A stretch of 64,000 bases of DNA. Source: Candidatus Heimdallarchaeota archaeon (GTDB taxonomy: Archaea; Asgardarchaeota; Heimdallarchaeia; Hodarchaeales; Hodarchaeaceae). The DNA is taken from contig CP070695.1 of the NCBI GenBank assembly GCA_020353515.1, forward strand, positions 537,173 to 601,172. Direction: 5' to 3'. The notes beneath the pieces were generated by a model. It saw only the letters and a list, made by a program, of their open reading frames with translations, did no database searches and was not told where the DNA came from. Shown here one piece after another: positions 1 to 64,000 of this stretch. Position numbers and translations under genes: made by a program. Each line of letters starts with the position of its first letter. Position 1 is the first letter of the stretch.

Positions 1-443
1 CATTTGAAGATACTTCAGGTCATCTTCTTGTTCCCCCCAAGATCATCTTCCCCCGTTCCGCTGAAACTTATTCTAGTCCTATTCTAATCTCCTGGATTCC
101 AGCTATGGATTCAATGGGTCATACTATTACCTATTCGATTTTTTATTCCATTGATGATGGTGATTCCTGGATTTCTATAATTTCTGACGAATATTATTAT
201 GAATATTCTTGGAACATCTCATCTCAACTCAAATCAGGGACTGCTTTTAAACTAAAAGTAGTAGCTATTTGTTCCGAAGGTTATTCTGCTTTTGATATTA
301 CTGATGAATCGATAATATTTAAGTTAGACAATCAAACTTCTGAACCATCCAGTTTTCTGGATGCTTTTAGCATGGGCATTATATTTATACTATTCACCTA
401 TCGTAAGAAAAAACAATGTAAAAGTAAAGAGGTAAAAAAGTAA
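1..443 (+). CDS. 3' part of a secreted/surface protein (Ig-like domain + C-terminal TM/basic sorting tail); runs off the window start
   Basis: Frame of the 105..443 ORF stays open back to base 3 (FEDTSGHLLVPPKIIFPRSAETYSSPILISWIPA...). It contains YSxDxGxSW and ends in a hydrophobic segment + RKKK. Confidence 0.75.
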   Translation, partial: FEDTSGHLLVPPKIIFPRSAETYSSPILISWIPAMDSMGHTITYSIFYSIDDGDSWISIISDEYYYEYSWNISSQLKSGTAFKLKVVAICSEGYSAFDITDESIIFKLDNQTSEPSSFLDAFSMGIIFILFTYRKKKQCKSKEVKK

Positions 444-521
444 AAAGTAAAATATATGTTCTACACCAATATTGTGGGAATTTAATTGCAAATTTGTCAT
501 ATTAATGATTAGTGAGGAATC

Positions 522-1961
522 ATGACTACCCGTTTAGTCTATTCATGGGTATTTTTTCTTTGTTTTTCCTTTCTCTTTTCCAGTCTATCTGCTGTGACTT
601 CCTCAGTGACTCATTCTCCTGCTCATTGTCGGGTTCATCAATCAGAAACCAATTTAGATATTAATATCGCTCAATTGAATTTTCGAATCAAACCTGACGG
701 AGGTTATTATTGTACCTATTCACTCGAAGTGAGGGGTACTCAAACCACGGCTATTGGTTTAGGAGAAGGATTTTTTTCAATACCTTCACTGAACATTTCA
801 TATTTCTCCCTTACACATTATTCGACTGCAATCCCTTTCTCTAAGTTTGAGGCAAATGGTAGTTCGTTCTATCACTTTTTTTTCAACCACTCCTTGCCTG
901 AGGGATCTCAGACTACTTTAGAAGGTAGATTTGAGGGTTATTTTTGGAGTAATACCTCTTCATCAACTACCTACCATCTGGGAATTGATTGGGGTACTTT
1001 TGTTTCACTCCAAAATGCTCGTGTTTGGGTTGATCGAGAGAGGTTCAAAATTAACTCTATTTCACCTGAAGGTTCTATAAATACTACCCTTGGTTCACAA
1101 ATTTTCTTTGAATGGAATGATTATTCCGTTCGGGAATTTATCTGTACCTTAGCTCTTGACCCTCAAATTTTTCCTTTTACAAATCTTCTTGTTGATATAT
1201 CGTCCTGGAATGGGACTCCGGGTCAAAAAATTGAGGTTTTAATTACTAATGTCGGTTTTTTTGAGATTGAAGGTTATATCATTACTACTCCTTCTAGCTG
1301 GCTTTCTGTAAATGTTTCTAAATTTCTTCTAGCTCCTTCTGAAACGATTCCTATCTTATTTTCCATCAGTGATACGGTGTCTTCTGGAGTGAATGGATCG
1401 GTTGAAATTATCCCCCTTAAATGCATAGATAGAGAAGAAAATATTTTTCTACAATTAAATTCCATCATTATCCCCGTTTTCGTCAATCATAATTCTTTTT
1501 CCTCTTCCCTTTTCTCTGAATTTTTATTCCCCCTAACCTTTCTTTGTATTGTGTTTGGATCTTCTTATCTCGTAATTCAGCAAAAAAGCGAAATTTCGAA
1601 ATTTATTCAATCCAAAGCTGGATTTATTAGGGGTATTCATGACTTTTCAAATTCTAATGCTTCTTTGGATGATACTAAGCCCGAATTGGATGAGGAAATC
1701 CCAGAGTCTGATGTGATCAATTCTATTTCTTGGGATACTGTTGTAACAAGATGGCAAGCGATTCTTTCCAGCCGTGAAATCCATGTTCTCGAGATTTTGT
1801 TTAAAAAGGGTAGTATAAATCAACAAACTCTTGCTGATGAAATGGGACTTTCTAAAGGGACGATGTCGCGGATTATCTCTCGGTTAGAGATGAAAAATTT
1901 ACTTCTTCGCGAACGTTTAGGAGTAAGTAAGATGATTCGAATCAATAAAGATCGATTGTAA
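522..1961 (+). CDS. Membrane-anchored transcription regulator: signal peptide, extracellular beta-rich domain, TM helix, C-terminal MarR-like winged HTH
   Basis: Hydrophobic N-terminus; TM FLFPLTFLCIVFGSSYLVI; C-terminal LSSREIHVLEIL..INQQTLADEMGLSKGTMSRIISRLEMKNLLLRER HTH pattern. Confidence 0.8.
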   Translation: MTTRLVYSWVFFLCFSFLFSSLSAVTSSVTHSPAHCRVHQSETNLDINIAQLNFRIKPDGGYYCTYSLEVRGTQTTAIGLGEGFFSIPSLNISYFSLTHYSTAIPFSKFEANGSSFYHFFFNHSLPEGSQTTLEGRFEGYFWSNTSSSTTYHLGIDWGTFVSLQNARVWVDRERFKINSISPEGSINTTLGSQIFFEWNDYSVREFICTLALDPQIFPFTNLLVDISSWNGTPGQKIEVLITNVGFFEIEGYIITTPSSWLSVNVSKFLLAPSETIPILFSISDTVSSGVNGSVEIIPLKCIDREENIFLQLNSIIIPVFVNHNSFSSSLFSEFLFPLTFLCIVFGSSYLVIQQKSEISKFIQSKAGFIRGIHDFSNSNASLDDTKPELDEEIPESDVINSISWDTVVTRWQAILSSREIHVLEILFKKGSINQQTLADEMGLSKGTMSRIISRLEMKNLLLRERLGVSKMIRINKDRL

Positions 1962-2173
1962 TTCTGATTCTTTGGGCTTTTCAGTCTCTTTTTCTCGAAA
2001 AATTGGATTTTATTTTCTAAACTTTCATTTAATTTTCGATTTTTTCTATAGCTTTCGGATCGTCTAATATTAGTTGTACGGATTTACAACAAATAATCTT
2101 TTGTATTGTTTCATTGTAACCTTTCTGTGCAACTGGATATTTCTCAATAGAGAACTTACTGGAGTTTGCTTAT

Positions 2174-3461
<1,288 letters not shown>

Positions 3462-3475
<14 letters not shown>

Positions 3476-3494
3476 GTCTTCTTTCTTTTCTTGT
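3462..3494 (+). terminator. Hairpin + T-rich tract overlapping the stop codon of 2174..3475
   Basis: AAAGAAGACT-CTA-AGTCTTCTTT perfect 10-bp stem followed by CTTTTCTTGT. Confidence 0.55.
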
Positions 3495-3649
3495 TGTACG
3501 ATAGTATTCCTATCTTTCCTTGATCAATCCCTAAACATGCTTCGACGAGTTCATCTTCAAGAAGGACTTTAGAGTTGACTATGTTTAGATCTATTATAAT
3601 AAGAGCCTACAGAAGATGTGAAATCTGATGCTTAGATGAAAATTAATGC

Positions 3650-3696
3650 TTGTCACGCATCGAAAAATATATATAGCTTTGTCATACTTGTCATAC
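3650..3696 (+). promoter_or_regulatory. BRE/TATA promoter with tandem TTGTCATAC operator-like repeats
   Basis: CGAAA-AATATATATA at 3661-3675; TTGTCATAC at 3679-3687 and 3688-3696; TTGTCA at 3650-3655. Confidence 0.55.
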
Positions 3697-3729
3697 ATGC
3701 ATTACAAATATAGCGCGTTAACAAACTAG

Positions 3730-4338
3730 ATGAGTATTGAGGTATTTGACATGAGCGAACATGAATCTGAAAAAGATCGTGAAGATGAAAACGAAGATGT
3801 GCAAAAAGAATCAGAAACTGATTATGAAAGCTGGAAAGAAGGGAAATCTAAATTAAAGAATGTTACTATTCGAGGAATTGATAGTGAAATCTATGATCAA
3901 TTTTCACATAAGATTAGAAGTCTCCGAATGAATTTGGGAGAAGCTATTACCAAAATGATGAATGACATCCTTGTAGATTTAAATGATTCTTTAGATCATC
4001 TTCCTGCTTTACGTGCGAGAACTACATTTGATAAATATGCACTCGACAGATTATCCATTAACCATTATGATCGACTTAAGATTGGTCGTGCTGATCTTGA
4101 GGAAGCAAATGCAAAAATTACGTTTACACACATTGATAGACTCACTTTTCTTCCTGATGTAACACAAGAAGTTTTTTCGCGTTATGTCAGGAGTGTTAGT
4201 CATTGTGGGACAGTTAGAATGCCATCGATCTTTCCTAAACTTATTGCGTATTCCAAACTCCAGTTTTGCGATAGAATTGAAATTTATGACGTAAAAGATG
4301 AAGAAGCTGGTTCAACGAATTCCTTGGTCAAAGATTGA
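3730..4338 (+). CDS. Uncharacterised protein with RHH-like N-terminal motif and a C-terminal domain shared with the next gene
   Basis: KNVTIRGIDSEIYDQFSHKIRSLRMNLGEAITKMM fits a beta-helix-helix pattern; the C-terminus aligns by eye with 4335..5120. Confidence 0.75.
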   Translation: MSIEVFDMSEHESEKDREDENEDVQKESETDYESWKEGKSKLKNVTIRGIDSEIYDQFSHKIRSLRMNLGEAITKMMNDILVDLNDSLDHLPALRARTTFDKYALDRLSINHYDRLKIGRADLEEANAKITFTHIDRLTFLPDVTQEVFSRYVRSVSHCGTVRMPSIFPKLIAYSKLQFCDRIEIYDVKDEEAGSTNSLVKD

Positions 4339-5120
4339 TTGAGTTCTTTTTCCTACTAAAAGATGGTTGTGATTTAATGAGTATCAAAGCGTTTAATCCT
4401 ACTCAGTTAAGAACAGAGATATCAAAAGAAATTGAAGAGTACTGGAATCAAGTTCAGAAGAAAGAAATAACTAAGGAGGATATGGAAGTCTTAATAGCGA
4501 AAGTTCTTTTTGAACGTGAGATTCTTTTCAATGAAATTGATATCCTTAAAGAGGCACACAACAAATGTACCCGAAAATACGACTTAAATGAACACACATT
4601 AAACCTATTAATCAAAGAAATCGATGAAATGCTCTACAACGATTTTTATAACTTATCAAAGAAGTTGAATTATAATCCAGGAGAAGTTCTGACCTCCCTG
4701 ATGGAAGATTTTGTCTTAAAATTTGATGGGGTATTTCCTGAATTCTCTGCAGACAGTTTAAGAAAGTTAATGAAAAGACAACCAGAAATCTCAATCAATC
4801 ATCAGGATCAGCTTACAATCACGAACAAAGACCTCTTAGATCTTACAGAAACGAACCTAAAGATTAATTTCAATAACATTGATACACTTGAGTTCGTTAA
4901 TGTAGATTTAAAAACTTTTAAAGATTTTGTTAGCTCTATTAATCATTGTCATCTTGTACGTGTGCCCCAAACAATACCTAAATTATTACTTTACACCAAA
5001 TGTCATCAGTGTTCATATTTCGAATTTTTTGAGGACGACCAACTGAAACTTGATAAGAAGAAAATAGAATATGCGATTGAGGCGAATAGAGTTGTTGAAG
5101 ATTGGAAAAATGGTTCTTGA
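4335..5120 (+). CDS. Uncharacterised paralogue of the preceding gene with an N-terminal helical extension (start likely ATG 4377)
   Basis: LLIKEIDEMLYNDF..NPGEVLTSLM and ISINHQDQLTI..INFNNIDTLEF..SINHCHLVRVPQTIPKLLLYTKC match the upstream protein. Confidence 0.75.
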   Translation: MIEFFFLLKDGCDLMSIKAFNPTQLRTEISKEIEEYWNQVQKKEITKEDMEVLIAKVLFEREILFNEIDILKEAHNKCTRKYDLNEHTLNLLIKEIDEMLYNDFYNLSKKLNYNPGEVLTSLMEDFVLKFDGVFPEFSADSLRKLMKRQPEISINHQDQLTITNKDLLDLTETNLKINFNNIDTLEFVNVDLKTFKDFVSSINHCHLVRVPQTIPKLLLYTKCHQCSYFEFFEDDQLKLDKKKIEYAIEANRVVEDWKNGS

Positions 5121-5315
5121 GCCTGAATTCCTTTCCTATAGCTCTATTAACTCATTCAACAATGAAATTGTAATATCTACAATTCAAGCTAAAAAACGGT
5201 AACTATGCTTTATTGGGAGGGTTAGCTTTTTTATTAGTTTTATAACAATAAAAAATTAAGTAGGTTTATCCACATTATTCATGCAGTAAGATCTGATCTA
5301 ATCTAATTCAAGAAA

Positions 5316-5957
5316 ATGGTGCACATTATGGAAATTCTTATGGATGGATTACAGGACTATTTGCTAGATTTACTAGGAAAAAAAAGAAATTCTGTCATTT
5401 TAGAAATGGAAAAATATGCGAATAAACATGAATTTCCAATAGTTGGACCTCTCGTGGGTCAATTATTAAGTCAATATACACAATTAATCAGTGCAAACAG
5501 AATACTCGAGCTGGGATCGGGTTATGGTTACTCGGCCATATATTTTGCCAAAGCTGCCTCTGATGAAACTGAAATAATATGTACTGATACGTCAGAAGAG
5601 AATAAAAATCTGGCATTCTCTTATTTTAAAAGATTGGCTATTACAAACATTAAGTTTATCGTTGGAGACGCACTTAAGGTAATCAATCAGCTCCAAGGGA
5701 AATTTGATATAATCTTTAATGATGTTGATAAGCAAAGATATCCACAGGCTTTCAACCTAGCTGTACCCAAATTACGAAAAGGTGGTCTTCTTATCACAGA
5801 CAATGCTTTGTGGTATGGTCAAGTCTTAGAATCAAAACCGAAAAGGGAAAGTACTGTAGGGGTGAAAGAATACAACACGCTTGCATTTTCAGATCCAAGA
5901 GTACTTTCAACCATCATTCCAATTGGTGATGGTATTTGCGTTTCAATTAAACAATGA
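5316..5957 (+). CDS. SAM-dependent O-methyltransferase (COMT/CCoAOMT-like family)
   Basis: ILELGSGYGYS motif I, FDIIFNDVDK, GGLLITDN. Confidence 0.9.
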   Translation: MVHIMEILMDGLQDYLLDLLGKKRNSVILEMEKYANKHEFPIVGPLVGQLLSQYTQLISANRILELGSGYGYSAIYFAKAASDETEIICTDTSEENKNLAFSYFKRLAITNIKFIVGDALKVINQLQGKFDIIFNDVDKQRYPQAFNLAVPKLRKGGLLITDNALWYGQVLESKPKRESTVGVKEYNTLAFSDPRVLSTIIPIGDGICVSIKQ

Positions 5958-7348
5958 ATTTTCTGGCGATAAGGATGAAAAAACCTTTGAATATGCCTAT
6001 CTATTCTGGTGCTTCCCCTGAAAAGGTTATGTCAGATTTAAAGCCATTGGTTGAGTTTCAAAATCATGGTATATCCCTAGAAGCACTACAACATTTGATT
6101 GAAGAACGATTAATACCTCACTTGATACAATATGATCGTCCTGAGTTTCAATCATTGTTTAACTTCTTTCCAGAGCATGGTGCTGAATTTGGTGGAAAAA
6201 TAGCTCTAAAATATAATCAAGGAGTAACGAATTGGCAAGTTTCTCCTGGAGCAGTCATGATGGAGGAACTATGCTGTAGAGCATTATGTGAATTGTTTAA
6301 TCTCTCTCCAAATTCTGATGCAACATTCATGTATTGTGGAACCTATTCTAACCAATCAGCTCTATATTTAGCACTTCACTGGTCTGCGGAACAACGAGGA
6401 TTTGATTTCGCTAAGAAAGGGGTACAAGGATTTAAAGATCCTTCTCGTTTAGTTGCAGTAACGTCACAAGAAGCTCATTTTTCTTTGAAACATGCTTTAC
6501 GAATAATGGGGCTTGGTGAACAAAGTCTTGTGACTTTACCAGTTGATACTGAATTTAAGATTGATATAAAAACAATGCAAGAATATTTATCTGAATTACA
6601 TGATAAGAAGGATATTTTTTGTGTAGTGGCTACCGCAGGAACAACCTCAACGGGTTCTGTTGATCCAATTTTACCCATAGCTGAAATATGCAATGAATAC
6701 GGAATTTGGTTGCATGTTGACGGAGCCTATGGATTAGCTTATTTTCTAGTTCCAGAATGGAAACACTTGTTTGTTGGATTAGAACTTGCAGATTCAATTA
6801 CTTGGGATCCTCACAAACAATTTGGGGTTCCTATACCCAATTCCCTACTTTTTTTACGTCGCAAGGAGGATTTTGACCGAATGGCAATGTATGGGGATTA
6901 TTGGAATCGTAAAGGAGATCCTGAACCAAATCCTGGGTTAAAATCACCTCCATCAACACGACCTTTCTCTGCTCTTCCTCTCATCACATCTATTCGTCAT
7001 CTTGGTTTACAGAAATTGATTCAAAATCTTCGTACTCCCCTCTCTGCGGTTGAAACTGTGTATGAAAATCTCATGAATAATCCTGAAATTGAATTGTGTC
7101 ATAAACCAGATTTAGGAATTCTTTGTATTCGTGTCACGCCTGAAGGATTTCCTGAGAAGCACCTTGATCAACTCCAAAAATATGTTTATGATAGAACTAA
7201 AACAGAAGGAAAACGTTCTATTTCTTTAACAAAAATTCAAAACAAAACTGTTTTACGTTTAGTTATTATTAATGAACTTATTACTCCAAGTACAATAATG
7301 GAAACAATCAAGTATATTAAAGCTCTAGCCAAAGAATATCATTATTAA
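5954..7348 (+). CDS. Group II PLP-dependent amino-acid decarboxylase
   Basis: AHFS, ATAGTTSTGSVD, WLHVDGAYG, DPHK (PLP lysine). Confidence 0.9.
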   Translation: MNFLAIRMKKPLNMPIYSGASPEKVMSDLKPLVEFQNHGISLEALQHLIEERLIPHLIQYDRPEFQSLFNFFPEHGAEFGGKIALKYNQGVTNWQVSPGAVMMEELCCRALCELFNLSPNSDATFMYCGTYSNQSALYLALHWSAEQRGFDFAKKGVQGFKDPSRLVAVTSQEAHFSLKHALRIMGLGEQSLVTLPVDTEFKIDIKTMQEYLSELHDKKDIFCVVATAGTTSTGSVDPILPIAEICNEYGIWLHVDGAYGLAYFLVPEWKHLFVGLELADSITWDPHKQFGVPIPNSLLFLRRKEDFDRMAMYGDYWNRKGDPEPNPGLKSPPSTRPFSALPLITSIRHLGLQKLIQNLRTPLSAVETVYENLMNNPEIELCHKPDLGILCIRVTPEGFPEKHLDQLQKYVYDRTKTEGKRSISLTKIQNKTVLRLVIINELITPSTIMETIKYIKALAKEYHY

Positions 7349-7387
7349 TCAAAATAATAAAGATAGTATTGGTTTAGATGTGTTATT

Positions 7388-8062
7388 ATGAAAATACTAA
7401 TTATCAATCCAAATAGCGATCCATCAATGACCGAGGCCATCCAAAAAACTGCAGCGAATTTTATTTTTGGGAATTTCGAGGTGATTTGTAAACTTACCCC
7501 AGGAGCTCCTAAATTCATTGAGACGTATGAAGATGAACTCAAAGCAGCTCCAGGTATGATTCAATTGGTGAGAGAAAATATTGACTATGATGCCTATATT
7601 ATAGCCTGCCATGATGATCCTAACCTTGACACTATTAAGGAAATCACCAATAAGCCAGTTATTGGAATTGGAGAAGCCTCAATGAAAATAGCTTCAATGC
7701 TTGGTCACAGATTTTCAGTGGTGTCAACTTCTAAACATTCAATCCCAATTAAAGAGGAGTTAGTGAGAAAATATCATCTTCAGGAGGTTTTGGCTTCAGT
7801 AAAAGCGCCTGATGAGGATATGAACAAACTTAGTGAAAAAGAAAAATATCTAAATGTATCAAAACTGGCCATTGAGGAAGACATGGCAGAAGTGATCGTC
7901 TTAGGTTGTGCAGGAATGACAGGATTAGACAAGTATCTACAGGAGAAACTTGATGTTCCAGTCCTAGATGGTGTCATATGCGCTTTGCTGATTACAATGG
8001 GCCTTGTAAAATATGGAGTATCAACAAGTAAGATTAGAAGATTCAATCCTAATTGGGAATAA
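7388..8062 (+). CDS. Hydantoin/allantoin racemase family protein
   Basis: MKILIINPNS N-terminus; catalytic Cys motifs ACHDDP and LGCAGM; PVLDGV. Confidence 0.9.
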   Translation: MKILIINPNSDPSMTEAIQKTAANFIFGNFEVICKLTPGAPKFIETYEDELKAAPGMIQLVRENIDYDAYIIACHDDPNLDTIKEITNKPVIGIGEASMKIASMLGHRFSVVSTSKHSIPIKEELVRKYHLQEVLASVKAPDEDMNKLSEKEKYLNVSKLAIEEDMAEVIVLGCAGMTGLDKYLQEKLDVPVLDGVICALLITMGLVKYGVSTSKIRRFNPNWE

Positions 8063-8092
8063 AGTAATGAAATTATAAGAAAAAGATAATGA

Positions 8093-8836
8093 TCAATTTT
8101 TTCGATCAGGAATTTCAGTTCCCCCCCTTTTACGTAAAAATGTTGCGGGAACACCGATCCAGATCTCATTTGATGGAATTTTCTGTCCCTTAAGCATTCC
8201 ACTCATTCCTCCTAAAGTACTACCGTCTCCAAGTTCACAACCACAAGCAACTATTGAGTAAGTTCCCACCAGACAATTTTTGCCGATTTTAGTTGGATCA
8301 ATAACGATTGCTCGATCTTCATTGGCATGTCCTGTTACAACACTATTATATCCGATGAACGAATTATCACCAATTTCAACTAAACCTCCAGTTTCGATAT
8401 AGGTTCTTGTAGCAATATGGACGTTCTTTCCACATTTAAGCCCATATAATCTTAACCCATAGGGAAAGAGAAAGATACCCCAAATGAAAGGAATAAAGGT
8501 AAAGATTTTCAGCATAGATTTGAAAATACCATCTGCTGTAATCCTTACAGCTACCAATCGTCCCATTGAAGAGTGGTGTGGATATTTACCTGGTTTGATT
8601 CGATAGGGAAGGAGGGATCGCACAACGACTTGAGAATGAACAACACCAAAGAACAGTACCGTTCCACAGTATGCTACAAAGAGGTATAATGGAGACATAA
8701 GATAGTGTATTACATCGAGGCCAGGCGTAGTTACTAAATAATAAATTAACCATCCTTCTGGGAAGAAGGATAAAACAAGAAGGAAAAAAGTAAGGATGAA
8801 ATATGTTAGAATGCGGATATGAGTGAATAATGACAT
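8093..8836 (-). CDS. Membrane-anchored hexapeptide-repeat (left-handed beta-helix) acyltransferase
   Basis: Two to three N-terminal TM segments; IGDNSFIG/IGKNCLVG repeats; IWIGVPA. Confidence 0.8.
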   Translation of the reverse strand: MSLFTHIRILTYFILTFFLLVLSFFPEGWLIYYLVTTPGLDVIHYLMSPLYLFVAYCGTVLFFGVVHSQVVVRSLLPYRIKPGKYPHHSSMGRLVAVRITADGIFKSMLKIFTFIPFIWGIFLFPYGLRLYGLKCGKNVHIATRTYIETGGLVEIGDNSFIGYNSVVTGHANEDRAIVIDPTKIGKNCLVGTYSIVACGCELGDGSTLGGMSGMLKGQKIPSNEIWIGVPATFLRKRGGTEIPDRKN

Positions 8837-8997
8837 AAGTGCCCAAAAAAGAAGACTAAATATAATACTTCGTTTCGAGGAGAATATTAAACTACATTCA
8901 TGGATAAGGATATGACTGATTGTAATAAAGAATTAAAAAGGGAAAACAATTCTAGATTTGATGATGCTTCCTCAATCTGAGGATCGGGTAAGTTTAG

Positions 8998-9681
8998 ATG
9001 CACGAAAAAAAATTCAAACTTAGGAATATCGAAGAAGAAATAATGGAAACACTATTTGATATAACTATTAACAAAGAGTCGGGACAACGCACAAAGATGG
9101 GAGAAATTTTAGATAGATTAGGACAAGACATCACAAAAACACAGTTAACTAACATCGTTCGACGTAAATTAGAACCCCTTGGTTATGTAGACTATACTCC
9201 TTATGACGGTATCATTCTAACCAACAAGGGTTTTCAAGAGGCCCGGCGAATCGCACGAAATCACCGACTTGCAGAAGCGATGCTCCATCAAATATTTAAC
9301 GTGCCATTTAATGAGCTTCATGAACAAGCCTGTTACTTAGAACATGGTATAACAGAGCGTCTTGCTGAATTAATCTTTAAAAAACTAAAAGAAAAAAAGA
9401 CTCCATTTGGAGATATAATTCCGATGAGGGATATTGAAGATATTGGGTGTGATGACAAAAGGTTAACTGAGATCCCAAATGGAACAGCAGTTATATTGAC
9501 CAGAATTATAAGTCATTCAACAGAAACAGCAAGAGAACTAGAATCTTATCAAATTAGAGGTGTAGGCACGAAAATGGTTGTTAAAGATAAGGATACAAAA
9601 GGAGTCACTGTGGAATTAAATAGTAAAGAATACAATATTCCTATCGGAATTTCTAAAATCCTCTGTGTTAAACCTGAATAA
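8998..9681 (+). CDS. DtxR/MntR-family metal-dependent transcriptional regulator with C-terminal FeoA-like domain
   Basis: GYVDYTPYDGIILT wing; RNHRLAE and ACYLEH metal-binding motifs; TPFG. Confidence 0.9.
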   Translation: MHEKKFKLRNIEEEIMETLFDITINKESGQRTKMGEILDRLGQDITKTQLTNIVRRKLEPLGYVDYTPYDGIILTNKGFQEARRIARNHRLAEAMLHQIFNVPFNELHEQACYLEHGITERLAELIFKKLKEKKTPFGDIIPMRDIEDIGCDDKRLTEIPNGTAVILTRIISHSTETARELESYQIRGVGTKMVVKDKDTKGVTVELNSKEYNIPIGISKILCVKPE

Positions 9682-9702
9682 TTGAATTAAATATAGATCA
9701 AG

Positions 9703-10386
9703 TTAAATCGTTTCAAGAATAGAGTTTAATGTTGGAATATAATCATCTAGAGTATATTTATAACTCCTTGACAAAGAATAATCAACGAAATCATCTGGAT
9801 GAATATCAGGCACTAAGTCTAAGATGTTATCAGAGATTTTTATGTTTTCAGAGAGTTCTTTTAGCTGAAGAATCCAACTAGCTTTCAAATTTGATTTAGG
9901 TGTTAATATCCCAATTCGAGGATAATCAACTGGAACAAGGAAGGGAGTTTCTTTAGTACTAGACTTCCTTCTTTTTTTTGTTAACGAAGTGATCCGTTTT
10001 TCTTGGAAGATTCGATTTAATCTCTTGATCGAATATATCAGATGGACTCTATTATAACCCTCGAACGTAAGAAGGTTCATTCCATGTAAATAAGAGTACT
10101 TATCATCGTACTTCGGACCATGGGGCGAATAAAAGTGTTGAGCGACTCCAAATCGTTGTAGATAGCTTAAAGTAATAATATGAATACTTACATCGAATCC
10201 ACCGATTTGTGAAGTTTTCAGCAGATCAGTGGACCAGCCAAATGCTTCTTTTACTCTACTTTCAATGTATTGATTGAAATAATACCCATAAAAAGTAGAG
10301 TATGGAGGTAACGGTTCCCCTTCCCCTTCTATTCTCCTTTCTCGGTCATCAACAGCATCAATGAAGACGCATTTTAGTTTTTTCAT
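9703..10386 (-). CDS. Hypothetical protein
   Basis: 227-aa ORF with GAGG upstream of the ATG; no recognisable motif. Confidence 0.6.
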   Translation of the reverse strand: MKKLKCVFIDAVDDRERRIEGEGEPLPPYSTFYGYYFNQYIESRVKEAFGWSTDLLKTSQIGGFDVSIHIITLSYLQRFGVAQHFYSPHGPKYDDKYSYLHGMNLLTFEGYNRVHLIYSIKRLNRIFQEKRITSLTKKRRKSSTKETPFLVPVDYPRIGILTPKSNLKASWILQLKELSENIKISDNILDLVPDIHPDDFVDYSLSRSYKYTLDDYIPTLNSILETI

Positions 10387-10513
10387 GAAGACCCTCTAAT
10401 GGAATGGAAAAACAACCGATAGTACCTATAATTATCATTCTACAGGAATGAATTCTTAAAATTCCTTCTATTTCCTCAGGTAAAGTGTACAAATTAGTAG
10501 TGATTTTTAAAAA

Positions 10514-10663
10514 ATGTTAAATGTTATTTATACAGATAAACTACAAACTTCATCAGAAGAACCTAGCCAAGAAAAAAAATCTGAATTGTCATTTATCATT
10601 CTTCTTCCAACTCTGATAATGACAAGTTTTTTAATCCGAAGAAGAAGGATTTTTCAATCATAA
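10514..10663 (+). CDS. Unannotated 49-aa mini-ORF or gene remnant consisting of a linker + TM + RRRR sorting tail
   Basis: Manual translation MLNVIYTDKLQTSSEEPSQEKKSELSFIILLPTLIMTSFLIRRRRIFQS*. Confidence 0.45.
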   Translation: MLNVIYTDKLQTSSEEPSQEKKSELSFIILLPTLIMTSFLIRRRRIFQS

Positions 10664-10674
10664 AGATCTCGTAA

Positions 10675-12057
10675 TTAACCTAAAAAAATCTTCGCTAGAT
10701 TATAATAGACCCTTTGGGAAAACTCTATTGTCTTTATGCTTATCCGTTCATCAGTTCCATGTGCAAGACTTGCTAGATGACTCATTGGAGTTTCTGGATC
10801 AAAGAGAGAGAAACCATATGCTCCCACTCCTCGTTCACGGAAGAACCTACAATCAGAAACTCCAGGCATGATGAAAGGAACTAACACACTATCTGGTTGT
10901 TCTTGTTGGACAGCTTTTTCCATTGCAGTAACAAATTCTGAAGAAGCAAGACTTGCATTACCATAAGAAGTAAACCCTCCTGCTTCAACTGATAAGGATT
11001 CAATTTTCGCTTCTTCAGATAAATCTCCTAATGCCTTTTTCAGATGTATACCAACATATTTATCATCTTGACCTGGTAATGTTCGAATATCTACATCAAT
11101 ATAGCTAGTTGCAGGAATTACGTTAACTTTAGTTCCTCCTTGTACAATATTTGGAGATAAAGTCATTCTAGTAAGACTATGAACTACTCTAGCCATTTGT
11201 GGATCTCTTTTCTTCAAGTTTCTTAGAGTAAACGGTAGTAATCTCTTATTTGTGAGCATCAAGCGTTGAATAAAACCTAAATCTAGACCCTTGGCTAAAT
11301 AATTCAGGTATTCAGTTGTTAAAGGAATTTTAGAATCACAATATTCCCGAATCATTATCATTGCTCGAGCAGCTTTGTGTGCAGCATTGTCTGAATCAAA
11401 TGGCATAGATCCATGGCCAGGTGTTCCCTTAAACGATATTCGTTTCCATGCACCTCCTTTTTCACCGATCATAAAGGCCAATTTACCTGGTGCAATAGAA
11501 AGACCACCAGCTTCTGTAACGAGAAAATCGGTTTTTACTTGCTCAGGATGATTTTTTAACATCCATTCAGCACCGTATATCCCTCCTGCTTCTTCATCGC
11601 TTACAACTAGTAATGTCAAGTCTCCTTTAGGTTGGAAATTCTCTTTTTGGAGTTTTATAAAGGCTTGAACCTGAGTTACAACAATATAGAGCATATCTAA
11701 AGCCCCGCGTCCCCAGACATACCCATCTTTTACAGTTCCGGAAAAAGGATCTACTTCCCAATCATTTGGATTTTCTACAGGAACCACATCTACATGAGCT
11801 GGGCCAAACATTAGTCTGGGCCCCTTTTCCTTTCCAGGAATTCGTGCAACTAGATTCCCCCTATTCGGAGCAGATTCAAAAATCTGACTCTCCACATCAT
11901 GTTCTAGCAAAAAACGATGAATAGTTTGAATTGATTTCATCTCATTACCTGGAGGGTTCACACACTTGTTTTGAATCAGCTCTGAAAGCAATACTATTGA
12001 TTCTTTTACGGAATTTTCCATTATAAACACCATTCTTAGAATTATTTGCAGTAACAA
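10675..12057 (-). CDS. M20/M25/M40 family metallopeptidase (ArgE/DapE-like); likely start 12021
   Basis: HVDVVP, GRGALDM, DEEAGG, GHGSMP, AHGTDER. Confidence 0.92.
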   Translation of the reverse strand: MLLQIILRMVFIMENSVKESIVLLSELIQNKCVNPPGNEMKSIQTIHRFLLEHDVESQIFESAPNRGNLVARIPGKEKGPRLMFGPAHVDVVPVENPNDWEVDPFSGTVKDGYVWGRGALDMLYIVVTQVQAFIKLQKENFQPKGDLTLLVVSDEEAGGIYGAEWMLKNHPEQVKTDFLVTEAGGLSIAPGKLAFMIGEKGGAWKRISFKGTPGHGSMPFDSDNAAHKAARAMIMIREYCDSKIPLTTEYLNYLAKGLDLGFIQRLMLTNKRLLPFTLRNLKKRDPQMARVVHSLTRMTLSPNIVQGGTKVNVIPATSYIDVDIRTLPGQDDKYVGIHLKKALGDLSEEAKIESLSVEAGGFTSYGNASLASSEFVTAMEKAVQQEQPDSVLVPFIMPGVSDCRFFRERGVGAYGFSLFDPETPMSHLASLAHGTDERISIKTIEFSQRVYYNLAKIFLG

Positions 12058-12133
12058 TAATTTTTTTTATTTAACATTTATCTTTTTATTCTTAACCATT
12101 ATTTACGGGTAGTGATGAATTATTAGACATAAA

Positions 12134-12829
12134 TTGAGTATTAAAACCATCTCAATTCTTTTAATTGCTATTTTTTCTATTGTTATTCAACTAGATCATC
12201 CTTATACATTTTCAATACCATTAAATGATCCGCTTGGATATAAAGTTAACGTCGGAGATTTTCGAGAATTTAAATACACGAAATTCTATGATTCTCGATT
12301 ACCTGACCCATCAAAGGACCGACGTTATGCAAGAAATGTTGATGGCGAACTTCAAAACTTTACAATAGAAGAAGGGGTTAAGTTAAAAATAACAATTACA
12401 GATGTGGGGGAGAGTTATATTTCTGGAACCAGAACTATTGAGGATGCAGTGACCATTGAAGAAGACTGGATGGATTTATTTGTTAGGCCTATGACAGATA
12501 ATATATCATTGTTAGCTAAATCTTTTAATGAGAGTGGGAACTTCAAAATTCAGAATAATCACATTATTGAAGAAGTAGATGAACCCTATTCTCCAGAAAT
12601 ATACTATGATTTAAATCGTTCTAGAACCTCGATTTGGGAGAAAACAGGATGGGTTAGTTATTTTCTCATTCGTGTTTATGACGCAGAAACCGTTTATTAT
12701 GAACTGGAGGTCGTGGAGCAACCTTCTCATAGTGAAATTGTGAAATCTAATGAAATATCGGGGGTTTTTTTGCTTAGTATCATTCTAATTGTAGTTGTGT
12801 ATCTCCAATTTGCTTCCAAGAGGAAATGA
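12134..12829 (+). CDS. Secreted/surface protein with C-terminal TM anchor
   Basis: Signal peptide; C-terminal SGVFLLSIILIVVVYL + KRK. Confidence 0.7.
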   Translation: MSIKTISILLIAIFSIVIQLDHPYTFSIPLNDPLGYKVNVGDFREFKYTKFYDSRLPDPSKDRRYARNVDGELQNFTIEEGVKLKITITDVGESYISGTRTIEDAVTIEEDWMDLFVRPMTDNISLLAKSFNESGNFKIQNNHIIEEVDEPYSPEIYYDLNRSRTSIWEKTGWVSYFLIRVYDAETVYYELEVVEQPSHSEIVKSNEISGVFLLSIILIVVVYLQFASKRK

Positions 12830-12932
12830 GTCTTAATTTTTTTCCTATCTCTCATGTGATCAATAGTGCATTAGATATCTTAATTAAAAACTATGAAATT
12901 TTCAGTTTCTTAGCAATGTCTGGTGATAAATC

Positions 12933-14123
12933 TTGTCAAATGCTCTAAAGCACGTAAAATATCTTGCAGAGGAAATTGGTCCGCGTGGTTCAACGAGTAA
13001 TGAAGAAAAACTAGCTGCAGAATATGTAGAAAATAATCTTCGGTCTTTAGATAATGTAGATGTTTTCATCCAAACTTTTCGCGGCCTTTCAACATGGACA
13101 TGGACAGTCGTTATGTCAATGCTCTTTGTATTAATAGCAATAGTAATTTATCCGATTTTTCCTCTACTAGCCGCTCTCCTCGTAGTATGTGGTCTATTTT
13201 TCTATATAATGGAAGTTGATAATAGGCCAATCTTATCTAGACTGATGCCTAAAAGAGAAAGCAGAAATGTGATAAGCAGAATAAAAACGGAAAGTATAAG
13301 CTCAGAAAAGGTTGTATTAGTTGCTCATGTTGATACATCAAGAGCTGACTATTCTCACCACCCAAAGAGAGTTACTAGCTTTAGAAAGTTAGCTGTTATG
13401 AATTTGATGCTTGTAGTCTTGGTTAGTATCATCTATTCTCTAGGAGCACTGTTTGATTTTGTCAAAATTGAGATTTTTCCCAATAATGTTGAGTGGTTAT
13501 TCACCCTTCTTCTTGCTATTCCAATACTATTTAGCTGTATTCTAATAATACTGCGAGAATTCTTTTATGATATTTCTCCAGGTGCCAATGATAATGCCTC
13601 TGGAGTTGGTGTTGTCCTAGAATTAATGGATTATTATAGTAAGAATTCATTGAAGAATACAGAAATCTTAGCTGTATTTACAGGCTGTGAGGAAGCTTGG
13701 TGTTATGGAATGATTGAATTTCTCAACCAATATGGTAAGGATCTACAGGAAGCCTATTTCATCAACATTGATAATGTTGGAGCAGGCACTCCAGCATTCT
13801 TACAGATTGAGGGAATGTTTTTTTCTCATAAGGCCGACCCTATACTTCTTAAACTCGCTCGGAAATTACAAAAAAACCATTCAGAGTTACAAGTTGAAGA
13901 ACGCTCTTTTCGTGCTGGGTATCAAGATGGAACAGTAGCAATGGTTAAGGGGTATAAAGCAATAACCTTCTTGGCGCTTGACCAAAACAATTTTCCACCA
14001 AATTGGCATTGGGAAACAGATGTAGTGGAAAATATCGAAGAAAATGTGGTAAGAACGACAGAAGAATTTGTTAAATTGCTTATTACAGCAATTGATCAGA
14101 GAAGTAATACTACTACAATATGA
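12933..14123 (+). CDS. Membrane-embedded M28 family peptidase
   Basis: IGPR, AHVDT, GANDNASG, GCEE, NIDNVG, WHWETD; TM insertions; GGTGA RBS before the TTG start. Confidence 0.9.
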   Translation: MSNALKHVKYLAEEIGPRGSTSNEEKLAAEYVENNLRSLDNVDVFIQTFRGLSTWTWTVVMSMLFVLIAIVIYPIFPLLAALLVVCGLFFYIMEVDNRPILSRLMPKRESRNVISRIKTESISSEKVVLVAHVDTSRADYSHHPKRVTSFRKLAVMNLMLVVLVSIIYSLGALFDFVKIEIFPNNVEWLFTLLLAIPILFSCILIILREFFYDISPGANDNASGVGVVLELMDYYSKNSLKNTEILAVFTGCEEAWCYGMIEFLNQYGKDLQEAYFINIDNVGAGTPAFLQIEGMFFSHKADPILLKLARKLQKNHSELQVEERSFRAGYQDGTVAMVKGYKAITFLALDQNNFPPNWHWETDVVENIEENVVRTTEEFVKLLITAIDQRSNTTTI

Positions 14124-14267
14124 AATCTGAAAAAGCTAATTTTGGCAGGAATCTATCAATAATCTTATTATCAGCTAATCTTCGTCTCCCGAATAGTAAA
14201 TGTTATAATATAGTTTTTCTGAATATCACTCGAGATACTACAATTTTAAACTCTCTAGGAAAAAAAG

Positions 14268-14435
14268 ATGAAAATACCCGTTGAATTATCTTACCAAGAA
14301 TTCCGAGAGCTTCCGACCCACGAAAAGAAAAGAGAATTATTGAAATATTTAACTGAGAAAACTCTACAAATTGAAGTAAATAGAATTATTGAAAATAAAA
14401 GAGCACCAAAGTTTAGTAGGGAGGTAAATAGTTAA
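14268..14435 (+). CDS. Unannotated 55-aa small protein
   Basis: Manual translation MKIPVELSYQEFRELPTHEKKRELLKYLTEKTLQIEVNRIIENKRAPKFSREVNS*; AGGA upstream; ends 15 nt before the next ORF. Confidence 0.55.
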   Translation: MKIPVELSYQEFRELPTHEKKRELLKYLTEKTLQIEVNRIIENKRAPKFSREVNS

Positions 14436-14450
14436 GGTTTATGTTATTTA

Positions 14451-14879
14451 TTGATCGCAGAGGACATTTTCGAGTTCGAGGGTATACTAATATGCATATT
14501 TTGTGGAAATAAACTCACAGAAAACCGAAAATGGGTAACTCGTCCCAATAAATCGATTTTATGCTCTGAAATTTGTTTAAGGAAACACAAAGCAAAGAGA
14601 GTTTCTGAGCTAAATCATAGAACTGGTGTGACGCTCCAAAAAACAAGAGAAATAGATAAGGAATGGGGTAGTAGAGACCCTTTTCGTGGCGTTGCTCCTC
14701 CAGAAATAACATTCAATCATAGCGAAGACACAAATGATATATCTTTTGAATGGAAAATTGCTATTCCTGATATCCTCGACGTCTTTTATTGGCCTCTTCA
14801 GAAAAAGATGATGATTGAATTGCTTCTTAACTACTCGAAGCTGAATAATGAAAATAATAAGGGTAAGGAAGCGAGTTAG
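14451..14879 (+). CDS. Small protein with treble-clef-like Zn finger (CxxC...CSxxC)
   Basis: CIFCG...LCSEIC. Confidence 0.65.
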   Translation: MIAEDIFEFEGILICIFCGNKLTENRKWVTRPNKSILCSEICLRKHKAKRVSELNHRTGVTLQKTREIDKEWGSRDPFRGVAPPEITFNHSEDTNDISFEWKIAIPDILDVFYWPLQKKMMIELLLNYSKLNNENNKGKEAS

Positions 14880-14918
14880 AGAATATAAATTCTCTAACGA
14901 TTTTATTAAAGGAAAGAT

Positions 14919-17900
14919 TTAATAATATTTCCCTCTCACTCTATTAACCCATTTACTTGTTTCAAGGACGACGAGAGGTATCAGAGCAGCCACAATGCAC
15001 AAAAACCAATCGCCAATGTCAAGTGCAACAATATCAACATATAAACCAAACCCCTTGATTAAATTCTGGGAGAGATCAGGGAGATACATTAAGAAAAGAT
15101 GGATAAGTAGAATTGAAAAAGCAAGAACATAGGTATACCAGTAAGAATCCTCTTTAACAGCTTTCAAGAGAGATTTATCAATACGTCTAATAGATAGAAT
15201 AATCAATGGGATGGCTATATATAAGATTGTATGCATGTAAGTCCGTGCTTTGGCATGATTCCAGCTTTGGGGTCTTAAATTAGGGGAAGCCACTTCATCC
15301 TGAAAAATAGGGATATAAAATTCTTGGTTGATGTTATTTAAAGGAATGAAACTGAAGTAAGTTCCGAAATAGACTACATAGATGACTGTTGCTAATGTAA
15401 TCGATGTCAATAATAATGTAAGAGCTAATCTTCTATTGAATATCCCCGCTGTATCTATTGGATCACGATCCATGATATCTTTGGGGATTCCGTCAATAAT
15501 TAAAGCCAGTGGAGGGAATGTATGTGCAATACCAAATATGTAGGCACGCTGAAGATGATCCATTAATTCAAAACCTGGAATAAACCCAGAGATAAACGAG
15601 GCACCAATGTAGCACCCTGCTTCAGCTAAATTTGCACATATATAAAAGAATATAATAACTCGAATCCTTTGAAAAAGAGCACGGCCTTCTCTGATTCCTG
15701 TCACAATAGAATTAAAGGAATCATCCGCAATGACGAGATCAGCAGCTTGTTTACTCACCTCAGTTCCAGCAATTCCCATTGCTATGCCTGCATCAGCCAT
15801 ACTTAGTGCAAGAGCATCATTGACTCCATCACCTGTCATCGCAACAACACGGTTTTGTTGCTGATACCGTGCAACAATAATTTGTTTATCCTGAGGCGCA
15901 ACACGGGCAAAAACTCTCGTATTAACAAAGTCTTGGTCAGCGAGCTCAGAAGCCATCTTTCCTTCATGTGTTTGATGTTGCTTCTGATAAACCATCCCAA
16001 TGCTATTTGCGATAGAAGATGCTGTAACAGGACTATCACCAGTAATCATAATAGGTACGATTCCTGCTTGAATTGTCTCATTTACAGATTCATCAACAAG
16101 GTCTCTTGGAGGATCCAAGACTGTAACAAATCCAAGATAAGATAGGTTGGTTTCAACTTCCTCTCGTTCTTCCTCACCCTTCTGTGGGAGCTTATCGATA
16201 TTTTTATATGCAAGAGACAATATTCTGTAACCTTGGCCTGCAAATTGCTCCGTATATTCCATTATCTTCTTTTTATCAGCATTAGTTAGAGCTTTACTCT
16301 TTTCTTTGTAACCAATCGAGTTACATCTGGGTAAAAGAACTTCCGTGGCACCTTTGCAAAAAATAACTAACTCAGAGTCTTTTGTGTTGAATACTTTACT
16401 CATGCGTTTTAAAGAAGAATCAAATGGATATTCTCTCTCCAGTTCATAGATTTGTTTAACCTTCTCTTTTTCAATATTAGTCTTGTTAAAAACTGCTAGT
16501 AGGGCACTTTCGGTCGGACTGCCTGTTCCAGTATATACATTCTGCTTCGTTGCCTCAATATATTCTTCAATGATTTCACTATCGTTGTTCAACATCCCAG
16601 ATGTAATTAGTGTTCCTAGAGAGGAGTTAAGTACAACGGGTTCCGATTTAAGGGATTTTGCTTCTTTTTCACCTATCTTTTCCATATCCTTGTCTAATTT
16701 CACAATTTTACCTTCAGGAGAATACCCCAAACCAGTAACATAATAGTGTGTGTCTGTAGTGGCATCCCAAATTCTTTTCACAGTCATTTGACCTGCAGTA
16801 ATAGTACCAGTCTTGTCAGAACATAAAATAGAAATCCTGCCCAAGCTTTCAATTGAAGCCAAGTTTCTAATGATCACTCGGTGTTTAGCCATAGCAAGGA
16901 CACCAGTAATTAAGATAATCGTAGTTAACAGGGGAATATTGATCGGAACTACACTCATGGCCTTGATGATAATGTTGCTAACGTCAAAAATTATTACACC
17001 AATGAGTTCTGTGGGCTTTTTTAAACTGAGTATTCCTTCTTCTAATTGATCAAGAATCCTCGCTCCTTGATAGATAATCAACATACTAAAGACAATAAGC
17101 ATTCCAAATGCTAGATAATTGCCGATAACATTGACTTTTTGACGTATAGGAATGTCTCCTGTGTTCAATTCTTCTAATTCTAGACTAATTTTTCCAAATT
17201 CCGTATTTCCACCTGTATTCACAACCATTGCTAAACCAGATCCCATTGTAGCAAAGGTTCCGTTGAAAAGCATGTTCTTTCTGTCACCAATTGGAGTTTC
17301 AAGTGCAAAAGGTGCTTCCCCTGTTTCCACTTTCGTAGTAGGGACGCTTTCTCCAGTTAATGATGATTCGTTAACCTGGAGAGAGCTTGATTTAATCACT
17401 CTAGCATCAGCAGGAATTTTATCTCCTTGAGCGATTTTTATGATATCACCTGGAACAACTTCCTCAGTAGGAATTTCCACCTCATTACTATCACGGATGA
17501 CACGAGCCTCTGGAGCTGCAAGTTTGTGAAGAGCCTCTATCTTTTTTTGCGCACGTGCTTGTTGAATGATCGCAATAAGGAAATTTACACCAACAATGAC
17601 TACCCATTGTGCCGCTGTAAACCAAATAGAGGTATCCGCAGGATCGATAAATAGATAAAAAAATGCTAAGAGAAAAATGAAAGATGTCATTATGAGATAA
17701 ATAACTATTAGTGTGTTTAACAACGGAGCTAAATATACCTGCCAGAAACTCTGTTTTGGTTTAGGAATTAAATTGACACCATATTTCGCCAATCTCCTTG
17801 ATGCATCGTCTTGTGATAATCCTTTTTCAAGATCCGAATCTAATTGCGAAACAAGTTCATTTAGCTCAAGTGAATGTCCACTAATAGCAGTGGGTTTCTG

Positions 17901-17921
17901 TTCTATGTCAATTATTGCCAT
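14919..17921 (-). CDS. Cation-transporting P-type ATPase (type II, Ca2+-like)
   Basis: TGES, CSDKTGT, KGA, MITGD, MTGDGVND. Confidence 0.95.
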   Translation of the reverse strand: MAIIDIEQKPTAISGHSLELNELVSQLDSDLEKGLSQDDASRRLAKYGVNLIPKPKQSFWQVYLAPLLNTLIVIYLIMTSFIFLLAFFYLFIDPADTSIWFTAAQWVVIVGVNFLIAIIQQARAQKKIEALHKLAAPEARVIRDSNEVEIPTEEVVPGDIIKIAQGDKIPADARVIKSSSLQVNESSLTGESVPTTKVETGEAPFALETPIGDRKNMLFNGTFATMGSGLAMVVNTGGNTEFGKISLELEELNTGDIPIRQKVNVIGNYLAFGMLIVFSMLIIYQGARILDQLEEGILSLKKPTELIGVIIFDVSNIIIKAMSVVPINIPLLTTIILITGVLAMAKHRVIIRNLASIESLGRISILCSDKTGTITAGQMTVKRIWDATTDTHYYVTGLGYSPEGKIVKLDKDMEKIGEKEAKSLKSEPVVLNSSLGTLITSGMLNNDSEIIEEYIEATKQNVYTGTGSPTESALLAVFNKTNIEKEKVKQIYELEREYPFDSSLKRMSKVFNTKDSELVIFCKGATEVLLPRCNSIGYKEKSKALTNADKKKIMEYTEQFAGQGYRILSLAYKNIDKLPQKGEEEREEVETNLSYLGFVTVLDPPRDLVDESVNETIQAGIVPIMITGDSPVTASSIANSIGMVYQKQHQTHEGKMASELADQDFVNTRVFARVAPQDKQIIVARYQQQNRVVAMTGDGVNDALALSMADAGIAMGIAGTEVSKQAADLVIADDSFNSIVTGIREGRALFQRIRVIIFFYICANLAEAGCYIGASFISGFIPGFELMDHLQRAYIFGIAHTFPPLALIIDGIPKDIMDRDPIDTAGIFNRRLALTLLLTSITLATVIYVVYFGTYFSFIPLNNINQEFYIPIFQDEVASPNLRPQSWNHAKARTYMHTILYIAIPLIILSIRRIDKSLLKAVKEDSYWYTYVLAFSILLIHLFLMYLPDLSQNLIKGFGLYVDIVALDIGDWFLCIVAALIPLVVLETSKWVNRVRGKYY

Positions 17922-18294
17922 AAAGATCCTTCCTGCATGGTAAAATCCTTTTATAATATGGATATTGAATACTCTTATTTAATGATATTCACTTTTTCAA
18001 AAAACTCTGCTTACATATTCAGGTAGTTTCCAATAGTGGTAGTTCCCCCTGATTCTATTGTGTACAATATCTATGGAGAAGCGCTCTTCTTCAGTGTTTT
18101 AGGAACATACATTCCAGTAAGATCACTGAAAAACAAAGAACCAACTCTATTGTTAAGGAGTCTTTGAGTTATCTTTTTTTTATCTCAATTCATTTTTCTG
18201 AAAAGAAAAGTTCTTCTGTTAACCAGAATTCAACGCATAAAAATCAAAATATATGAACCTGAATTACTAGCCAGTACCAACGGATGAGATTTAA

Positions 18295-19005
18295 ATGGAT
18301 AACGACCATAAAAGTAATATTATTCTAAAAAACATACAAAAAACCTATTTGTTAGGAAAACAAAGTGTCCCAGCTCTGCGTGGGATAGATATCGAAATTA
18401 AAAGGGGGGAGTTTATTGGTGTCACAGGACCTTCGGGTTGCGGGAAAACTACACTTCTAAACTTAATTGGAGCAATTGACAAAGCAACTAGAGGGACAAT
18501 TATTGTCAATAATATTAATCTCACCACAGCATCTGATAATACTCTTGCAGATATTAGATTAAAACATATAGGTTTTATTTTTCAATTTTACAACCTTTTG
18601 AGCTATTTCACGGCACGAGAGAATGTTGAAATGCCTATGACATTTTTAGGGGTTCCTAAGAAAAAAAGAAGAACTAGAGCAAAAGAACTGCTATCTTCTT
18701 TAGGGATTGGAGATCGTGCTGATCATCTACCAAGTGAATTGAGTGGAGGCGAGCAACAGCGTGTCGCTATTGCACGTGCTTTAGCGAATAACCCTTCCAT
18801 CATTTTAGCAGATGAACCAACAGGAGATCTCGACTCTGTAACTGGAGAAGAGATTATGAATATACTTGTTGACTTAAATAAAGAACGAGGGGTAATAATT
18901 GTACTTGTAACACATGACCCCCCTACTGCGCAATATGCAGATCGTATTCTTTCAATGCATGATGGGAAAATCGTCAAGGACATTATTAGTCCACTAAAAA
19001 CCTAG
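18295..19005 (+). CDS. ABC transporter ATP-binding protein (LolD/MacB-like)
   Basis: GPSGCGKT, LSGGEQQR, ILADEPTG, VTHD. Confidence 0.95.
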   Translation: MDNDHKSNIILKNIQKTYLLGKQSVPALRGIDIEIKRGEFIGVTGPSGCGKTTLLNLIGAIDKATRGTIIVNNINLTTASDNTLADIRLKHIGFIFQFYNLLSYFTARENVEMPMTFLGVPKKKRRTRAKELLSSLGIGDRADHLPSELSGGEQQRVAIARALANNPSIILADEPTGDLDSVTGEEIMNILVDLNKERGVIIVLVTHDPPTAQYADRILSMHDGKIVKDIISPLKT

Positions 19006-19021
19006 GAATGGAGGTGATTAT

Positions 19022-22000
19022 ACGCCAATTCGTGTCCCTTGGTTTTATGCAGAATTTATTCTCAGAACTATTCGTAAGAAAAAAGCACGGGCTATTTTGG
19101 GTTTTCTTGGAATGATGGTAAGCGTGTCTTTGATTGTTTCTATGAATGTTTTGATTGACTCTCTCGCAGCTGACTCACTAGCGATAGCAACCGCCTCAGC
19201 AGGAGAAGTAGATGTTGAATTTGAACTAGTGAGTGCAGATAATCACAATGTTTTTACATGGGCAATAGATGTGAATATTACCGATCAACTTGAAATCAAT
19301 GATGTTTTCGACGATGGGTCTTGGGATGGATCTTCATTAACTAAATTGGGGTTTTTTCGACCTTGGTTCAATGCCACAGAATTAGTGCAGATCTATAACA
19401 AACAACCAGAATTAAGAGGTGTAAGTCCACGGTTAATAATAGATTCTGATTATGTACGGACCTCCTCAGAACGATCTGAACCATTTCCCACATCACTAAT
19501 TTTCATAAATACAACGAGAGAGGATCAACTAGATATAGGATCGCTTGTGAGTTATCAGAAAAATACTCCAGTTCCAAAACTTGAAGCAAACCAAGTTTAT
19601 ATTCTACCTTCTGCTGCTAGATCTTTAAACGTCACGACAGGAGATTTAATTGAGATTGAGCTTTATCCCTTTGGCCTCAATGATAATAAAAATCGATCTG
19701 AGATCCTAGGACTTAATGGAACCATTAATTTGAGTATTGCATCAATCGTTAAAAATCAAGAACGATTCGAGTCGGGACTTTCTAATGCTATCCTATTGGA
19801 TTATGATATGCTCTTTACAATCTTTCAAAATTATAACATAACAACAAAAGAGATTGCCAATCAAATAGTAGGAGCTTTTCCAGATGTAGACGGCATCCAG
19901 GGAGGTGGAACTTACAATTATAGAGATTTAGAAGGTATGAAGGCAAAAACCCTGAAGATAGGAGAAAAATTAACTAGCTTACTCCCTTATGACACAGTAT
20001 TCCCATCCGAAGATCAGCAGTATCATATTATGTTCTCAATCTCTTTTCCAAGAGTTCAAGCCATTCTATTCATTGCTGAGATTTCAACAATTGCACGGGT
20101 GCTTTTAGATTTCATGGCTGCTATCGCATTAATAATTGGAGGCGTTTTAATCTATTCGCTACAGACAGTAAGTGTAGAAGAACGTATAAGAGATTTTGCA
20201 ATAATGAGGACAGTTGGAGGAAAACGAAGACAAATTTGGATTATGGTAGCTATTGAGGGCCTCTCTATTGTAACTTTAGGTAGTATTACTGGAATATTTG
20301 CATCTTTAGGGCTAGCTCCAATCTTTATGCGAATCATGAGATTTGGAGACATAGCTTTGGTCATCTCTGAAGTTTCAGTTTTGACTGGACTAGTAGCAGG
20401 ATTAGGGATTGGAATCGTTTCATCTTTTTTACCAGCTTATAGGGCAACCGCAACCAATATCGTGAAAGGATTAGACCCATTACGTCAATCTATACCTGAA
20501 GCAAAATTCTCTAGAGAGAGAGGAATTAACCTGACTTTGTTAGGAGTAGGGATAGTGTTAACCATAACCTCAGCTATTGTAGTTGTTGCAATTCCTCAAG
20601 TATTAGTGGGTGGTGGATTCATATGGTTAGCTTTTCTAATTTTTGGATTGCTTTTAGTATTATTAATAGGATTAGACCTTATTTCAGTGGCATTGCTGAT
20701 TCCCGTTATGGAATTTCTTTTTTCTTTGCCTTTAGAACTTTTCAGAAAAACTAGGAAAGTCAAAGATATTGTTGTTCGTTCTTTGAGGAGAAACAGAAGA
20801 CGAACAACAGCTACAGCAGTCATGTTTAGTCTTAGCTTTGCCTTTGTCTTCTTTGTAGGAGTTACTATGGAAGTGGATGCCGCAACAGCAGAGTATAATG
20901 CAATTATGTCAAATGGTAGTGATGTTGTTCTCACAAGTCAGCGTACAGGTTTTTTCTTTTTCTTTTTTGGTAGTAGAGACAAAGTTTACTACCCTATAAA
21001 TTATGGTGAACAGATCAAAAACAGATTTCTTGAACAAGAACGCCACCGATTAGGGAATGATTCTCTAGAACTTAAACGCTATAACCGTTCCTTGAGCTTT
21101 ACAGAAGTGACACCAGATTTGTCATATGCTAGAACTATGTTTAGTTTAACCGAGGGAAATGAAACCAAAGAATATGATGCAAGCGTAAGAATTGGAGACG
21201 CCTCATTCTTTGATTCACTTTCAGCAAATATTTATGGAATCGCTCCCAATTTCCTAGATATCTTATATAACAGAATCACTTTTTCTCAAGGATCTCTTAC
21301 CGATATAACAGCTGTAGCAGAAGGTGAGTTAAATACAGCGGTAATATCAACTGGATTAGCTTCAGAGTTTAACTTAAAGAGAGGTGATCCTTTCAGGTTA
21401 CGTATTTCGACATTTAATGCCACTTATGACATATTAAACCTAACTGTAAAAGCTGTACTGGATGCAGCTCCAGGATTCTCTGGATTCAGCACAGGAACAG
21501 GATTTGGTGGATCAGACGTCTGGGTCAGTCAAGAAACTTGGCAATCATTACGTCAGATAATTCACTCAGAGAAATTACTTGCTCCATTTGGATATCTCCC
21601 AATCGAAAAGATATTCTTCAAAATTGAAGACCCTGAAGCTGGACACGATCCTGATTTTAAGCTTGAACTCGGAAAGAAACTTGGTGAGTTCCTGTCGATT
21701 TATTATCCTGATGCAGCCAATGAGGTCACCGTAGAAGAAGTTGAGAATGCAAAGGAATCCGCAGCATCAGGTCAGGCATTATTCAGTACTATAATGAGTT
21801 TAGCTGTTATAATTTCATTTTTTGGATTAATGAGTTCAATGTATAGTTCGGTTCAGGAAAGTCAATTCGAGATCGGTGTTTTAAAGTCAATGGGATTGAG
21901 AAATGGTGATGTTCGTAATTACCTTATATTTGAAAGTACTATTCTCACGTTGAGTTCAGGAGCCTGTGGAGCTCTAATCGGGTATATTTTGGCGTATACC

Positions 22001-22171
22001 TTTGAATTTCAATCAGCGAGCTTCTCAGAGTCACCTATAATTTTTGTCGTACCATGGTTCCTTTTAACATTCCTTTTTGTCACATCTATTATTGTTGGTA
22101 TACTTGGAGCTGTGATACCTGGTCGGATTGTAGTGAGTAAAAGTCCTGTAGAGATTCTTCGAAGAGGATGA
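19022..22171 (+). CDS. FtsX/MacB-like ABC permease with two repeats; N-terminus probably extends to a non-canonical start at 19022
   Basis: ERIRDFAIMRTVG and EIGVLKSMG FtsX motifs; upstream in-frame ILRTIRKKKARAILG is a typical permease N-terminus. Confidence 0.85.
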   Translation, partial: TPIRVPWFYAEFILRTIRKKKARAILGFLGMMVSVSLIVSMNVLIDSLAADSLAIATASAGEVDVEFELVSADNHNVFTWAIDVNITDQLEINDVFDDGSWDGSSLTKLGFFRPWFNATELVQIYNKQPELRGVSPRLIIDSDYVRTSSERSEPFPTSLIFINTTREDQLDIGSLVSYQKNTPVPKLEANQVYILPSAARSLNVTTGDLIEIELYPFGLNDNKNRSEILGLNGTINLSIASIVKNQERFESGLSNAILLDYDMLFTIFQNYNITTKEIANQIVGAFPDVDGIQGGGTYNYRDLEGMKAKTLKIGEKLTSLLPYDTVFPSEDQQYHIMFSISFPRVQAILFIAEISTIARVLLDFMAAIALIIGGVLIYSLQTVSVEERIRDFAIMRTVGGKRRQIWIMVAIEGLSIVTLGSITGIFASLGLAPIFMRIMRFGDIALVISEVSVLTGLVAGLGIGIVSSFLPAYRATATNIVKGLDPLRQSIPEAKFSRERGINLTLLGVGIVLTITSAIVVVAIPQVLVGGGFIWLAFLIFGLLLVLLIGLDLISVALLIPVMEFLFSLPLELFRKTRKVKDIVVRSLRRNRRRTTATAVMFSLSFAFVFFVGVTMEVDAATAEYNAIMSNGSDVVLTSQRTGFFFFFFGSRDKVYYPINYGEQIKNRFLEQERHRLGNDSLELKRYNRSLSFTEVTPDLSYARTMFSLTEGNETKEYDASVRIGDASFFDSLSANIYGIAPNFLDILYNRITFSQGSLTDITAVAEGELNTAVISTGLASEFNLKRGDPFRLRISTFNATYDILNLTVKAVLDAAPGFSGFSTGTGFGGSDVWVSQETWQSLRQIIHSEKLLAPFGYLPIEKIFFKIEDPEAGHDPDFKLELGKKLGEFLSIYYPDAANEVTVEEVENAKESAASGQALFSTIMSLAVIISFFGLMSSMYSSVQESQFEIGVLKSMGLRNGDVRNYLIFESTILTLSSGACGALIGYILAYTFEFQSASFSESPIIFVVPWFLLTFLFVTSIIVGILGAVIPGRIVVSKSPVEILRRG

Positions 22172-22201
22172 ACTCAAATATTTCTCCTAGAGTGGGCACA
22201 A

Positions 22202-23368
22202 ATGAAAAATGAATTTGACTTACTTATAATTGGAGCAGGCCCAGCAGGTCTTGCAACAGCACTAGGCGCGAGAAGAGGCGGTGTTGAAAAAATTCTGGTT
22301 GTAGATCAACAACCAGCAGTTGGCACTCAATTAAAAGGGCAATCAATTCATTATCGTCCAGATAAATTAACAAAGATCTTTCTAGGGGATCTTCCTCGAA
22401 AAGCATTTGTGAGTGAAGTAAAATCATTTGGAAGGAATTACTATTCTCCGTCAGGAAAAAAAACATTTCACCTAGAAGATAATGTTGAAAGGGTCTGGAT
22501 TGATTTTCGCCTGTTTCTGAATGAACTTGTTAAGGAAGCAGTATTGGAAGATATTTTTTTAAGAGTAAATTCTAAGGCAATTAACTTGAAAGCGTTATCA
22601 GACAGTCAATTACAAGTATCTATCAAAGATCTATTAAAAAATCAATCAGAAACTGTAACTACACAAGTAATTGTTGGTGCTGAAGGAGCGAATAGTATAA
22701 CAGCTCAACATCAACACTTACCTCATCCATCCCCTCTTTGTCCAATTATTAGAGGACATTTTTTTGGGGAATATAATGAAAATGATATGGAATTTCTATT
22801 TTTTTCTGATGAAAACTTAGATGTAGCAGGTACAAGCTTTATTTTTCCTCACGGACATCAAAATGCAGAATTCGGATTTATCATTTTTCCAGAGGTTTCT
22901 AGTGATCCTCTTCCTGATCATTGGAAAATCTGGAAGAAGGTGTTAAATAGTCCTATGGTTAGAGAAAAGATAAGAATCTCAAGATTCTATGAAACAACCA
23001 AGTCAACAATACCTATGGGTGGCCCAGTCTTAAAAATTTACAAAAACAATTGTTTTATTATCGGAGAAGCCGCAGGGCATGTCACCCCTTCGGGAGGCTC
23101 TGGAATTCTAACGGGACTGGAACTAGGTTTGTTTTTAGGAGAACAGCTAGGAAAATCTTTTCCAAAATGGGATGAAGAAACCCTTAGGAACATTGAACAT
23201 CAAATCCTAAATCACCCAACCCATGAAAAGCTTTCACTAATGGCTCAAATCATTCTTCCATTCCGAAGGAGGCTTTTTCAGGAACTACGAACATGGGAAA
23301 AAATTGATCAAGATTGGGAAAACATTACTGAAATCCTTTCACTTGCCTTTGCCCCTAAAAATGAATGA
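22202..23368 (+). CDS. Geranylgeranyl reductase family FAD-dependent oxidoreductase
   Basis: IIGAGPAG, GAEGANS, FIFP, IIGEAAGHVTPSGGSGI. Confidence 0.85.
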   Translation: MKNEFDLLIIGAGPAGLATALGARRGGVEKILVVDQQPAVGTQLKGQSIHYRPDKLTKIFLGDLPRKAFVSEVKSFGRNYYSPSGKKTFHLEDNVERVWIDFRLFLNELVKEAVLEDIFLRVNSKAINLKALSDSQLQVSIKDLLKNQSETVTTQVIVGAEGANSITAQHQHLPHPSPLCPIIRGHFFGEYNENDMEFLFFSDENLDVAGTSFIFPHGHQNAEFGFIIFPEVSSDPLPDHWKIWKKVLNSPMVREKIRISRFYETTKSTIPMGGPVLKIYKNNCFIIGEAAGHVTPSGGSGILTGLELGLFLGEQLGKSFPKWDEETLRNIEHQILNHPTHEKLSLMAQIILPFRRRLFQELRTWEKIDQDWENITEILSLAFAPKNE

Positions 23369-23388
23369 AATTCATTAAGGATAATCAC

Positions 23389-24099
23389 TTAGATTACTAG
23401 AACACTTAGAGAAAGGAGGAAGATCGCAATATAATAAGTTACCATCACCTTCAAGACGTTTTTTGAAATTTTGTGATGAAACTCATGAATTCCAATCAGG
23501 GAATCAGAAACAATGAATATTAAAGCCCCAAAAACTACTACTATAGATTCTAATTTCCCTATAGCTATCCAGAGGAGAAAAGAAGAAACAAACATTAGAC
23601 TAATGACTACACAATATGCAATCACAGGAATTTTAAATTCTCCAAGACCAGTTTCCGACGAGTCGAGATATCGAAGGAACATGAACATGTATAATACTAC
23701 AACAAATACTACCACAGTAGATAGAATCAAATTATTAATTGTTAGGCCAATTGCAACCGCTTGACCCAGAAAAGCGATGCTTAGTAAAAATTGAGCTATT
23801 AAAAAAAGTGGTAAGCCAATCAAAATACCCTTTTCCAAACCAATGTCACCTGCAAAACAGAAAAAGAATGCTCCAAATAATATGAGATAGAAGAAGGAGT
23901 CATTAAGTCGCATAATTAAAACAAAAAAAGCTGCAAAAATTGCAGGTAATCCTTTAATGAAAGTACTGGTTGTATTAGCTAATCTCTGAATTGTTTGGTT
24001 CTCCACACGAATTTCTTTTACTTTAATACTCTTAAAAATTACGTAGATAGAAGCTAAAAGCAAAAAGATCAGAAAATAGATGAATAAAAATTCCCACAT
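23389..24099 (-). CDS. YhhN/TMEM86 lysoplasmalogenase family membrane protein
   Basis: FAGDIGL, FLIAQ, PVIAY, GALIFIVSDSLI, TYYIA. Confidence 0.85.
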   Translation of the reverse strand: MWEFLFIYFLIFLLLASIYVIFKSIKVKEIRVENQTIQRLANTTSTFIKGLPAIFAAFFVLIMRLNDSFFYLILFGAFFFCFAGDIGLEKGILIGLPLFLIAQFLLSIAFLGQAVAIGLTINNLILSTVVVFVVVLYMFMFLRYLDSSETGLGEFKIPVIAYCVVISLMFVSSFLLWIAIGKLESIVVVFGALIFIVSDSLIGIHEFHHKISKNVLKVMVTYYIAIFLLSLSVLVI

Positions 24100-24198
24100 G
24101 AAAATAAAAGGATAAAATTCTGTTTAAAAGGATTAAGTTATTATGTTTTTTGTGAGCTTATCAACTCTGATATAAGGACATTTGGTGTCACTTCGAAC

Positions 24199-24807
24199 AT
24201 GATTACCTGTATAGTGCTAGCTGCTGGCGAATCCAGACGTTTCCCAGGAAACAAACTACTTTTTGAGATCAAACCAAACCTAACAATTATCGAATATCTT
24301 CTGATGTCAATACTGGCTTCTAAGGTGGATCGGATATTTATTGTATTGGGGCATGAGGTAGAATTAGTCAATGAGAAAGTCCAAAGTTTAGATGCAGACA
24401 TACACACTATTATCAATCCACATTATAAGCAGGGAGGAATGTCCTCCTCTATACGACGGGGGATGGAAGAAGCGTTGGATAGTCACGCAGTTATGATCAC
24501 CCCAGCAGATATTCCCTTTATCCCCTCTGAAGTCTTTAACCAATTGATCGATCATTATCGTTCAATGTCACCTCTAATAATCATCCCTACTTACCAAGCA
24601 AGAAAAGGCCACCCTATTCTTATTAGCTCACAAGTTTTTAAACACGTCTTGAATATATCTGAGGAGAAAAGGGGTTTGAAGGAAATTATAGAACTGTTCA
24701 AAGAAAATATTACTTACCTTCCGACAAATTTTCAGGGAATACTTCACGATATTGATGATGTCTCTGATATAACTATAGTAAAATCCAAGATGGATATCGA
24801 TCAATGA
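24199..24807 (+). CDS. mocA: Molybdenum cofactor cytidylyltransferase
   Basis: VLAAGESRRF..NKLL, GMSSS, GHP, DIDD; heads an XDH-family operon. Confidence 0.85.
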   Translation: MITCIVLAAGESRRFPGNKLLFEIKPNLTIIEYLLMSILASKVDRIFIVLGHEVELVNEKVQSLDADIHTIINPHYKQGGMSSSIRRGMEEALDSHAVMITPADIPFIPSEVFNQLIDHYRSMSPLIIIPTYQARKGHPILISSQVFKHVLNISEEKRGLKEIIELFKENITYLPTNFQGILHDIDDVSDITIVKSKMDIDQ

Positions 24808-24947
24808 GAGAAACTTGAGAATGATGTTTTTCTCACAGACTATACTTATATAGAGAGATTGGCAGAGTGATAAAGATGCAAAGGAATTGAAAAAATTCTT
24901 TTTAAGCAAAGTATCTCCTCACCTAATTGCTATAAAAACGATGTCCC

Positions 24948-25196
24948 ATGATTTCAATAACCATAGAATTGATGGCAGCAGTTCGAAACCCTTTCCCAAG
25001 TAAAAAACGAAAAATTAAACTCATTAATCTTAATGATGGATTATCAATCAGAAGTTTGTTAATAGAAAGTGGTTTCCTTAAGAAGGAATTAGGCCATTTA
25101 ATTCCTATTGTAAATGGAACAAGAACATCAATGAATTATGAACTAAAAGATGGCGATCATCTATGGATTACTTTTCCGCTAGGCGGAGGTATATAG
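24948..25196 (+). CDS. MoaD/ThiS/SAMP-like ubiquitin-fold sulfur carrier
   Basis: IVNG..LKDGD..FPLGGGI C-terminus. Confidence 0.85.
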   Translation: MISITIELMAAVRNPFPSKKRKIKLINLNDGLSIRSLLIESGFLKKELGHLIPIVNGTRTSMNYELKDGDHLWITFPLGGGI

Positions 25197-25199
25197 GAT

Positions 25200-26021
25200 A
25201 TGAATCAAGAATACTATTATCCATCTAACCTAGAAGAGGCACTTAATTTACTCACAAAAGAATCCACGGTAATTATTGCTGGTGGTACTCATCTTACTAC
25301 ATCAAAAAATCGAGCTATCTCGAATTTCGTTGATATTACTCGATTAGGATTGAGTTATATAAAGAAAGACCAGCAATTAGCACGAGTGGGAAGTACTACA
25401 ACAATCACTGAAATGATAGAATCTCCTATCATAAAGCAGATTGGTAATGGGATTTTAACAAAAGCTTGTCAGCTGATTGGTGATACTCCCTTACGAAATG
25501 TTATCACCATAGGGGGTAATATTGCAGGGATTTACCCATGGGTGGGTTTACCAGTCGTTTTACTTGTGCTAGACGCGGAAATTGAAATAAAAACTCTGAA
25601 TGGGACTAAAAAAGTCCTAGCGAATGATTATTACAAGGGAAAAAAACTACAAAAGGGTGCAATCATAACAGAAGTAGCTTTCCCTTTCCGAGATGATTAT
25701 TTTTGTCAGTATGAGAAGTTTTCATTAACTACAGTAGATTACTCATGGCTTACTATGGCTTTTGCAACAAAAAATGAGAATGGTACAATTGTTGATCCCC
25801 ACCTTGCAGTTTCACGTGTATCAAAAACTCAACGAGTAAGTCAGGTAGAAGAATTTCTAGAGGGAAAATCATTAACTGATTTAGACTTGAATACAGCTGT
25901 ATCAATTCTAAAGAACTCAATCAAGGTAGTTGCTGATTACAGGTCTTCAAAAACGTATCGGGAGCATCTTTTAGGAGTATTATTTCGAAGAATGCTAATT
26001 GGAATGACAGGAGGTTTATGA
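25200..26021 (+). CDS. Xanthine dehydrogenase family FAD-binding subunit
   Basis: YYYPSNLEEAL, AGGT, LRNVITIGGNI, DYRSSKTYR. Confidence 0.92.
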   Translation: MNQEYYYPSNLEEALNLLTKESTVIIAGGTHLTTSKNRAISNFVDITRLGLSYIKKDQQLARVGSTTTITEMIESPIIKQIGNGILTKACQLIGDTPLRNVITIGGNIAGIYPWVGLPVVLLVLDAEIEIKTLNGTKKVLANDYYKGKKLQKGAIITEVAFPFRDDYFCQYEKFSLTTVDYSWLTMAFATKNENGTIVDPHLAVSRVSKTQRVSQVEEFLEGKSLTDLDLNTAVSILKNSIKVVADYRSSKTYREHLLGVLFRRMLIGMTGGL

Positions 26022-26491
26022 TGATAAAAATTAATCTTACAATTAATGGAAAAGCAAAAACTTTCACAATAAAACCTGATGAACTCCTGATCGATGTCTT
26101 ACGAAAGGAGGGGTATAAAGGGGTGAAGAGGGGTTGCGACGAAGGTACCTGCGGGGCGTGTACGATTATTCTTAACGGTAGAGCCGTTAAATCATGTATA
26201 TTATTTGCTGCTCAAGCCCATGAAGGTTCAATAACTACTATTGAAGGAATTGGGACTCGTGATCATCCCCACCCAATTCAACAAGCCTTTGTTGATGAAG
26301 GTGTTGTGCAATGTGGGTTTTGTATTCCCGGCCTAATTATTAGTGCTAAAACACTCCTGGACCAGAATCCTGCACCTACTAAAGAAGAAGTAAAAAAGGC
26401 TCTTGATGGAAATCTATGTCGATGTACTGGCTACTCTGGTCAAATCAAAGCAGTACTTGACGCTGCTGCAGTTATGAGAGGTGAAAAATAG
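26018..26491 (+). CDS. Xanthine dehydrogenase family 2x[2Fe-2S] subunit
   Basis: GCDEGTCGAC, QCGFC, CRCTGY. Confidence 0.95.
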   Translation: MMIKINLTINGKAKTFTIKPDELLIDVLRKEGYKGVKRGCDEGTCGACTIILNGRAVKSCILFAAQAHEGSITTIEGIGTRDHPHPIQQAFVDEGVVQCGFCIPGLIISAKTLLDQNPAPTKEEVKKALDGNLCRCTGYSGQIKAVLDAAAVMRGEK

Positions 26492-28827
26492 TGAGTCCAA
26501 AGATTTTTGAGGGAAAAGTGGTTGGAAAAAGCATTGCTAAGGTCGACGCACTAAGTTTAGCAATGGGAAAACCTTTATATACAGATGATATGGATTTCAA
26601 GGATTTAGTTCATGTTAAACTACTGACGAGTCCCCATGCTCACGCTATAATCACTGATATTGACACTAGTGCTGCAGAAGAATACCCTGGAGTATTGGGA
26701 ATATTAACTCATAAGAATTGCTCCCGAGTTCTTCATACAACGGCAGGACAAGGATATCCCGAGCCAAGTCCTTATGATACTCGCTTATTTAATAAAAAGG
26801 TGAAATTTGTAGGAGATCAAGTAGCTGCAGTTGCAGCTGAAACATTAGAAATCGCTAAAGAAGCTGTAAAACTCATTAAGGTGAAATATAAGCCTTTAAA
26901 ACCTATTTTTAATTGGGATCATGCCATAGGCAATGAAACTGTTATTCATGATGAAGGTGATACCAAATACCTTATCCCTGTATTTTATGATCCAGCTAAG
27001 AATCATGTAGCCCACATAGACGCAGAGGTTGGAGATATTGACAAAGGAATTGCTGAAGCCGATCACATTGTAGATCGTACAGTGAGGAACCATTATGGGC
27101 AACATTGTCCTTTAGAGCCTCACATCTCAATTGCTTACTTAGACGAACATGATCGGTTAGTAGTACGGTCAGCAACTCAGGTTCCATTCCACGCAAGAAG
27201 AATAATAGCCCAAGTGTTGGGTCTACCAATTGCTAGAGTCAGGGTAATAAAACCACGGATTGGTGGAGGGTTTGGTGCAAAGCAGGAAATAATTACAGAG
27301 ATAATTGCTGCTTCCTTTACTCTCCAATTAAAAAGACCAGTAAAATTAGAGTATACAAGGAAGGAAGAGTTTATTTCTGCACGGACCCGTCACCCAATGA
27401 CAACGAGATTGAAAGCTGGAGTTAAGAAAGATGGGACAATAACTGCTATAGATATGAAAGTCCTAAGCAACACTGGTGCATACGGAACTCATGGTTTAAC
27501 CGTATTAAGTAATACTGGGAGTAAAACCTTACCATTGTACCATTGTGACAATATCCGCTTTGTTGGCGACACTGTTTACACAAATCTTCCTGTTGCAGGA
27601 GCATACAGGGGATATGGTGGTACACAAGCTGCACTAGCCATGGAAATCGTGATGGATGAACTGGCGAGAAAAATCGATATGGATCCTGCAGAATTTAGAT
27701 TGATAAATCATATCAAACCTGGTGAGACTTCCCCAATTTTCAAAGCTCTTGGAGAAGGCACTGAAGGACATGAACAAACAATAGACTCCTGTGGCCTTTC
27801 AGATTGTATAAAACAAGGAGCGGATGCCATTGGATGGTGGTCTAGGGAAGATCATAAGAAAAAATTCAATACTGAAACGAAAAAGAGAGGTTTTGGTTTA
27901 ATATGCATCATGCAAGGTTCAGCAATACCATATATTGACATGGCAGGGGCTTATGCGAAAATGAATGATGATGGATCATTCAATCTCCTAGTGGGAGCAA
28001 CTGATATTGGAACTGGGAGTGACACAATTTTAGCTCAAATATTCGCGGAAGTCTTAAACCTTAATGTTGGGACTGATGTTATTGTATTTTCCTCTGATAC
28101 CGATATTACACCTTTCGATAAAGGAGCTTACGCCTCATCTACAACTTATCTCTCTGGAATGGCGGTAAAAAACTTAGCTGAAAAAATAAAGAAACAGCTT
28201 CTAGATTATGCTGCAGTTCTAATGAATCTTCCTGCCAACGAACTTGAACTAAGAGAAAAGGCTGTATTTCACCCTAAAACCAAGAAATCCTTGAGTTTTA
28301 CTGAAATAGGCACAAAAGCTCTTTATACTGAGAATCAGCAACAGATAGGGCAGGTCGCATCAGAATTGGCCCGGAAATCACCTCCTCCATTCTGTGCTCA
28401 CTTTGCTGAGGTGGAGGTAGACATAGAAACTGGGAGAGTTAAAATCCTGAGATATGTTGCAGCAGTGGATTGTGGAACTCCAATAAATCCTAAATTAGTC
28501 ATTGGCCAAACGGAAGGTGCATTAGTAAACGGATTGGGTTATGCATTAAGCGAAAGTTATCATTTCAATGCCCAAGGAAGGATGATGAACCCATCATTCA
28601 GGAATTACAAGATAATGACAACCATTGATCTACCAGAAATAAAAACCATTATTGTCAAAACTTACGAACCATCAGGCCCATTCGGTGCAAAATCAATAGC
28701 TGAACCCAACATAAGTGGACCTATGCCTTGCCTTTCAAATGCCATTTATGACGCGATTGGTATTCGTATCACTGAACCTCCATATACCCCTGACAGAGTG
28801 TTGAAAGCAATCCAAGATCATAAATAA
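26491..28827 (+). CDS. Xanthine dehydrogenase family molybdopterin-binding subunit (XdhD/YgfN-like)
   Basis: TTAGQGYPEPSPYD, GGGFGAKQE, AYRGYG, ASSTT, GPFGAKSIAE. Confidence 0.93.
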   Translation: MSPKIFEGKVVGKSIAKVDALSLAMGKPLYTDDMDFKDLVHVKLLTSPHAHAIITDIDTSAAEEYPGVLGILTHKNCSRVLHTTAGQGYPEPSPYDTRLFNKKVKFVGDQVAAVAAETLEIAKEAVKLIKVKYKPLKPIFNWDHAIGNETVIHDEGDTKYLIPVFYDPAKNHVAHIDAEVGDIDKGIAEADHIVDRTVRNHYGQHCPLEPHISIAYLDEHDRLVVRSATQVPFHARRIIAQVLGLPIARVRVIKPRIGGGFGAKQEIITEIIAASFTLQLKRPVKLEYTRKEEFISARTRHPMTTRLKAGVKKDGTITAIDMKVLSNTGAYGTHGLTVLSNTGSKTLPLYHCDNIRFVGDTVYTNLPVAGAYRGYGGTQAALAMEIVMDELARKIDMDPAEFRLINHIKPGETSPIFKALGEGTEGHEQTIDSCGLSDCIKQGADAIGWWSREDHKKKFNTETKKRGFGLICIMQGSAIPYIDMAGAYAKMNDDGSFNLLVGATDIGTGSDTILAQIFAEVLNLNVGTDVIVFSSDTDITPFDKGAYASSTTYLSGMAVKNLAEKIKKQLLDYAAVLMNLPANELELREKAVFHPKTKKSLSFTEIGTKALYTENQQQIGQVASELARKSPPPFCAHFAEVEVDIETGRVKILRYVAAVDCGTPINPKLVIGQTEGALVNGLGYALSESYHFNAQGRMMNPSFRNYKIMTTIDLPEIKTIIVKTYEPSGPFGAKSIAEPNISGPMPCLSNAIYDAIGIRITEPPYTPDRVLKAIQDHK

Positions 28828-29017
28828 AGCTGTAGTCATTAATTAGTTTTGAGTTGAATAGAAATTTTTATGTTATTATCTGAAGTAAGGAGAAAAATAG
28901 CAATTTAGATTGAAGATAAATGCTAATGCATATGATTAAAAATCTTGAACATCGTCTAATTCTTGAAAGCTACTACCAATTACTAAGCCTGAAGATTTTC
29001 AAGAGGCGATATTTGAA

Positions 29018-30847
29018 ATGCCCTACGAATTTACACCTTTTGGGGTCGTAATGGGGGCAGTAACTATTTTAGCTTTTGGAATTGCAGTTTATCCACTTAT
29101 ATTTCGTCCAAAATCACGCTTGATAGCTCATTTTGTCTTACTTATCAGTAGTAGTGTGATCTGGTGCCTTGGATACACTCTAGAGATCTTCGCTACTGAC
29201 CAGGTAACAAAATTGTTATGGGTTAGATTTGAATATATCGGAATAATGTTAATATCTCCCCTCTTTCTATTTTTTGTCTTAGTGTTCACACAACGCACTA
29301 AAATTGCTTCTAAACCGATTATGGGATTACTATTCTTCCCTCCACTTCTTCATTGGTTACTTCTTGCAACGAATGAATTTCACGGTCTATTTTATAATTC
29401 CATTACCCTAAATACGGAAGGACCACTTATAACATTAAACCTGGAATATGGACTTGCATTCTACAGTCACACTATCTATTCTTATCTCTTATTGGTATTT
29501 GCATTTTTCTTGCTTATTCGAACCTATCTAGATATCAAAGCTACTCTAGAGGGAAATACTCTTTTTCAAAAACAAATTTTAATTGTAGGTATTGGGACAA
29601 TTTTTCCCATTATAGGAAATATTATCCGGATCTTAAAAATCCCCCCCTTTACATTTATAGATCTTACCTCTGTTGCTTTTGTGATCTGTTATATTCTGTA
29701 TTTCTATGCACTATTTGAAATCGGGTTTTTGGATATTGTACCGTTCGCCCATCAGTATATTATTCGAAATTTAGCAGATATTGGGATAATAGCCACGACT
29801 ACAGATAATTTAATTGTAGATATCAACAAACCTGCTTGTCAATATATATTTGAAGCAGATTGCCCAAATATTATTGGAAGTAATCTCTTTTCAATACTGT
29901 ATTCTTTAAACAGGTTGAAACCATATCACGAAGGTATACACCGAATTGAGAACACATTACACGAAATGTCAGGTGAAATAATAGACTTTGAAATGGAATT
30001 CCTTGATTCCCCAGATCCTCGCGCCCAATCTTTTAAAATTACCCTCCAAGCATTACGAGATAAAGGGGAGATAATTGGTTACATCTACATCGTCCACAAT
30101 ATTTCCTTAGAGAAAGAAATGGAAATGTTACTCCGAAAAAATATCGATTTCAAAACCTCACTTTTAAGTGTCATCTCACATGATTTAAAAAATCAATTAA
30201 CGATAATCCAAGGTTTTACTGATATCTTAAGAAAAGAACTAGCTCCCATTCAGAACTTTGATGAATTGGTAGAATCGTTAGATGGGATCGAAGCTAAAGC
30301 AGTGCAAATGCAGGAAATTATTACTGATGTGAGAAGTTACTTAAAGACAATGGGATCCTTTGAAGAGGCTCAGTTAACATTTATTAACATCAAAGAGATA
30401 ATTAGTGAGGTCATTTCAGTCTTAGAACAAGCATCAACTGAAAAAAATCTAACAATCAACGTTACCTGGCCTTCAGAACCCAATATTTATACATTCGCGG
30501 ATATGCGCCTTCGTAGCGTCTTTAACAATATGATAGATAATGCGATTAAATGGAGTCCTCCAAATGATGTAATTGAAATTGTTGTGGCCAAAGAGAACCA
30601 GTTTTGGGTTTGTAGCATTAGTGATCATGGCCCGGGAGTCCCAGATGGCATTAAAGAGGAGATATTCAAACCATTTGTCAGTATTGGACCAGAAGGCAAA
30701 ATAGGTAGTGGTTTGGGTTTATCTATTAGCCGAGAAATACTACAATCTTACAAAAGCAAGATCTGGATAGAGGATGTCGAACCTCAAGGAGCAAGATTTG
30801 CATTCAAATTACTAATTGTGGAAAAAAAAGCGGTATTTGAGGATTAA
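29018..30847 (+). CDS. Sensor histidine kinase (7TM N-terminus, PAS-like, HisKA, HATPase)
   Basis: ~7 TM segments; SHDLKNQL H-box; DNAIKW; DHGPG; GSGLGL. Confidence 0.92.
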   Translation: MPYEFTPFGVVMGAVTILAFGIAVYPLIFRPKSRLIAHFVLLISSSVIWCLGYTLEIFATDQVTKLLWVRFEYIGIMLISPLFLFFVLVFTQRTKIASKPIMGLLFFPPLLHWLLLATNEFHGLFYNSITLNTEGPLITLNLEYGLAFYSHTIYSYLLLVFAFFLLIRTYLDIKATLEGNTLFQKQILIVGIGTIFPIIGNIIRILKIPPFTFIDLTSVAFVICYILYFYALFEIGFLDIVPFAHQYIIRNLADIGIIATTTDNLIVDINKPACQYIFEADCPNIIGSNLFSILYSLNRLKPYHEGIHRIENTLHEMSGEIIDFEMEFLDSPDPRAQSFKITLQALRDKGEIIGYIYIVHNISLEKEMEMLLRKNIDFKTSLLSVISHDLKNQLTIIQGFTDILRKELAPIQNFDELVESLDGIEAKAVQMQEIITDVRSYLKTMGSFEEAQLTFINIKEIISEVISVLEQASTEKNLTINVTWPSEPNIYTFADMRLRSVFNNMIDNAIKWSPPNDVIEIVVAKENQFWVCSISDHGPGVPDGIKEEIFKPFVSIGPEGKIGSGLGLSISREILQSYKSKIWIEDVEPQGARFAFKLLIVEKKAVFED

Positions 30848-30850
30848 AGA

Positions 30851-31711
30851 TCACACATTGTTAATTAAAAATCGAGATAATAAAACCCCAGTCATAGCTT
30901 GACGATAGTTTTTATTAGATCTAACGTCATCTATAGGAACACATTCCGTTTGAATTAGGTCGTGAGCTTCATCAATCAATTTTTGTGTAAGTATCTTGTT
31001 TTTGAGTAGATTCTCTGTCTTTTTTCCACGAACAACGGTAGGGGAAACAGCCCCGAGTGCTATTCGGATTTCTTCTATTTCATTTCCTTTATTTGGTTGT
31101 AGCATTTCAACTCCAACTGATACAACATTACATGATAAAGCTTGACGTTGACGAAGTGTAAGATAATCACCTACAAAATTTGGAAGTTTAGGTACACTAA
31201 TTTTTGTCACGATTCCCGAAGAATCCAATCCAATGAAACCTGGTCCTGTTATAAATTCTTCAATTGGTACTGTTGTGGTTTGATCCTGTGTTTGAATCTC
31301 TATTATTGCATTCCGACAATAAAGAATGGGGAGTGAATCCGCAGCAGGGCTTGCATGACACATATTACCAGCAATTGTCCCCGTATTTCGGATCTGGGGT
31401 GATCCGATATATGATACCGCTTTAGCTAGAGCAGGAATATGTGATTGTATAAGTGGATGATTAGATATTTCAGAATGAGTCATTAAGGGGCCTATCTCAA
31501 TTGTATCAGGTGTTTCTCTAACAAAATGAAGTGCTTGGATTTTATTAAGGTCTAGAAGCGATGGTTGTTCTCCCCAATCAACTCGATTATTCCGAATACT
31601 CACGAGAACATCAGTTCCTCCAGCAAGAGGATGTATATTTGCTCCAAAGGTGGCTTTTAATTCTAACGCTTCTTCTAAACTCACGGGTGAATGAACATTA
31701 AATTTGTACAT
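30851..31711 (-). CDS. Xanthine dehydrogenase family FAD-binding subunit (second operon)
   Basis: LAGGTD, IGSPQIRNTGTIAGN, ASPAAD, DDVRS; likely start MYKFN at 31711. Confidence 0.92.
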   Translation of the reverse strand: MYKFNVHSPVSLEEALELKATFGANIHPLAGGTDVLVSIRNNRVDWGEQPSLLDLNKIQALHFVRETPDTIEIGPLMTHSEISNHPLIQSHIPALAKAVSYIGSPQIRNTGTIAGNMCHASPAADSLPILYCRNAIIEIQTQDQTTTVPIEEFITGPGFIGLDSSGIVTKISVPKLPNFVGDYLTLRQRQALSCNVVSVGVEMLQPNKGNEIEEIRIALGAVSPTVVRGKKTENLLKNKILTQKLIDEAHDLIQTECVPIDDVRSNKNYRQAMTGVLLSRFLINNV

Positions 31712-31718
31712 AGTTTCT

Positions 31719-32531
31719 TTACCTGTCCTTATTCTGAACATCAATTATTTCGGCTGCTATAGAAATTGCAATTTCTTCTGGAGTTTGACTCCTTATTGGG
31801 ACTCCAATAGGTGCATGCACCCTTTCTAAAAGGCTGGGATCAATCCCTTGTGATTCTAAGCGATTAAAGATCTCTTTAACCTTTCTTTTACTCCCAATCA
31901 TCCCTAGATATTTCCAAGTTTGTAATTCCTGTTGGCGTGTTGATAAAAGGTATTTCAAAATTCGTTCATCTAATTCATGAGAATAAGTGATAATAATAAT
32001 GTAACTGTCTTCTTCAAATTCAATTGAATCAATGATCTGAGGAAGTGTGCCTACCATCGTTTCAGAGACCTTAGAATCTTTAAAACTTTCATTAAGGTAT
32101 TCTTTTCTATCATCAATGACAACAGTCCAAAAGCCCAAGGATGCTAACAATGGAACTAAACGTTGACTAATATGCCCAGCCCCAAAAATATACGATTTAG
32201 AACCAACACCTAATATATCAATGAAGACTTTCATTCTACCCCCACAAAGCATACCTGTGGCTTTTTCACCTTCTTCCATTAATTCATACTCTTTCAATTG
32301 AGGAGTTCTCTTCTGAATTAGCATCTGTGCTTCTTTAAGAGCTAATTTCTCAATGGTGCCACCTCCAATTGTCCCCCAGAGGCGGTTCCCTAAAGAGTCT
32401 ACTAACATCTTAGCTCCTATACGTTGGGGTGCAGAACCACTGATCTCAACAACGGTGACCAGTGCAAAGGTTTCTCCTTGCTGAATCTGCTTATCGATGT
32501 TTTTAACAAATTCACTTTGCATTCTAATCAC
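31719..32531 (-). CDS. xdhC: XdhC/CoxI family molybdoenzyme maturation factor
   Basis: GSAPQRIGAKM, GTIGGG, CGG, FGAGH, YLGMIGS, HAPIG, TPEEIAISI. Confidence 0.92.
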   Translation of the reverse strand: MIRMQSEFVKNIDKQIQQGETFALVTVVEISGSAPQRIGAKMLVDSLGNRLWGTIGGGTIEKLALKEAQMLIQKRTPQLKEYELMEEGEKATGMLCGGRMKVFIDILGVGSKSYIFGAGHISQRLVPLLASLGFWTVVIDDRKEYLNESFKDSKVSETMVGTLPQIIDSIEFEEDSYIIIITYSHELDERILKYLLSTRQQELQTWKYLGMIGSKRKVKEIFNRLESQGIDPSLLERVHAPIGVPIRSQTPEEIAISIAAEIIDVQNKDR

Positions 32532-32985
32532 TTAGCTTTTGATGAGTGTCCTTGATCGCATCAAAGATCTTCTGATACCCAGTACAACGACAAATTACTC
32601 CACTCAATCCCTCACGAAGCTCTTGTTCAGTCAGATGAGGTTTTTCTCTTAGTAGTACTGTACTCGCTAAAATCATTCCAGGGGTACACGCTCCACATTG
32701 TGTTGCTCCATGTATAACAAACGAGTCTTGGAGTGATAAAACGAGTGAATCTGTAGATTCTATCGTTTCTACTTCACTATGCTGTGGAAGTTGAACCATT
32801 AAGATCAGACAGGAATTTACAACCTTTCCGTTGAGAATAACACTACAAGCACCACATTCACCCTGGTCACACCCTTTTTTTGTCCCCTTCATCCCCAAAT
32901 CATCACGTAAGAAGTCTAGAAGTCGTCTATCAGGAGAGGTTTCCTCTTTGTAGAGCATACCATTTACAATAATTTCGATTTTCAT
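32524..32985 (-). CDS. Xanthine dehydrogenase family [2Fe-2S] subunit (second operon)
   Basis: GCDQGECGAC, QCGAC, CRCTGY. Confidence 0.95.
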   Translation of the reverse strand: MKIEIIVNGMLYKEETSPDRRLLDFLRDDLGMKGTKKGCDQGECGACSVILNGKVVNSCLILMVQLPQHSEVETIESTDSLVLSLQDSFVIHGATQCGACTPGMILASTVLLREKPHLTEQELREGLSGVICRCTGYQKIFDAIKDTHQKLSD

Positions 32986-35294
32986 TTTAGCTCCTCCTGA
33001 ATCTTACTCTGAATAGCTTGCCAAACTCGTTCTGGGGTGGCAGGAATTTCGGATATTCTCACACCAATTGCATTGAATATTGCATTTGTTATTGCAGGCG
33101 CTATCCCCATCAGCGGTTGCTCTCCGATACCCTTCGCTCCATAAGGCCCTTCTTGAAAAGGTTCTTCTATAATTATCGAGTGAATTTTGGGAGTATCTTT
33201 TGTAGTTGGAACAAGAAATGTTCCTAAGTTATTTGATTGTACCTCTCCCTCAGGAGTAAAGATTATCTCTTCAAATCGTCCATAACCCATTCCTTGTAAC
33301 GATCCACCTTCTATCTGACCTTCAAGGGTTTGCGGGTTGATAGCTCTTCCTACATCATGAGCTGCCCAGATATTTTTGGCATGAACAGTTCCGGTTTGTA
33401 CATCAACCTCGACTTCAGCAATGTTTGTGCACCATGCATAAGTAACATACGGATTTCCTTGACCTTTTTTATTATTGAAGTCAGTTGGTGGCGCTACATC
33501 CCACCCTGCGAATGCAACTTGTCCTCGTTCTTGATACATTATTTTAATGGAATCTTCTACCACCATTTTCTTATCTGTGGAGAGAGAAACAATGTGATTT
33601 CCTTTAATTTGGAGATCTGAGGGAATAGTTTCCATGTGAGGAGAAATAATCTCAAACATCAGTACCCGAATCTGTTCACAAGCATGTTGTAAGGCACGCC
33701 CTGAAAAGGTTGTTGATCGAGAAGCAACAGTAGGACCAGAATCAGGCACACGACTAGTATCTACAGGAGCCATTCGAATCTTCGAATATTCAACACCTAA
33801 TTCTTCTGCAACTATCTGAGATAAAACCGTTATCATTCCTTGACCAATCTCAGTAGTCCCAACTGCAAAGAGGACACTACCATCAGGTTCAAGTTGGACA
33901 TATGAGCCAGTTCGTGACAAAGCCTTCCCCGCGGAGCCCAAACCAACTCCATAGAATATTGTGGAAATCCCAATCCCTTCCCAGAGATATTTTCCTTTCT
34001 TAGATTCCTCTATTACCTGTTTAAATTCAGGAGCGGGTTTCCATTTCTTACTCCAATTACTCTTTTCTTTGGCTTGTCTATAAGTTTGTAGCATTCCCAC
34101 AGAATGCTCTATCTTTTGTCCAAATGAGAGGGTGTCACCACGTTGAATCAGGTTTCTCTCCCGAAACAATGATGGATCAATACCTAATTGAGCTGCTGCC
34201 CTATCCATCTGTTCCTCACAGGCGAATAGTACTTGAGGTGACCCGAATCCCCGGAAAGCACCAAATGGAACCAGATTAGTGGCAATACCGTACGACTGAA
34301 CATCAACATTCTTACACCGGTAAGGGCCTACTGCATGAAGACAACCACGGTAAAGCACTGCAGGTGTAAGGGTTGCATAAGCCCCACAGTTCATTAGATG
34401 TTCTACTTGAACTGCTTTTAATAATCCATCTTTAGTCACACCAGTTTTCACGCGAATAATGGCAGGATGACGTTTACTAGTATTTTCAATGTCTTCCTCT
34501 CTCGTAAGAAGGTACTTAACAGGTTTTTTCGTTAAGTAAGCTCCCAGAGCAGCTAAGCTTGCAAGTTGATTTGGTTGATCTTCTTTTCCACCAAATGCTC
34601 CCCCAGTGGTCGTTTGGACAATTGTGACTTTTGACCAGGGATATCCAAGTATGTCAGATACAGCTCGTTGAACATAGAATGGACACTGCATCGATCCATA
34701 TACAGTAATCTCATCATGACCTAAGGGAACAGCAATACATCCTTGGGGTTCAATATATGCGTGTTCTTGCGCAGGTGTTCGATATTCTCCTTCAACAATG
34801 ATATCTGATTCCTGAAACCCTTTATTCACGTCTCCCCGTTTTTGTTGCCAATAAGATATGATATTATTGTCTCCAAATATATGAATATTTGAATGGTCTT
34901 TTGCTTCATCAGGATCAAATACTGCAGGTAGCTTTTCATATTCCACATGAACAGCTGAAACAGCTGCGTTAGCATCTCTAAGATTTTTGGCAACAACGAT
35001 TGCTACTGGTTCTCCCACATGTCGAACAACCTTTTCAGCAAGAAGAGGCCAATCATCAAGAATGACATGGACAATATTCTTTCCAGGAATATCTTTGGCT
35101 GTTCCAATTGTAGCTCCTAACTGTTTTACTCTTTCATAATCAATTTCAATCTTCTTGATTCGAGCATGAGCATGTGGACTACGAACGACTGCAAGGAATT
35201 GTTCATCAGAAAAACTTAAGTCATAAATGTATTGTGCCTCCCCCTTAACCTTGAAACGAGCATCCTTACGTGGAAGTGGTTTTCCTACTACCAA
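32982..35294 (-). CDS. Xanthine dehydrogenase family molybdopterin-binding subunit (second operon)
   Basis: QEHAYIE, GGAFGGKE, AFRGFG, TVASR, GAKGIGE. Confidence 0.95.
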   Translation of the reverse strand: MVVGKPLPRKDARFKVKGEAQYIYDLSFSDEQFLAVVRSPHAHARIKKIEIDYERVKQLGATIGTAKDIPGKNIVHVILDDWPLLAEKVVRHVGEPVAIVVAKNLRDANAAVSAVHVEYEKLPAVFDPDEAKDHSNIHIFGDNNIISYWQQKRGDVNKGFQESDIIVEGEYRTPAQEHAYIEPQGCIAVPLGHDEITVYGSMQCPFYVQRAVSDILGYPWSKVTIVQTTTGGAFGGKEDQPNQLASLAALGAYLTKKPVKYLLTREEDIENTSKRHPAIIRVKTGVTKDGLLKAVQVEHLMNCGAYATLTPAVLYRGCLHAVGPYRCKNVDVQSYGIATNLVPFGAFRGFGSPQVLFACEEQMDRAAAQLGIDPSLFRERNLIQRGDTLSFGQKIEHSVGMLQTYRQAKEKSNWSKKWKPAPEFKQVIEESKKGKYLWEGIGISTIFYGVGLGSAGKALSRTGSYVQLEPDGSVLFAVGTTEIGQGMITVLSQIVAEELGVEYSKIRMAPVDTSRVPDSGPTVASRSTTFSGRALQHACEQIRVLMFEIISPHMETIPSDLQIKGNHIVSLSTDKKMVVEDSIKIMYQERGQVAFAGWDVAPPTDFNNKKGQGNPYVTYAWCTNIAEVEVDVQTGTVHAKNIWAAHDVGRAINPQTLEGQIEGGSLQGMGYGRFEEIIFTPEGEVQSNNLGTFLVPTTKDTPKIHSIIIEEPFQEGPYGAKGIGEQPLMGIAPAITNAIFNAIGVRISEIPATPERVWQAIQSKIQEELK

Positions 35295-35524
35295 TTTACT
35301 GACTCCGTTTTAAAAATTATCTACAAAAACTGTGTGAATCACTTTTTTTGGACTATTTTTTGCATCCTTTTGTGTTAAGAAAAATTTATTCTAAGAAATT
35401 TTTATCTAGATAGGATAAACTTGTGGATTCTCAAGCTATTTTAACTCTTTTAATCAACTCTCTTTTGCCATGATTATTTGCAAAAAAGGAGAAAAAGGAT
35501 CTAAGAAATCTGGAGATATTTATA

Positions 35525-36364
35525 ATGCGTATGAAAGATGAAACAGCAATCGTAACTGGCTCAACAAGTGGTATTGGAAAAAAAATAGCAGAGTTATTCC
35601 TAAAAGAAGGATGTAGAGTAACAATATGCTCCAGAAATGAATCAAATGTAAACAAAACCGTATCAGAATTTCAAGAAGCATTTGGTAACTCAGTAGTGGG
35701 TCAAGTGTGTGATGTTTCTGATGTAACATCGATGAAGCAAGTAGTGGAAAAAACTATTGATTCTTTCGGCTCCATTCGAATTCTTGTAGCAAATGCTGGG
35801 GTAAGTCTAACTTATGGGCCATTTGAAAATATGATTCACCGTCCTGAAGAAATAATTTCTGATACTCAAAAAATGCTTGCAACTAATCTAATCGGGGTAA
35901 TAAACTCAATATCTATAATACTGCCACATATGATTAATCAGGGATATGGGAGAATTATAGTAGTAGGAGGTGGACATGGAGATCGACCTGGACCTCATAT
36001 GACTCTTTATTCCGCCTCAAAGGGTGGTGTATTTGCATTTTCCAGGTGTCTAGCCACAGAATTCAAAGAGAGAGAAGATGATATTAAAATCAATATTTTT
36101 CAACCGGGGATGATTGAAACGAATTTAGCCAAAAATGTTAAAGTTGTAAAAGGGTGGAAAACCGAAGAACTCTTCCAACGTGATAGTTCCTTAGCACTAA
36201 AATTTATTGGTACAAATATAGAGGAAAGCTGTCGGAATGTTATCCCCTATGCAATACCTACATGTAAAACTAATGGAAAGGTGTTCAGGGGATTCTCCAT
36301 ACTAAGGATGATACGTGGAGGTAGAAAGTATCGGAAAGCTTCAAAAGAATATGAAAAACTCTAG
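35525..36364 (+). CDS. Short-chain dehydrogenase/reductase
   Basis: TGSTSGIG, NAG, YSASK. Confidence 0.92.
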   Translation: MRMKDETAIVTGSTSGIGKKIAELFLKEGCRVTICSRNESNVNKTVSEFQEAFGNSVVGQVCDVSDVTSMKQVVEKTIDSFGSIRILVANAGVSLTYGPFENMIHRPEEIISDTQKMLATNLIGVINSISIILPHMINQGYGRIIVVGGGHGDRPGPHMTLYSASKGGVFAFSRCLATEFKEREDDIKINIFQPGMIETNLAKNVKVVKGWKTEELFQRDSSLALKFIGTNIEESCRNVIPYAIPTCKTNGKVFRGFSILRMIRGGRKYRKASKEYEKL

Positions 36365-36414
36365 AGGAAGCATTTTCTGATTGGACTAAAAATTGCCTTC
36401 CAAAATATAAATTT

Positions 36415-37217
36415 TCAAATATCTGCTGATTTATCTATTAATTCTCTTGGAATTTGCTTGATGTATGCCACAAGGGAGGACATTCCGAAGTCTTGAACTT
36501 CTTTCTCGGTGTGCAAAGATATAACTGATGAATAAACGTTTAAGGCTCTGTTTAATTGGGCATGAGAAATTAATACAGCTTCAGGGTACCGAACAGTTAT
36601 GTAAACCATGAGGATTAAGTTAAAGAATAATTTTAACCGAAAAAGATCCCAGAATTGAAATATAACGGGAGGCCATGGGGAAAACCATGCACCAATTAAT
36701 ATTATTGGGTTAATTATCCATAGACATCCCACTACAATCCACAATCTTTTAGCGAGAACAATTCTTTGATCCATAATAAGAGGTTTTATAGTTGAATAGA
36801 TGTAGATAAAAACAGCCATCACAAGTAACGTGTTATAAATGCCAAGTTGGAAGAGGAAATATCTCATACTTGGATCAGGGAGAAGAACACCTAATCCAAC
36901 TATTAGGACCAAACAAAAGTCAATTAGGATCACTATACCAAGGATTTTTTTCCCATTTTAATCTTAAGCAATGTAGTAAAAGGGCAAAGATAGTCACCTG
37001 CTCGCAAAGTGCATAATGAATATCCAGTACAACATTGGTTATATCAAGTAATCAAAGATGATAATTTACAATGAAGCTCATGAAAAAGAAAAAAACCCAG
37101 CAAACAATACGTAATCAAAAATCCTTGCTTTGTAATAATATTTGATGAGAAAATAGATTGGTATAAACAAACCAAAAATTACAAAAAAAAAGCCCAATCA
37201 ATAATATTTGGATCCAT
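36415..37217 (-). pseudogene. Frameshifted multi-TM membrane protein; the 36415..36933 ORF is its intact 3' part
   Basis: ATG at 37217 (MDPNIIDWAF), then protein-like segments in other frames (VIFGLFIPIYFLIKYYYKARIFDYVLFAGFF; LLLHCLRLKWEKNPW), with breaks at T9 and T7 runs. Confidence 0.6.
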
Positions 37218-37351
37218 TTACTCAAAACCTCAGTATTTGTTGTAATAATTCAAACTCTTATTTTCTAGGGATCTTCTTTTTTTAAAGATTCAGATTTTGC
37301 AGAACACAGTATGATGATCAGTTATTGATTCCAAGTATCCTTATGTAGAAG

Positions 37352-37966
37352 CTAAATCCATCGAACAAACGCCAGACCTCTTCCAACAGGTAATATGACA
37401 CTTGAAACTTTAGAATCACCTTTAATTTGTATGATGAATTCTTGCATGTCATCTGCGTGACTAATCACATTATCTGCTATTAATACAGTTCCACGTGACA
37501 AGCGATTGACAAGAAGGTTAAAGAAATAAAGGTAATCTTCTTTTTCACAGTCCAAGAAAACGTAATTGAACTTTTCTTGAGATTTTTTCAGATAATCCTT
37601 TGCATCTCCATGAATTAACTCAATGAATTGACTGACTTCTATGGATGTTATATTCTTTGATGCGAATTGAAACTTTTTTGGATCATGATCTAGTGAAATT
37701 AATCTCCCATGGTCATTTTTTACTAATGCCATCCCTTGCCAGATTGTAGAATATCCCCCCGATGTACCAATTTCAAGACCCACAAAATCAGGAAATTGTG
37801 AAGAAAAAGTCAGAAGAAATTGGAAGAGAAATTCTCCTGTTTCACGAGGAATCTGTCTAAGACGTTGTAATCGGTCTAAGCCAACCTCACGTTCTTTTCT
37901 ATCTTTTTCCTCTAGTTGAAGTAATACTTTTTGAACTGGTGAGGGTAATGAATCGAATGGCTGCAT
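37352..37966 (-). CDS. O-methyltransferase
   Basis: LEIGTSGGYST, VFLDCEK, LIADNV. Confidence 0.9.
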   Translation of the reverse strand: MQPFDSLPSPVQKVLLQLEEKDRKEREVGLDRLQRLRQIPRETGEFLFQFLLTFSSQFPDFVGLEIGTSGGYSTIWQGMALVKNDHGRLISLDHDPKKFQFASKNITSIEVSQFIELIHGDAKDYLKKSQEKFNYVFLDCEKEDYLYFFNLLVNRLSRGTVLIADNVISHADDMQEFIIQIKGDSKVSSVILPVGRGLAFVRWI

Positions 37967-38023
37967 TTAATTCACTCATTTCAAATCATATTGGTTTCTT
38001 TTGAAACTTTTGGCATCACAATA

Positions 38024-38953
38024 TTATTTGGATAAATACATAAAATAAGAAACAACCTCGTTATAGGACTGAAATTCAGAGGGAATTGGGAAAGAAGAAT
38101 CTATTTTCTGCTTCCTAAGTAATCCTTGCCACCAAACTTCAATAGGATAACTATATTGCGGTTGGAGGTCTATATTCACAGAATCATCTCTAATCCATTC
38201 TTGAATTAAACGAGAAAAACGAGAATGGGAATCATCTTCCAATACATGGATAAAAAAGCCAAGGATTTGATGATCTTTAGGATTGAACCGTTGGATAATT
38301 TCTTTTGTTGTTTGAAGTCCTGTTATACTTCCTCCATTGAAGGCTAATCCAAGGCCTCCTAATGAAAATCCAAATGGGGGTTGGGAAACAATAAGATCGA
38401 ATTGATCTCCCTTAGCTGAATTCCAGTCCCGTCTCTGAAACTCAACTGAGTCCAAACTATTAAGATCTCGATTTAATTGAGCTAGTCTGATGGCACGAGG
38501 ATTGATATCCACACCAAGAGCTATCCCTCCTCTTAATCTGGCCATTAAAGCTAATAATCCAGTTCCAGTGCCTAGATCTAACACATGATCCCCCTTCTTC
38601 ACAGGTAAAGATCGGGCAAAAGTCCAACTCCCACCAGAAAATTTGGTTGAAAGCCATACATAGGTTTTAACGCTTTCAAACCTAGGAAAATCACAGAAAA
38701 GAAGGAGATTATCACTATAGACTGGTAAAAAATTCCAAATATACCGTTCATTAGAGATCTGGACAAGTCCATTCATTACTAGAACTTGGAGAAGATCCTC
38801 GTTCAATAGGGTCAGGAGATCAGAATCAAGTTCAGATTGTACTTCTTGATTTACAGTTTTTCTTCTAAAGTACTCTTTCAGGATTTCACCTAATCTTGTT
38901 AAAGTACTCGTCTCATAAGAAAACCTTGTGACAGGAAGGGACGACTTCATCAT
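38024..38953 (-). CDS. Class I SAM methyltransferase (HemK/PrmC-like) with N-terminal extension
   Basis: VLDLGTGTG, GVDINPRA, FDLIVSQPPF. Confidence 0.85.
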   Translation of the reverse strand: MMKSSLPVTRFSYETSTLTRLGEILKEYFRRKTVNQEVQSELDSDLLTLLNEDLLQVLVMNGLVQISNERYIWNFLPVYSDNLLLFCDFPRFESVKTYVWLSTKFSGGSWTFARSLPVKKGDHVLDLGTGTGLLALMARLRGGIALGVDINPRAIRLAQLNRDLNSLDSVEFQRRDWNSAKGDQFDLIVSQPPFGFSLGGLGLAFNGGSITGLQTTKEIIQRFNPKDHQILGFFIHVLEDDSHSRFSRLIQEWIRDDSVNIDLQPQYSYPIEVWWQGLLRKQKIDSSFPIPSEFQSYNEVVSYFMYLSK

Positions 38954-38965
38954 TCTGTCCTGAAA

Positions 38966-39535
38966 TCAGGGCATAAATGCAAAGAGTAGGGAAAAGAGAA
39001 ATATAATGAAAAATGTAAAAATAAAGAACGCAATAATGGGAGATTCCTGTAAAAATTCTCGAGAAAATAATCGAGCAATTTCTTTTCCCAAGCTCAATTG
39101 TCTACGTAATGATAATCTATGTCTATCAAAGATTGTGAATCCAAAGATTTTAATTGTAGGAACCATATGGATTAAACACCAGATGACTATGAATGGAAGG
39201 GCAATCAAAGCCAAGATTCCGACTATAAAAAATTTCGGGTTTGTTATCCCAACCATGAATATAGCAAGACAAATGAAAGCACTGAAGATCATAGCCCAAA
39301 ACCAAGCCCACGTAGAAAAGTAGATATCTTCAGCAGTGCTCGTATCGGCTGCTCTGCGCTCAACGGTAGTTTTTATTTCCTCTCTCTTTTTAGTAGTAAA
39401 TCCCTTGGTTTTTTCTTTTGTTGTGGTTTGAGCAGTCTGAATCTCTTCTTTCATACCATCAACGAAATCTTTCCCTGTGTCTTTGATCTTATCAAAGATT
39501 TTTCGTGACTTCTTCGGTTCTTCATCCTTTGCCAT
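38966..39535 (-). CDS. Hypothetical membrane protein (charged helical N-terminus + 3 TM)
   Basis: K/E/T-rich first ~65 aa followed by hydrophobic segments; AGGTGA RBS. Confidence 0.75.
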   Translation of the reverse strand: MAKDEEPKKSRKIFDKIKDTGKDFVDGMKEEIQTAQTTTKEKTKGFTTKKREEIKTTVERRAADTSTAEDIYFSTWAWFWAMIFSAFICLAIFMVGITNPKFFIVGILALIALPFIVIWCLIHMVPTIKIFGFTIFDRHRLSLRRQLSLGKEIARLFSREFLQESPIIAFFIFTFFIIFLFSLLFAFMP

Positions 39536-39579
39536 TCTCTTTTCACCTAGAAATACATACTATTTTCATAACATGACAC

Positions 39580-40053
39580 CTAGAAACGAGTCTTCCGAGA
39601 GGAGACTTTGATCTTGACTGCGATGCCTTTCCCTTTTAGTACCTCGTATTTAGTTCCACTCCCGTAAACTATTGGGATTTCGGATTTTATTACAGTATCA
39701 TCCCGGGTAGCATCTTGCTCTCGAAGTTTAATAGGAATCTGTTTAGTTTTCGCTTTGTCGGACTCATCAAATTCAAGCCAAAGAGTGAAATCTTGTTTTG
39801 CTGAGTAGGTCATATTCTCTTTGATATTAATGGTTCCTTGATGGGGAACTCGGTAATCATGTTTTAATGTTCCTTTTCCGCCAACCTCGAAATAAAATTC
39901 TCCTGTTCTATCTACAGGGCTAGCTTCGTGAACATCTTCTACTCGTATGGACATTAGGCTGATGATATTTTGAAATCGGTTTGATTTCGATAAATCAGGG
40001 GCCTGACCCTTTGCATATGTCTTCTTTCCTTTCACATAAACTCTACGTGACAT
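39580..40053 (-). CDS. Hypothetical beta-rich protein, possibly C2-domain-like
   Basis: SIRVEDVHE..DRTGEFYFEV and IKLREQDATRDD resemble C2 loop motifs. Confidence 0.65.
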   Translation of the reverse strand: MSRRVYVKGKKTYAKGQAPDLSKSNRFQNIISLMSIRVEDVHEASPVDRTGEFYFEVGGKGTLKHDYRVPHQGTINIKENMTYSAKQDFTLWLEFDESDKAKTKQIPIKLREQDATRDDTVIKSEIPIVYGSGTKYEVLKGKGIAVKIKVSSRKTRF

Positions 40054-40249
40054 TTTAACACTTCCGCATTCTAATATGGAATTTTTTCATTAAAAACTTT
40101 ATAGTTTCCACTAAAGAGGAGTGTTTTAAAAAATTGTGTTTTTTTTCCCCAACTTCTTCATTAAGAACCTTAAAGAATTAGTCACAAGTCCATGAAACTT
40201 CTAGTCAAAACTGTGACCACTCTTCCTGCATTCTTCTTCAGAGTATGGA

Positions 40250-41587
40250 TCATTCTGTTACAGGGTGTGGTTCAATAGTAACTGGTAAAATGGAAGGTGT
40301 TTCCACAGTTGTGACTGTTTTTTCAACGTAGCGAAATCGTGTAAAGAACAATGAATACCCTAAGAATAACATTCCAAAGAGACTTGCAATAACTAGCACT
40401 GGGATGATTCCAAACAGCTCTCCAAAAATTCCTGAAAGAATGATGGCTATTGGCCCAGATCCTTGGGCAATAGTCAAACGTACTGAATATACACGACCTA
40501 ATTTTTCAGGAGGAACAATTTTTTGCCAAATTGTTTGAGAAGAGACGTTAGCAATTGGAAGACCAAAACCATTTAAAAATATTCCAAGAATAAGAAGGGG
40601 AAACAAACTTTGGGGGACAAAACTACAGACTATGAATCCAAAATACATAATGAAAATACCTAAAGCAACTCCATGAGCATTATTCTCAAATCCCTTCCAC
40701 GAAGACATGATCATTGATGAACAGATCATTCCTGCTTGTAATGCTGAAAAAAGAAGAGCTAATTCCTCTGGGCCTCCTAAGTGAATATCCTTGACAAATA
40801 ATGGTAATAAAACATAGAGGGGTCGCATAAAAAAGTTGGCAGCAGTAAAAACAGCCAATAAGGCAAGAAGTCCTTGTTGATTCCTGATGAAAGTAAAGCC
40901 TTCAGATAACTCAGCCAAGAATGGCGTTTTCTCTTTAATTATTGAAGGAGCTTTAACTGAAGGAATAGAAATTATAATAGTTGGAACAATTGCAATCATA
41001 AACGTAATAGCGTCTAACCACAAGACCTCTTGAAGTATAAAATAATTGAGTAATAGGGCCCCCACAAGTGGTCCTACCATCAGAATCATACCGTTAAAAA
41101 GATAATCAAGTCCATTCATTCGACTTAGTTTATCTTTGGGGATTAGTAATGGGATAATTGCTTGGACTGCAGGGCGATGGAACGCCTGGAATACACCTCT
41201 AAGAGTTATTATCGCTAAAACAAACCAAATATCTGCTATTCCAAGTATGAAAGCAAAAATCAAACCCATCGTGGCAATCGCTTGAAAAAAATCTACGGTT
41301 GCGATTATTTTTTTCCGGGACCATCTATCGACAAAAACACCTGCTATTGGCGTTAGGAGCATTGTTGGTCCAAAACCTAGAAAGGTTGACAGAGCCAAGA
41401 AGAGTTCACTCCCAGTCTCAACAGTTATCCACCAAACAATAGAAAATTGTACAACACTTGACCCCAATAAGGAAATTAACTGTCCAATCCAAAAGATAAC
41501 ATATCCTCTGAGATTTCTATTGAATTGAATGTTATTATCGTTCTCTAATGAAACTTTGTTATTCTCTGTCAATATTAATTCTTCCAA
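40250..41587 (-). CDS. MFS efflux transporter (MefA/DHA3-like)
   Basis: FWIGQLISLLGS, AGVFVDRWSRKK, LGRV; ~12 TM. Confidence 0.92.
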   Translation of the reverse strand: MEELILTENNKVSLENDNNIQFNRNLRGYVIFWIGQLISLLGSSVVQFSIVWWITVETGSELFLALSTFLGFGPTMLLTPIAGVFVDRWSRKKIIATVDFFQAIATMGLIFAFILGIADIWFVLAIITLRGVFQAFHRPAVQAIIPLLIPKDKLSRMNGLDYLFNGMILMVGPLVGALLLNYFILQEVLWLDAITFMIAIVPTIIISIPSVKAPSIIKEKTPFLAELSEGFTFIRNQQGLLALLAVFTAANFFMRPLYVLLPLFVKDIHLGGPEELALLFSALQAGMICSSMIMSSWKGFENNAHGVALGIFIMYFGFIVCSFVPQSLFPLLILGIFLNGFGLPIANVSSQTIWQKIVPPEKLGRVYSVRLTIAQGSGPIAIILSGIFGELFGIIPVLVIASLFGMLFLGYSLFFTRFRYVEKTVTTVETPSILPVTIEPHPVTE

Positions 41588-41705
41588 AAACGATTTAGCT
41601 TAATACTGAATCGTTAACTTAAAAAGCTTCTTGATATGGTAATGAATCCATAAAAATAACAAAATTAAATGCTTCAAACAATATAGATTCGAAAAAATTA
41701 ACATC

Positions 41706-41719
41706 TATAGCTAGCTATA
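41706..41719. promoter_or_regulatory. Perfect 14-bp palindrome between the divergent MFS and regulator genes
   Basis: TATAGCTAGCTATA. Confidence 0.4.
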
Positions 41720-41792
41720 AATTATCACAACCTTTATTAATTATTCAGTCTTAACTGAACCGTATTAAAAATTAACATCGTGGTCAATCAGA

Positions 41793-42539
41793 ATGAGAAC
41801 CTCACAATCTGAAATATTGTCAACAAAAAAGGAAAAAATGAGAAAACTACCAAAACAGATTTCTGGGTCTGAACTTAAAAAGATAATTTTCGCTCATTGG
41901 CAAAAAATACCAGTCATAAAAGAAATACCAGGGCCAATGCCAGAAGAATTAGTTCTTCAACTAGTTAGATCAGCAATTCTTGATATATTACGTAATGGGA
42001 TTGAAGAGTACGACGAAAGAAATGATCTTACTAGAATCAGACATGTTTTTTCAGTTAAAGAATTGCATAAATTAATTAAAGAGAGAATTTCTAAAAAGAT
42101 TAAACTTTCTAACGTGTATTTTCATCTAAATCAATTGAAAGATCATGATTTTGTCCAAATTATTACTAGTATCAAAGAAGGACGACAAATTACCCATTAT
42201 TATGGAAGAACGGCAAAGCTATTTCTGTGGATGGGAAAAGAACAAAAGAGAGAGACTGAGTTTAGCCATTTTATGGCCTTGATACAGTATTTTAATCCTG
42301 ATATTACCTCTGAAACTGTTAAAGAACTTTTTATGTCCCTTTTACAAACTAAACTTGAAAATCATAACCGAGCGAAAATATGGTTGGAAAAGAACGTAGA
42401 TGTATTGACAGAACTTAATGTGGATACACGAGATTTTTATAACTTTCTTAAATCAATAGATAGCTGCAATCCTAGATCAATAGAGGTATATAACAAAATC
42501 AATGAATTGCTAAACTTTCCTGCTGACTCCAATGTTTGA
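41793..42539 (+). CDS. ArsR-like winged-helix transcriptional regulator
   Basis: RSAILDIL..FSVKEL..LSNVYFHLNQL..HYYGRTAKLF. Confidence 0.75.
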   Translation: MRTSQSEILSTKKEKMRKLPKQISGSELKKIIFAHWQKIPVIKEIPGPMPEELVLQLVRSAILDILRNGIEEYDERNDLTRIRHVFSVKELHKLIKERISKKIKLSNVYFHLNQLKDHDFVQIITSIKEGRQITHYYGRTAKLFLWMGKEQKRETEFSHFMALIQYFNPDITSETVKELFMSLLQTKLENHNRAKIWLEKNVDVLTELNVDTRDFYNFLKSIDSCNPRSIEVYNKINELLNFPADSNV

Positions 42540-42695
42540 AAATAATTCCTATAAAAAAGATATTGAAAAGAAAACCTCATAGGAATACTTTTACCATATT
42601 CAAGTGGTCATCACAATTTTTAGAGTTGAATATGTCATAGTAATTATAAACAGTAGCCTTTTTTATTTTCGTGATTTTTATTCGTTTCAGCCGAT

Positions 42696-44510
42696 GTGGT
42701 ACTTATGCTGACTATACCAAATGAAGAAGTTCTCAGGAGCTTGGTTCAGAAAATAGAAGATGAATATGACCTTATACGCCTATTAAATCGTTATAAAAGT
42801 CAATCAGAGCTGATTAAGCTTGCTTCTAACCAGGGATTAACACAAATTGATGATGCTATTCGGGCATTATTTGTTGCTGATTTCATTGTCACAGCTTCTG
42901 AATTACCTTCAGGTGGAACAGATGAGGAACGATACCAATCAATTATTCAGTCATTCATCCAAGGTCAATCTCGCTGCACATCATCCGATTTGTTAATGAG
43001 GATTTATTATTTAGCATACAAATCAGCTACAGCGATTCGACGTCAGGATTTATTTCAAGCAGGTCGTGGATTACCTCGTAAAGCTGCTTTGACTCGTATT
43101 AAAGATAGCTATGTTACCCCTTACTTAACTATTTCAACAGAAGTTTTAGGAAAAGGATTTTGCGGATGGGAACTAGGAGTATTAGCAGCTGCATTGAAAA
43201 GGATGTATCCAAACAGTGAAATTAAGCAACTTGAGGGTACTCCTGAGTATACTGATCATAAAACACTAACAGATGTTATTTGGCGTCTATTAATAGCTTA
43301 TAGCCAAGTCCAAGCTGTTGATACAAATCCTAATCCCGTTATACCAAATATAAAAGAAAGTCAGTCCCTTTTATTGTTTGATGCCCAGAGAATTGGGTTA
43401 ACTTCCTTATGGAACACCACTCCTTCAAATTTCCTGAAGTTAAAAGTCGATTTACCCTCTCTGGCTAAATTTACTAGCCAACTTATCGATAATAAACATT
43501 TAGTACTAGTTAAGGGAAAGATATTAGAAACAACAGAGGGCTTCTTTATGATTCGTTCCCCCTTTACAGCTTCTAAACCTGTACTAATTCTTAAGACTAC
43601 AGCGGATGAAATTAATTTCACAAGAGTCCTAACCATTCTCCATTTGCGAGGCCTTGAACATCATGGGTGGACAAAGGTTCTAAGGACTGATGAACCAATA
43701 GTAGAAATAAAAAAGATTGAATCTCCGCCTGAAACACCAGTTCTAGATGAAGATAAAGATGAAAAGATAACAGAACCTCCTCGGAAAAAAGAAGGATTCT
43801 TTACTAAAATCAAACACAAATTTTTTAGTAAAAAAGCAGAACCAGAGCCAGAAATAGAAAAGAAACCAGTTCCCAAGCAATTAAAACCTAAATTATCTAT
43901 AAAAGTAAAAGAAGAGAAAAAACAGGAACAACTACCTCCTTTCATGACTCAGAGCTCGTTTATTGCTCAAGGAATCACAGTTGATGCTGTAAGTGACTTA
44001 GATCTTTTTGAAATCTTTGATACTATGAGAGAGGAGAGCTATTATATCGTAGGGACATTTGAAACTGATTTTAATAAAACAAAAACAGATTTTGTGACAA
44101 AGCCAAATTCTATTCCTCCAAGTACAATTGTAACGTTTTTAAATGCCCTAGAACAGGAAATATCGAAAGTTAACGCTAATTGCTTTAATAATAACCAAGT
44201 TTTAGTAGAGGAACTATTTTTCATGGCAAACGATGGACAGAAGATGATTATATGCTTAGATGGAAATCAGGAACGGGTTGTTGGCACGATAGCAACCACA
44301 TTTTTTGAAAAAATAGTCGATTGGCAAGCAAGAGAAACAGAAGCTGAACCTCTACAACGTAGATCTTTACACATGCGAACGGCCCAATTATTAGCAGCTA
44401 GACGCCATACACCCTTTCGAGAAGCTGTAGGACGAATTTATGGAGCAAATCTCATCATAGAAAAAGCTAACTTTAGTACCCTTGATCAACCAATTTTTTC
44501 TTTGAGATAA
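42696..44510 (+). CDS. Large hypothetical cytoplasmic protein with P/E/K-rich linker and possible Roadblock-like domains
   Basis: 604-aa ORF, no TM; low-complexity linker ~aa 330-415. Confidence 0.75.
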   Translation: MVLMLTIPNEEVLRSLVQKIEDEYDLIRLLNRYKSQSELIKLASNQGLTQIDDAIRALFVADFIVTASELPSGGTDEERYQSIIQSFIQGQSRCTSSDLLMRIYYLAYKSATAIRRQDLFQAGRGLPRKAALTRIKDSYVTPYLTISTEVLGKGFCGWELGVLAAALKRMYPNSEIKQLEGTPEYTDHKTLTDVIWRLLIAYSQVQAVDTNPNPVIPNIKESQSLLLFDAQRIGLTSLWNTTPSNFLKLKVDLPSLAKFTSQLIDNKHLVLVKGKILETTEGFFMIRSPFTASKPVLILKTTADEINFTRVLTILHLRGLEHHGWTKVLRTDEPIVEIKKIESPPETPVLDEDKDEKITEPPRKKEGFFTKIKHKFFSKKAEPEPEIEKKPVPKQLKPKLSIKVKEEKKQEQLPPFMTQSSFIAQGITVDAVSDLDLFEIFDTMREESYYIVGTFETDFNKTKTDFVTKPNSIPPSTIVTFLNALEQEISKVNANCFNNNQVLVEELFFMANDGQKMIICLDGNQERVVGTIATTFFEKIVDWQARETEAEPLQRRSLHMRTAQLLAARRHTPFREAVGRIYGANLIIEKANFSTLDQPIFSLR

Positions 44511-44537
44511 TTTATCTCTTGGTAGAATTCATAGTGA

Positions 44538-46022
44538 TTAGGATGAGTCATCCGAAATTCCAGCAAGATACTTCGCGATTTTCTTCCGTTCATCAATATC
44601 ATATTGTTTAAGGATAGCAATATCCTCCATTGCTGGACTTCCACCACCATGGACTCCAGCGACAGCTACCACTCCTCCAAGTGAGGAACAGAGAGCATCA
44701 GATATTGTCCTGAACAGCTTATATACGTTCTCTGCTGGAACATCAGCTTTTCTCTTAATATATTTTTGTAGGAAAGGCCCAATCTTCTCGTCAAAAAAGT
44801 CCTTCTCATAAGGAAGAGTAGCAGGTAAACCTCCTGCTAAATCAGCTAAAAGTTCAGCCTCATGATAAAAATTTAATCCAGCGTGTTTTCGACCGACATT
44901 ACAAAACACTGGATCGGGAATCATTGTCCCAGATTCATCTTTTGTAGCCTTATGGGCTGCTGCTATGCCTGCTGCATTGACTAGTTCAGCATTACTGATC
45001 ATACTAGCTAGTTTAGATTGTACATGCTTTTTGTCTTCAACTCCGTTATACTCACTTACTAGAGCTGCAAAACCCATTTTGATATCCGTGGAGGCAGCTT
45101 TGCATCCAGTATAACTATGACGGTGATAGAGTGCAAACAAAAGAGCTAACCACCCACCAAACTGGTGTTCTCCTTCATACCCCCCTAAGAAGACTCTTTC
45201 ATTAGGGATAAAGGTATCATCAAAAATGATGAAATTTTCAACATCTCCGTGTTCTGCATAAGGACAGGGGGTGTAATCACGTTTCCTCACGTTTTCAACT
45301 CTAGTTACTAAATACACTTTGTCCCAATCGGCTGGTATTGCGAAAGCTACTGCATACTCATCTTCTTCTGGAGTTAAAAACCGAGTAGGAGTGACAATAA
45401 TCTCTTCAGCAACAGCTGCAACTGTAATATGGTTCTTTGCACCACGTACCACAATTCCATCATCACGATGTTCAATAACACGGAGATAGAGATCAGGATC
45501 AGCTTGTTGATGGGGTCGTAAAGAACGATCGCCTTTTACGTCAGTCTGAGCACAACATCCTACAACATTGTTTTTCTGGAAGTTTTTTAGATATTTTTGC
45601 CATCTTTCATTATAAGGCCGTCCTGTCATCGCCTCAGCCCGATGTGTCACAATTGATAAGCCATTCATCGCATCTATACCCATACAACGTAGTATACATC
45701 CCCCTGCGTAACGACAAATTCGCCGTGTTAGCTCCTGCTTTTTCAGAAGATCATCAACGGTTTGATGAATGTGTGTAAATCTATTTATTCGTCCGATTCC
45801 ATCAATGTGAGATTCTACACTTAATAAATCCTTAAATTCGGGATCATCAATTTTATCAAACGTAAGTGAAATGATATTAATAGCTCCATCAAGCCTTTCA
45901 TCATCCCTTCCAATTTTTTCCCCATTAATGTAGATATTTGGTTTCATTTGCTTCAAGGTTTCACGATAATCCTGGGAGGTTCTTTTATGAGTTTTCTCAT
46001 TTAATTCTTGTGGAGTTTCCAT
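44538..46022 (-). CDS. abfD: 4-hydroxybutyryl-CoA dehydratase/vinylacetyl-CoA isomerase (HpaB family)
   Basis: CILRC and HRHSYTGCK Fe-S ligands; QTDVKGDRS; VHGGGSP; likely start METPQ at 46022. Confidence 0.8.
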   Translation of the reverse strand: METPQELNEKTHKRTSQDYRETLKQMKPNIYINGEKIGRDDERLDGAINIISLTFDKIDDPEFKDLLSVESHIDGIGRINRFTHIHQTVDDLLKKQELTRRICRYAGGCILRCMGIDAMNGLSIVTHRAEAMTGRPYNERWQKYLKNFQKNNVVGCCAQTDVKGDRSLRPHQQADPDLYLRVIEHRDDGIVVRGAKNHITVAAVAEEIIVTPTRFLTPEEDEYAVAFAIPADWDKVYLVTRVENVRKRDYTPCPYAEHGDVENFIIFDDTFIPNERVFLGGYEGEHQFGGWLALLFALYHRHSYTGCKAASTDIKMGFAALVSEYNGVEDKKHVQSKLASMISNAELVNAAGIAAAHKATKDESGTMIPDPVFCNVGRKHAGLNFYHEAELLADLAGGLPATLPYEKDFFDEKIGPFLQKYIKRKADVPAENVYKLFRTISDALCSSLGGVVAVAGVHGGGSPAMEDIAILKQYDIDERKKIAKYLAGISDDSS

Positions 46023-46110
46023 CTTTACCAACTCTTCAATAATTCTATTTTGAATATTAGATAATTTCTTATAGCTACTTAAGTGGTGTTGCAATATTTG
46101 GTTTTTACTG

Positions 46111-46929
46111 GTGTTTAAGATGAACGATATAAACAATAATTCAAATAGTCAAGAATCTCAAGATACTGTTTTATTCAGCAAAACAGAACATATTGCAACA
46201 ATAACTATTAATCGCCCTAAAAAAATGAACGCGTTACGTATGAAGGAATTTGATCTCTTGATTAAATATATAGAGATCGCTGATGATGATCCTGAAGTAC
46301 ATGTAATTCGAATTAATTCTTCTGGGGATCGAGCGTTCACAGGAGGATTGGATTTAAACATGTTAACACAACTCAATCCAGAAGAAGTGCCTAAATTACT
46401 TCAATTTGGAAATAAAACCGTTTTGACAATGTTGCGTTCAAAAAAACCAATTGTTGTTCAAGTTCAAGGCCCAGCAGTGGCTTGGGGGACAATTTTATGC
46501 CTGGCTGCGGATTTTGTGATAGCTGGAGAGAATCCTAAAACTTTTTTCTCTCTCAATGAAATAGATCTTGGGATCGTTCCCGCAACTGGTGCGTTAACCC
46601 TAGCTTTGTTTAATTTTGGTTTAAGACAAGCTAAAAAAATTACCATGATCCCCGAGAGGATTTCAATCGATAAAGCTGAACAATTTGGGCTTGTTTCACA
46701 GCGTTGTGCCATCGATGATCTTGTACAAGTCACACTCGATTTCTGTCACAATCTGGTCGATAAAAATCAAGCAGTTCTCATACCAATTAAAGCTCTATTA
46801 AACAGATTTCTGTTATCAAATATAGCATACTATTTTGAGAAGGAAGCTGAAGCAGTTGGCCTTGCGCTTGAGGGAGATTTAATGAAATTTGAAGAATTCA
46901 TAGAGAAACTCTGGACTACAAACCTGTGA
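46111..46929 (+). CDS. Enoyl-CoA hydratase/isomerase (crotonase) family
   Basis: ITINRPKKMNAL, AFTGGLDL, KPIVVQVQG, EIDLGIVP. Confidence 0.9.
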   Translation: MFKMNDINNNSNSQESQDTVLFSKTEHIATITINRPKKMNALRMKEFDLLIKYIEIADDDPEVHVIRINSSGDRAFTGGLDLNMLTQLNPEEVPKLLQFGNKTVLTMLRSKKPIVVQVQGPAVAWGTILCLAADFVIAGENPKTFFSLNEIDLGIVPATGALTLALFNFGLRQAKKITMIPERISIDKAEQFGLVSQRCAIDDLVQVTLDFCHNLVDKNQAVLIPIKALLNRFLLSNIAYYFEKEAEAVGLALEGDLMKFEEFIEKLWTTNL

Positions 46930-46930
46930 C

Positions 46931-47557
46931 CTATAAGGGAACAGATTCACCATCTTTAGGAACAATACATCGACTATCAGGAAATTTCGATTGTAAGCGC
47001 TTACAAAACCCTCGAGGATTTCTCCAAACCCAATGCATCGTAATTATAGTAGGTAACGGTTGTTTAAAAGTTTCTAGTTCGTTTAAAGCTTTTTTAGGGG
47101 AAGCTGCAAATAATCCACTTATGGGAATAGCAAGATAGTCTATTTCTTCTTGAGAAAAGCCCAAAAAGTCTACTGAATCCCCTACATGACCGAAACTCTG
47201 ATTTGAGGTATGAACAATTACTCCAGTATTTTGAACTCCAGAGAATAACCCGTGACGTCCTTCTATAAATTTCAGATTCCATGTTCTTCGTTGAATTTTA
47301 TCACCAGGATTCACAAGAATTATCCGTTCCTCCCATTTCTTATTATAACCAGCCACTTGTTTGTTACAAATAAGAATGGCCTCTGGATTACGTTTTAAGA
47401 ATGGTTCCACTCCTCTTGTATGATCAAAATGGTTATGAGTCACAAATACAATATCCCCAGGAACATCCCCATGTTTTTTCTTACCAGGGTCAATGAGTAG
47501 AGTTGAAGAATTGTCTTGTAACATGAAACCCGCTTGACCTAGAAAAGTTATTTTCAT
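46931..47557 (-). CDS. Metallo-beta-lactamase fold hydrolase
   Basis: MKITFLGQAGF, IDP, THNHFDH, GD, MHW. Confidence 0.9.
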   Translation of the reverse strand: MKITFLGQAGFMLQDNSSTLLIDPGKKKHGDVPGDIVFVTHNHFDHTRGVEPFLKRNPEAILICNKQVAGYNKKWEERIILVNPGDKIQRRTWNLKFIEGRHGLFSGVQNTGVIVHTSNQSFGHVGDSVDFLGFSQEEIDYLAIPISGLFAASPKKALNELETFKQPLPTIITMHWVWRNPRGFCKRLQSKFPDSRCIVPKDGESVPL

Positions 47558-47568
47558 TTTTTTTTCCT

Positions 47569-48309
47569 CTATTTTTGGTATATCGTGTTAAAAAACTCAG
47601 GTATCGTTTCTTCTACAGGACCAAGAATCGTTTCAGTAGCAATGTTGGAAATAGGAGTATAATCAAGATTGAATTCATAAATAGTTACTTGCGAATTTTG
47701 TCTTTTTGCTAAAAATGGAAATTCGGCCGCTGGATAGACCACTCCTGACGTTCCAGCAACGATTAGCATGTCTGTTATAGATAATTGATCAATACAGTTT
47801 TGAATAATATTACTATCCAAACTTTCTCCAAACCATACAACATCTGGTCTGCAAATTGATTCACAAGCACTACATTTGGGGATGTCGTCAACAGTCTCGA
47901 GGAGTTCAACTGTCCAAATAAACTTTGTTCTGCAGCTGAAGCATCGTGCTAGACGTATCTCCCCATGTAAATGCGTGACATTTTGTGATCCTGCTCTTTC
48001 ATGAAGATCATCGACATTTTGTGTCAATATTGCAATGTCGAATCCCTTCAATTCAACCTCTGCTAACTTTACATGGGCAAGATTTGGATCTGCATTTAAA
48101 ATGATATTTAACCGCCATCGGTACCACTCCCAGACGAGTTTTGGATCTTTAGCAAAAGCATGGGGAGTAGCGAGTTCAGAAGGATCATAATTTTTCCAGA
48201 GTCCGTCTTTTCCACGAAAAATTGGAATACCAGAAGCTTGAGAGAATCCTGCTCCTGAAATCACGGTAATTCTCGAATTTTTATCAATCATGTAACAGTA
48301 ATTCTCCAA
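47569..48309 (-). CDS. cobB: NAD-dependent protein deacylase (sirtuin)
   Basis: GAGFSQASGIPIFRG, QNVDDLHERAG, HG, two CxxC, GTSGVVYPAA. Confidence 0.93.
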   Translation of the reverse strand: MENYCYMIDKNSRITVISGAGFSQASGIPIFRGKDGLWKNYDPSELATPHAFAKDPKLVWEWYRWRLNIILNADPNLAHVKLAEVELKGFDIAILTQNVDDLHERAGSQNVTHLHGEIRLARCFSCRTKFIWTVELLETVDDIPKCSACESICRPDVVWFGESLDSNIIQNCIDQLSITDMLIVAGTSGVVYPAAEFPFLAKRQNSQVTIYEFNLDYTPISNIATETILGPVEETIPEFFNTIYQK

Positions 48310-48329
48310 GGAGTATTACAAAAGCTGGA

Positions 48330-49031
48330 TTAAGCTGGGGTGCCCAACAAAACGATGGTGTATAATGCATCAGCAGCAGAGGAAACTGCATCTGATGCAT
48401 TTTCAAGGTTTTTCGCGGTATCAAGAAGAAGAAAGTGGATAGAATACCCAAAATCGTTTGAAAGCCCTAAAATTTCCTCTCTTGCACGAAAATGAACCTC
48501 ATCAGCTTCGCGTTCACGATCTTCAATGATTTGGCGATTATCGAGAATGGTTCGATCATCTCGTCCAAGAGCTGAACACATCTTTCGGAAAACACGAACT
48601 GATTCTATAGTTAGTTTATTTATTGCCTTAAAATAGTTTAATATTGGATCCTCAAATTGTGACATATCTACATCTAGTTTAGCAAGCATAACCATATTTT
48701 TACTTGCTGTTTTTGTCCAATTTGCCGTCCTATCAGATAATCGAACGAGATGATGCATTTTTTCCCGAATTTCAGGTGGAAGAACTCCCCTGGCGATTTC
48801 GTTTGCGAGATCATCCTGGATATGATCTGCAGATCGTTCGAGCATACTTACACGATTATATAGCTTTTCTACTCGAGCTAGCTCGGGTGAGGACATGTGT
48901 TTGATTAATTCCTCACAAGACGTCAAAGTATCTAAAATTTTCTCGTTATGTTCATCTAAACTTTCTAAAATTATCTGATTACGGCGTTGCCGGAACCAAT
49001 GGAGTAAACTACTTTCTTCATTTTCATTCAA
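48330..49031 (-). CDS. DUF47/PhoU-like phosphate transport regulator family
   Basis: LERSADH and REREADE repeated helical motifs; LENASD. Confidence 0.75.
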   Translation of the reverse strand: MNENEESSLLHWFRQRRNQIILESLDEHNEKILDTLTSCEELIKHMSSPELARVEKLYNRVSMLERSADHIQDDLANEIARGVLPPEIREKMHHLVRLSDRTANWTKTASKNMVMLAKLDVDMSQFEDPILNYFKAINKLTIESVRVFRKMCSALGRDDRTILDNRQIIEDREREADEVHFRAREEILGLSNDFGYSIHFLLLDTAKNLENASDAVSSAADALYTIVLLGTPA

Positions 49032-50118
49032 GTGCTAACACCTTCTTTAAACCAAATTCTGGAGCAGTGAATAAACGTGCGTCTTGGGGGTCAATTTGAA
49101 TGTAAGTTTTTTCTTTTTCTTTCAATTGAGTCTGGGAGTCGATAATTATCGTATCATCAGTTGCTAGTTCCACTTCATATCGAATATAACCTCCACTGAA
49201 TCTTTTTCGTGAAATAGTTCCGCTAAGAGTATTATCTTGTTCCTGAGAGCAAAAATCCATGGTTTCAGGACGGAATGCTAAAACAATACTCTCACCTCGA
49301 TGGAAATTTCCTTCTAAACCTTGGAGGTCAATGTATTGATGATTTCTAAACTCAATTCTATAAGATGTTTCAGTTAATTTCTTTTTGATCATTCCCTCTA
49401 TAAAATTGCTTTCCCCCACAAAATTCATTGAAAACAAAGTTTGTGGACGCTCATAAAGCTGTTGAGGAGTTCCAACCTCCACAATCTGTCCAGCTCGAAG
49501 AATGACCAACCGATCAGATATTGACATGGCTTCTTCCTGATCATGGGTTATATGGATAGCAGTTAATCCTAAATCTTTTACAAGCTTACGAAGTTCGTAC
49601 CTAAGGGATACTCTGACTTTATAATCCAATGCAGAGATTGGTTCATCTAAAATAAGTAGCTTTTCTTGATTGGCTAGAGCTCGTGCAACTGCAGTCTTCT
49701 GTATGGCTCCTCCACTTAATGAACGGGGACGTAACTGCTTTTGTTCAAGTAAATCTACTAATCGAAGCATTTCCTCACTTATTTTTTCTTGAGTCTGTTT
49801 AGGTACATTCCTTACAAAGGGTCCGTAAGCAGCATTCTGTTCAACTGTCATGTGAGGAAAGATTGCGATACTTTGAAAAACCATAGCAAAGTCTCTTCGT
49901 TCAATGGGAATATGTGCCACATTTTTTCCGTCAATCAAGATTGTTCCATGTGTTGGTTCAACGATTCCAGTGATACAGTTTATTAGCGTGGTCTTCCCGC
50001 ATCCTGATGGGCCTAAGATACTAATGTATTCGCCTTCTTTGATTTCTAAATCGATTTTTTCAAGTGCTTTAATACGTCCAAAATATTTTGAAATCCCTTT
50101 TAATTGTACATTTGGCAT
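49024..50118 (-). CDS. ABC importer ATP-binding subunit with TOBE domain
   Basis: GPSGCGKT, LSGG, LILDEP, THDQEEA. Confidence 0.93.
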   Translation of the reverse strand: MPNVQLKGISKYFGRIKALEKIDLEIKEGEYISILGPSGCGKTTLINCITGIVEPTHGTILIDGKNVAHIPIERRDFAMVFQSIAIFPHMTVEQNAAYGPFVRNVPKQTQEKISEEMLRLVDLLEQKQLRPRSLSGGAIQKTAVARALANQEKLLILDEPISALDYKVRVSLRYELRKLVKDLGLTAIHITHDQEEAMSISDRLVILRAGQIVEVGTPQQLYERPQTLFSMNFVGESNFIEGMIKKKLTETSYRIEFRNHQYIDLQGLEGNFHRGESIVLAFRPETMDFCSQEQDNTLSGTISRKRFSGGYIRYEVELATDDTIIIDSQTQLKEKEKTYIQIDPQDARLFTAPEFGLKKVLALE

Positions 50119-51279
50119 CTAAGTCATCTCCAGTTTTTTAACTTCTTCCCAAGGTTCAATAAAATAGGATATATTATCAATAGGGATTTCTAATCTAACA
50201 TTAGTCCCAACATCGTATTGATGTAGATCTGATGAAGGAATAATCACATGAAGTTCTTTCTTTGAGAGACCTTCAACCTTAATCGCTAGATTTGCCCATT
50301 TTCCTAAGAAAAAAGCCTGTTCAACTGTTCCTTCAAAGACATTTACTTTGGGATCGGGATTTATGTTTGCCCTTAGGGGGGTCACAAGGATTTTTTCTGC
50401 TTTAATTGCAAGTACAAGTTCTTCAGTTAAATACTTCTCTTCTTTATCAATGCTACGAATAATATCTTTTGGTTTAATAGTTATATTATGCTCTCCTGCC
50501 CGAACAACTTTCCCATTAGTTTCATTTCTTACTTTTGTGGCTGGTATTAAATTTGTTGTCCCAAAAAAGTACGCAGCGAATAATGTTGAAGGATAATTAT
50601 AGATTTCTTCAGGAATATCAAATTGTACAATTTTTCCCTCATTTATGATTAATACTCTATCAGCAACAGCTATAGCTTCTTCTTGATCGTGAGTTACATG
50701 AAAGGTTGTTTTTTCAAGATCTGTAACTAATTTTCGTATCTCTGTTCGCAATCGAATACGTAATCTTGCATCTAAAGCGCGTAATGGTTCATCTAGTAAA
50801 AAAACGTCTGCATCTGCTGCGATTGCACGTGCTAAAGCTACACGTTGCATCATCCCCCCACTTAGTTCATCAGGGTATGCATTGTACCTAGTCCTTAAAT
50901 TCACTAAATCGAGTATTTCATCTCCCAACGCTATTACTTCTTCCCATGGTTTATCTCCTTTCATCTTTGGAGAAAAGACCGTGTTCTCCCACACATCCAT
51001 ATATGGAAAAAGCGAATAATCTGATGTTTGAGGTAAATATGCAAAATTACGTTTTTCAGGTGGAATATTATTTAATAGTTCACCATTCTTGTAAATATTC
51101 CCTGAAGTTGGTTTAACTAAACCTGCGATCAATTTTAGTAATGTGGTTTTTCCTGCCCCCGTTGGTCCTAAAATCACCACATATTCGCCGCGTTCTATTT
51201 CTAAATTAAAATCTTGTATGGCGTAAAGCTTTCCGAAGCGTTTTTTCAAGTTTTGAATTTCAATATATGCTCTTACCAT
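50119..51279 (-). CDS. Second ABC importer ATP-binding subunit
   Basis: GPTGAGKT, LSGGMMQR, LLDEP, THDQEEA. Confidence 0.93.
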   Translation of the reverse strand: MVRAYIEIQNLKKRFGKLYAIQDFNLEIERGEYVVILGPTGAGKTTLLKLIAGLVKPTSGNIYKNGELLNNIPPEKRNFAYLPQTSDYSLFPYMDVWENTVFSPKMKGDKPWEEVIALGDEILDLVNLRTRYNAYPDELSGGMMQRVALARAIAADADVFLLDEPLRALDARLRIRLRTEIRKLVTDLEKTTFHVTHDQEEAIAVADRVLIINEGKIVQFDIPEEIYNYPSTLFAAYFFGTTNLIPATKVRNETNGKVVRAGEHNITIKPKDIIRSIDKEEKYLTEELVLAIKAEKILVTPLRANINPDPKVNVFEGTVEQAFFLGKWANLAIKVEGLSKKELHVIIPSSDLHQYDVGTNVRLEIPIDNISYFIEPWEEVKKLEMT

Positions 51280-51290
51280 ACAATTTTCTC

Positions 51291-53015
51291 CTAACCTGTA
51301 CGTTTACCTTTTTTTGTTACCTTAGCTCGGAGAACGAAGATCAGTAGAGACGAAATCAGGATTAATATCACTGTTGTAAGAGCTGCAAAGAAATAATCAG
51401 GTTCTGCACCCTTTATCAGAGCAACTATGAAGACTGGAGCGGTGATGGATTCAGGAGAAACAGCTAAAGTTGCTCCTGTTTCCCCAATACTGCGGGTGAA
51501 AGACATAATGGCTCCAGCGATAATTGAAAATTTTACTACTGGAAAAGTAACATGACGAAATGTTTGGATTGGCCGTGCACCTAAGCTTCGTGCAGCATCT
51601 TCATATGCAGGATCAAGTTCAGCCAATCCTCCAATGGTGTTTCTAACAATAAAAGGAAAAGTCATGCTAATATGTGCCATAATAACAAAAAAGAATTCAT
51701 TTGTAGGAAAAATGATTTGAGTAGTCCAGAATAAACCTACACTAAACCCTAATGCTGCACTAGGTACAACATAAGGAATATCGACAAGTGCGTCAAGAAT
51801 ACGGGAAAAAAAATGGTTTTTACGTGTGATAAGAATTGCCATGGGAACTCCTAATCCCACATTAACAAGTGTAGCAATAGCAGCTACTACTACCGATAAC
51901 AAAATACTCTGTCCAAAAAGAAGCCAATCAGCAGTGAGAAGTTTTTCAGGACTTACACCTTGAAAAATGTAAAAAATCAAAAAAAAAGAGGGAATTAAGA
52001 CGAAAAAAACTAGGAAACCAAAGGATAAAATTGAACGAGCTTTTGGTGCGGTACCCTCACTGACCCTCCATTCAAAACTTGGAAACACTCGTCGAAACGG
52101 TAATTTTGCTTGTTTTGCTAAAATTTTTGCGAGAAAAACTAAAAATAATGCAATACCGATCATTAATACACTAACAAAAGCCATTCCAGGTAATAGATAA
52201 CCGAGGGGTTCTTCTCCTGCCGCAATTGCATCTTTATATTCACCTTTCCAATTACCGATTAACACCGTACCCGTCTGTTTGAGACTACTAATAGTAGCTA
52301 AAACAGTCATCACTCCACCAGTATCACTTAAACTTTTAGCAAGACTTAGTACCATTGCTGTTGCGACTCCAGACCTAAATAAAGGAAGTGTTACAGTCCT
52401 TGCTGCTGTAAACTTACTTGCTCCACATGTTCGAGCAGCGATTTCTAGAGTGATGTCAATTTCATCTAATATGGCCGCTAATGAACGAACGACGTATGGA
52501 AAGGTCGTAGTAAAATGGAAGAGAACTAAAATAGGTAGAGCATCTTGTATGAAATCTAAAGCTAAAAATGGTTTTACAGGGACACTAGGAGTTACTCCCC
52601 AAAAAAGAGCGACTGAGAAACCAAGACCAGCTGTTGGAACAGCTAAAGGGAGTTCAATAATGCTATTTAAGATAGATTTAAACCGAAATTCTTTTCGTAC
52701 CAATATCCAAGCAATAGGGAGACCAAAGAATAAATCTATTATTGTTACCGTAACTGACACAATAATTGAGTATAGCAGTGCTTCCAAAATCTCAGATAAG
52801 ATTGTTGGATTAGAGAGTACCACAGATTGGATAACGGTAAATTCCAAGACTGCATAGATTAAAACAAATATCGTTGGAAATAAGACAAGGGATATAAAAA
52901 ATAAAATAATAAAAAAATACCACAAATAAGAGACGATAGGTTTTGATACGAATTCAATAAACCTAGTTTGATACTCTTTGAATTGTTGTTGAGGTGAACT
53001 GGGAATCAGTGTCAT
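51291..53015 (-). CDS. Fused double-domain ABC importer permease (CysT/ModB/FbpB-like)
   Basis: Two EAA loops (LEIAARTCGAS, YEDAARSLGA); PLAVPTAGLG/PYVVPSAALG; SIGETGAT. Confidence 0.9.
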   Translation of the reverse strand: MTLIPSSPQQQFKEYQTRFIEFVSKPIVSYLWYFFIILFFISLVLFPTIFVLIYAVLEFTVIQSVVLSNPTILSEILEALLYSIIVSVTVTIIDLFFGLPIAWILVRKEFRFKSILNSIIELPLAVPTAGLGFSVALFWGVTPSVPVKPFLALDFIQDALPILVLFHFTTTFPYVVRSLAAILDEIDITLEIAARTCGASKFTAARTVTLPLFRSGVATAMVLSLAKSLSDTGGVMTVLATISSLKQTGTVLIGNWKGEYKDAIAAGEEPLGYLLPGMAFVSVLMIGIALFLVFLAKILAKQAKLPFRRVFPSFEWRVSEGTAPKARSILSFGFLVFFVLIPSFFLIFYIFQGVSPEKLLTADWLLFGQSILLSVVVAAIATLVNVGLGVPMAILITRKNHFFSRILDALVDIPYVVPSAALGFSVGLFWTTQIIFPTNEFFFVIMAHISMTFPFIVRNTIGGLAELDPAYEDAARSLGARPIQTFRHVTFPVVKFSIIAGAIMSFTRSIGETGATLAVSPESITAPVFIVALIKGAEPDYFFAALTTVILILISSLLIFVLRAKVTKKGKRTG

Positions 53016-53128
53016 CGTTTAGCCTGCTGTTCTTTTAGAAGATTCTAGGTTTGTTCTGAAATTTAAAGAAAAACATTTCACGTCTTTTATTAATCATTTA
53101 AATCTGTTCATTTGCTATTGAATGATTA

Positions 53129-53169
53129 AGTCAATATAGAAGTCAATATGTACATATAGTAGTCAATAT
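53129..53169. promoter_or_regulatory. Three AGTCAATAT direct repeats plus ATATGTACATAT palindrome in a divergent promoter region
   Basis: Repeats at 53129, 53141 and 53161; palindrome 53146-53157. Confidence 0.55.
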
Positions 53170-53335
53170 ATGCACTTTTAATCAGGGTTTGATTTTTTAA
53201 TTGATGTTATATGATTCTCCCTTCATTCATTAATCTCATAGAAGGTATGTTGTGTAGTAAAACATGGGAATTATTTTGTTATGGGTTAATAGTTCCTTTT
53301 TTAGATAATAAAATTTCACAAATGTTCTATTATAG

Positions 53336-54340
53336 GTGAAATTCATGAAAGAAATACAAGTTACCCTTCCTACTGATCGTAAAACCTTGATGGAGGAATT
53401 TCTTAAGGAATTCTCTCTCCAAGCTACCAGTTACGATTTTGGGGAATCTTTTCGCTTTGAATGTCGGATTGATGACTATCAAACAAATTATGCTTTAGAG
53501 GAATTGAAAGCCCGAGGGATCGGGGTGGCATATGGTGATATTGTTGTTAGACCTGTGTCTCTCCTCATTTCAAGTAGAAAAGAAGAAGATGTATTACCTG
53601 CAAGCGCGGGAGTGAATAGACAAGAAATACTCGCCAATCTAGGTGAGATATCTGGTCTTTCAAGTTCTTACCTTCTTATGAATATACTCGCTGCGGCTTT
53701 AGCCGCTTTTGGTCTTCTTAACAATGATGTGGTTGTTATTATTGCTAGTATGATTGTAGCTCCCCTCTTGGGTCCAATTGTCCTCACGTCACTTGGATTA
53801 TTGAGTCTCGAAACGACATCTTATATCAAACGAGGATTACTCGCTGAAATATCAGGTATTTCTGTTACAGTAATAGTTGGAGCTTTGATCGGAATCGTAT
53901 TCCAATCTTTGGAAAGAATCGACGCTGATAAGCTAAAGGAACTAGGTTATTCTGAAATAATGAATCGTACGGCTTTAACTGTTCCCACTATCTCTCTTGC
54001 ATTGTTGGGTGGTCTTGCAGCAGGAATAATTGTCGCTCGGGGTCTTGATGTTTCAATTGTAGGGGTAGCTATCGCTGCAAGTTTATGTCCACCTGCAGCA
54101 ACAATTGGTATTCTGGGAGCGTTGGGTGCTTGGAGTCTTGCTCTTAAAGCAACAAGTCTTTTACTCCTAAACATCTTGGCGATTAATCTCTCTTGTACTG
54201 GGGTTTTTTGGATATTTGGAGTCAAAAGTAGAGGGCTTTCCAAAAGACAAGCAGAAAAAGTAAGACGTATGAATATAATTTGGATTTTTGTGGTCACACT
54301 TCTCTTAATATTGATTCTTCTTTCTGCTGGAACCACTTAA
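53336..54340 (+). CDS. DUF389/TIGR00341-type membrane protein
   Basis: IIASMIVAPLLGP, GVAIAASLCPPA, LLLLNILAINL. Confidence 0.85.
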   Translation: MKFMKEIQVTLPTDRKTLMEEFLKEFSLQATSYDFGESFRFECRIDDYQTNYALEELKARGIGVAYGDIVVRPVSLLISSRKEEDVLPASAGVNRQEILANLGEISGLSSSYLLMNILAAALAAFGLLNNDVVVIIASMIVAPLLGPIVLTSLGLLSLETTSYIKRGLLAEISGISVTVIVGALIGIVFQSLERIDADKLKELGYSEIMNRTALTVPTISLALLGGLAAGIIVARGLDVSIVGVAIAASLCPPAATIGILGALGAWSLALKATSLLLLNILAINLSCTGVFWIFGVKSRGLSKRQAEKVRRMNIIWIFVVTLLLILILLSAGTT

Positions 54341-54349
54341 TGAGGAAAT

Positions 54350-56668
54350 TTACTCCTCACTCTCTTCATTCTCTTTATCATCTAATTGTACAATACAAAG
54401 ACGGCCTTCAACTACATCGATTTTTGCATTGATTTCATTCTGATTTATCATTTCATAAACTAGTTCTTCGAGCTCCTTCGGATCAATCTCGACATTCTTT
54501 GCTAAAGTTTCGATTGGAACACTACCAATCTTCCTGATCCTTATCGCTAGTTCTTCCCTTTGTTTTTTTCTCAATAGAGCATCAGAAAGCATCCCTGCCA
54601 CCGCTATTACACGTTGAAGATCTCCTTTTTGATATGCATGGAATACATCATAGATAATGTTGCCAAACGACCCTAAATTACGCGATAATACTTCCTGTAC
54701 TAGTTTAACACCAAATTCGCTCTGATGTTCAATGATCTCAAGTGCTACCAATCCTGCATCGAATTTTGCAAGCCCAAGCCAGATCTCATCTGGTTTAATA
54801 CCTGGAGATTCATAATGACTCAGATATGTTCGAATAGCTCGTCTTTGCAAAGTCACATTGCGTGCAGAAATCATTCCAATTAATGTACGGACATGTTCTC
54901 GTTCAATTGGTGATAATGATTTTGTAATATGGTAATCAACTACTTGTTTCAGTAATTGTTCAATGAATTGAATATCTTGTTTACTTATGGAAATAATTAA
55001 TGAAACCTTTTGAGCAAATGTAACAAAATCTGGAGATTCTAAATCCGTTAGTAACCAACCCAAGAGTTCTTTCGTAAAAGGCAAAGGTCTAGGTTTTAAA
55101 AAATCTACATAAATTGGGATTAATTGAATATGTTGGGTTTCTAAAGCCGCAGTAAGCTTTTTTGCAGCATAAGTAGCCATATCTGCATTCTTTGAGATAG
55201 CATCACCAATGCCCTGAACTAGTTCACTTTCAGAATCGATAGTTTCCAATTTTAGGAGAGTCTGAATTGCGTCTGTGAATGCCTCTTGACTCTCATATTG
55301 GATACTAGGTTCTCCTTTTTCATTCTCCTTCGAGGTTGAATTTAAAACGTCTTCTTCAATCACAACTGTTGTTTTTTGCTCTGAAGATGGAAACTCGTCT
55401 GATAGCTCCTGCATTAGGCCTTCGATCATTTCCTGTGTGAGAGTTAAGGATGTGTCATCAAAATCATAATTTTTAGGTATAGTATCTAATAACTCAACTG
55501 TTGGAGGGGGAGAATCGCTCTCAACACCTGGCGCAGGCTTTGTACTAACTCTTGTTTCTGTTTCATCTTCTTCAGTTTCAGAAGTAGGTTCAACTTTGTA
55601 CGAAAGCTGAGTTACTAAGTCTTCAAGAGTACGTTCAGCACTGATTTCTTCTGATTCAACCGAAACGTCCTTGATAGAGAGACCCATGCTCTTTAAAATT
55701 GGTGTTAAATCCTTTTTATCTTTTATTTTGAGAAGATCCTCCATGATGACGTTGAAACCCTTAGAACGGAGAGAAGTAACCTCACTGGCTTCGTCAGGAC
55801 CAACAACCAAATGATCCACTATTCCAGAGCACAACTCTGCAATTCCGAGTAATGTAGGTTTGACACCTAATAATTGAAGAATAAACTGCTCTCTAAAGGT
55901 GAATTGGCTAGGACAAACCAACGTAGATGGAGCCTTTGATTCTTTAATGGTCTTTGTGAATTCTTTATGTAACACAAGGAGAGCTAATGAGCAAGGATCT
56001 TCAGCTAACCAGAGAATTGCATCAGCTTCATCAATAACTTTTCTTATTTCATCAGTTAAGATGTCTCTCCCCAAATCTAACCCGAGAAGTTCAATAGGCT
56101 TTTTCCCTTTCTTTTTGTCTTTGCCTTCTGTACTTTCTACAAGGAGGTTTTGAAGTTCTTCAAGATCCGTTTTTTGTTCGGCTCCTCGATCCACGAAACC
56201 TGTGATCTGGAAGTAGCGTAATGGAACTTGGGAGGTCGGGGTTTTAATTGTAACAACCTCCTCAGGAAATTTCAAGGGATAAGCTTCAAGAGATTTCCCA
56301 GCATATTCATTCAATGCTTTAAAAAAATCGTAAAAGCTTTGTTTCGCCTTTTTTCTTTCACTAACCCATTGTACTAAGAACATTTCTGCATCGTTAAATG
56401 GTATTCGGGTTTGAGAAATTGACTGTGAGAAAATTTTAGCCAATGAACTTGTAGTCAAGTCATCAGGCACAATCGCACTAGCTAACTTTACTACTTCATG
56501 ATGATACCATACATCTCCCACACCTTTACCTTGATTATAAGTTAATGCAAAATCAGCGGTCGTGTTGAGAATCATTGTAAATCCTATACCAGCATGGAGA
56601 AATTCCAAAACTAGGGGAGGAAGATCAACTCCTGCTGATATTACCACTAACCGCTTTTCTGTTCCCAT
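54350..56668 (-). CDS. Degenerate CofD-like domain + acidic linker + helical region + C-terminal PCI domain
   Basis: N-terminal ~330 aa follow CofD motif order; C-terminus VPIETLAKNVEIDPKELEELVYEMINQNEINAKID fits the PCI winged helix. Confidence 0.75.
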   Translation of the reverse strand: MGTEKRLVVISAGVDLPPLVLEFLHAGIGFTMILNTTADFALTYNQGKGVGDVWYHHEVVKLASAIVPDDLTTSSLAKIFSQSISQTRIPFNDAEMFLVQWVSERKKAKQSFYDFFKALNEYAGKSLEAYPLKFPEEVVTIKTPTSQVPLRYFQITGFVDRGAEQKTDLEELQNLLVESTEGKDKKKGKKPIELLGLDLGRDILTDEIRKVIDEADAILWLAEDPCSLALLVLHKEFTKTIKESKAPSTLVCPSQFTFREQFILQLLGVKPTLLGIAELCSGIVDHLVVGPDEASEVTSLRSKGFNVIMEDLLKIKDKKDLTPILKSMGLSIKDVSVESEEISAERTLEDLVTQLSYKVEPTSETEEDETETRVSTKPAPGVESDSPPPTVELLDTIPKNYDFDDTSLTLTQEMIEGLMQELSDEFPSSEQKTTVVIEEDVLNSTSKENEKGEPSIQYESQEAFTDAIQTLLKLETIDSESELVQGIGDAISKNADMATYAAKKLTAALETQHIQLIPIYVDFLKPRPLPFTKELLGWLLTDLESPDFVTFAQKVSLIISISKQDIQFIEQLLKQVVDYHITKSLSPIEREHVRTLIGMISARNVTLQRRAIRTYLSHYESPGIKPDEIWLGLAKFDAGLVALEIIEHQSEFGVKLVQEVLSRNLGSFGNIIYDVFHAYQKGDLQRVIAVAGMLSDALLRKKQREELAIRIRKIGSVPIETLAKNVEIDPKELEELVYEMINQNEINAKIDVVEGRLCIVQLDDKENEESEE

Positions 56669-56947
56669 TTTTAAGCCTCAAGGCCATTTCAAAACTAGTA
56701 AATTTCGTATTATTGCTAGATATGTACTATAATTAGCATATAAGTCGGGTTTGTTTCTCTTTTTTATTGTCTCTCCAATTCTTTAATAAGAATGTCTTTT
56801 TGTACTTTTTCTCTTATAAATCAAATCAAAAAAAAGGTTAATTCACTAAATTCTCCTTAATAACTTCATTAAATTAAATACATTTTTTTTTCCTTAAGAT
56901 AAAGGTCTTTATTATTCTAAAAAAGAAGTCATACGATTTATCAGCAT

Positions 56948-57376
56948 TTAAGAATCAACTACTGTAAAGGAATATGTATCAGAAACTAGTATATTGTTTT
57001 TTTTATCACTTATCACGAAATATAAGTCAAATTGAGTTCCTACTGAAATAAAAGGTCCTAATCGGATCAAAAATCTAGGTGGACAACATAGAATAACGTA
57101 ACGTCTTAGAGCTCTGGAGACCCATTCACTCTCATTCAATCTATAATAAATTTTACAAAATTCTATACCAGAAACATCTTCAACAAATATTTGAATTGTA
57201 GAAGATGTATTCACTTTGGGATGAGGATTGTACCCTACTGATATTATTCTTGGGGGATCTTTATCATTAATCATACGAAGAAAATTAATACCTACAAATC
57301 CTCCTATTAACATAGTAATGGTGATAGCTATCACAATGATGATTTTCTTCACAGAGGCCATGTAATAGACGCTCAA
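56948..57376 (-). CDS. Small membrane-anchored Ig-like protein with CCPP motif
   Basis: N-terminal TM; DKDPPRI..VEDVSGI..IYYR..W Ig-like pattern; ILCCPP. Confidence 0.7.
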   Translation of the reverse strand: MSVYYMASVKKIIIVIAITITMLIGGFVGINFLRMINDKDPPRIISVGYNPHPKVNTSSTIQIFVEDVSGIEFCKIYYRLNESEWVSRALRRYVILCCPPRFLIRLGPFISVGTQFDLYFVISDKKNNILVSDTYSFTVVDS

Positions 57377-57475
57377 ATGTCAGTATACTTTTGCTATAGC
57401 TTTCTTTCACCATAATGAATTTAAATATATTGGTTTTAGCTACTTCAGAACATTTCTTTTCTTACAAAAGGGTCT

Positions 57476-58516
57476 TTGAAAATGATTTGGAATTTTCACA
57501 TTGCCATTGAACTACTACTAGGCTTTTTAACTCTCATATTATCGGCATACGGTGCATATGTGGCTTATAAAATCATGATAAGTCAGAATGAGGAGAATTC
57601 TCAAACTCCTGAAAAGGAAAAAGAGAATTTTTATTATTTATTAAGTATGATTTCAGTAATATTGCTTGTATCCCGTTCTCTCAATGTTTTTTACTTTTAT
57701 TATGTTCTAGTATCACTTGTTCCGATCATCCCTGGATCTATGTGCCCTTATGGGGTATTGGATGCATCTCTCCCCTCTATTGGTTTTTTAGATCTTATAA
57801 TAAAATTTATAGTTCCTTTTGCTTATGGTGCATGGTTAATCCTTGATCATATCAATAAAAAGACACGAAAACTCGTTCTAACAGCTTTTCTATCCAAATT
57901 GTATGTGTTTGGTATGTTTCCGTTACTCTTAATTGACTCTGGTCTGGATTGGATATATTTCTGGTTTTTGGAACCTATAGAGGTCAATTGTTGTCGTAAT
58001 GTTCTTAATGAAGCCTTTAGTTATAATCCCATTCAAATCCTTGGGCCAGAGACGGCATTGATTTCGTTTCTCTTCACTATGGCCCTTTTGTTGATAATCA
58101 TAATACTACAGTTATTTCAAGATCACAATCCACTTTTCTTATTTGGATCCCTTCTTCTAGCGATTCTAGCTGTCCCGTTTTTCCTAATAGCAATCCAAGA
58201 ATTTATTGCTCCTGTTTGGATCACAACATCTAAGGATTTGCTTAAACAACCTCTAGGTGAACCTCATCATTGTCCATTTTGTTTAGTAAAACGATGGTGG
58301 ACAATGATCCCATATCTTTTGCTAATTTGGCTTGGTTTAGCCTCAGTAGGATGGGAGGCCATTATAAGGGGAGTTACTAAGAAAAACATTGAAATCAAGG
58401 AGGAAACCCAACCAATTCTACGTTATTTACGGTTAACAAGTTTGATTAGTCTCATCAGTGGTTTTATAATATTGAGTGGTCACTTTGCTTTCTTTATAGT
58501 GATCGATCTAATTTAA
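57476..58516 (+). CDS. Polytopic membrane protein with GxMC, CC and HHCPFC motifs
   Basis: ~8 TM; GSMCPYG, NCCR, PHHCPFC. Confidence 0.8.
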   Translation: MKMIWNFHIAIELLLGFLTLILSAYGAYVAYKIMISQNEENSQTPEKEKENFYYLLSMISVILLVSRSLNVFYFYYVLVSLVPIIPGSMCPYGVLDASLPSIGFLDLIIKFIVPFAYGAWLILDHINKKTRKLVLTAFLSKLYVFGMFPLLLIDSGLDWIYFWFLEPIEVNCCRNVLNEAFSYNPIQILGPETALISFLFTMALLLIIIILQLFQDHNPLFLFGSLLLAILAVPFFLIAIQEFIAPVWITTSKDLLKQPLGEPHHCPFCLVKRWWTMIPYLLLIWLGLASVGWEAIIRGVTKKNIEIKEETQPILRYLRLTSLISLISGFIILSGHFAFFIVIDLI

Positions 58517-58654
58517 CTGATATACCAAGAACTCTTTATGAAAGTTTTAAACAAAGAGACCAATGGAAATTTTTTGAACTAATACTGATTAGTACAAGGG
58601 ATTAGGTATTTAATTCAAATAAGAAGTTCCTAGAAAATATAAGGTGAAAATTCA

Positions 58655-59815
58655 ATGACCATGAATTTCGATTTACCTGAAGAATCCATGATGATGCGTG
58701 ACGCAGTACGAGAGTTTGCTGAAAAGGAGATTCAACCAATAGCAGCGGAGCTAGATGAAAAAGAAGAATACTCACCAGAACTAACGAAAAGAATGGGGGA
58801 TCTTGGATTAATGGGAATTACAATTCCCGAGAAATATGGTGGTTGTGGACTTACGTACCTTTCATACATAGTGGCAGTTGAAGAACTTGCTAGAGTTGAT
58901 GGTTCCCAAGCAGCAACCGTGGCAGCTCATAATTCGCTTGGAATAGGGCCAATTTATTATTTTGGGTCGGATGAACAGAAAGAGCACTATTTACCAAAGC
59001 TTACTACAGGTGAAAAAGTGTGGGGATTTGGTTTGACTGAACCAGAAGCAGGAAGTGATGCAGGGGGTACTAAAACTAAAGCAGTGCAAGATGGTAACGA
59101 GTGGCTTATCAATGGATCCAAAATTTTTATCACTAATGGATCAACTCCGGCATCGCTTGGTTCTACAGTTCAAGCAGTCACAGGTACAAGATCAGATGGA
59201 CGTGGCAAAGAATATACTTGTTTCCTGGTAGATCAGGGGACTGAGGGGTTCGAAACCAGAACAATGCATAAGAAGATTTGCTGGCGCGCATCAATCACAT
59301 CAGAACTTTATTTCACAGATTGTAGGGTGCCAGAAAGTCAAATGCTTGGTTCTCGTGGAGAAGGTTTTTATCAGATGCTAGATACTCTTGATAAAGGAAG
59401 ACTATCTATTGGCGCTATGGGATTAGGTTGTGCTCAAGGTGCTTTTGAACTCGCACTAGAATATGCTAAACAGAGAAAGGCTTTTGGTCGGCCTATAGCA
59501 AAATTTCAAGCAAATGCATTCAAACTAGCTGATATGGCAGTAGAAATTGAGGCTGCACGAAACCTCCTCTATAAAGCAACGTGGCTTTTTGATCAAGGTA
59601 GAGATGAATATAAAACTTTAGCTGCAATGGCAAAACTGTATTGCTCTGAGGTTTCCAAAAGAGTCGTTCACCAAGCAGTCCAGCTGCATGGTGGATACGG
59701 GTTGATGAAAGAATATCCTGTTGAACGTTTCTATCGAGACCAAAGATTACTAGAAATCGGAGAAGGAACCAGCGAAATTCAACGCCTTGTTATAGCCAGA
59801 AAGCTGGGTTGTTAG
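58655..59815 (+). CDS. Acyl-CoA dehydrogenase
   Basis: LTEPEAGSDA, NGSKIFITN, QLHGGYG, EIGEGTSEIQR. Confidence 0.96.
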   Translation: MTMNFDLPEESMMMRDAVREFAEKEIQPIAAELDEKEEYSPELTKRMGDLGLMGITIPEKYGGCGLTYLSYIVAVEELARVDGSQAATVAAHNSLGIGPIYYFGSDEQKEHYLPKLTTGEKVWGFGLTEPEAGSDAGGTKTKAVQDGNEWLINGSKIFITNGSTPASLGSTVQAVTGTRSDGRGKEYTCFLVDQGTEGFETRTMHKKICWRASITSELYFTDCRVPESQMLGSRGEGFYQMLDTLDKGRLSIGAMGLGCAQGAFELALEYAKQRKAFGRPIAKFQANAFKLADMAVEIEAARNLLYKATWLFDQGRDEYKTLAAMAKLYCSEVSKRVVHQAVQLHGGYGLMKEYPVERFYRDQRLLEIGEGTSEIQRLVIARKLGC

Positions 59816-59826
59816 CAACATATTCT

Positions 59827-60348
59827 TTATAGAGGATTAATTTCCTTTAACATGATGAAAAAATCCATCACTTCCCCCCACTTAATGGATTCACTACTCG
59901 GAGGTTTTTCTAAAGAATATCGAATGTAAGCTACTTGAGCAAAATGATGGATTGCATGTAAGGAGGTTCTTTCAACCATCCAAGCAAGGGTTCCTGGTTT
60001 TTGAAGATTATCTTCCTTAAATGCTGGTTTTCTAGGAATAATTTCATCTTTAGCTGCAATATCGATTAATCCAGTAATGTGTACTTCAAGTTGTTTGTAA
60101 CGATCCATTATTTCTGTAAAAGAAGCCTCTTTGAAAAGATAATCGAAAGTATCATCACCTAGTGTCTTAAGCCAGTAAACCTCTGCATTAACGATATGTC
60201 GAAGATAACTTTGAATTGTCCTTGCTCTTGTTCCTTCAGGACGCCATGTTAATTCATCCAAAGTCAAGCCTTCAAGCTGACGATATCCATAGGTTCTGAT
60301 AATCTGAACTAGTTCCTTCAATCGCTGTTGATAAGTAGTGTTTTCCAT
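59827..60348 (-). CDS. DinB/YfiT family protein
   Basis: LRHIVNAEVYW and HAIHHFAQV His triad; likely start MENTT at 60348. Confidence 0.85.
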   Translation of the reverse strand: MENTTYQQRLKELVQIIRTYGYRQLEGLTLDELTWRPEGTRARTIQSYLRHIVNAEVYWLKTLGDDTFDYLFKEASFTEIMDRYKQLEVHITGLIDIAAKDEIIPRKPAFKEDNLQKPGTLAWMVERTSLHAIHHFAQVAYIRYSLEKPPSSESIKWGEVMDFFIMLKEINPL

Positions 60349-60642
60349 AGAGATCACAGATTCTGGAATATTCTTCCAATTGGTAAAGCTTAGAATGAAT
60401 CTGCATTGATCAAACAATTTATTAATATTCTACTGAGGATAAACCATGAAGGATTCCTTTCATATCCTCCTAAACTCTGATATCCCATTATTGGAATCTG
60501 AGTTTACCTCGTTTGCCTTCAAAGGAAAGGAACATTCTCGGTTCCTTTTCTTTTCTCCATTATTGAAGCCAGAATTGTATTTTTAGAGAAATTTTACGTT
60601 TTTCTTAATTATTGTGAAATTAACTTACTGAATGGATCTGTT

Positions 60643-61329
60643 TCAGTCATGTATCTTCACTGTTCCATCGCTTAACTTAATTTCGTTTTCAACTACCTCT
60701 AAGATTTGAGGATCGTGAGAAGCTATGATTACTGTTAAAGTACGAGTTTTTTGTAACTCTAATATTAATTGTAGGAATTCATCTGTCAGTTTTGAGTCAA
60801 TATTACTAGAAGGCTCATCTGCAATCAAGATAGGGGGATTGTTGACTAAAGCTCTTGCAAGACATACACGTTGTGCTTCTCCTCCTGATAATTCTTTAAC
60901 GCGAAATCTGAGCCTACTTTCTAAATCTAATTGTTTTAAAACTTTTATTGCCTGGGAATTAGCATCTTTATGTGAAATATCTTGAGAAAGTAATGGAATG
61001 CACACATTTTCAAGAGCTGTAAAGTGAGGTAAGAGATATTGATTTTGAAATATAAAACCGAACTTTTCACGACGGATCTTTGTTAAAACGATTTCTGAAA
61101 GATCATTCATTTGTTCTCCCTCGATTAGAACATGACCCCGAGATGGAGGTGTTAATAAACCTATTAAAGCCAGAAGTGTAGATTTCCCACTTCCAGAAGG
61201 TCCTGTAATACAAGTTATTTTTCCTAGTGGAATTTGAATTGAGACATTATGAATCGCATTAACTTGTTGATGTATTGCACGATAGATTTTCCAAAGATTC
61301 TGAGTCTCAATAACTGTTTCTGTATCCAT
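60643..61329 (-). CDS. LolD-like ABC ATP-binding protein
   Basis: GPSGSGKS, LSGGEAQR, IADEP, SHD. Confidence 0.95.
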   Translation of the reverse strand: MDTETVIETQNLWKIYRAIHQQVNAIHNVSIQIPLGKITCITGPSGSGKSTLLALIGLLTPPSRGHVLIEGEQMNDLSEIVLTKIRREKFGFIFQNQYLLPHFTALENVCIPLLSQDISHKDANSQAIKVLKQLDLESRLRFRVKELSGGEAQRVCLARALVNNPPILIADEPSSNIDSKLTDEFLQLILELQKTRTLTVIIASHDPQILEVVENEIKLSDGTVKIHD

Positions 61330-62538
61330 TCAGAGCCCCCTAAGTACTTCATCCGGTTCAGTAACAGCGTTCTTCCAAGCTGGGACTACCGTACTGATAA
61401 CTAAAGGCAGAATACCAATTCCATAAGCTACTAGCAAACTATCAAAAGTGATTCTAACTGGCAAAATAAAAGGTGGGAATAATACAGACCATCCTAACAT
61501 GAAATCTGATAGGATTGGGGCTCCTAAATAAAAATCATAGATAATTGCAGCAAAAATTCCTAAAGTTGAAGCAAAAAAACCAGTCAATGTAAATTCAATC
61601 ATTCTAATTTCAAGTACATCGAATGTAGTAAAACCAAGAGTCTTTAATAGACCAATTTCTTTTCGTGCTTCGAAAGAAATCGCAGAAGAGATAGTAAAGG
61701 CAAATAATAGAGAACCTATTAACATTACAGTCCAAATAATGGTAAAGTACCCTGCTCTTTCATTCGTTGTATGATGAATCAGATTTCTTAAAGTGAACTT
61801 ATCGATAACTTTCACATCATCAATTGTATCACTAATTTTTTGAATTACCTCTGAAGAATCATCATTTAAGTTTGGATTAAGCCACACAGCTAAATCTGTA
61901 GAATAATTTTGATTTATATTGAAGAATTCTCGACTAAACTGGATATCTGTTAAGATCAAATCATGAGTATATATTTTTGAAGCAACAGAAAAAATCCCTA
62001 TTACTTCCATCTCATATTCCTGATTATCAATGTCAGTCAATAATAAGATTGACCCAACTTGAGCGTGAGAAGCTTCAGCTACACCAGAACCAATCACACA
62101 CACAGGAATCGTCTCATTTTCTTCTAAAAATCGTCCAGAACGAATTTGGAATTCTAACTCTGGTGTATCAATAGGATATTTTCCTATTTCAATACCCATC
62201 ATTGTGTAGAGGTTATTGGCGGCTGATAGATATCCCCATACCCTAGGTGACACGAGATGAACTCCTTGAATTTCCTCGATCTCTTGAATCTTCAAATTTT
62301 TTACTGGAACTACTCTCCCAGCATTATATCCTTGTATTAAAACGTCAGGAGCAAATGTCAATGATGCATCAACGTCTTGATTAATTCCTTCTCGTATAAA
62401 ATCAACAGCAGAGAGTATACCAACGATAATACTGATAGAAATTAAAATACTGATAGTCCTCCCTCGATAAACCTGAATATTTCGAAGTGCATACCAACAG
62501 AGGTTAATCTGTTTTTTCAATCCCATTATTAAATTCAC
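61330..62538 (-). CDS. FtsX/LolE-like ABC permease
   Basis: APDVLIQ..AGR, VSPRVWGY, RKEIGLLKTLG, VPAWK..EPDEVLR. Confidence 0.9.
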   Translation of the reverse strand: MNLIMGLKKQINLCWYALRNIQVYRGRTISILISISIIVGILSAVDFIREGINQDVDASLTFAPDVLIQGYNAGRVVPVKNLKIQEIEEIQGVHLVSPRVWGYLSAANNLYTMMGIEIGKYPIDTPELEFQIRSGRFLEENETIPVCVIGSGVAEASHAQVGSILLLTDIDNQEYEMEVIGIFSVASKIYTHDLILTDIQFSREFFNINQNYSTDLAVWLNPNLNDDSSEVIQKISDTIDDVKVIDKFTLRNLIHHTTNERAGYFTIIWTVMLIGSLLFAFTISSAISFEARKEIGLLKTLGFTTFDVLEIRMIEFTLTGFFASTLGIFAAIIYDFYLGAPILSDFMLGWSVLFPPFILPVRITFDSLLVAYGIGILPLVISTVVPAWKNAVTEPDEVLRGL

Positions 62539-62974
62539 TCCTCTTCTGTTTCCAGTATTGTTTGAAGACCCAAAAAAGGCAAGATAATACCATGATTATA
62601 ATAAATAGTGAAAAGACCATTTGTTGGATTTGAAGTACCGTCAAAGTTTTAGCTGAAGGATTTTGAACATCAACCCACTGTGGAATCCTCTGGCCATTAA
62701 CCTTTCCTTGAGAAATTTCTGGAGCTGTGAGTAGGATTGGAGAAAAATAGAAAGAGTAACCTCCTGGAAGGTCTGAAAGAATAGAATAAAATACTTCTAA
62801 AGCTGGATTCCGAGTAGAGACCGAGTCATGAGTTATTGAGGGTGAGAAACCCCCTAGAAAAGGTATAACACTTCCAACAAAATGATGTGAGAAAATAAAA
62901 TCAGAAAGAAAGATGTGCATCAAAATGAAAACAAACATGCAACTTATTAGTGCCAAAAAGCCTTTTATCCTCAT
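62504..62974 (-). CDS. Small two-TM membrane protein upstream of the ABC permease
   Basis: N- and C-terminal hydrophobic helices around a ~90-aa loop; abuts/overlaps the permease start. Confidence 0.65.
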   Translation of the reverse strand: MRIKGFLALISCMFVFILMHIFLSDFIFSHHFVGSVIPFLGGFSPSITHDSVSTRNPALEVFYSILSDLPGGYSFYFSPILLTAPEISQGKVNGQRIPQWVDVQNPSAKTLTVLQIQQMVFSLFIIIMVLSCLFWVFKQYWKQKRSEFNNGIEKTD

Positions 62975-63003
62975 AATTCCAACTACACTTAGACCTGTTG
63001 CTT

Positions 63004-63654
63004 TTACCTAGTCTTGATTTTGGAATCCCAGATTTTTAATCCTTCAATCATCAAGATTTCGCCAATTCTGGCGATAACAGGTGCAAACAATAACAGTGAA
63101 ATTAAGATTATCGAGAAATTTGGAGCAAAATTATAGAGAAGTGTTCCTTCTAGACTTTGTCCTGCAATTAGCATTAATCCAATTAGGTATAGGAACGTCA
63201 TTGAAAGATAACCAATAAATGAAAATAAGATTAAGAGAGCGATTTTATTTCCGTCAGCAAATCCGTCTTCCTTCATATAGCGGGGAATACCTATAATAAA
63301 ACCTAGTATTCCAAATGCGAAATTAACACTACCAAATGCTACAATTTGTTGAGTATAAAGGAAATCCGCACCTAAAGAACCAACAAAGCCTACAAGGAAT
63401 CCTGCAAGTGGACCACAATAAGCTGCACTAATACTAATAACCACGAGCCCGAGATCAATTCCTCCTTTTACAGGGATAACTGTAATACCTAGATCTAGCC
63501 CAGTAAATGTATATTCAGGTAATTTGACTGAAGAGAAGACGAAGTAGGCTAAAATTCCAATCAAAGCCCCTCCAAACGTCCACTTTGATATTAATGTAGA
63601 TTCTAATCGCAATAAATACAATAATTGTGTCTTTAAGTCTTTCTTTTCTTCCAT
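63004..63654 (-). CDS. ECF transporter S-component-like membrane protein
   Basis: YCGPLAGFLVGFVGSLGAD motif; ~6 TM; GAGGTG RBS before the ATG at 63654. Confidence 0.75.
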   Translation of the reverse strand: MEEKKDLKTQLLYLLRLESTLISKWTFGGALIGILAYFVFSSVKLPEYTFTGLDLGITVIPVKGGIDLGLVVISISAAYCGPLAGFLVGFVGSLGADFLYTQQIVAFGSVNFAFGILGFIIGIPRYMKEDGFADGNKIALLILFSFIGYLSMTFLYLIGLMLIAGQSLEGTLLYNFAPNFSIILISLLLFAPVIARIGEILMIEGLKIWDSKIKTR

Positions 63655-63665
63655 TTCGCCACACC

Positions 63666-64000
63666 TCAAATTATCACAAAGGAATAAGTTCCAGGTGGTA
63701 GTGTTAGAACCATCTGGTCGCCATTCTGCTCCCATTTAGCTTCTTCATATGCCCCAGATTTAGTATAAACCCCCTGTACATCTGGAAATTGATAAAAAGT
63801 GAGTATGGTCTCCTTATTTGCTTCTACTGTTAAAATGAATGCGTCCTCTTCTTCATCAAAGTAAGCTTGGTAGATAAACAAGCCATCAAGAGTGGACTCT
63901 TTAGAAATAAATGGAGTAGTTGTATAAAAAGAATCATCTCTTGGATCCATTAAATTTGTCAATGTGGAATCTGCATGACACCACGCATATGCAAAATTTA
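63666..64000 (-). CDS. C-terminal part of a hypothetical protein running off the window end
   Basis: Frame stays open from 63962 to the window end (NFAYAWCHADSTLTNLMDPR...). Confidence 0.7.
   Translation of the reverse strand, partial: NFAYAWCHADSTLTNLMDPRDDSFYTTTPFISKESTLDGLFIYQAYFDEEEDAFILTVEANKETILTFYQFPDVQGVYTKSGAYEEAKWEQNGDQMVLTLPPGTYSFVII

Follow-up and report, generated by a model that had tools for sequence, protein, structure and literature searches.

The CofD/FbiA proteins (PF01933; 3CGW, 3C3D, 3C3E, 6UVX and 6UW3) are the LPPG- or EPPG:Fo phosphotransferases of F420 biosynthesis. The CofD fold is also found outside F420 synthesis, in the YvcK/GlmR proteins of the UPF0052 branch (2HZB, 2O2Z and 2PPV), and YvcK keeps a glycine-rich loop. 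PCI scaffolds organise the proteasome lid, the COP9 signalosome (CSN) and eIF3, and their subunits (PF01399; CSN2, Rpn6, CSN4, eIF3e and eIF3a) have a winged helix at the end of a helical solenoid. To our knowledge, the prokaryotic prehistory of PCI scaffolds is poorly documented, and we know of no characterised PCI protein with an enzyme-derived head like the one described here.

The window, i.e. the whole stretch of 64 000 nt that was analysed, is from a Candidatus Heimdallarchaeota genome and includes an uninterrupted ORF encoding a protein of 772 aa. This protein is a fusion of a CofD-derived domain, referred to here as a pseudo-CofD, to a genuine PCI module. The features of the locus are listed in Table 1. 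The 49 close homologs (54–100 % identity) are labelled 'PCI domain-containing protein' in metagenome-assembled genomes from Hodarchaeales or other Heimdall lineages. There was no family match for the 772 aa protein in NCBIfam and no usable match in the ESM Atlas. A PDB sequence search with the single protein or with a narrow Hodarchaeales profile returned nothing meaningful, and only a class-wide profile found matches. The original prediction had stated that this architecture was not known from characterised proteins, and no paper reporting a pseudo-CofD-PCI architecture was found in the literature searched. A promoter and terminator scan, the design of which is not archaeal, gave counts no higher than those for shuffled sequence.

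Table 1. Features of the pseudo-CofD-PCI gene and its convergent neighbour (positions are those of the window)
Feature	Residues	Coordinates	Strand	Basis
Whole gene (772 codons and stop): pseudo-CofD, linker, solenoid, PCI winged helix		54350..56668	(-)	ORF list and translation
CofD/FbiA-fold domain, degenerate catalytic motifs	5-331	55676..56656	(-)	VIA, Foldseek, hhalign, motif table
Acidic linker	332-458	55295..55675	(-)	AF2 pLDDT, charge calculation
Short conserved linker motif	393-423	55400..55492	(-)	Hodarchaeales alignment, AF2 secondary structure
All-helical solenoid	459-692	54593..55294	(-)	AF2 helices, VIA
PCI-type winged helix	693-763	54380..54592	(-)	Pfam PF01399, class-wide profile
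Short acidic tail	764-772	54353..54379	(-)	Translation, model, class alignment
DUF389/TIGR00341 membrane protein, convergent neighbour, proposed partner		53336..54340	(+)	Pfam PF04087 (98 bits), AF2, conserved adjacency

It had been predicted that residues ~1–330 track CofD block by block, and each correspondence was reproduced when the protein was aligned, with hhalign and BLASTP, to two references, the canonical CofD of this genome and a profile of 21 Heimdall CofD sequences. With hhalign, the N-terminal domain aligned to this profile over 287 columns with a probability of 99.0 % (E 2.5e-18). When the AF2 model was compared with the CofD/UPF0052 family using the VIA fold search, residues 7–328 superposed on Methanosarcina mazei CofD (3cgw) with Z 20.6 and an rmsd of 3.2 Å (274/303 residues); FbiA gave Z ~20 and UPF0052/YvcK Z ~16.5. 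Foldseek also matched the domain to the CofD fold (E 4.3e-7). Hence, the pseudo-CofD has the same whole-domain fold as CofD/FbiA (Z 20–20.6 over ~275 residues) and the same order of blocks, with ~20 extra residues in the region of the first hairpin/loop and a further ~440 residues fused to it. The 772 aa protein was not matched at the gathering cut-off of Pfam PF01933 (30 bits), and close homologs scored 17.8–28.6 bits. Despite this, homology to CofD stands because of the strength of the hhalign match. YvcK was considered as the closest relative instead of CofD but was rejected, as its Z score is lower and the profile matches were to CofD.

Motifs were compared in an alignment of 66 sequences, including 41 Asgard CofDs and 24 pseudo-CofDs, and positions were mapped to FbiA via the genome's own CofD. 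The GGxG loop is lost, as predicted, with SAGVDLPP found in place of SGGTGTPK. Of the four loop glycines that are invariant in the 41 Asgard CofDs, only G13 is kept, and the Lys is replaced by Pro18. NTTAD is found instead of NTGDD, and the WWG, WFxLGDxD and SGP blocks, also invariant in the 41 Asgard CofDs, are deleted or replaced. In FbiA, the metal-binding aspartates are D45 and D57 (PMC7253369). The D45 position is A38 in this protein and is variable across the fused family; across the pseudo-CofDs it is Ala, Gly, Ser, Cys or His, with His in 7 of 10 stand-alone forms (see below). At the D57 position, mapped by sequence alignment bridged by the stand-alone forms and not by superposed coordinates, the residue is invariably Glu (E58). 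The DLD acidic motif had been reported as lost, and this is correct for its second Asp but not for the first, which is the D57 position and is kept as E58. The SNP motif is also lost only in part. AEDPCS replaces GPSNPxS and PSNP has become x-x-D-P, with the Asn substituted by an invariant Asp (D224 here) in 24/24 aligned pseudo-CofDs, but the Pro is retained.

Residues that this protein has kept in common with CofD/FbiA are N35, D39, the acid at FbiA D57, P131, the Pro and Ser of PSNPxxS, P253 and D285, and a polar cluster made up of D39, E58, R151, D224, S227 and D285 is strictly conserved in the N-terminal domain. The motif table and the fold search together agree with the original description of a CofD-derived domain from which the canonical catalytic features have gone. 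The motif losses suggest that catalysis has been lost, although the conserved acidic cluster could bind metal and support some catalysis.

The C-terminal part was predicted to comprise an acidic disordered linker, a helical region and a PCI-type winged helix, and the AF2 model, the charge calculation and Pfam all agree with this. The linker has a net charge of -24, is predicted to be disordered at residues 357–404 and 424–455 (AF2 pLDDT <50) and shows the lowest conservation of any region in the class (14.6 % identity). However, it includes a short motif, LLDT..NYDF.D.SL.LTQEMIE.LM.EL, that is conserved within Hodarchaeales, with L393, D395, F403, L408, L418, M419, E421 and L422 invariant in the alignment and a helix predicted at residues 412–423. 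In the AF2 model, helices extend from residue 461 to 714 and are followed by a winged helix that ends at residue 761. The solenoid helices (461–691; pLDDT ~85–90) correspond to the helical-repeat part of PCI proteins. Comparison of residues 459–772 with CSN2, Rpn-type lid subunits, CSN4 and eIF3a gave VIA Z scores of 10–11.5 (11.5 for CSN2 and 11.2 for a lid subunit, over 451/459–772), values that helical repeats can also attain without a specific relationship. The winged helix alone gave Z 9–10 with an rmsd of ~2 Å. That the C-terminus is a PCI domain rather than a generic HTH is indicated by the match of residues 695–758 to PF01399 (35.4 bits relative to a cut-off of 22; E 1.3e-8), which was also found in all 32 family members examined. 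The class-wide profile matched eIF3e chains on the winged helix (E 7.7e-5 to 9.5e-5) and eIF3c less well (E 0.23). No other region of the protein is as well conserved in the class as the winged helix (33 % identity). After it there are nine acidic residues alone, and no long C-terminal helix.

The genome retains a single intact cofD elsewhere, and 77 of the 83 Heimdall class genomes likewise have one. The full-length fusion was found in most families of the Heimdall class, namely f1, to which the window belongs, f3, f4, f5 and f6, and a match to it was present in 14/14 high-quality genomes of the class. Outside this class, the fusion was not found among 301 sampled genomes of the phylum. However, 11 stand-alone pseudo-CofDs were found in four other Asgard families, from Odinarchaeia, Freya/Jordarchaeia and Helarchaeota (names as used by their sources) and from family f12. 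A scan for related loci recovered only the Odin contig that was already included among genome contigs and none among metagenome contigs. Odinarchaeia also includes two additional pseudo-CofD lineages. The stand-alone pseudo-CofDs (~302–349 aa) share x-G-x-E-x-x-P where CofD has GGTGxPK, the acid at FbiA D57, x-D-P-x-S and a DUF389 neighbour with the fused domains, but lack the linker, solenoid and PCI module. Unlike the fused domains, they keep a few further CofD residues, namely R104, E154 and the second Asp in PDxD (numbered as in the CofD of this genome), and pass the Pfam CofD cut-off (44–58 bits).

In an unrooted tree, a branch with an SH-aLRT of 99 separates the canonical CofDs from the rest. 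The fused domains group together (98), and the stand-alone forms are placed between them and the canonical CofDs. As stand-alone forms with the same degenerate motifs occur in other Asgard classes, the pseudo-CofD predates the fusion. This does not fit the original proposal that a CofD fold was repurposed on a PCI scaffold, and the origin of the head can be traced stepwise, from an intact CofD to a stand-alone pseudo-CofD beside DUF389 and then to the fused pseudo-CofD-PCI. The pseudo-CofD would have been fused once, in the Heimdall class, via the acidic disordered linker to the solenoid and PCI winged helix.

The DUF389 gene is convergent with the fusion gene and ends 9 bp from its stop codon. 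In the AF2 model of its product (pLDDT 83.8), residues 1–83 are PII/PstA/CutA-like and residues 104–296 are weakly FNT/aquaporin-like. DUF389 is single-copy and adjoins the fusion in all 16 genomes of f1, the window's family, and in all four from f4 genera g6–g8. It also adjoins 6 of 10 stand-alone pseudo-CofD loci. In families f12 and f30, it is the next gene downstream on the same strand, separated by 8–15 bp or overlapping the pseudo-CofD reading frame. The Odin pair is convergent. In f23, it lies ~1.6 kb away in both loci examined more widely. None of 20 canonical cofD loci, examined with the same flanks, had DUF389 beside cofD. Some observations count against a partnership. Linkage between the fusion and DUF389 is missing in f5, f6 and two f4 genera, g5 and g9 (e.g. 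206 kb apart in genome G024). In the Heimdall class and Odin, the convergent orientation means that the two genes are not co-transcribed. DUF389 is far more common than the pseudo-CofDs, being present in family f7, bacteria and methanogens, and consequently does not need a pseudo-CofD partner. A literature search for TIGR00341 found no papers, and the top-ranked match for DUF389 was to the longer name DUF3893. We note that the conserved genomic partner of the pseudo-CofDs is DUF389/TIGR00341, and not other PCI or MPN proteins. A helical protein of ~916 aa encoded directly upstream of the fusion in f4 was dropped as a general partner, as the query used gave no match in the window's genome.

Our preferred explanation, held tentatively and with slightly less than even confidence, is that the N-terminal domain partners DUF389 without being catalytic, has gained a PCI module and would play no part in F420 synthesis. 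It is a CofD paralogue without the phosphate-binding glycine loop and with half of the metal site, and the fusion protein would not make F420. In DUF389, the cytoplasmic domain is PII-like and the membrane domain may be channel-like; the pseudo-CofD may be its cytoplasmic partner, as a regulatory or adaptor subunit. The solenoid and PCI module probably allow oligomerisation or recruit further partners. The folds, the motif losses, the separate intact cofD, the phylogenetic distribution and the gene adjacency are observed, whereas a physical or functional coupling to DUF389, the loss of catalysis and the role of the PCI module are inferred from them. The original description of the N-terminal domain as a ligand sensor or interaction module is plausible. 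The nearest functional analogy may be YvcK/GlmR, where the gene partners are yvcJ/whiA rather than DUF389 and there is no PCI module. GlmR contacts GlmS and YvcJ in a ligand-dependent manner, providing a CofD-fold precedent for a ligand-dependent, partner-switching regulator (PMC7525490).

Other explanations were considered. One is a ligand-responsive nucleic-acid-binding regulator, in which the head with its CofD fold would sense a nucleotide-type ligand, and DNA or RNA would be bound by the winged helix, together with the extra tails in some lineages. The PCI domains of eIF3 contact RNA, the winged helix also superposes on the DNA-binding winged helices of Z-alpha (Z 9.6) and a ROK repressor (Z 8.8), and f4 orthologues have C2H2 zinc-finger, HhH-like or Lys-rich tails after it. 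However, the third helix, in the recognition position, is acidic (net -3). The complete winged helix has a net charge of -3 and the tail is also acidic, and the Pfam match is to PCI and not to a DNA-binding HTH family. The nucleic-acid-binding tails are lineage-specific additions, which suggests that the core alone does not bind nucleic acid, and we regard this explanation as rather unlikely. Less likely again is that the N-terminal domain is still an enzyme, tethered to a scaffold and with changed chemistry, e.g. another phospho- or nucleotidyl-transfer. D39, E58, D224, S227 and D285 are invariant at former active-site positions, and the CofD-fold GlmR of Listeria has been reported as an accessory uridyltransferase (PMC10128056), but the loss of three of four loop glycines and the Lys, the replacement of one of two metal ligands and the absence of the WWG, WFxLGDxD and SGP blocks all argue against it.

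A subunit of an archaeal multi-PCI complex, i.e. a proto-form of the proteasome-lid, COP9-signalosome or eIF3 horseshoe that includes MPN partners and in which the pseudo-CofD is peripheral, is an improbable alternative. The PCI module is genuine by Pfam, fold and the eIF3e profile match, its winged helix is the best conserved part of the protein, and the genome encodes four JAB/MPN proteins, two of ~300 aa. However, the fusion is the only protein in the genome with a helical solenoid and a PCI winged helix. The PCI model also matched a 420 aa protein (30.4 bits), which combines two winged helices with zinc ribbons, and, weakly, two ordinary wHTH proteins. MPN and PCI genes are not among the conserved neighbours, and the four JAB/MPN genes are unlinked. 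Relative to lid/CSN/eIF3 subunits, the protein lacks the long C-terminal helix of the lid/CSN helical bundle. No paralogous PCI set or linked MPN subunit was detected, and no evidence for a multi-PCI complex of this type was found in the genome or the neighbourhoods examined. It is just as doubtful that DUF389 lies beside the fusion gene through inherited synteny alone, with no functional significance, and that the fusion protein is independent of DUF389. The convergent orientation in the Heimdall class and Odin and the loss of linkage in many Heimdall genera would fit this, but the pairing recurs in five or more families from several Asgard classes, although the pseudo-CofDs are only ~20–25 % identical, occurs in both same-strand and convergent arrangements, and is absent at the 20 canonical cofD loci examined.

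The fusion is a single-copy, class-wide PCI-type protein with an enzyme-derived head in the Asgard lineage nearest to eukaryotes, and is an example of an archaeal pseudo-enzyme. A more speculative possibility, which we consider unlikely, is that the solenoid-PCI part is a self-standing adaptor cassette with interchangeable sensor heads (the pseudo-CofD in most families and a PRC barrel in f7) that links the channel-like DUF389 to cytoplasmic and, in some lineages, nucleic-acid-bound assemblies. If so, the cassette would represent a pre-eukaryotic stage of PCI scaffolds, before the diversification of lid, CSN and eIF3. The locus also provides an entry point to two uncharacterised families, DUF389/TIGR00341 and the Asgard pseudo-CofDs. 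The latter are annotated as plain 'CofD/YvcK family', with the stand-alone forms labelled 'YvcK family protein' by NCBI, and we recommend that they should not be counted as F420-biosynthesis genes in Asgard metabolic reconstructions.

The architecture of the fusion protein is established: a pseudo-CofD domain is followed by an acidic linker, a helical solenoid and a PCI winged helix. The one significant Pfam match is to the PCI model (residues 695-758, 35.4 bits; curated cut-off 22), and NCBIfam gave no match. A word-indexed search recovered 49 homologs (54-100% identity), all from Hodarchaeales or Heimdall-group MAGs and, where named, recorded as 'PCI domain-containing protein'. In the AlphaFold2 model (mean pLDDT 76.9, about 80-93 in both folded parts), residues 357-404 and 424-455 are predicted to be disordered, 459-692 are all-helical and 693-763 form the winged helix. 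The linker (332-458) has a net charge of -24 and includes a short motif (393-423) that is kept among Hodarchaeales in the alignment. Model, charge and Pfam match thus bear out the acidic disordered linker, helical region and C-terminal PCI-type winged helix of the original prediction.

Several independent lines concur that the N-terminal domain is a CofD homologue. The Pfam CofD profile, PF01933, was touched at E <= 1 by 30 of the 32 aligned family members (best E 1e-6), with all matches just below the 30-bit cut-off, and the match is colinear (residues 8-262 with profile positions 2-219, and 178-314 with 137-273). The family profile aligned with the genome's own CofD over 271 columns (82.7% probability, E 9.6e-6), and a more diverse, class-wide N-domain profile aligned with a 21-sequence Heimdall CofD profile over 287 columns (99.0% probability, E 2.5e-18; 5-323 against 3-303 of 309). 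Superposing residues 7-328 of the AlphaFold2 model on M. mazei CofD gave Z 20.6, with 274/303 residues aligned at rmsd 3.2 A; Z was about 20 for FbiA and about 16.5 for UPF0052/YvcK structures. The profile alignments and this superposition confirm the CofD resemblance proposed for residues ~1-330, and all five block correspondences listed with that proposal were reproduced in the CofD alignments.

The losses of catalytic motifs are likewise established. In FbiA, D45, D57 and the beta-phosphate of the bound GDP moiety jointly hold the catalytic metal (PMC7253369). The two aspartates correspond to D39 and D51 of the canonical CofD of the genome, in which GGTGTPKL, NTGDD, PDVD and GPSNP are intact. 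Motifs were compared in an alignment of 14 fused domains, 10 stand-alone pseudo-CofDs, 41 canonical Asgard CofDs and 1 further canonical sequence. The claim that GGxG, DLD and SNP are all lost holds for the glycine loop, where G13 alone remains of the four glycines that canonical CofDs invariably have within the N-terminal loop or directly behind it and Pro18 stands at the lysine position, and for the second Asp of PDxD, absent from the fused forms. It does not hold at the D57 position, where an invariant Glu, E58, keeps the acid (an equivalence drawn from the alignment, bridged by the stand-alone forms, and not from superposed coordinates), and the Asn of PSNP is replaced by Asp (D224) in all pseudo-CofDs of the alignment. 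The D45 position is A38 in the fusion, variable across the fused family and His in 7/10 stand-alone forms, and the WWG, WFxLGDxD and SGP blocks are deleted or substituted in pseudo-CofDs. Residues D39, E58, R151, D224, S227 and D285 of the fusion are invariant or nearly so in the whole class. As substituted residues are strictly conserved, the domain is selected not for canonical CofD chemistry but for something else, and is not merely decaying.

Both the taxonomic pattern of the fusion and its coexistence with an intact cofD are established. When 83 species genomes of the Heimdall class were searched in six frames, families f1 (that of the window), f3, f4, f5 and f6 gave matches over the full length (ORFs of 750-1000 aa, 22-26% identity to query residues 1-770), and each of the 14 high-quality genomes in the class gave a match. 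Among 301 genomes sampled from the phylum, the full-length fusion turned up only within the class. Canonical CofD is encoded, essentially as a single copy, by 77 of the 83 genomes, also in families without the fusion; the fusion thus accompanies the real enzyme as an additional paralogue. Family f7 lacks the fusion and gave matches to its C-terminal half only: proteins of about 600 aa with a PRC barrel, a solenoid and a weak PCI-like part, and second paralogues of about 470-500 aa. This suggests a solenoid-PCI module with interchangeable heads.

Stand-alone pseudo-CofDs were found in four other Asgard families. A profile built on the first of them set 11 (E <= 1e-95) apart from canonical CofDs (E >= 1e-58); their source names are 'YvcK family' or 'CofD family' proteins of Freyarchaeota/Jordarchaeia, Helarchaeota and Odinarchaeia. 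Like the fused domains, they have a degenerate loop, an acidic residue at the D57 position and an x-D-P-x-S motif. Slightly more of the CofD residues survive in them, and of four tested, three exceeded the Pfam CofD cut-off (44-58 bits). Among 1.84 billion representative proteins, just two further stand-alone lineages, both from Odinarchaeia, ranked ahead of canonical CofDs, so the family is small. In a quick, unrooted tree with several long branches, a branch with SH-aLRT 99 separates the 41 canonical CofDs from the rest, the 14 fused domains group together (98), and the stand-alone proteins fall between the two. This fits one origin of the pseudo-enzyme and then one fusion event, an order that the tree suggests.

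Locations of the genes discussed (window positions unless a locus, L, or genome, G000, is named)
Feature	Location	Strand	Remarks
ABC transporter operon	49024-53015	-	two ATPases and a fused double permease
DUF389/TIGR00341 membrane protein	53336-54340	+	98 bits; convergent, ends 9 bp from the fusion's stop codon
Fusion ORF	54350-56668	-	uninterrupted, 772 aa by translation
142-aa membrane-anchored protein	56948-57376	-	no Pfam match; upstream of fusion
346-aa polytopic membrane protein	57476-58516	+	no Pfam match; upstream of fusion
Acyl-CoA dehydrogenase	58655-59815	+	
DinB-family protein	59827-60417	-	
Sole canonical CofD of the genome (P0050)	G000:C1:729170-729970		Pfam 160.7 bits
420-aa protein	L003:1195-2457	+	G000:C1 about 620130-621392, roughly 19 kb past window's end
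f7 C-terminal-half proteins	L027:968-2764; L028:620-2113	+; +	genomes G073 and G072
f4 fusions with C-terminal extension	L020:266-2890; L022:159-3035; L019:282-2984	-; -; -	
P0051-type gene	L058:10652-13399	-	equivalents in L059, L060, L063
DUF389 with extension	L084:7265-8494; L082:6506-7750; L080:10126-11430	+; +; +	
SPFH/Band-7 and 110-aa genes	L080:8657-9990; L081:8622-9943		Freya/Jord

The adjacency of pseudo-CofD to DUF389 is specific. DUF389 is single-copy in the class, and comparison of its coordinates with those of the fusion showed a convergent, adjacent pair in each of the 16 f1 genomes in which both were detected and in 4/4 genomes of f4 genera g6-g8; in f5, f6 and the f4 genera g5 and g9 the two are unlinked. 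Beyond the class, 6 of 10 genes for stand-alone pseudo-CofDs have DUF389 as their immediate neighbour: in f12 (4/4) and f30 it follows directly in the same orientation, 8-15 bp downstream or in an overlapping frame, and in Odin the two converge. At two Freya/Jord loci with wider flanks it lies about 1.6 kb downstream, beyond an SPFH/Band-7 gene and a 110-aa gene.

In the AlphaFold2 model of the DUF389 protein (pLDDT 83.8, pTM 0.72), residues 1-83 form a beta-alpha-beta-beta-alpha-beta domain, followed by a helical membrane domain. The former best matched PstA, PII, CutA and SbtB-type proteins (top in Foldseek; Z 9-10, rmsd 1.4-2.6 A). For the latter the best matches were FNT channels and aquaporins (Z 9-10, rmsd 4-5 A, 160-195 residues), a predicted likeness that is only suggestive, as the domain is all-helical. 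DUF389 proteins beside stand-alone pseudo-CofDs have an extra C-terminal extension of ~85 residues past the last membrane helix; those of the Heimdall class do not. The literature search found no paper on DUF389 or TIGR00341.

We read the fusion as a pseudo-enzyme joined to a PCI scaffold and infer its function. GlmR/YvcK is a CofD-fold regulator that switches partner according to UDP-GlcNAc (PMC7525490); by analogy, the pseudo-CofD domain would be non-catalytic and act together with the DUF389 protein, and the PCI module may add oligomerisation or recruitment. We put this composite forward tentatively, as a reading with somewhat less than an even chance. That the DUF389 adjacency is meaningless synteny is improbable, given that none of 20 canonical cofD loci, with the same flanks, has DUF389 nearby. 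A neo-functionalised enzyme in the N-terminal domain, in which the substituted residues are conserved, is quite unlikely.

The remaining alternatives concern the C-terminal half. The top fold matches for residues 459-772 were CSN2 (Z 11.5) and proteasome-lid PCI subunits (Z 10-11.2), with CSN4 and eIF3a also found, though helical repeats can reach Z of 10-11.5 without homology; the winged helix by itself gave Z 9-10 at about 2 A rmsd. The specificity that these scores lack is supplied by the Pfam PCI match and by a class-wide profile, which matched the PCI winged helix of eIF3e at E 7.7e-5 and then, lower in that search, eIF3c, CofD and FbiA, each at the expected positions. However, lid and CSN subunits have a long helix after the winged helix for the helical bundle, which the fusion lacks, and we consider a subunit of a lid/CSN/eIF3-like complex improbable. 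Class-wide conservation peaks in the winged helix, with 33% identity (pseudo-CofD domain 20%, solenoid 17%). A nucleic-acid-binding regulator is unlikely, if less so than a new enzyme: the third helix is acidic (net -3), as is the 9-residue tail, which is evidence against canonical DNA recognition in the window's orthologue. Where the latter has this tail, f4 orthologues continue past the winged helix into a C2H2 zinc finger, an HhH-like motif or a Lys-rich tail.

No description of a CofD-PCI fusion was found in the literature search, and 'PCI domain' with 'Asgard' gave a sole match, on ESCRT-linked kinases. Contributed or confirmed here are the residue-level motif comparison with stand-alone intermediates, the tree, the DUF389 linkage quantified with a negative control, the PII-like and channel-like DUF389 model, and the acidic recognition helix of the winged helix.

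Other neighbours are less widely kept. The ABC operon, acyl-CoA dehydrogenase and DinB genes are syntenic with the fusion in the window's own family only, and the 142-aa and 346-aa membrane protein genes are both retained in only three Hodarchaeales loci. In four f4 loci the gene directly upstream of the fusion, on the same strand, encodes a helical protein of ~900-920 aa (P0051), TPR-like by the look of its sequence and with no Pfam match; P0051 as query found nothing in the window's genome. That genome also encodes a 420-aa protein with two winged helices, each with a Cys-rich zinc-ribbon or RING-like motif behind it; the first winged helix scores 30.4 bits on the Pfam PCI model (residues 103-140).
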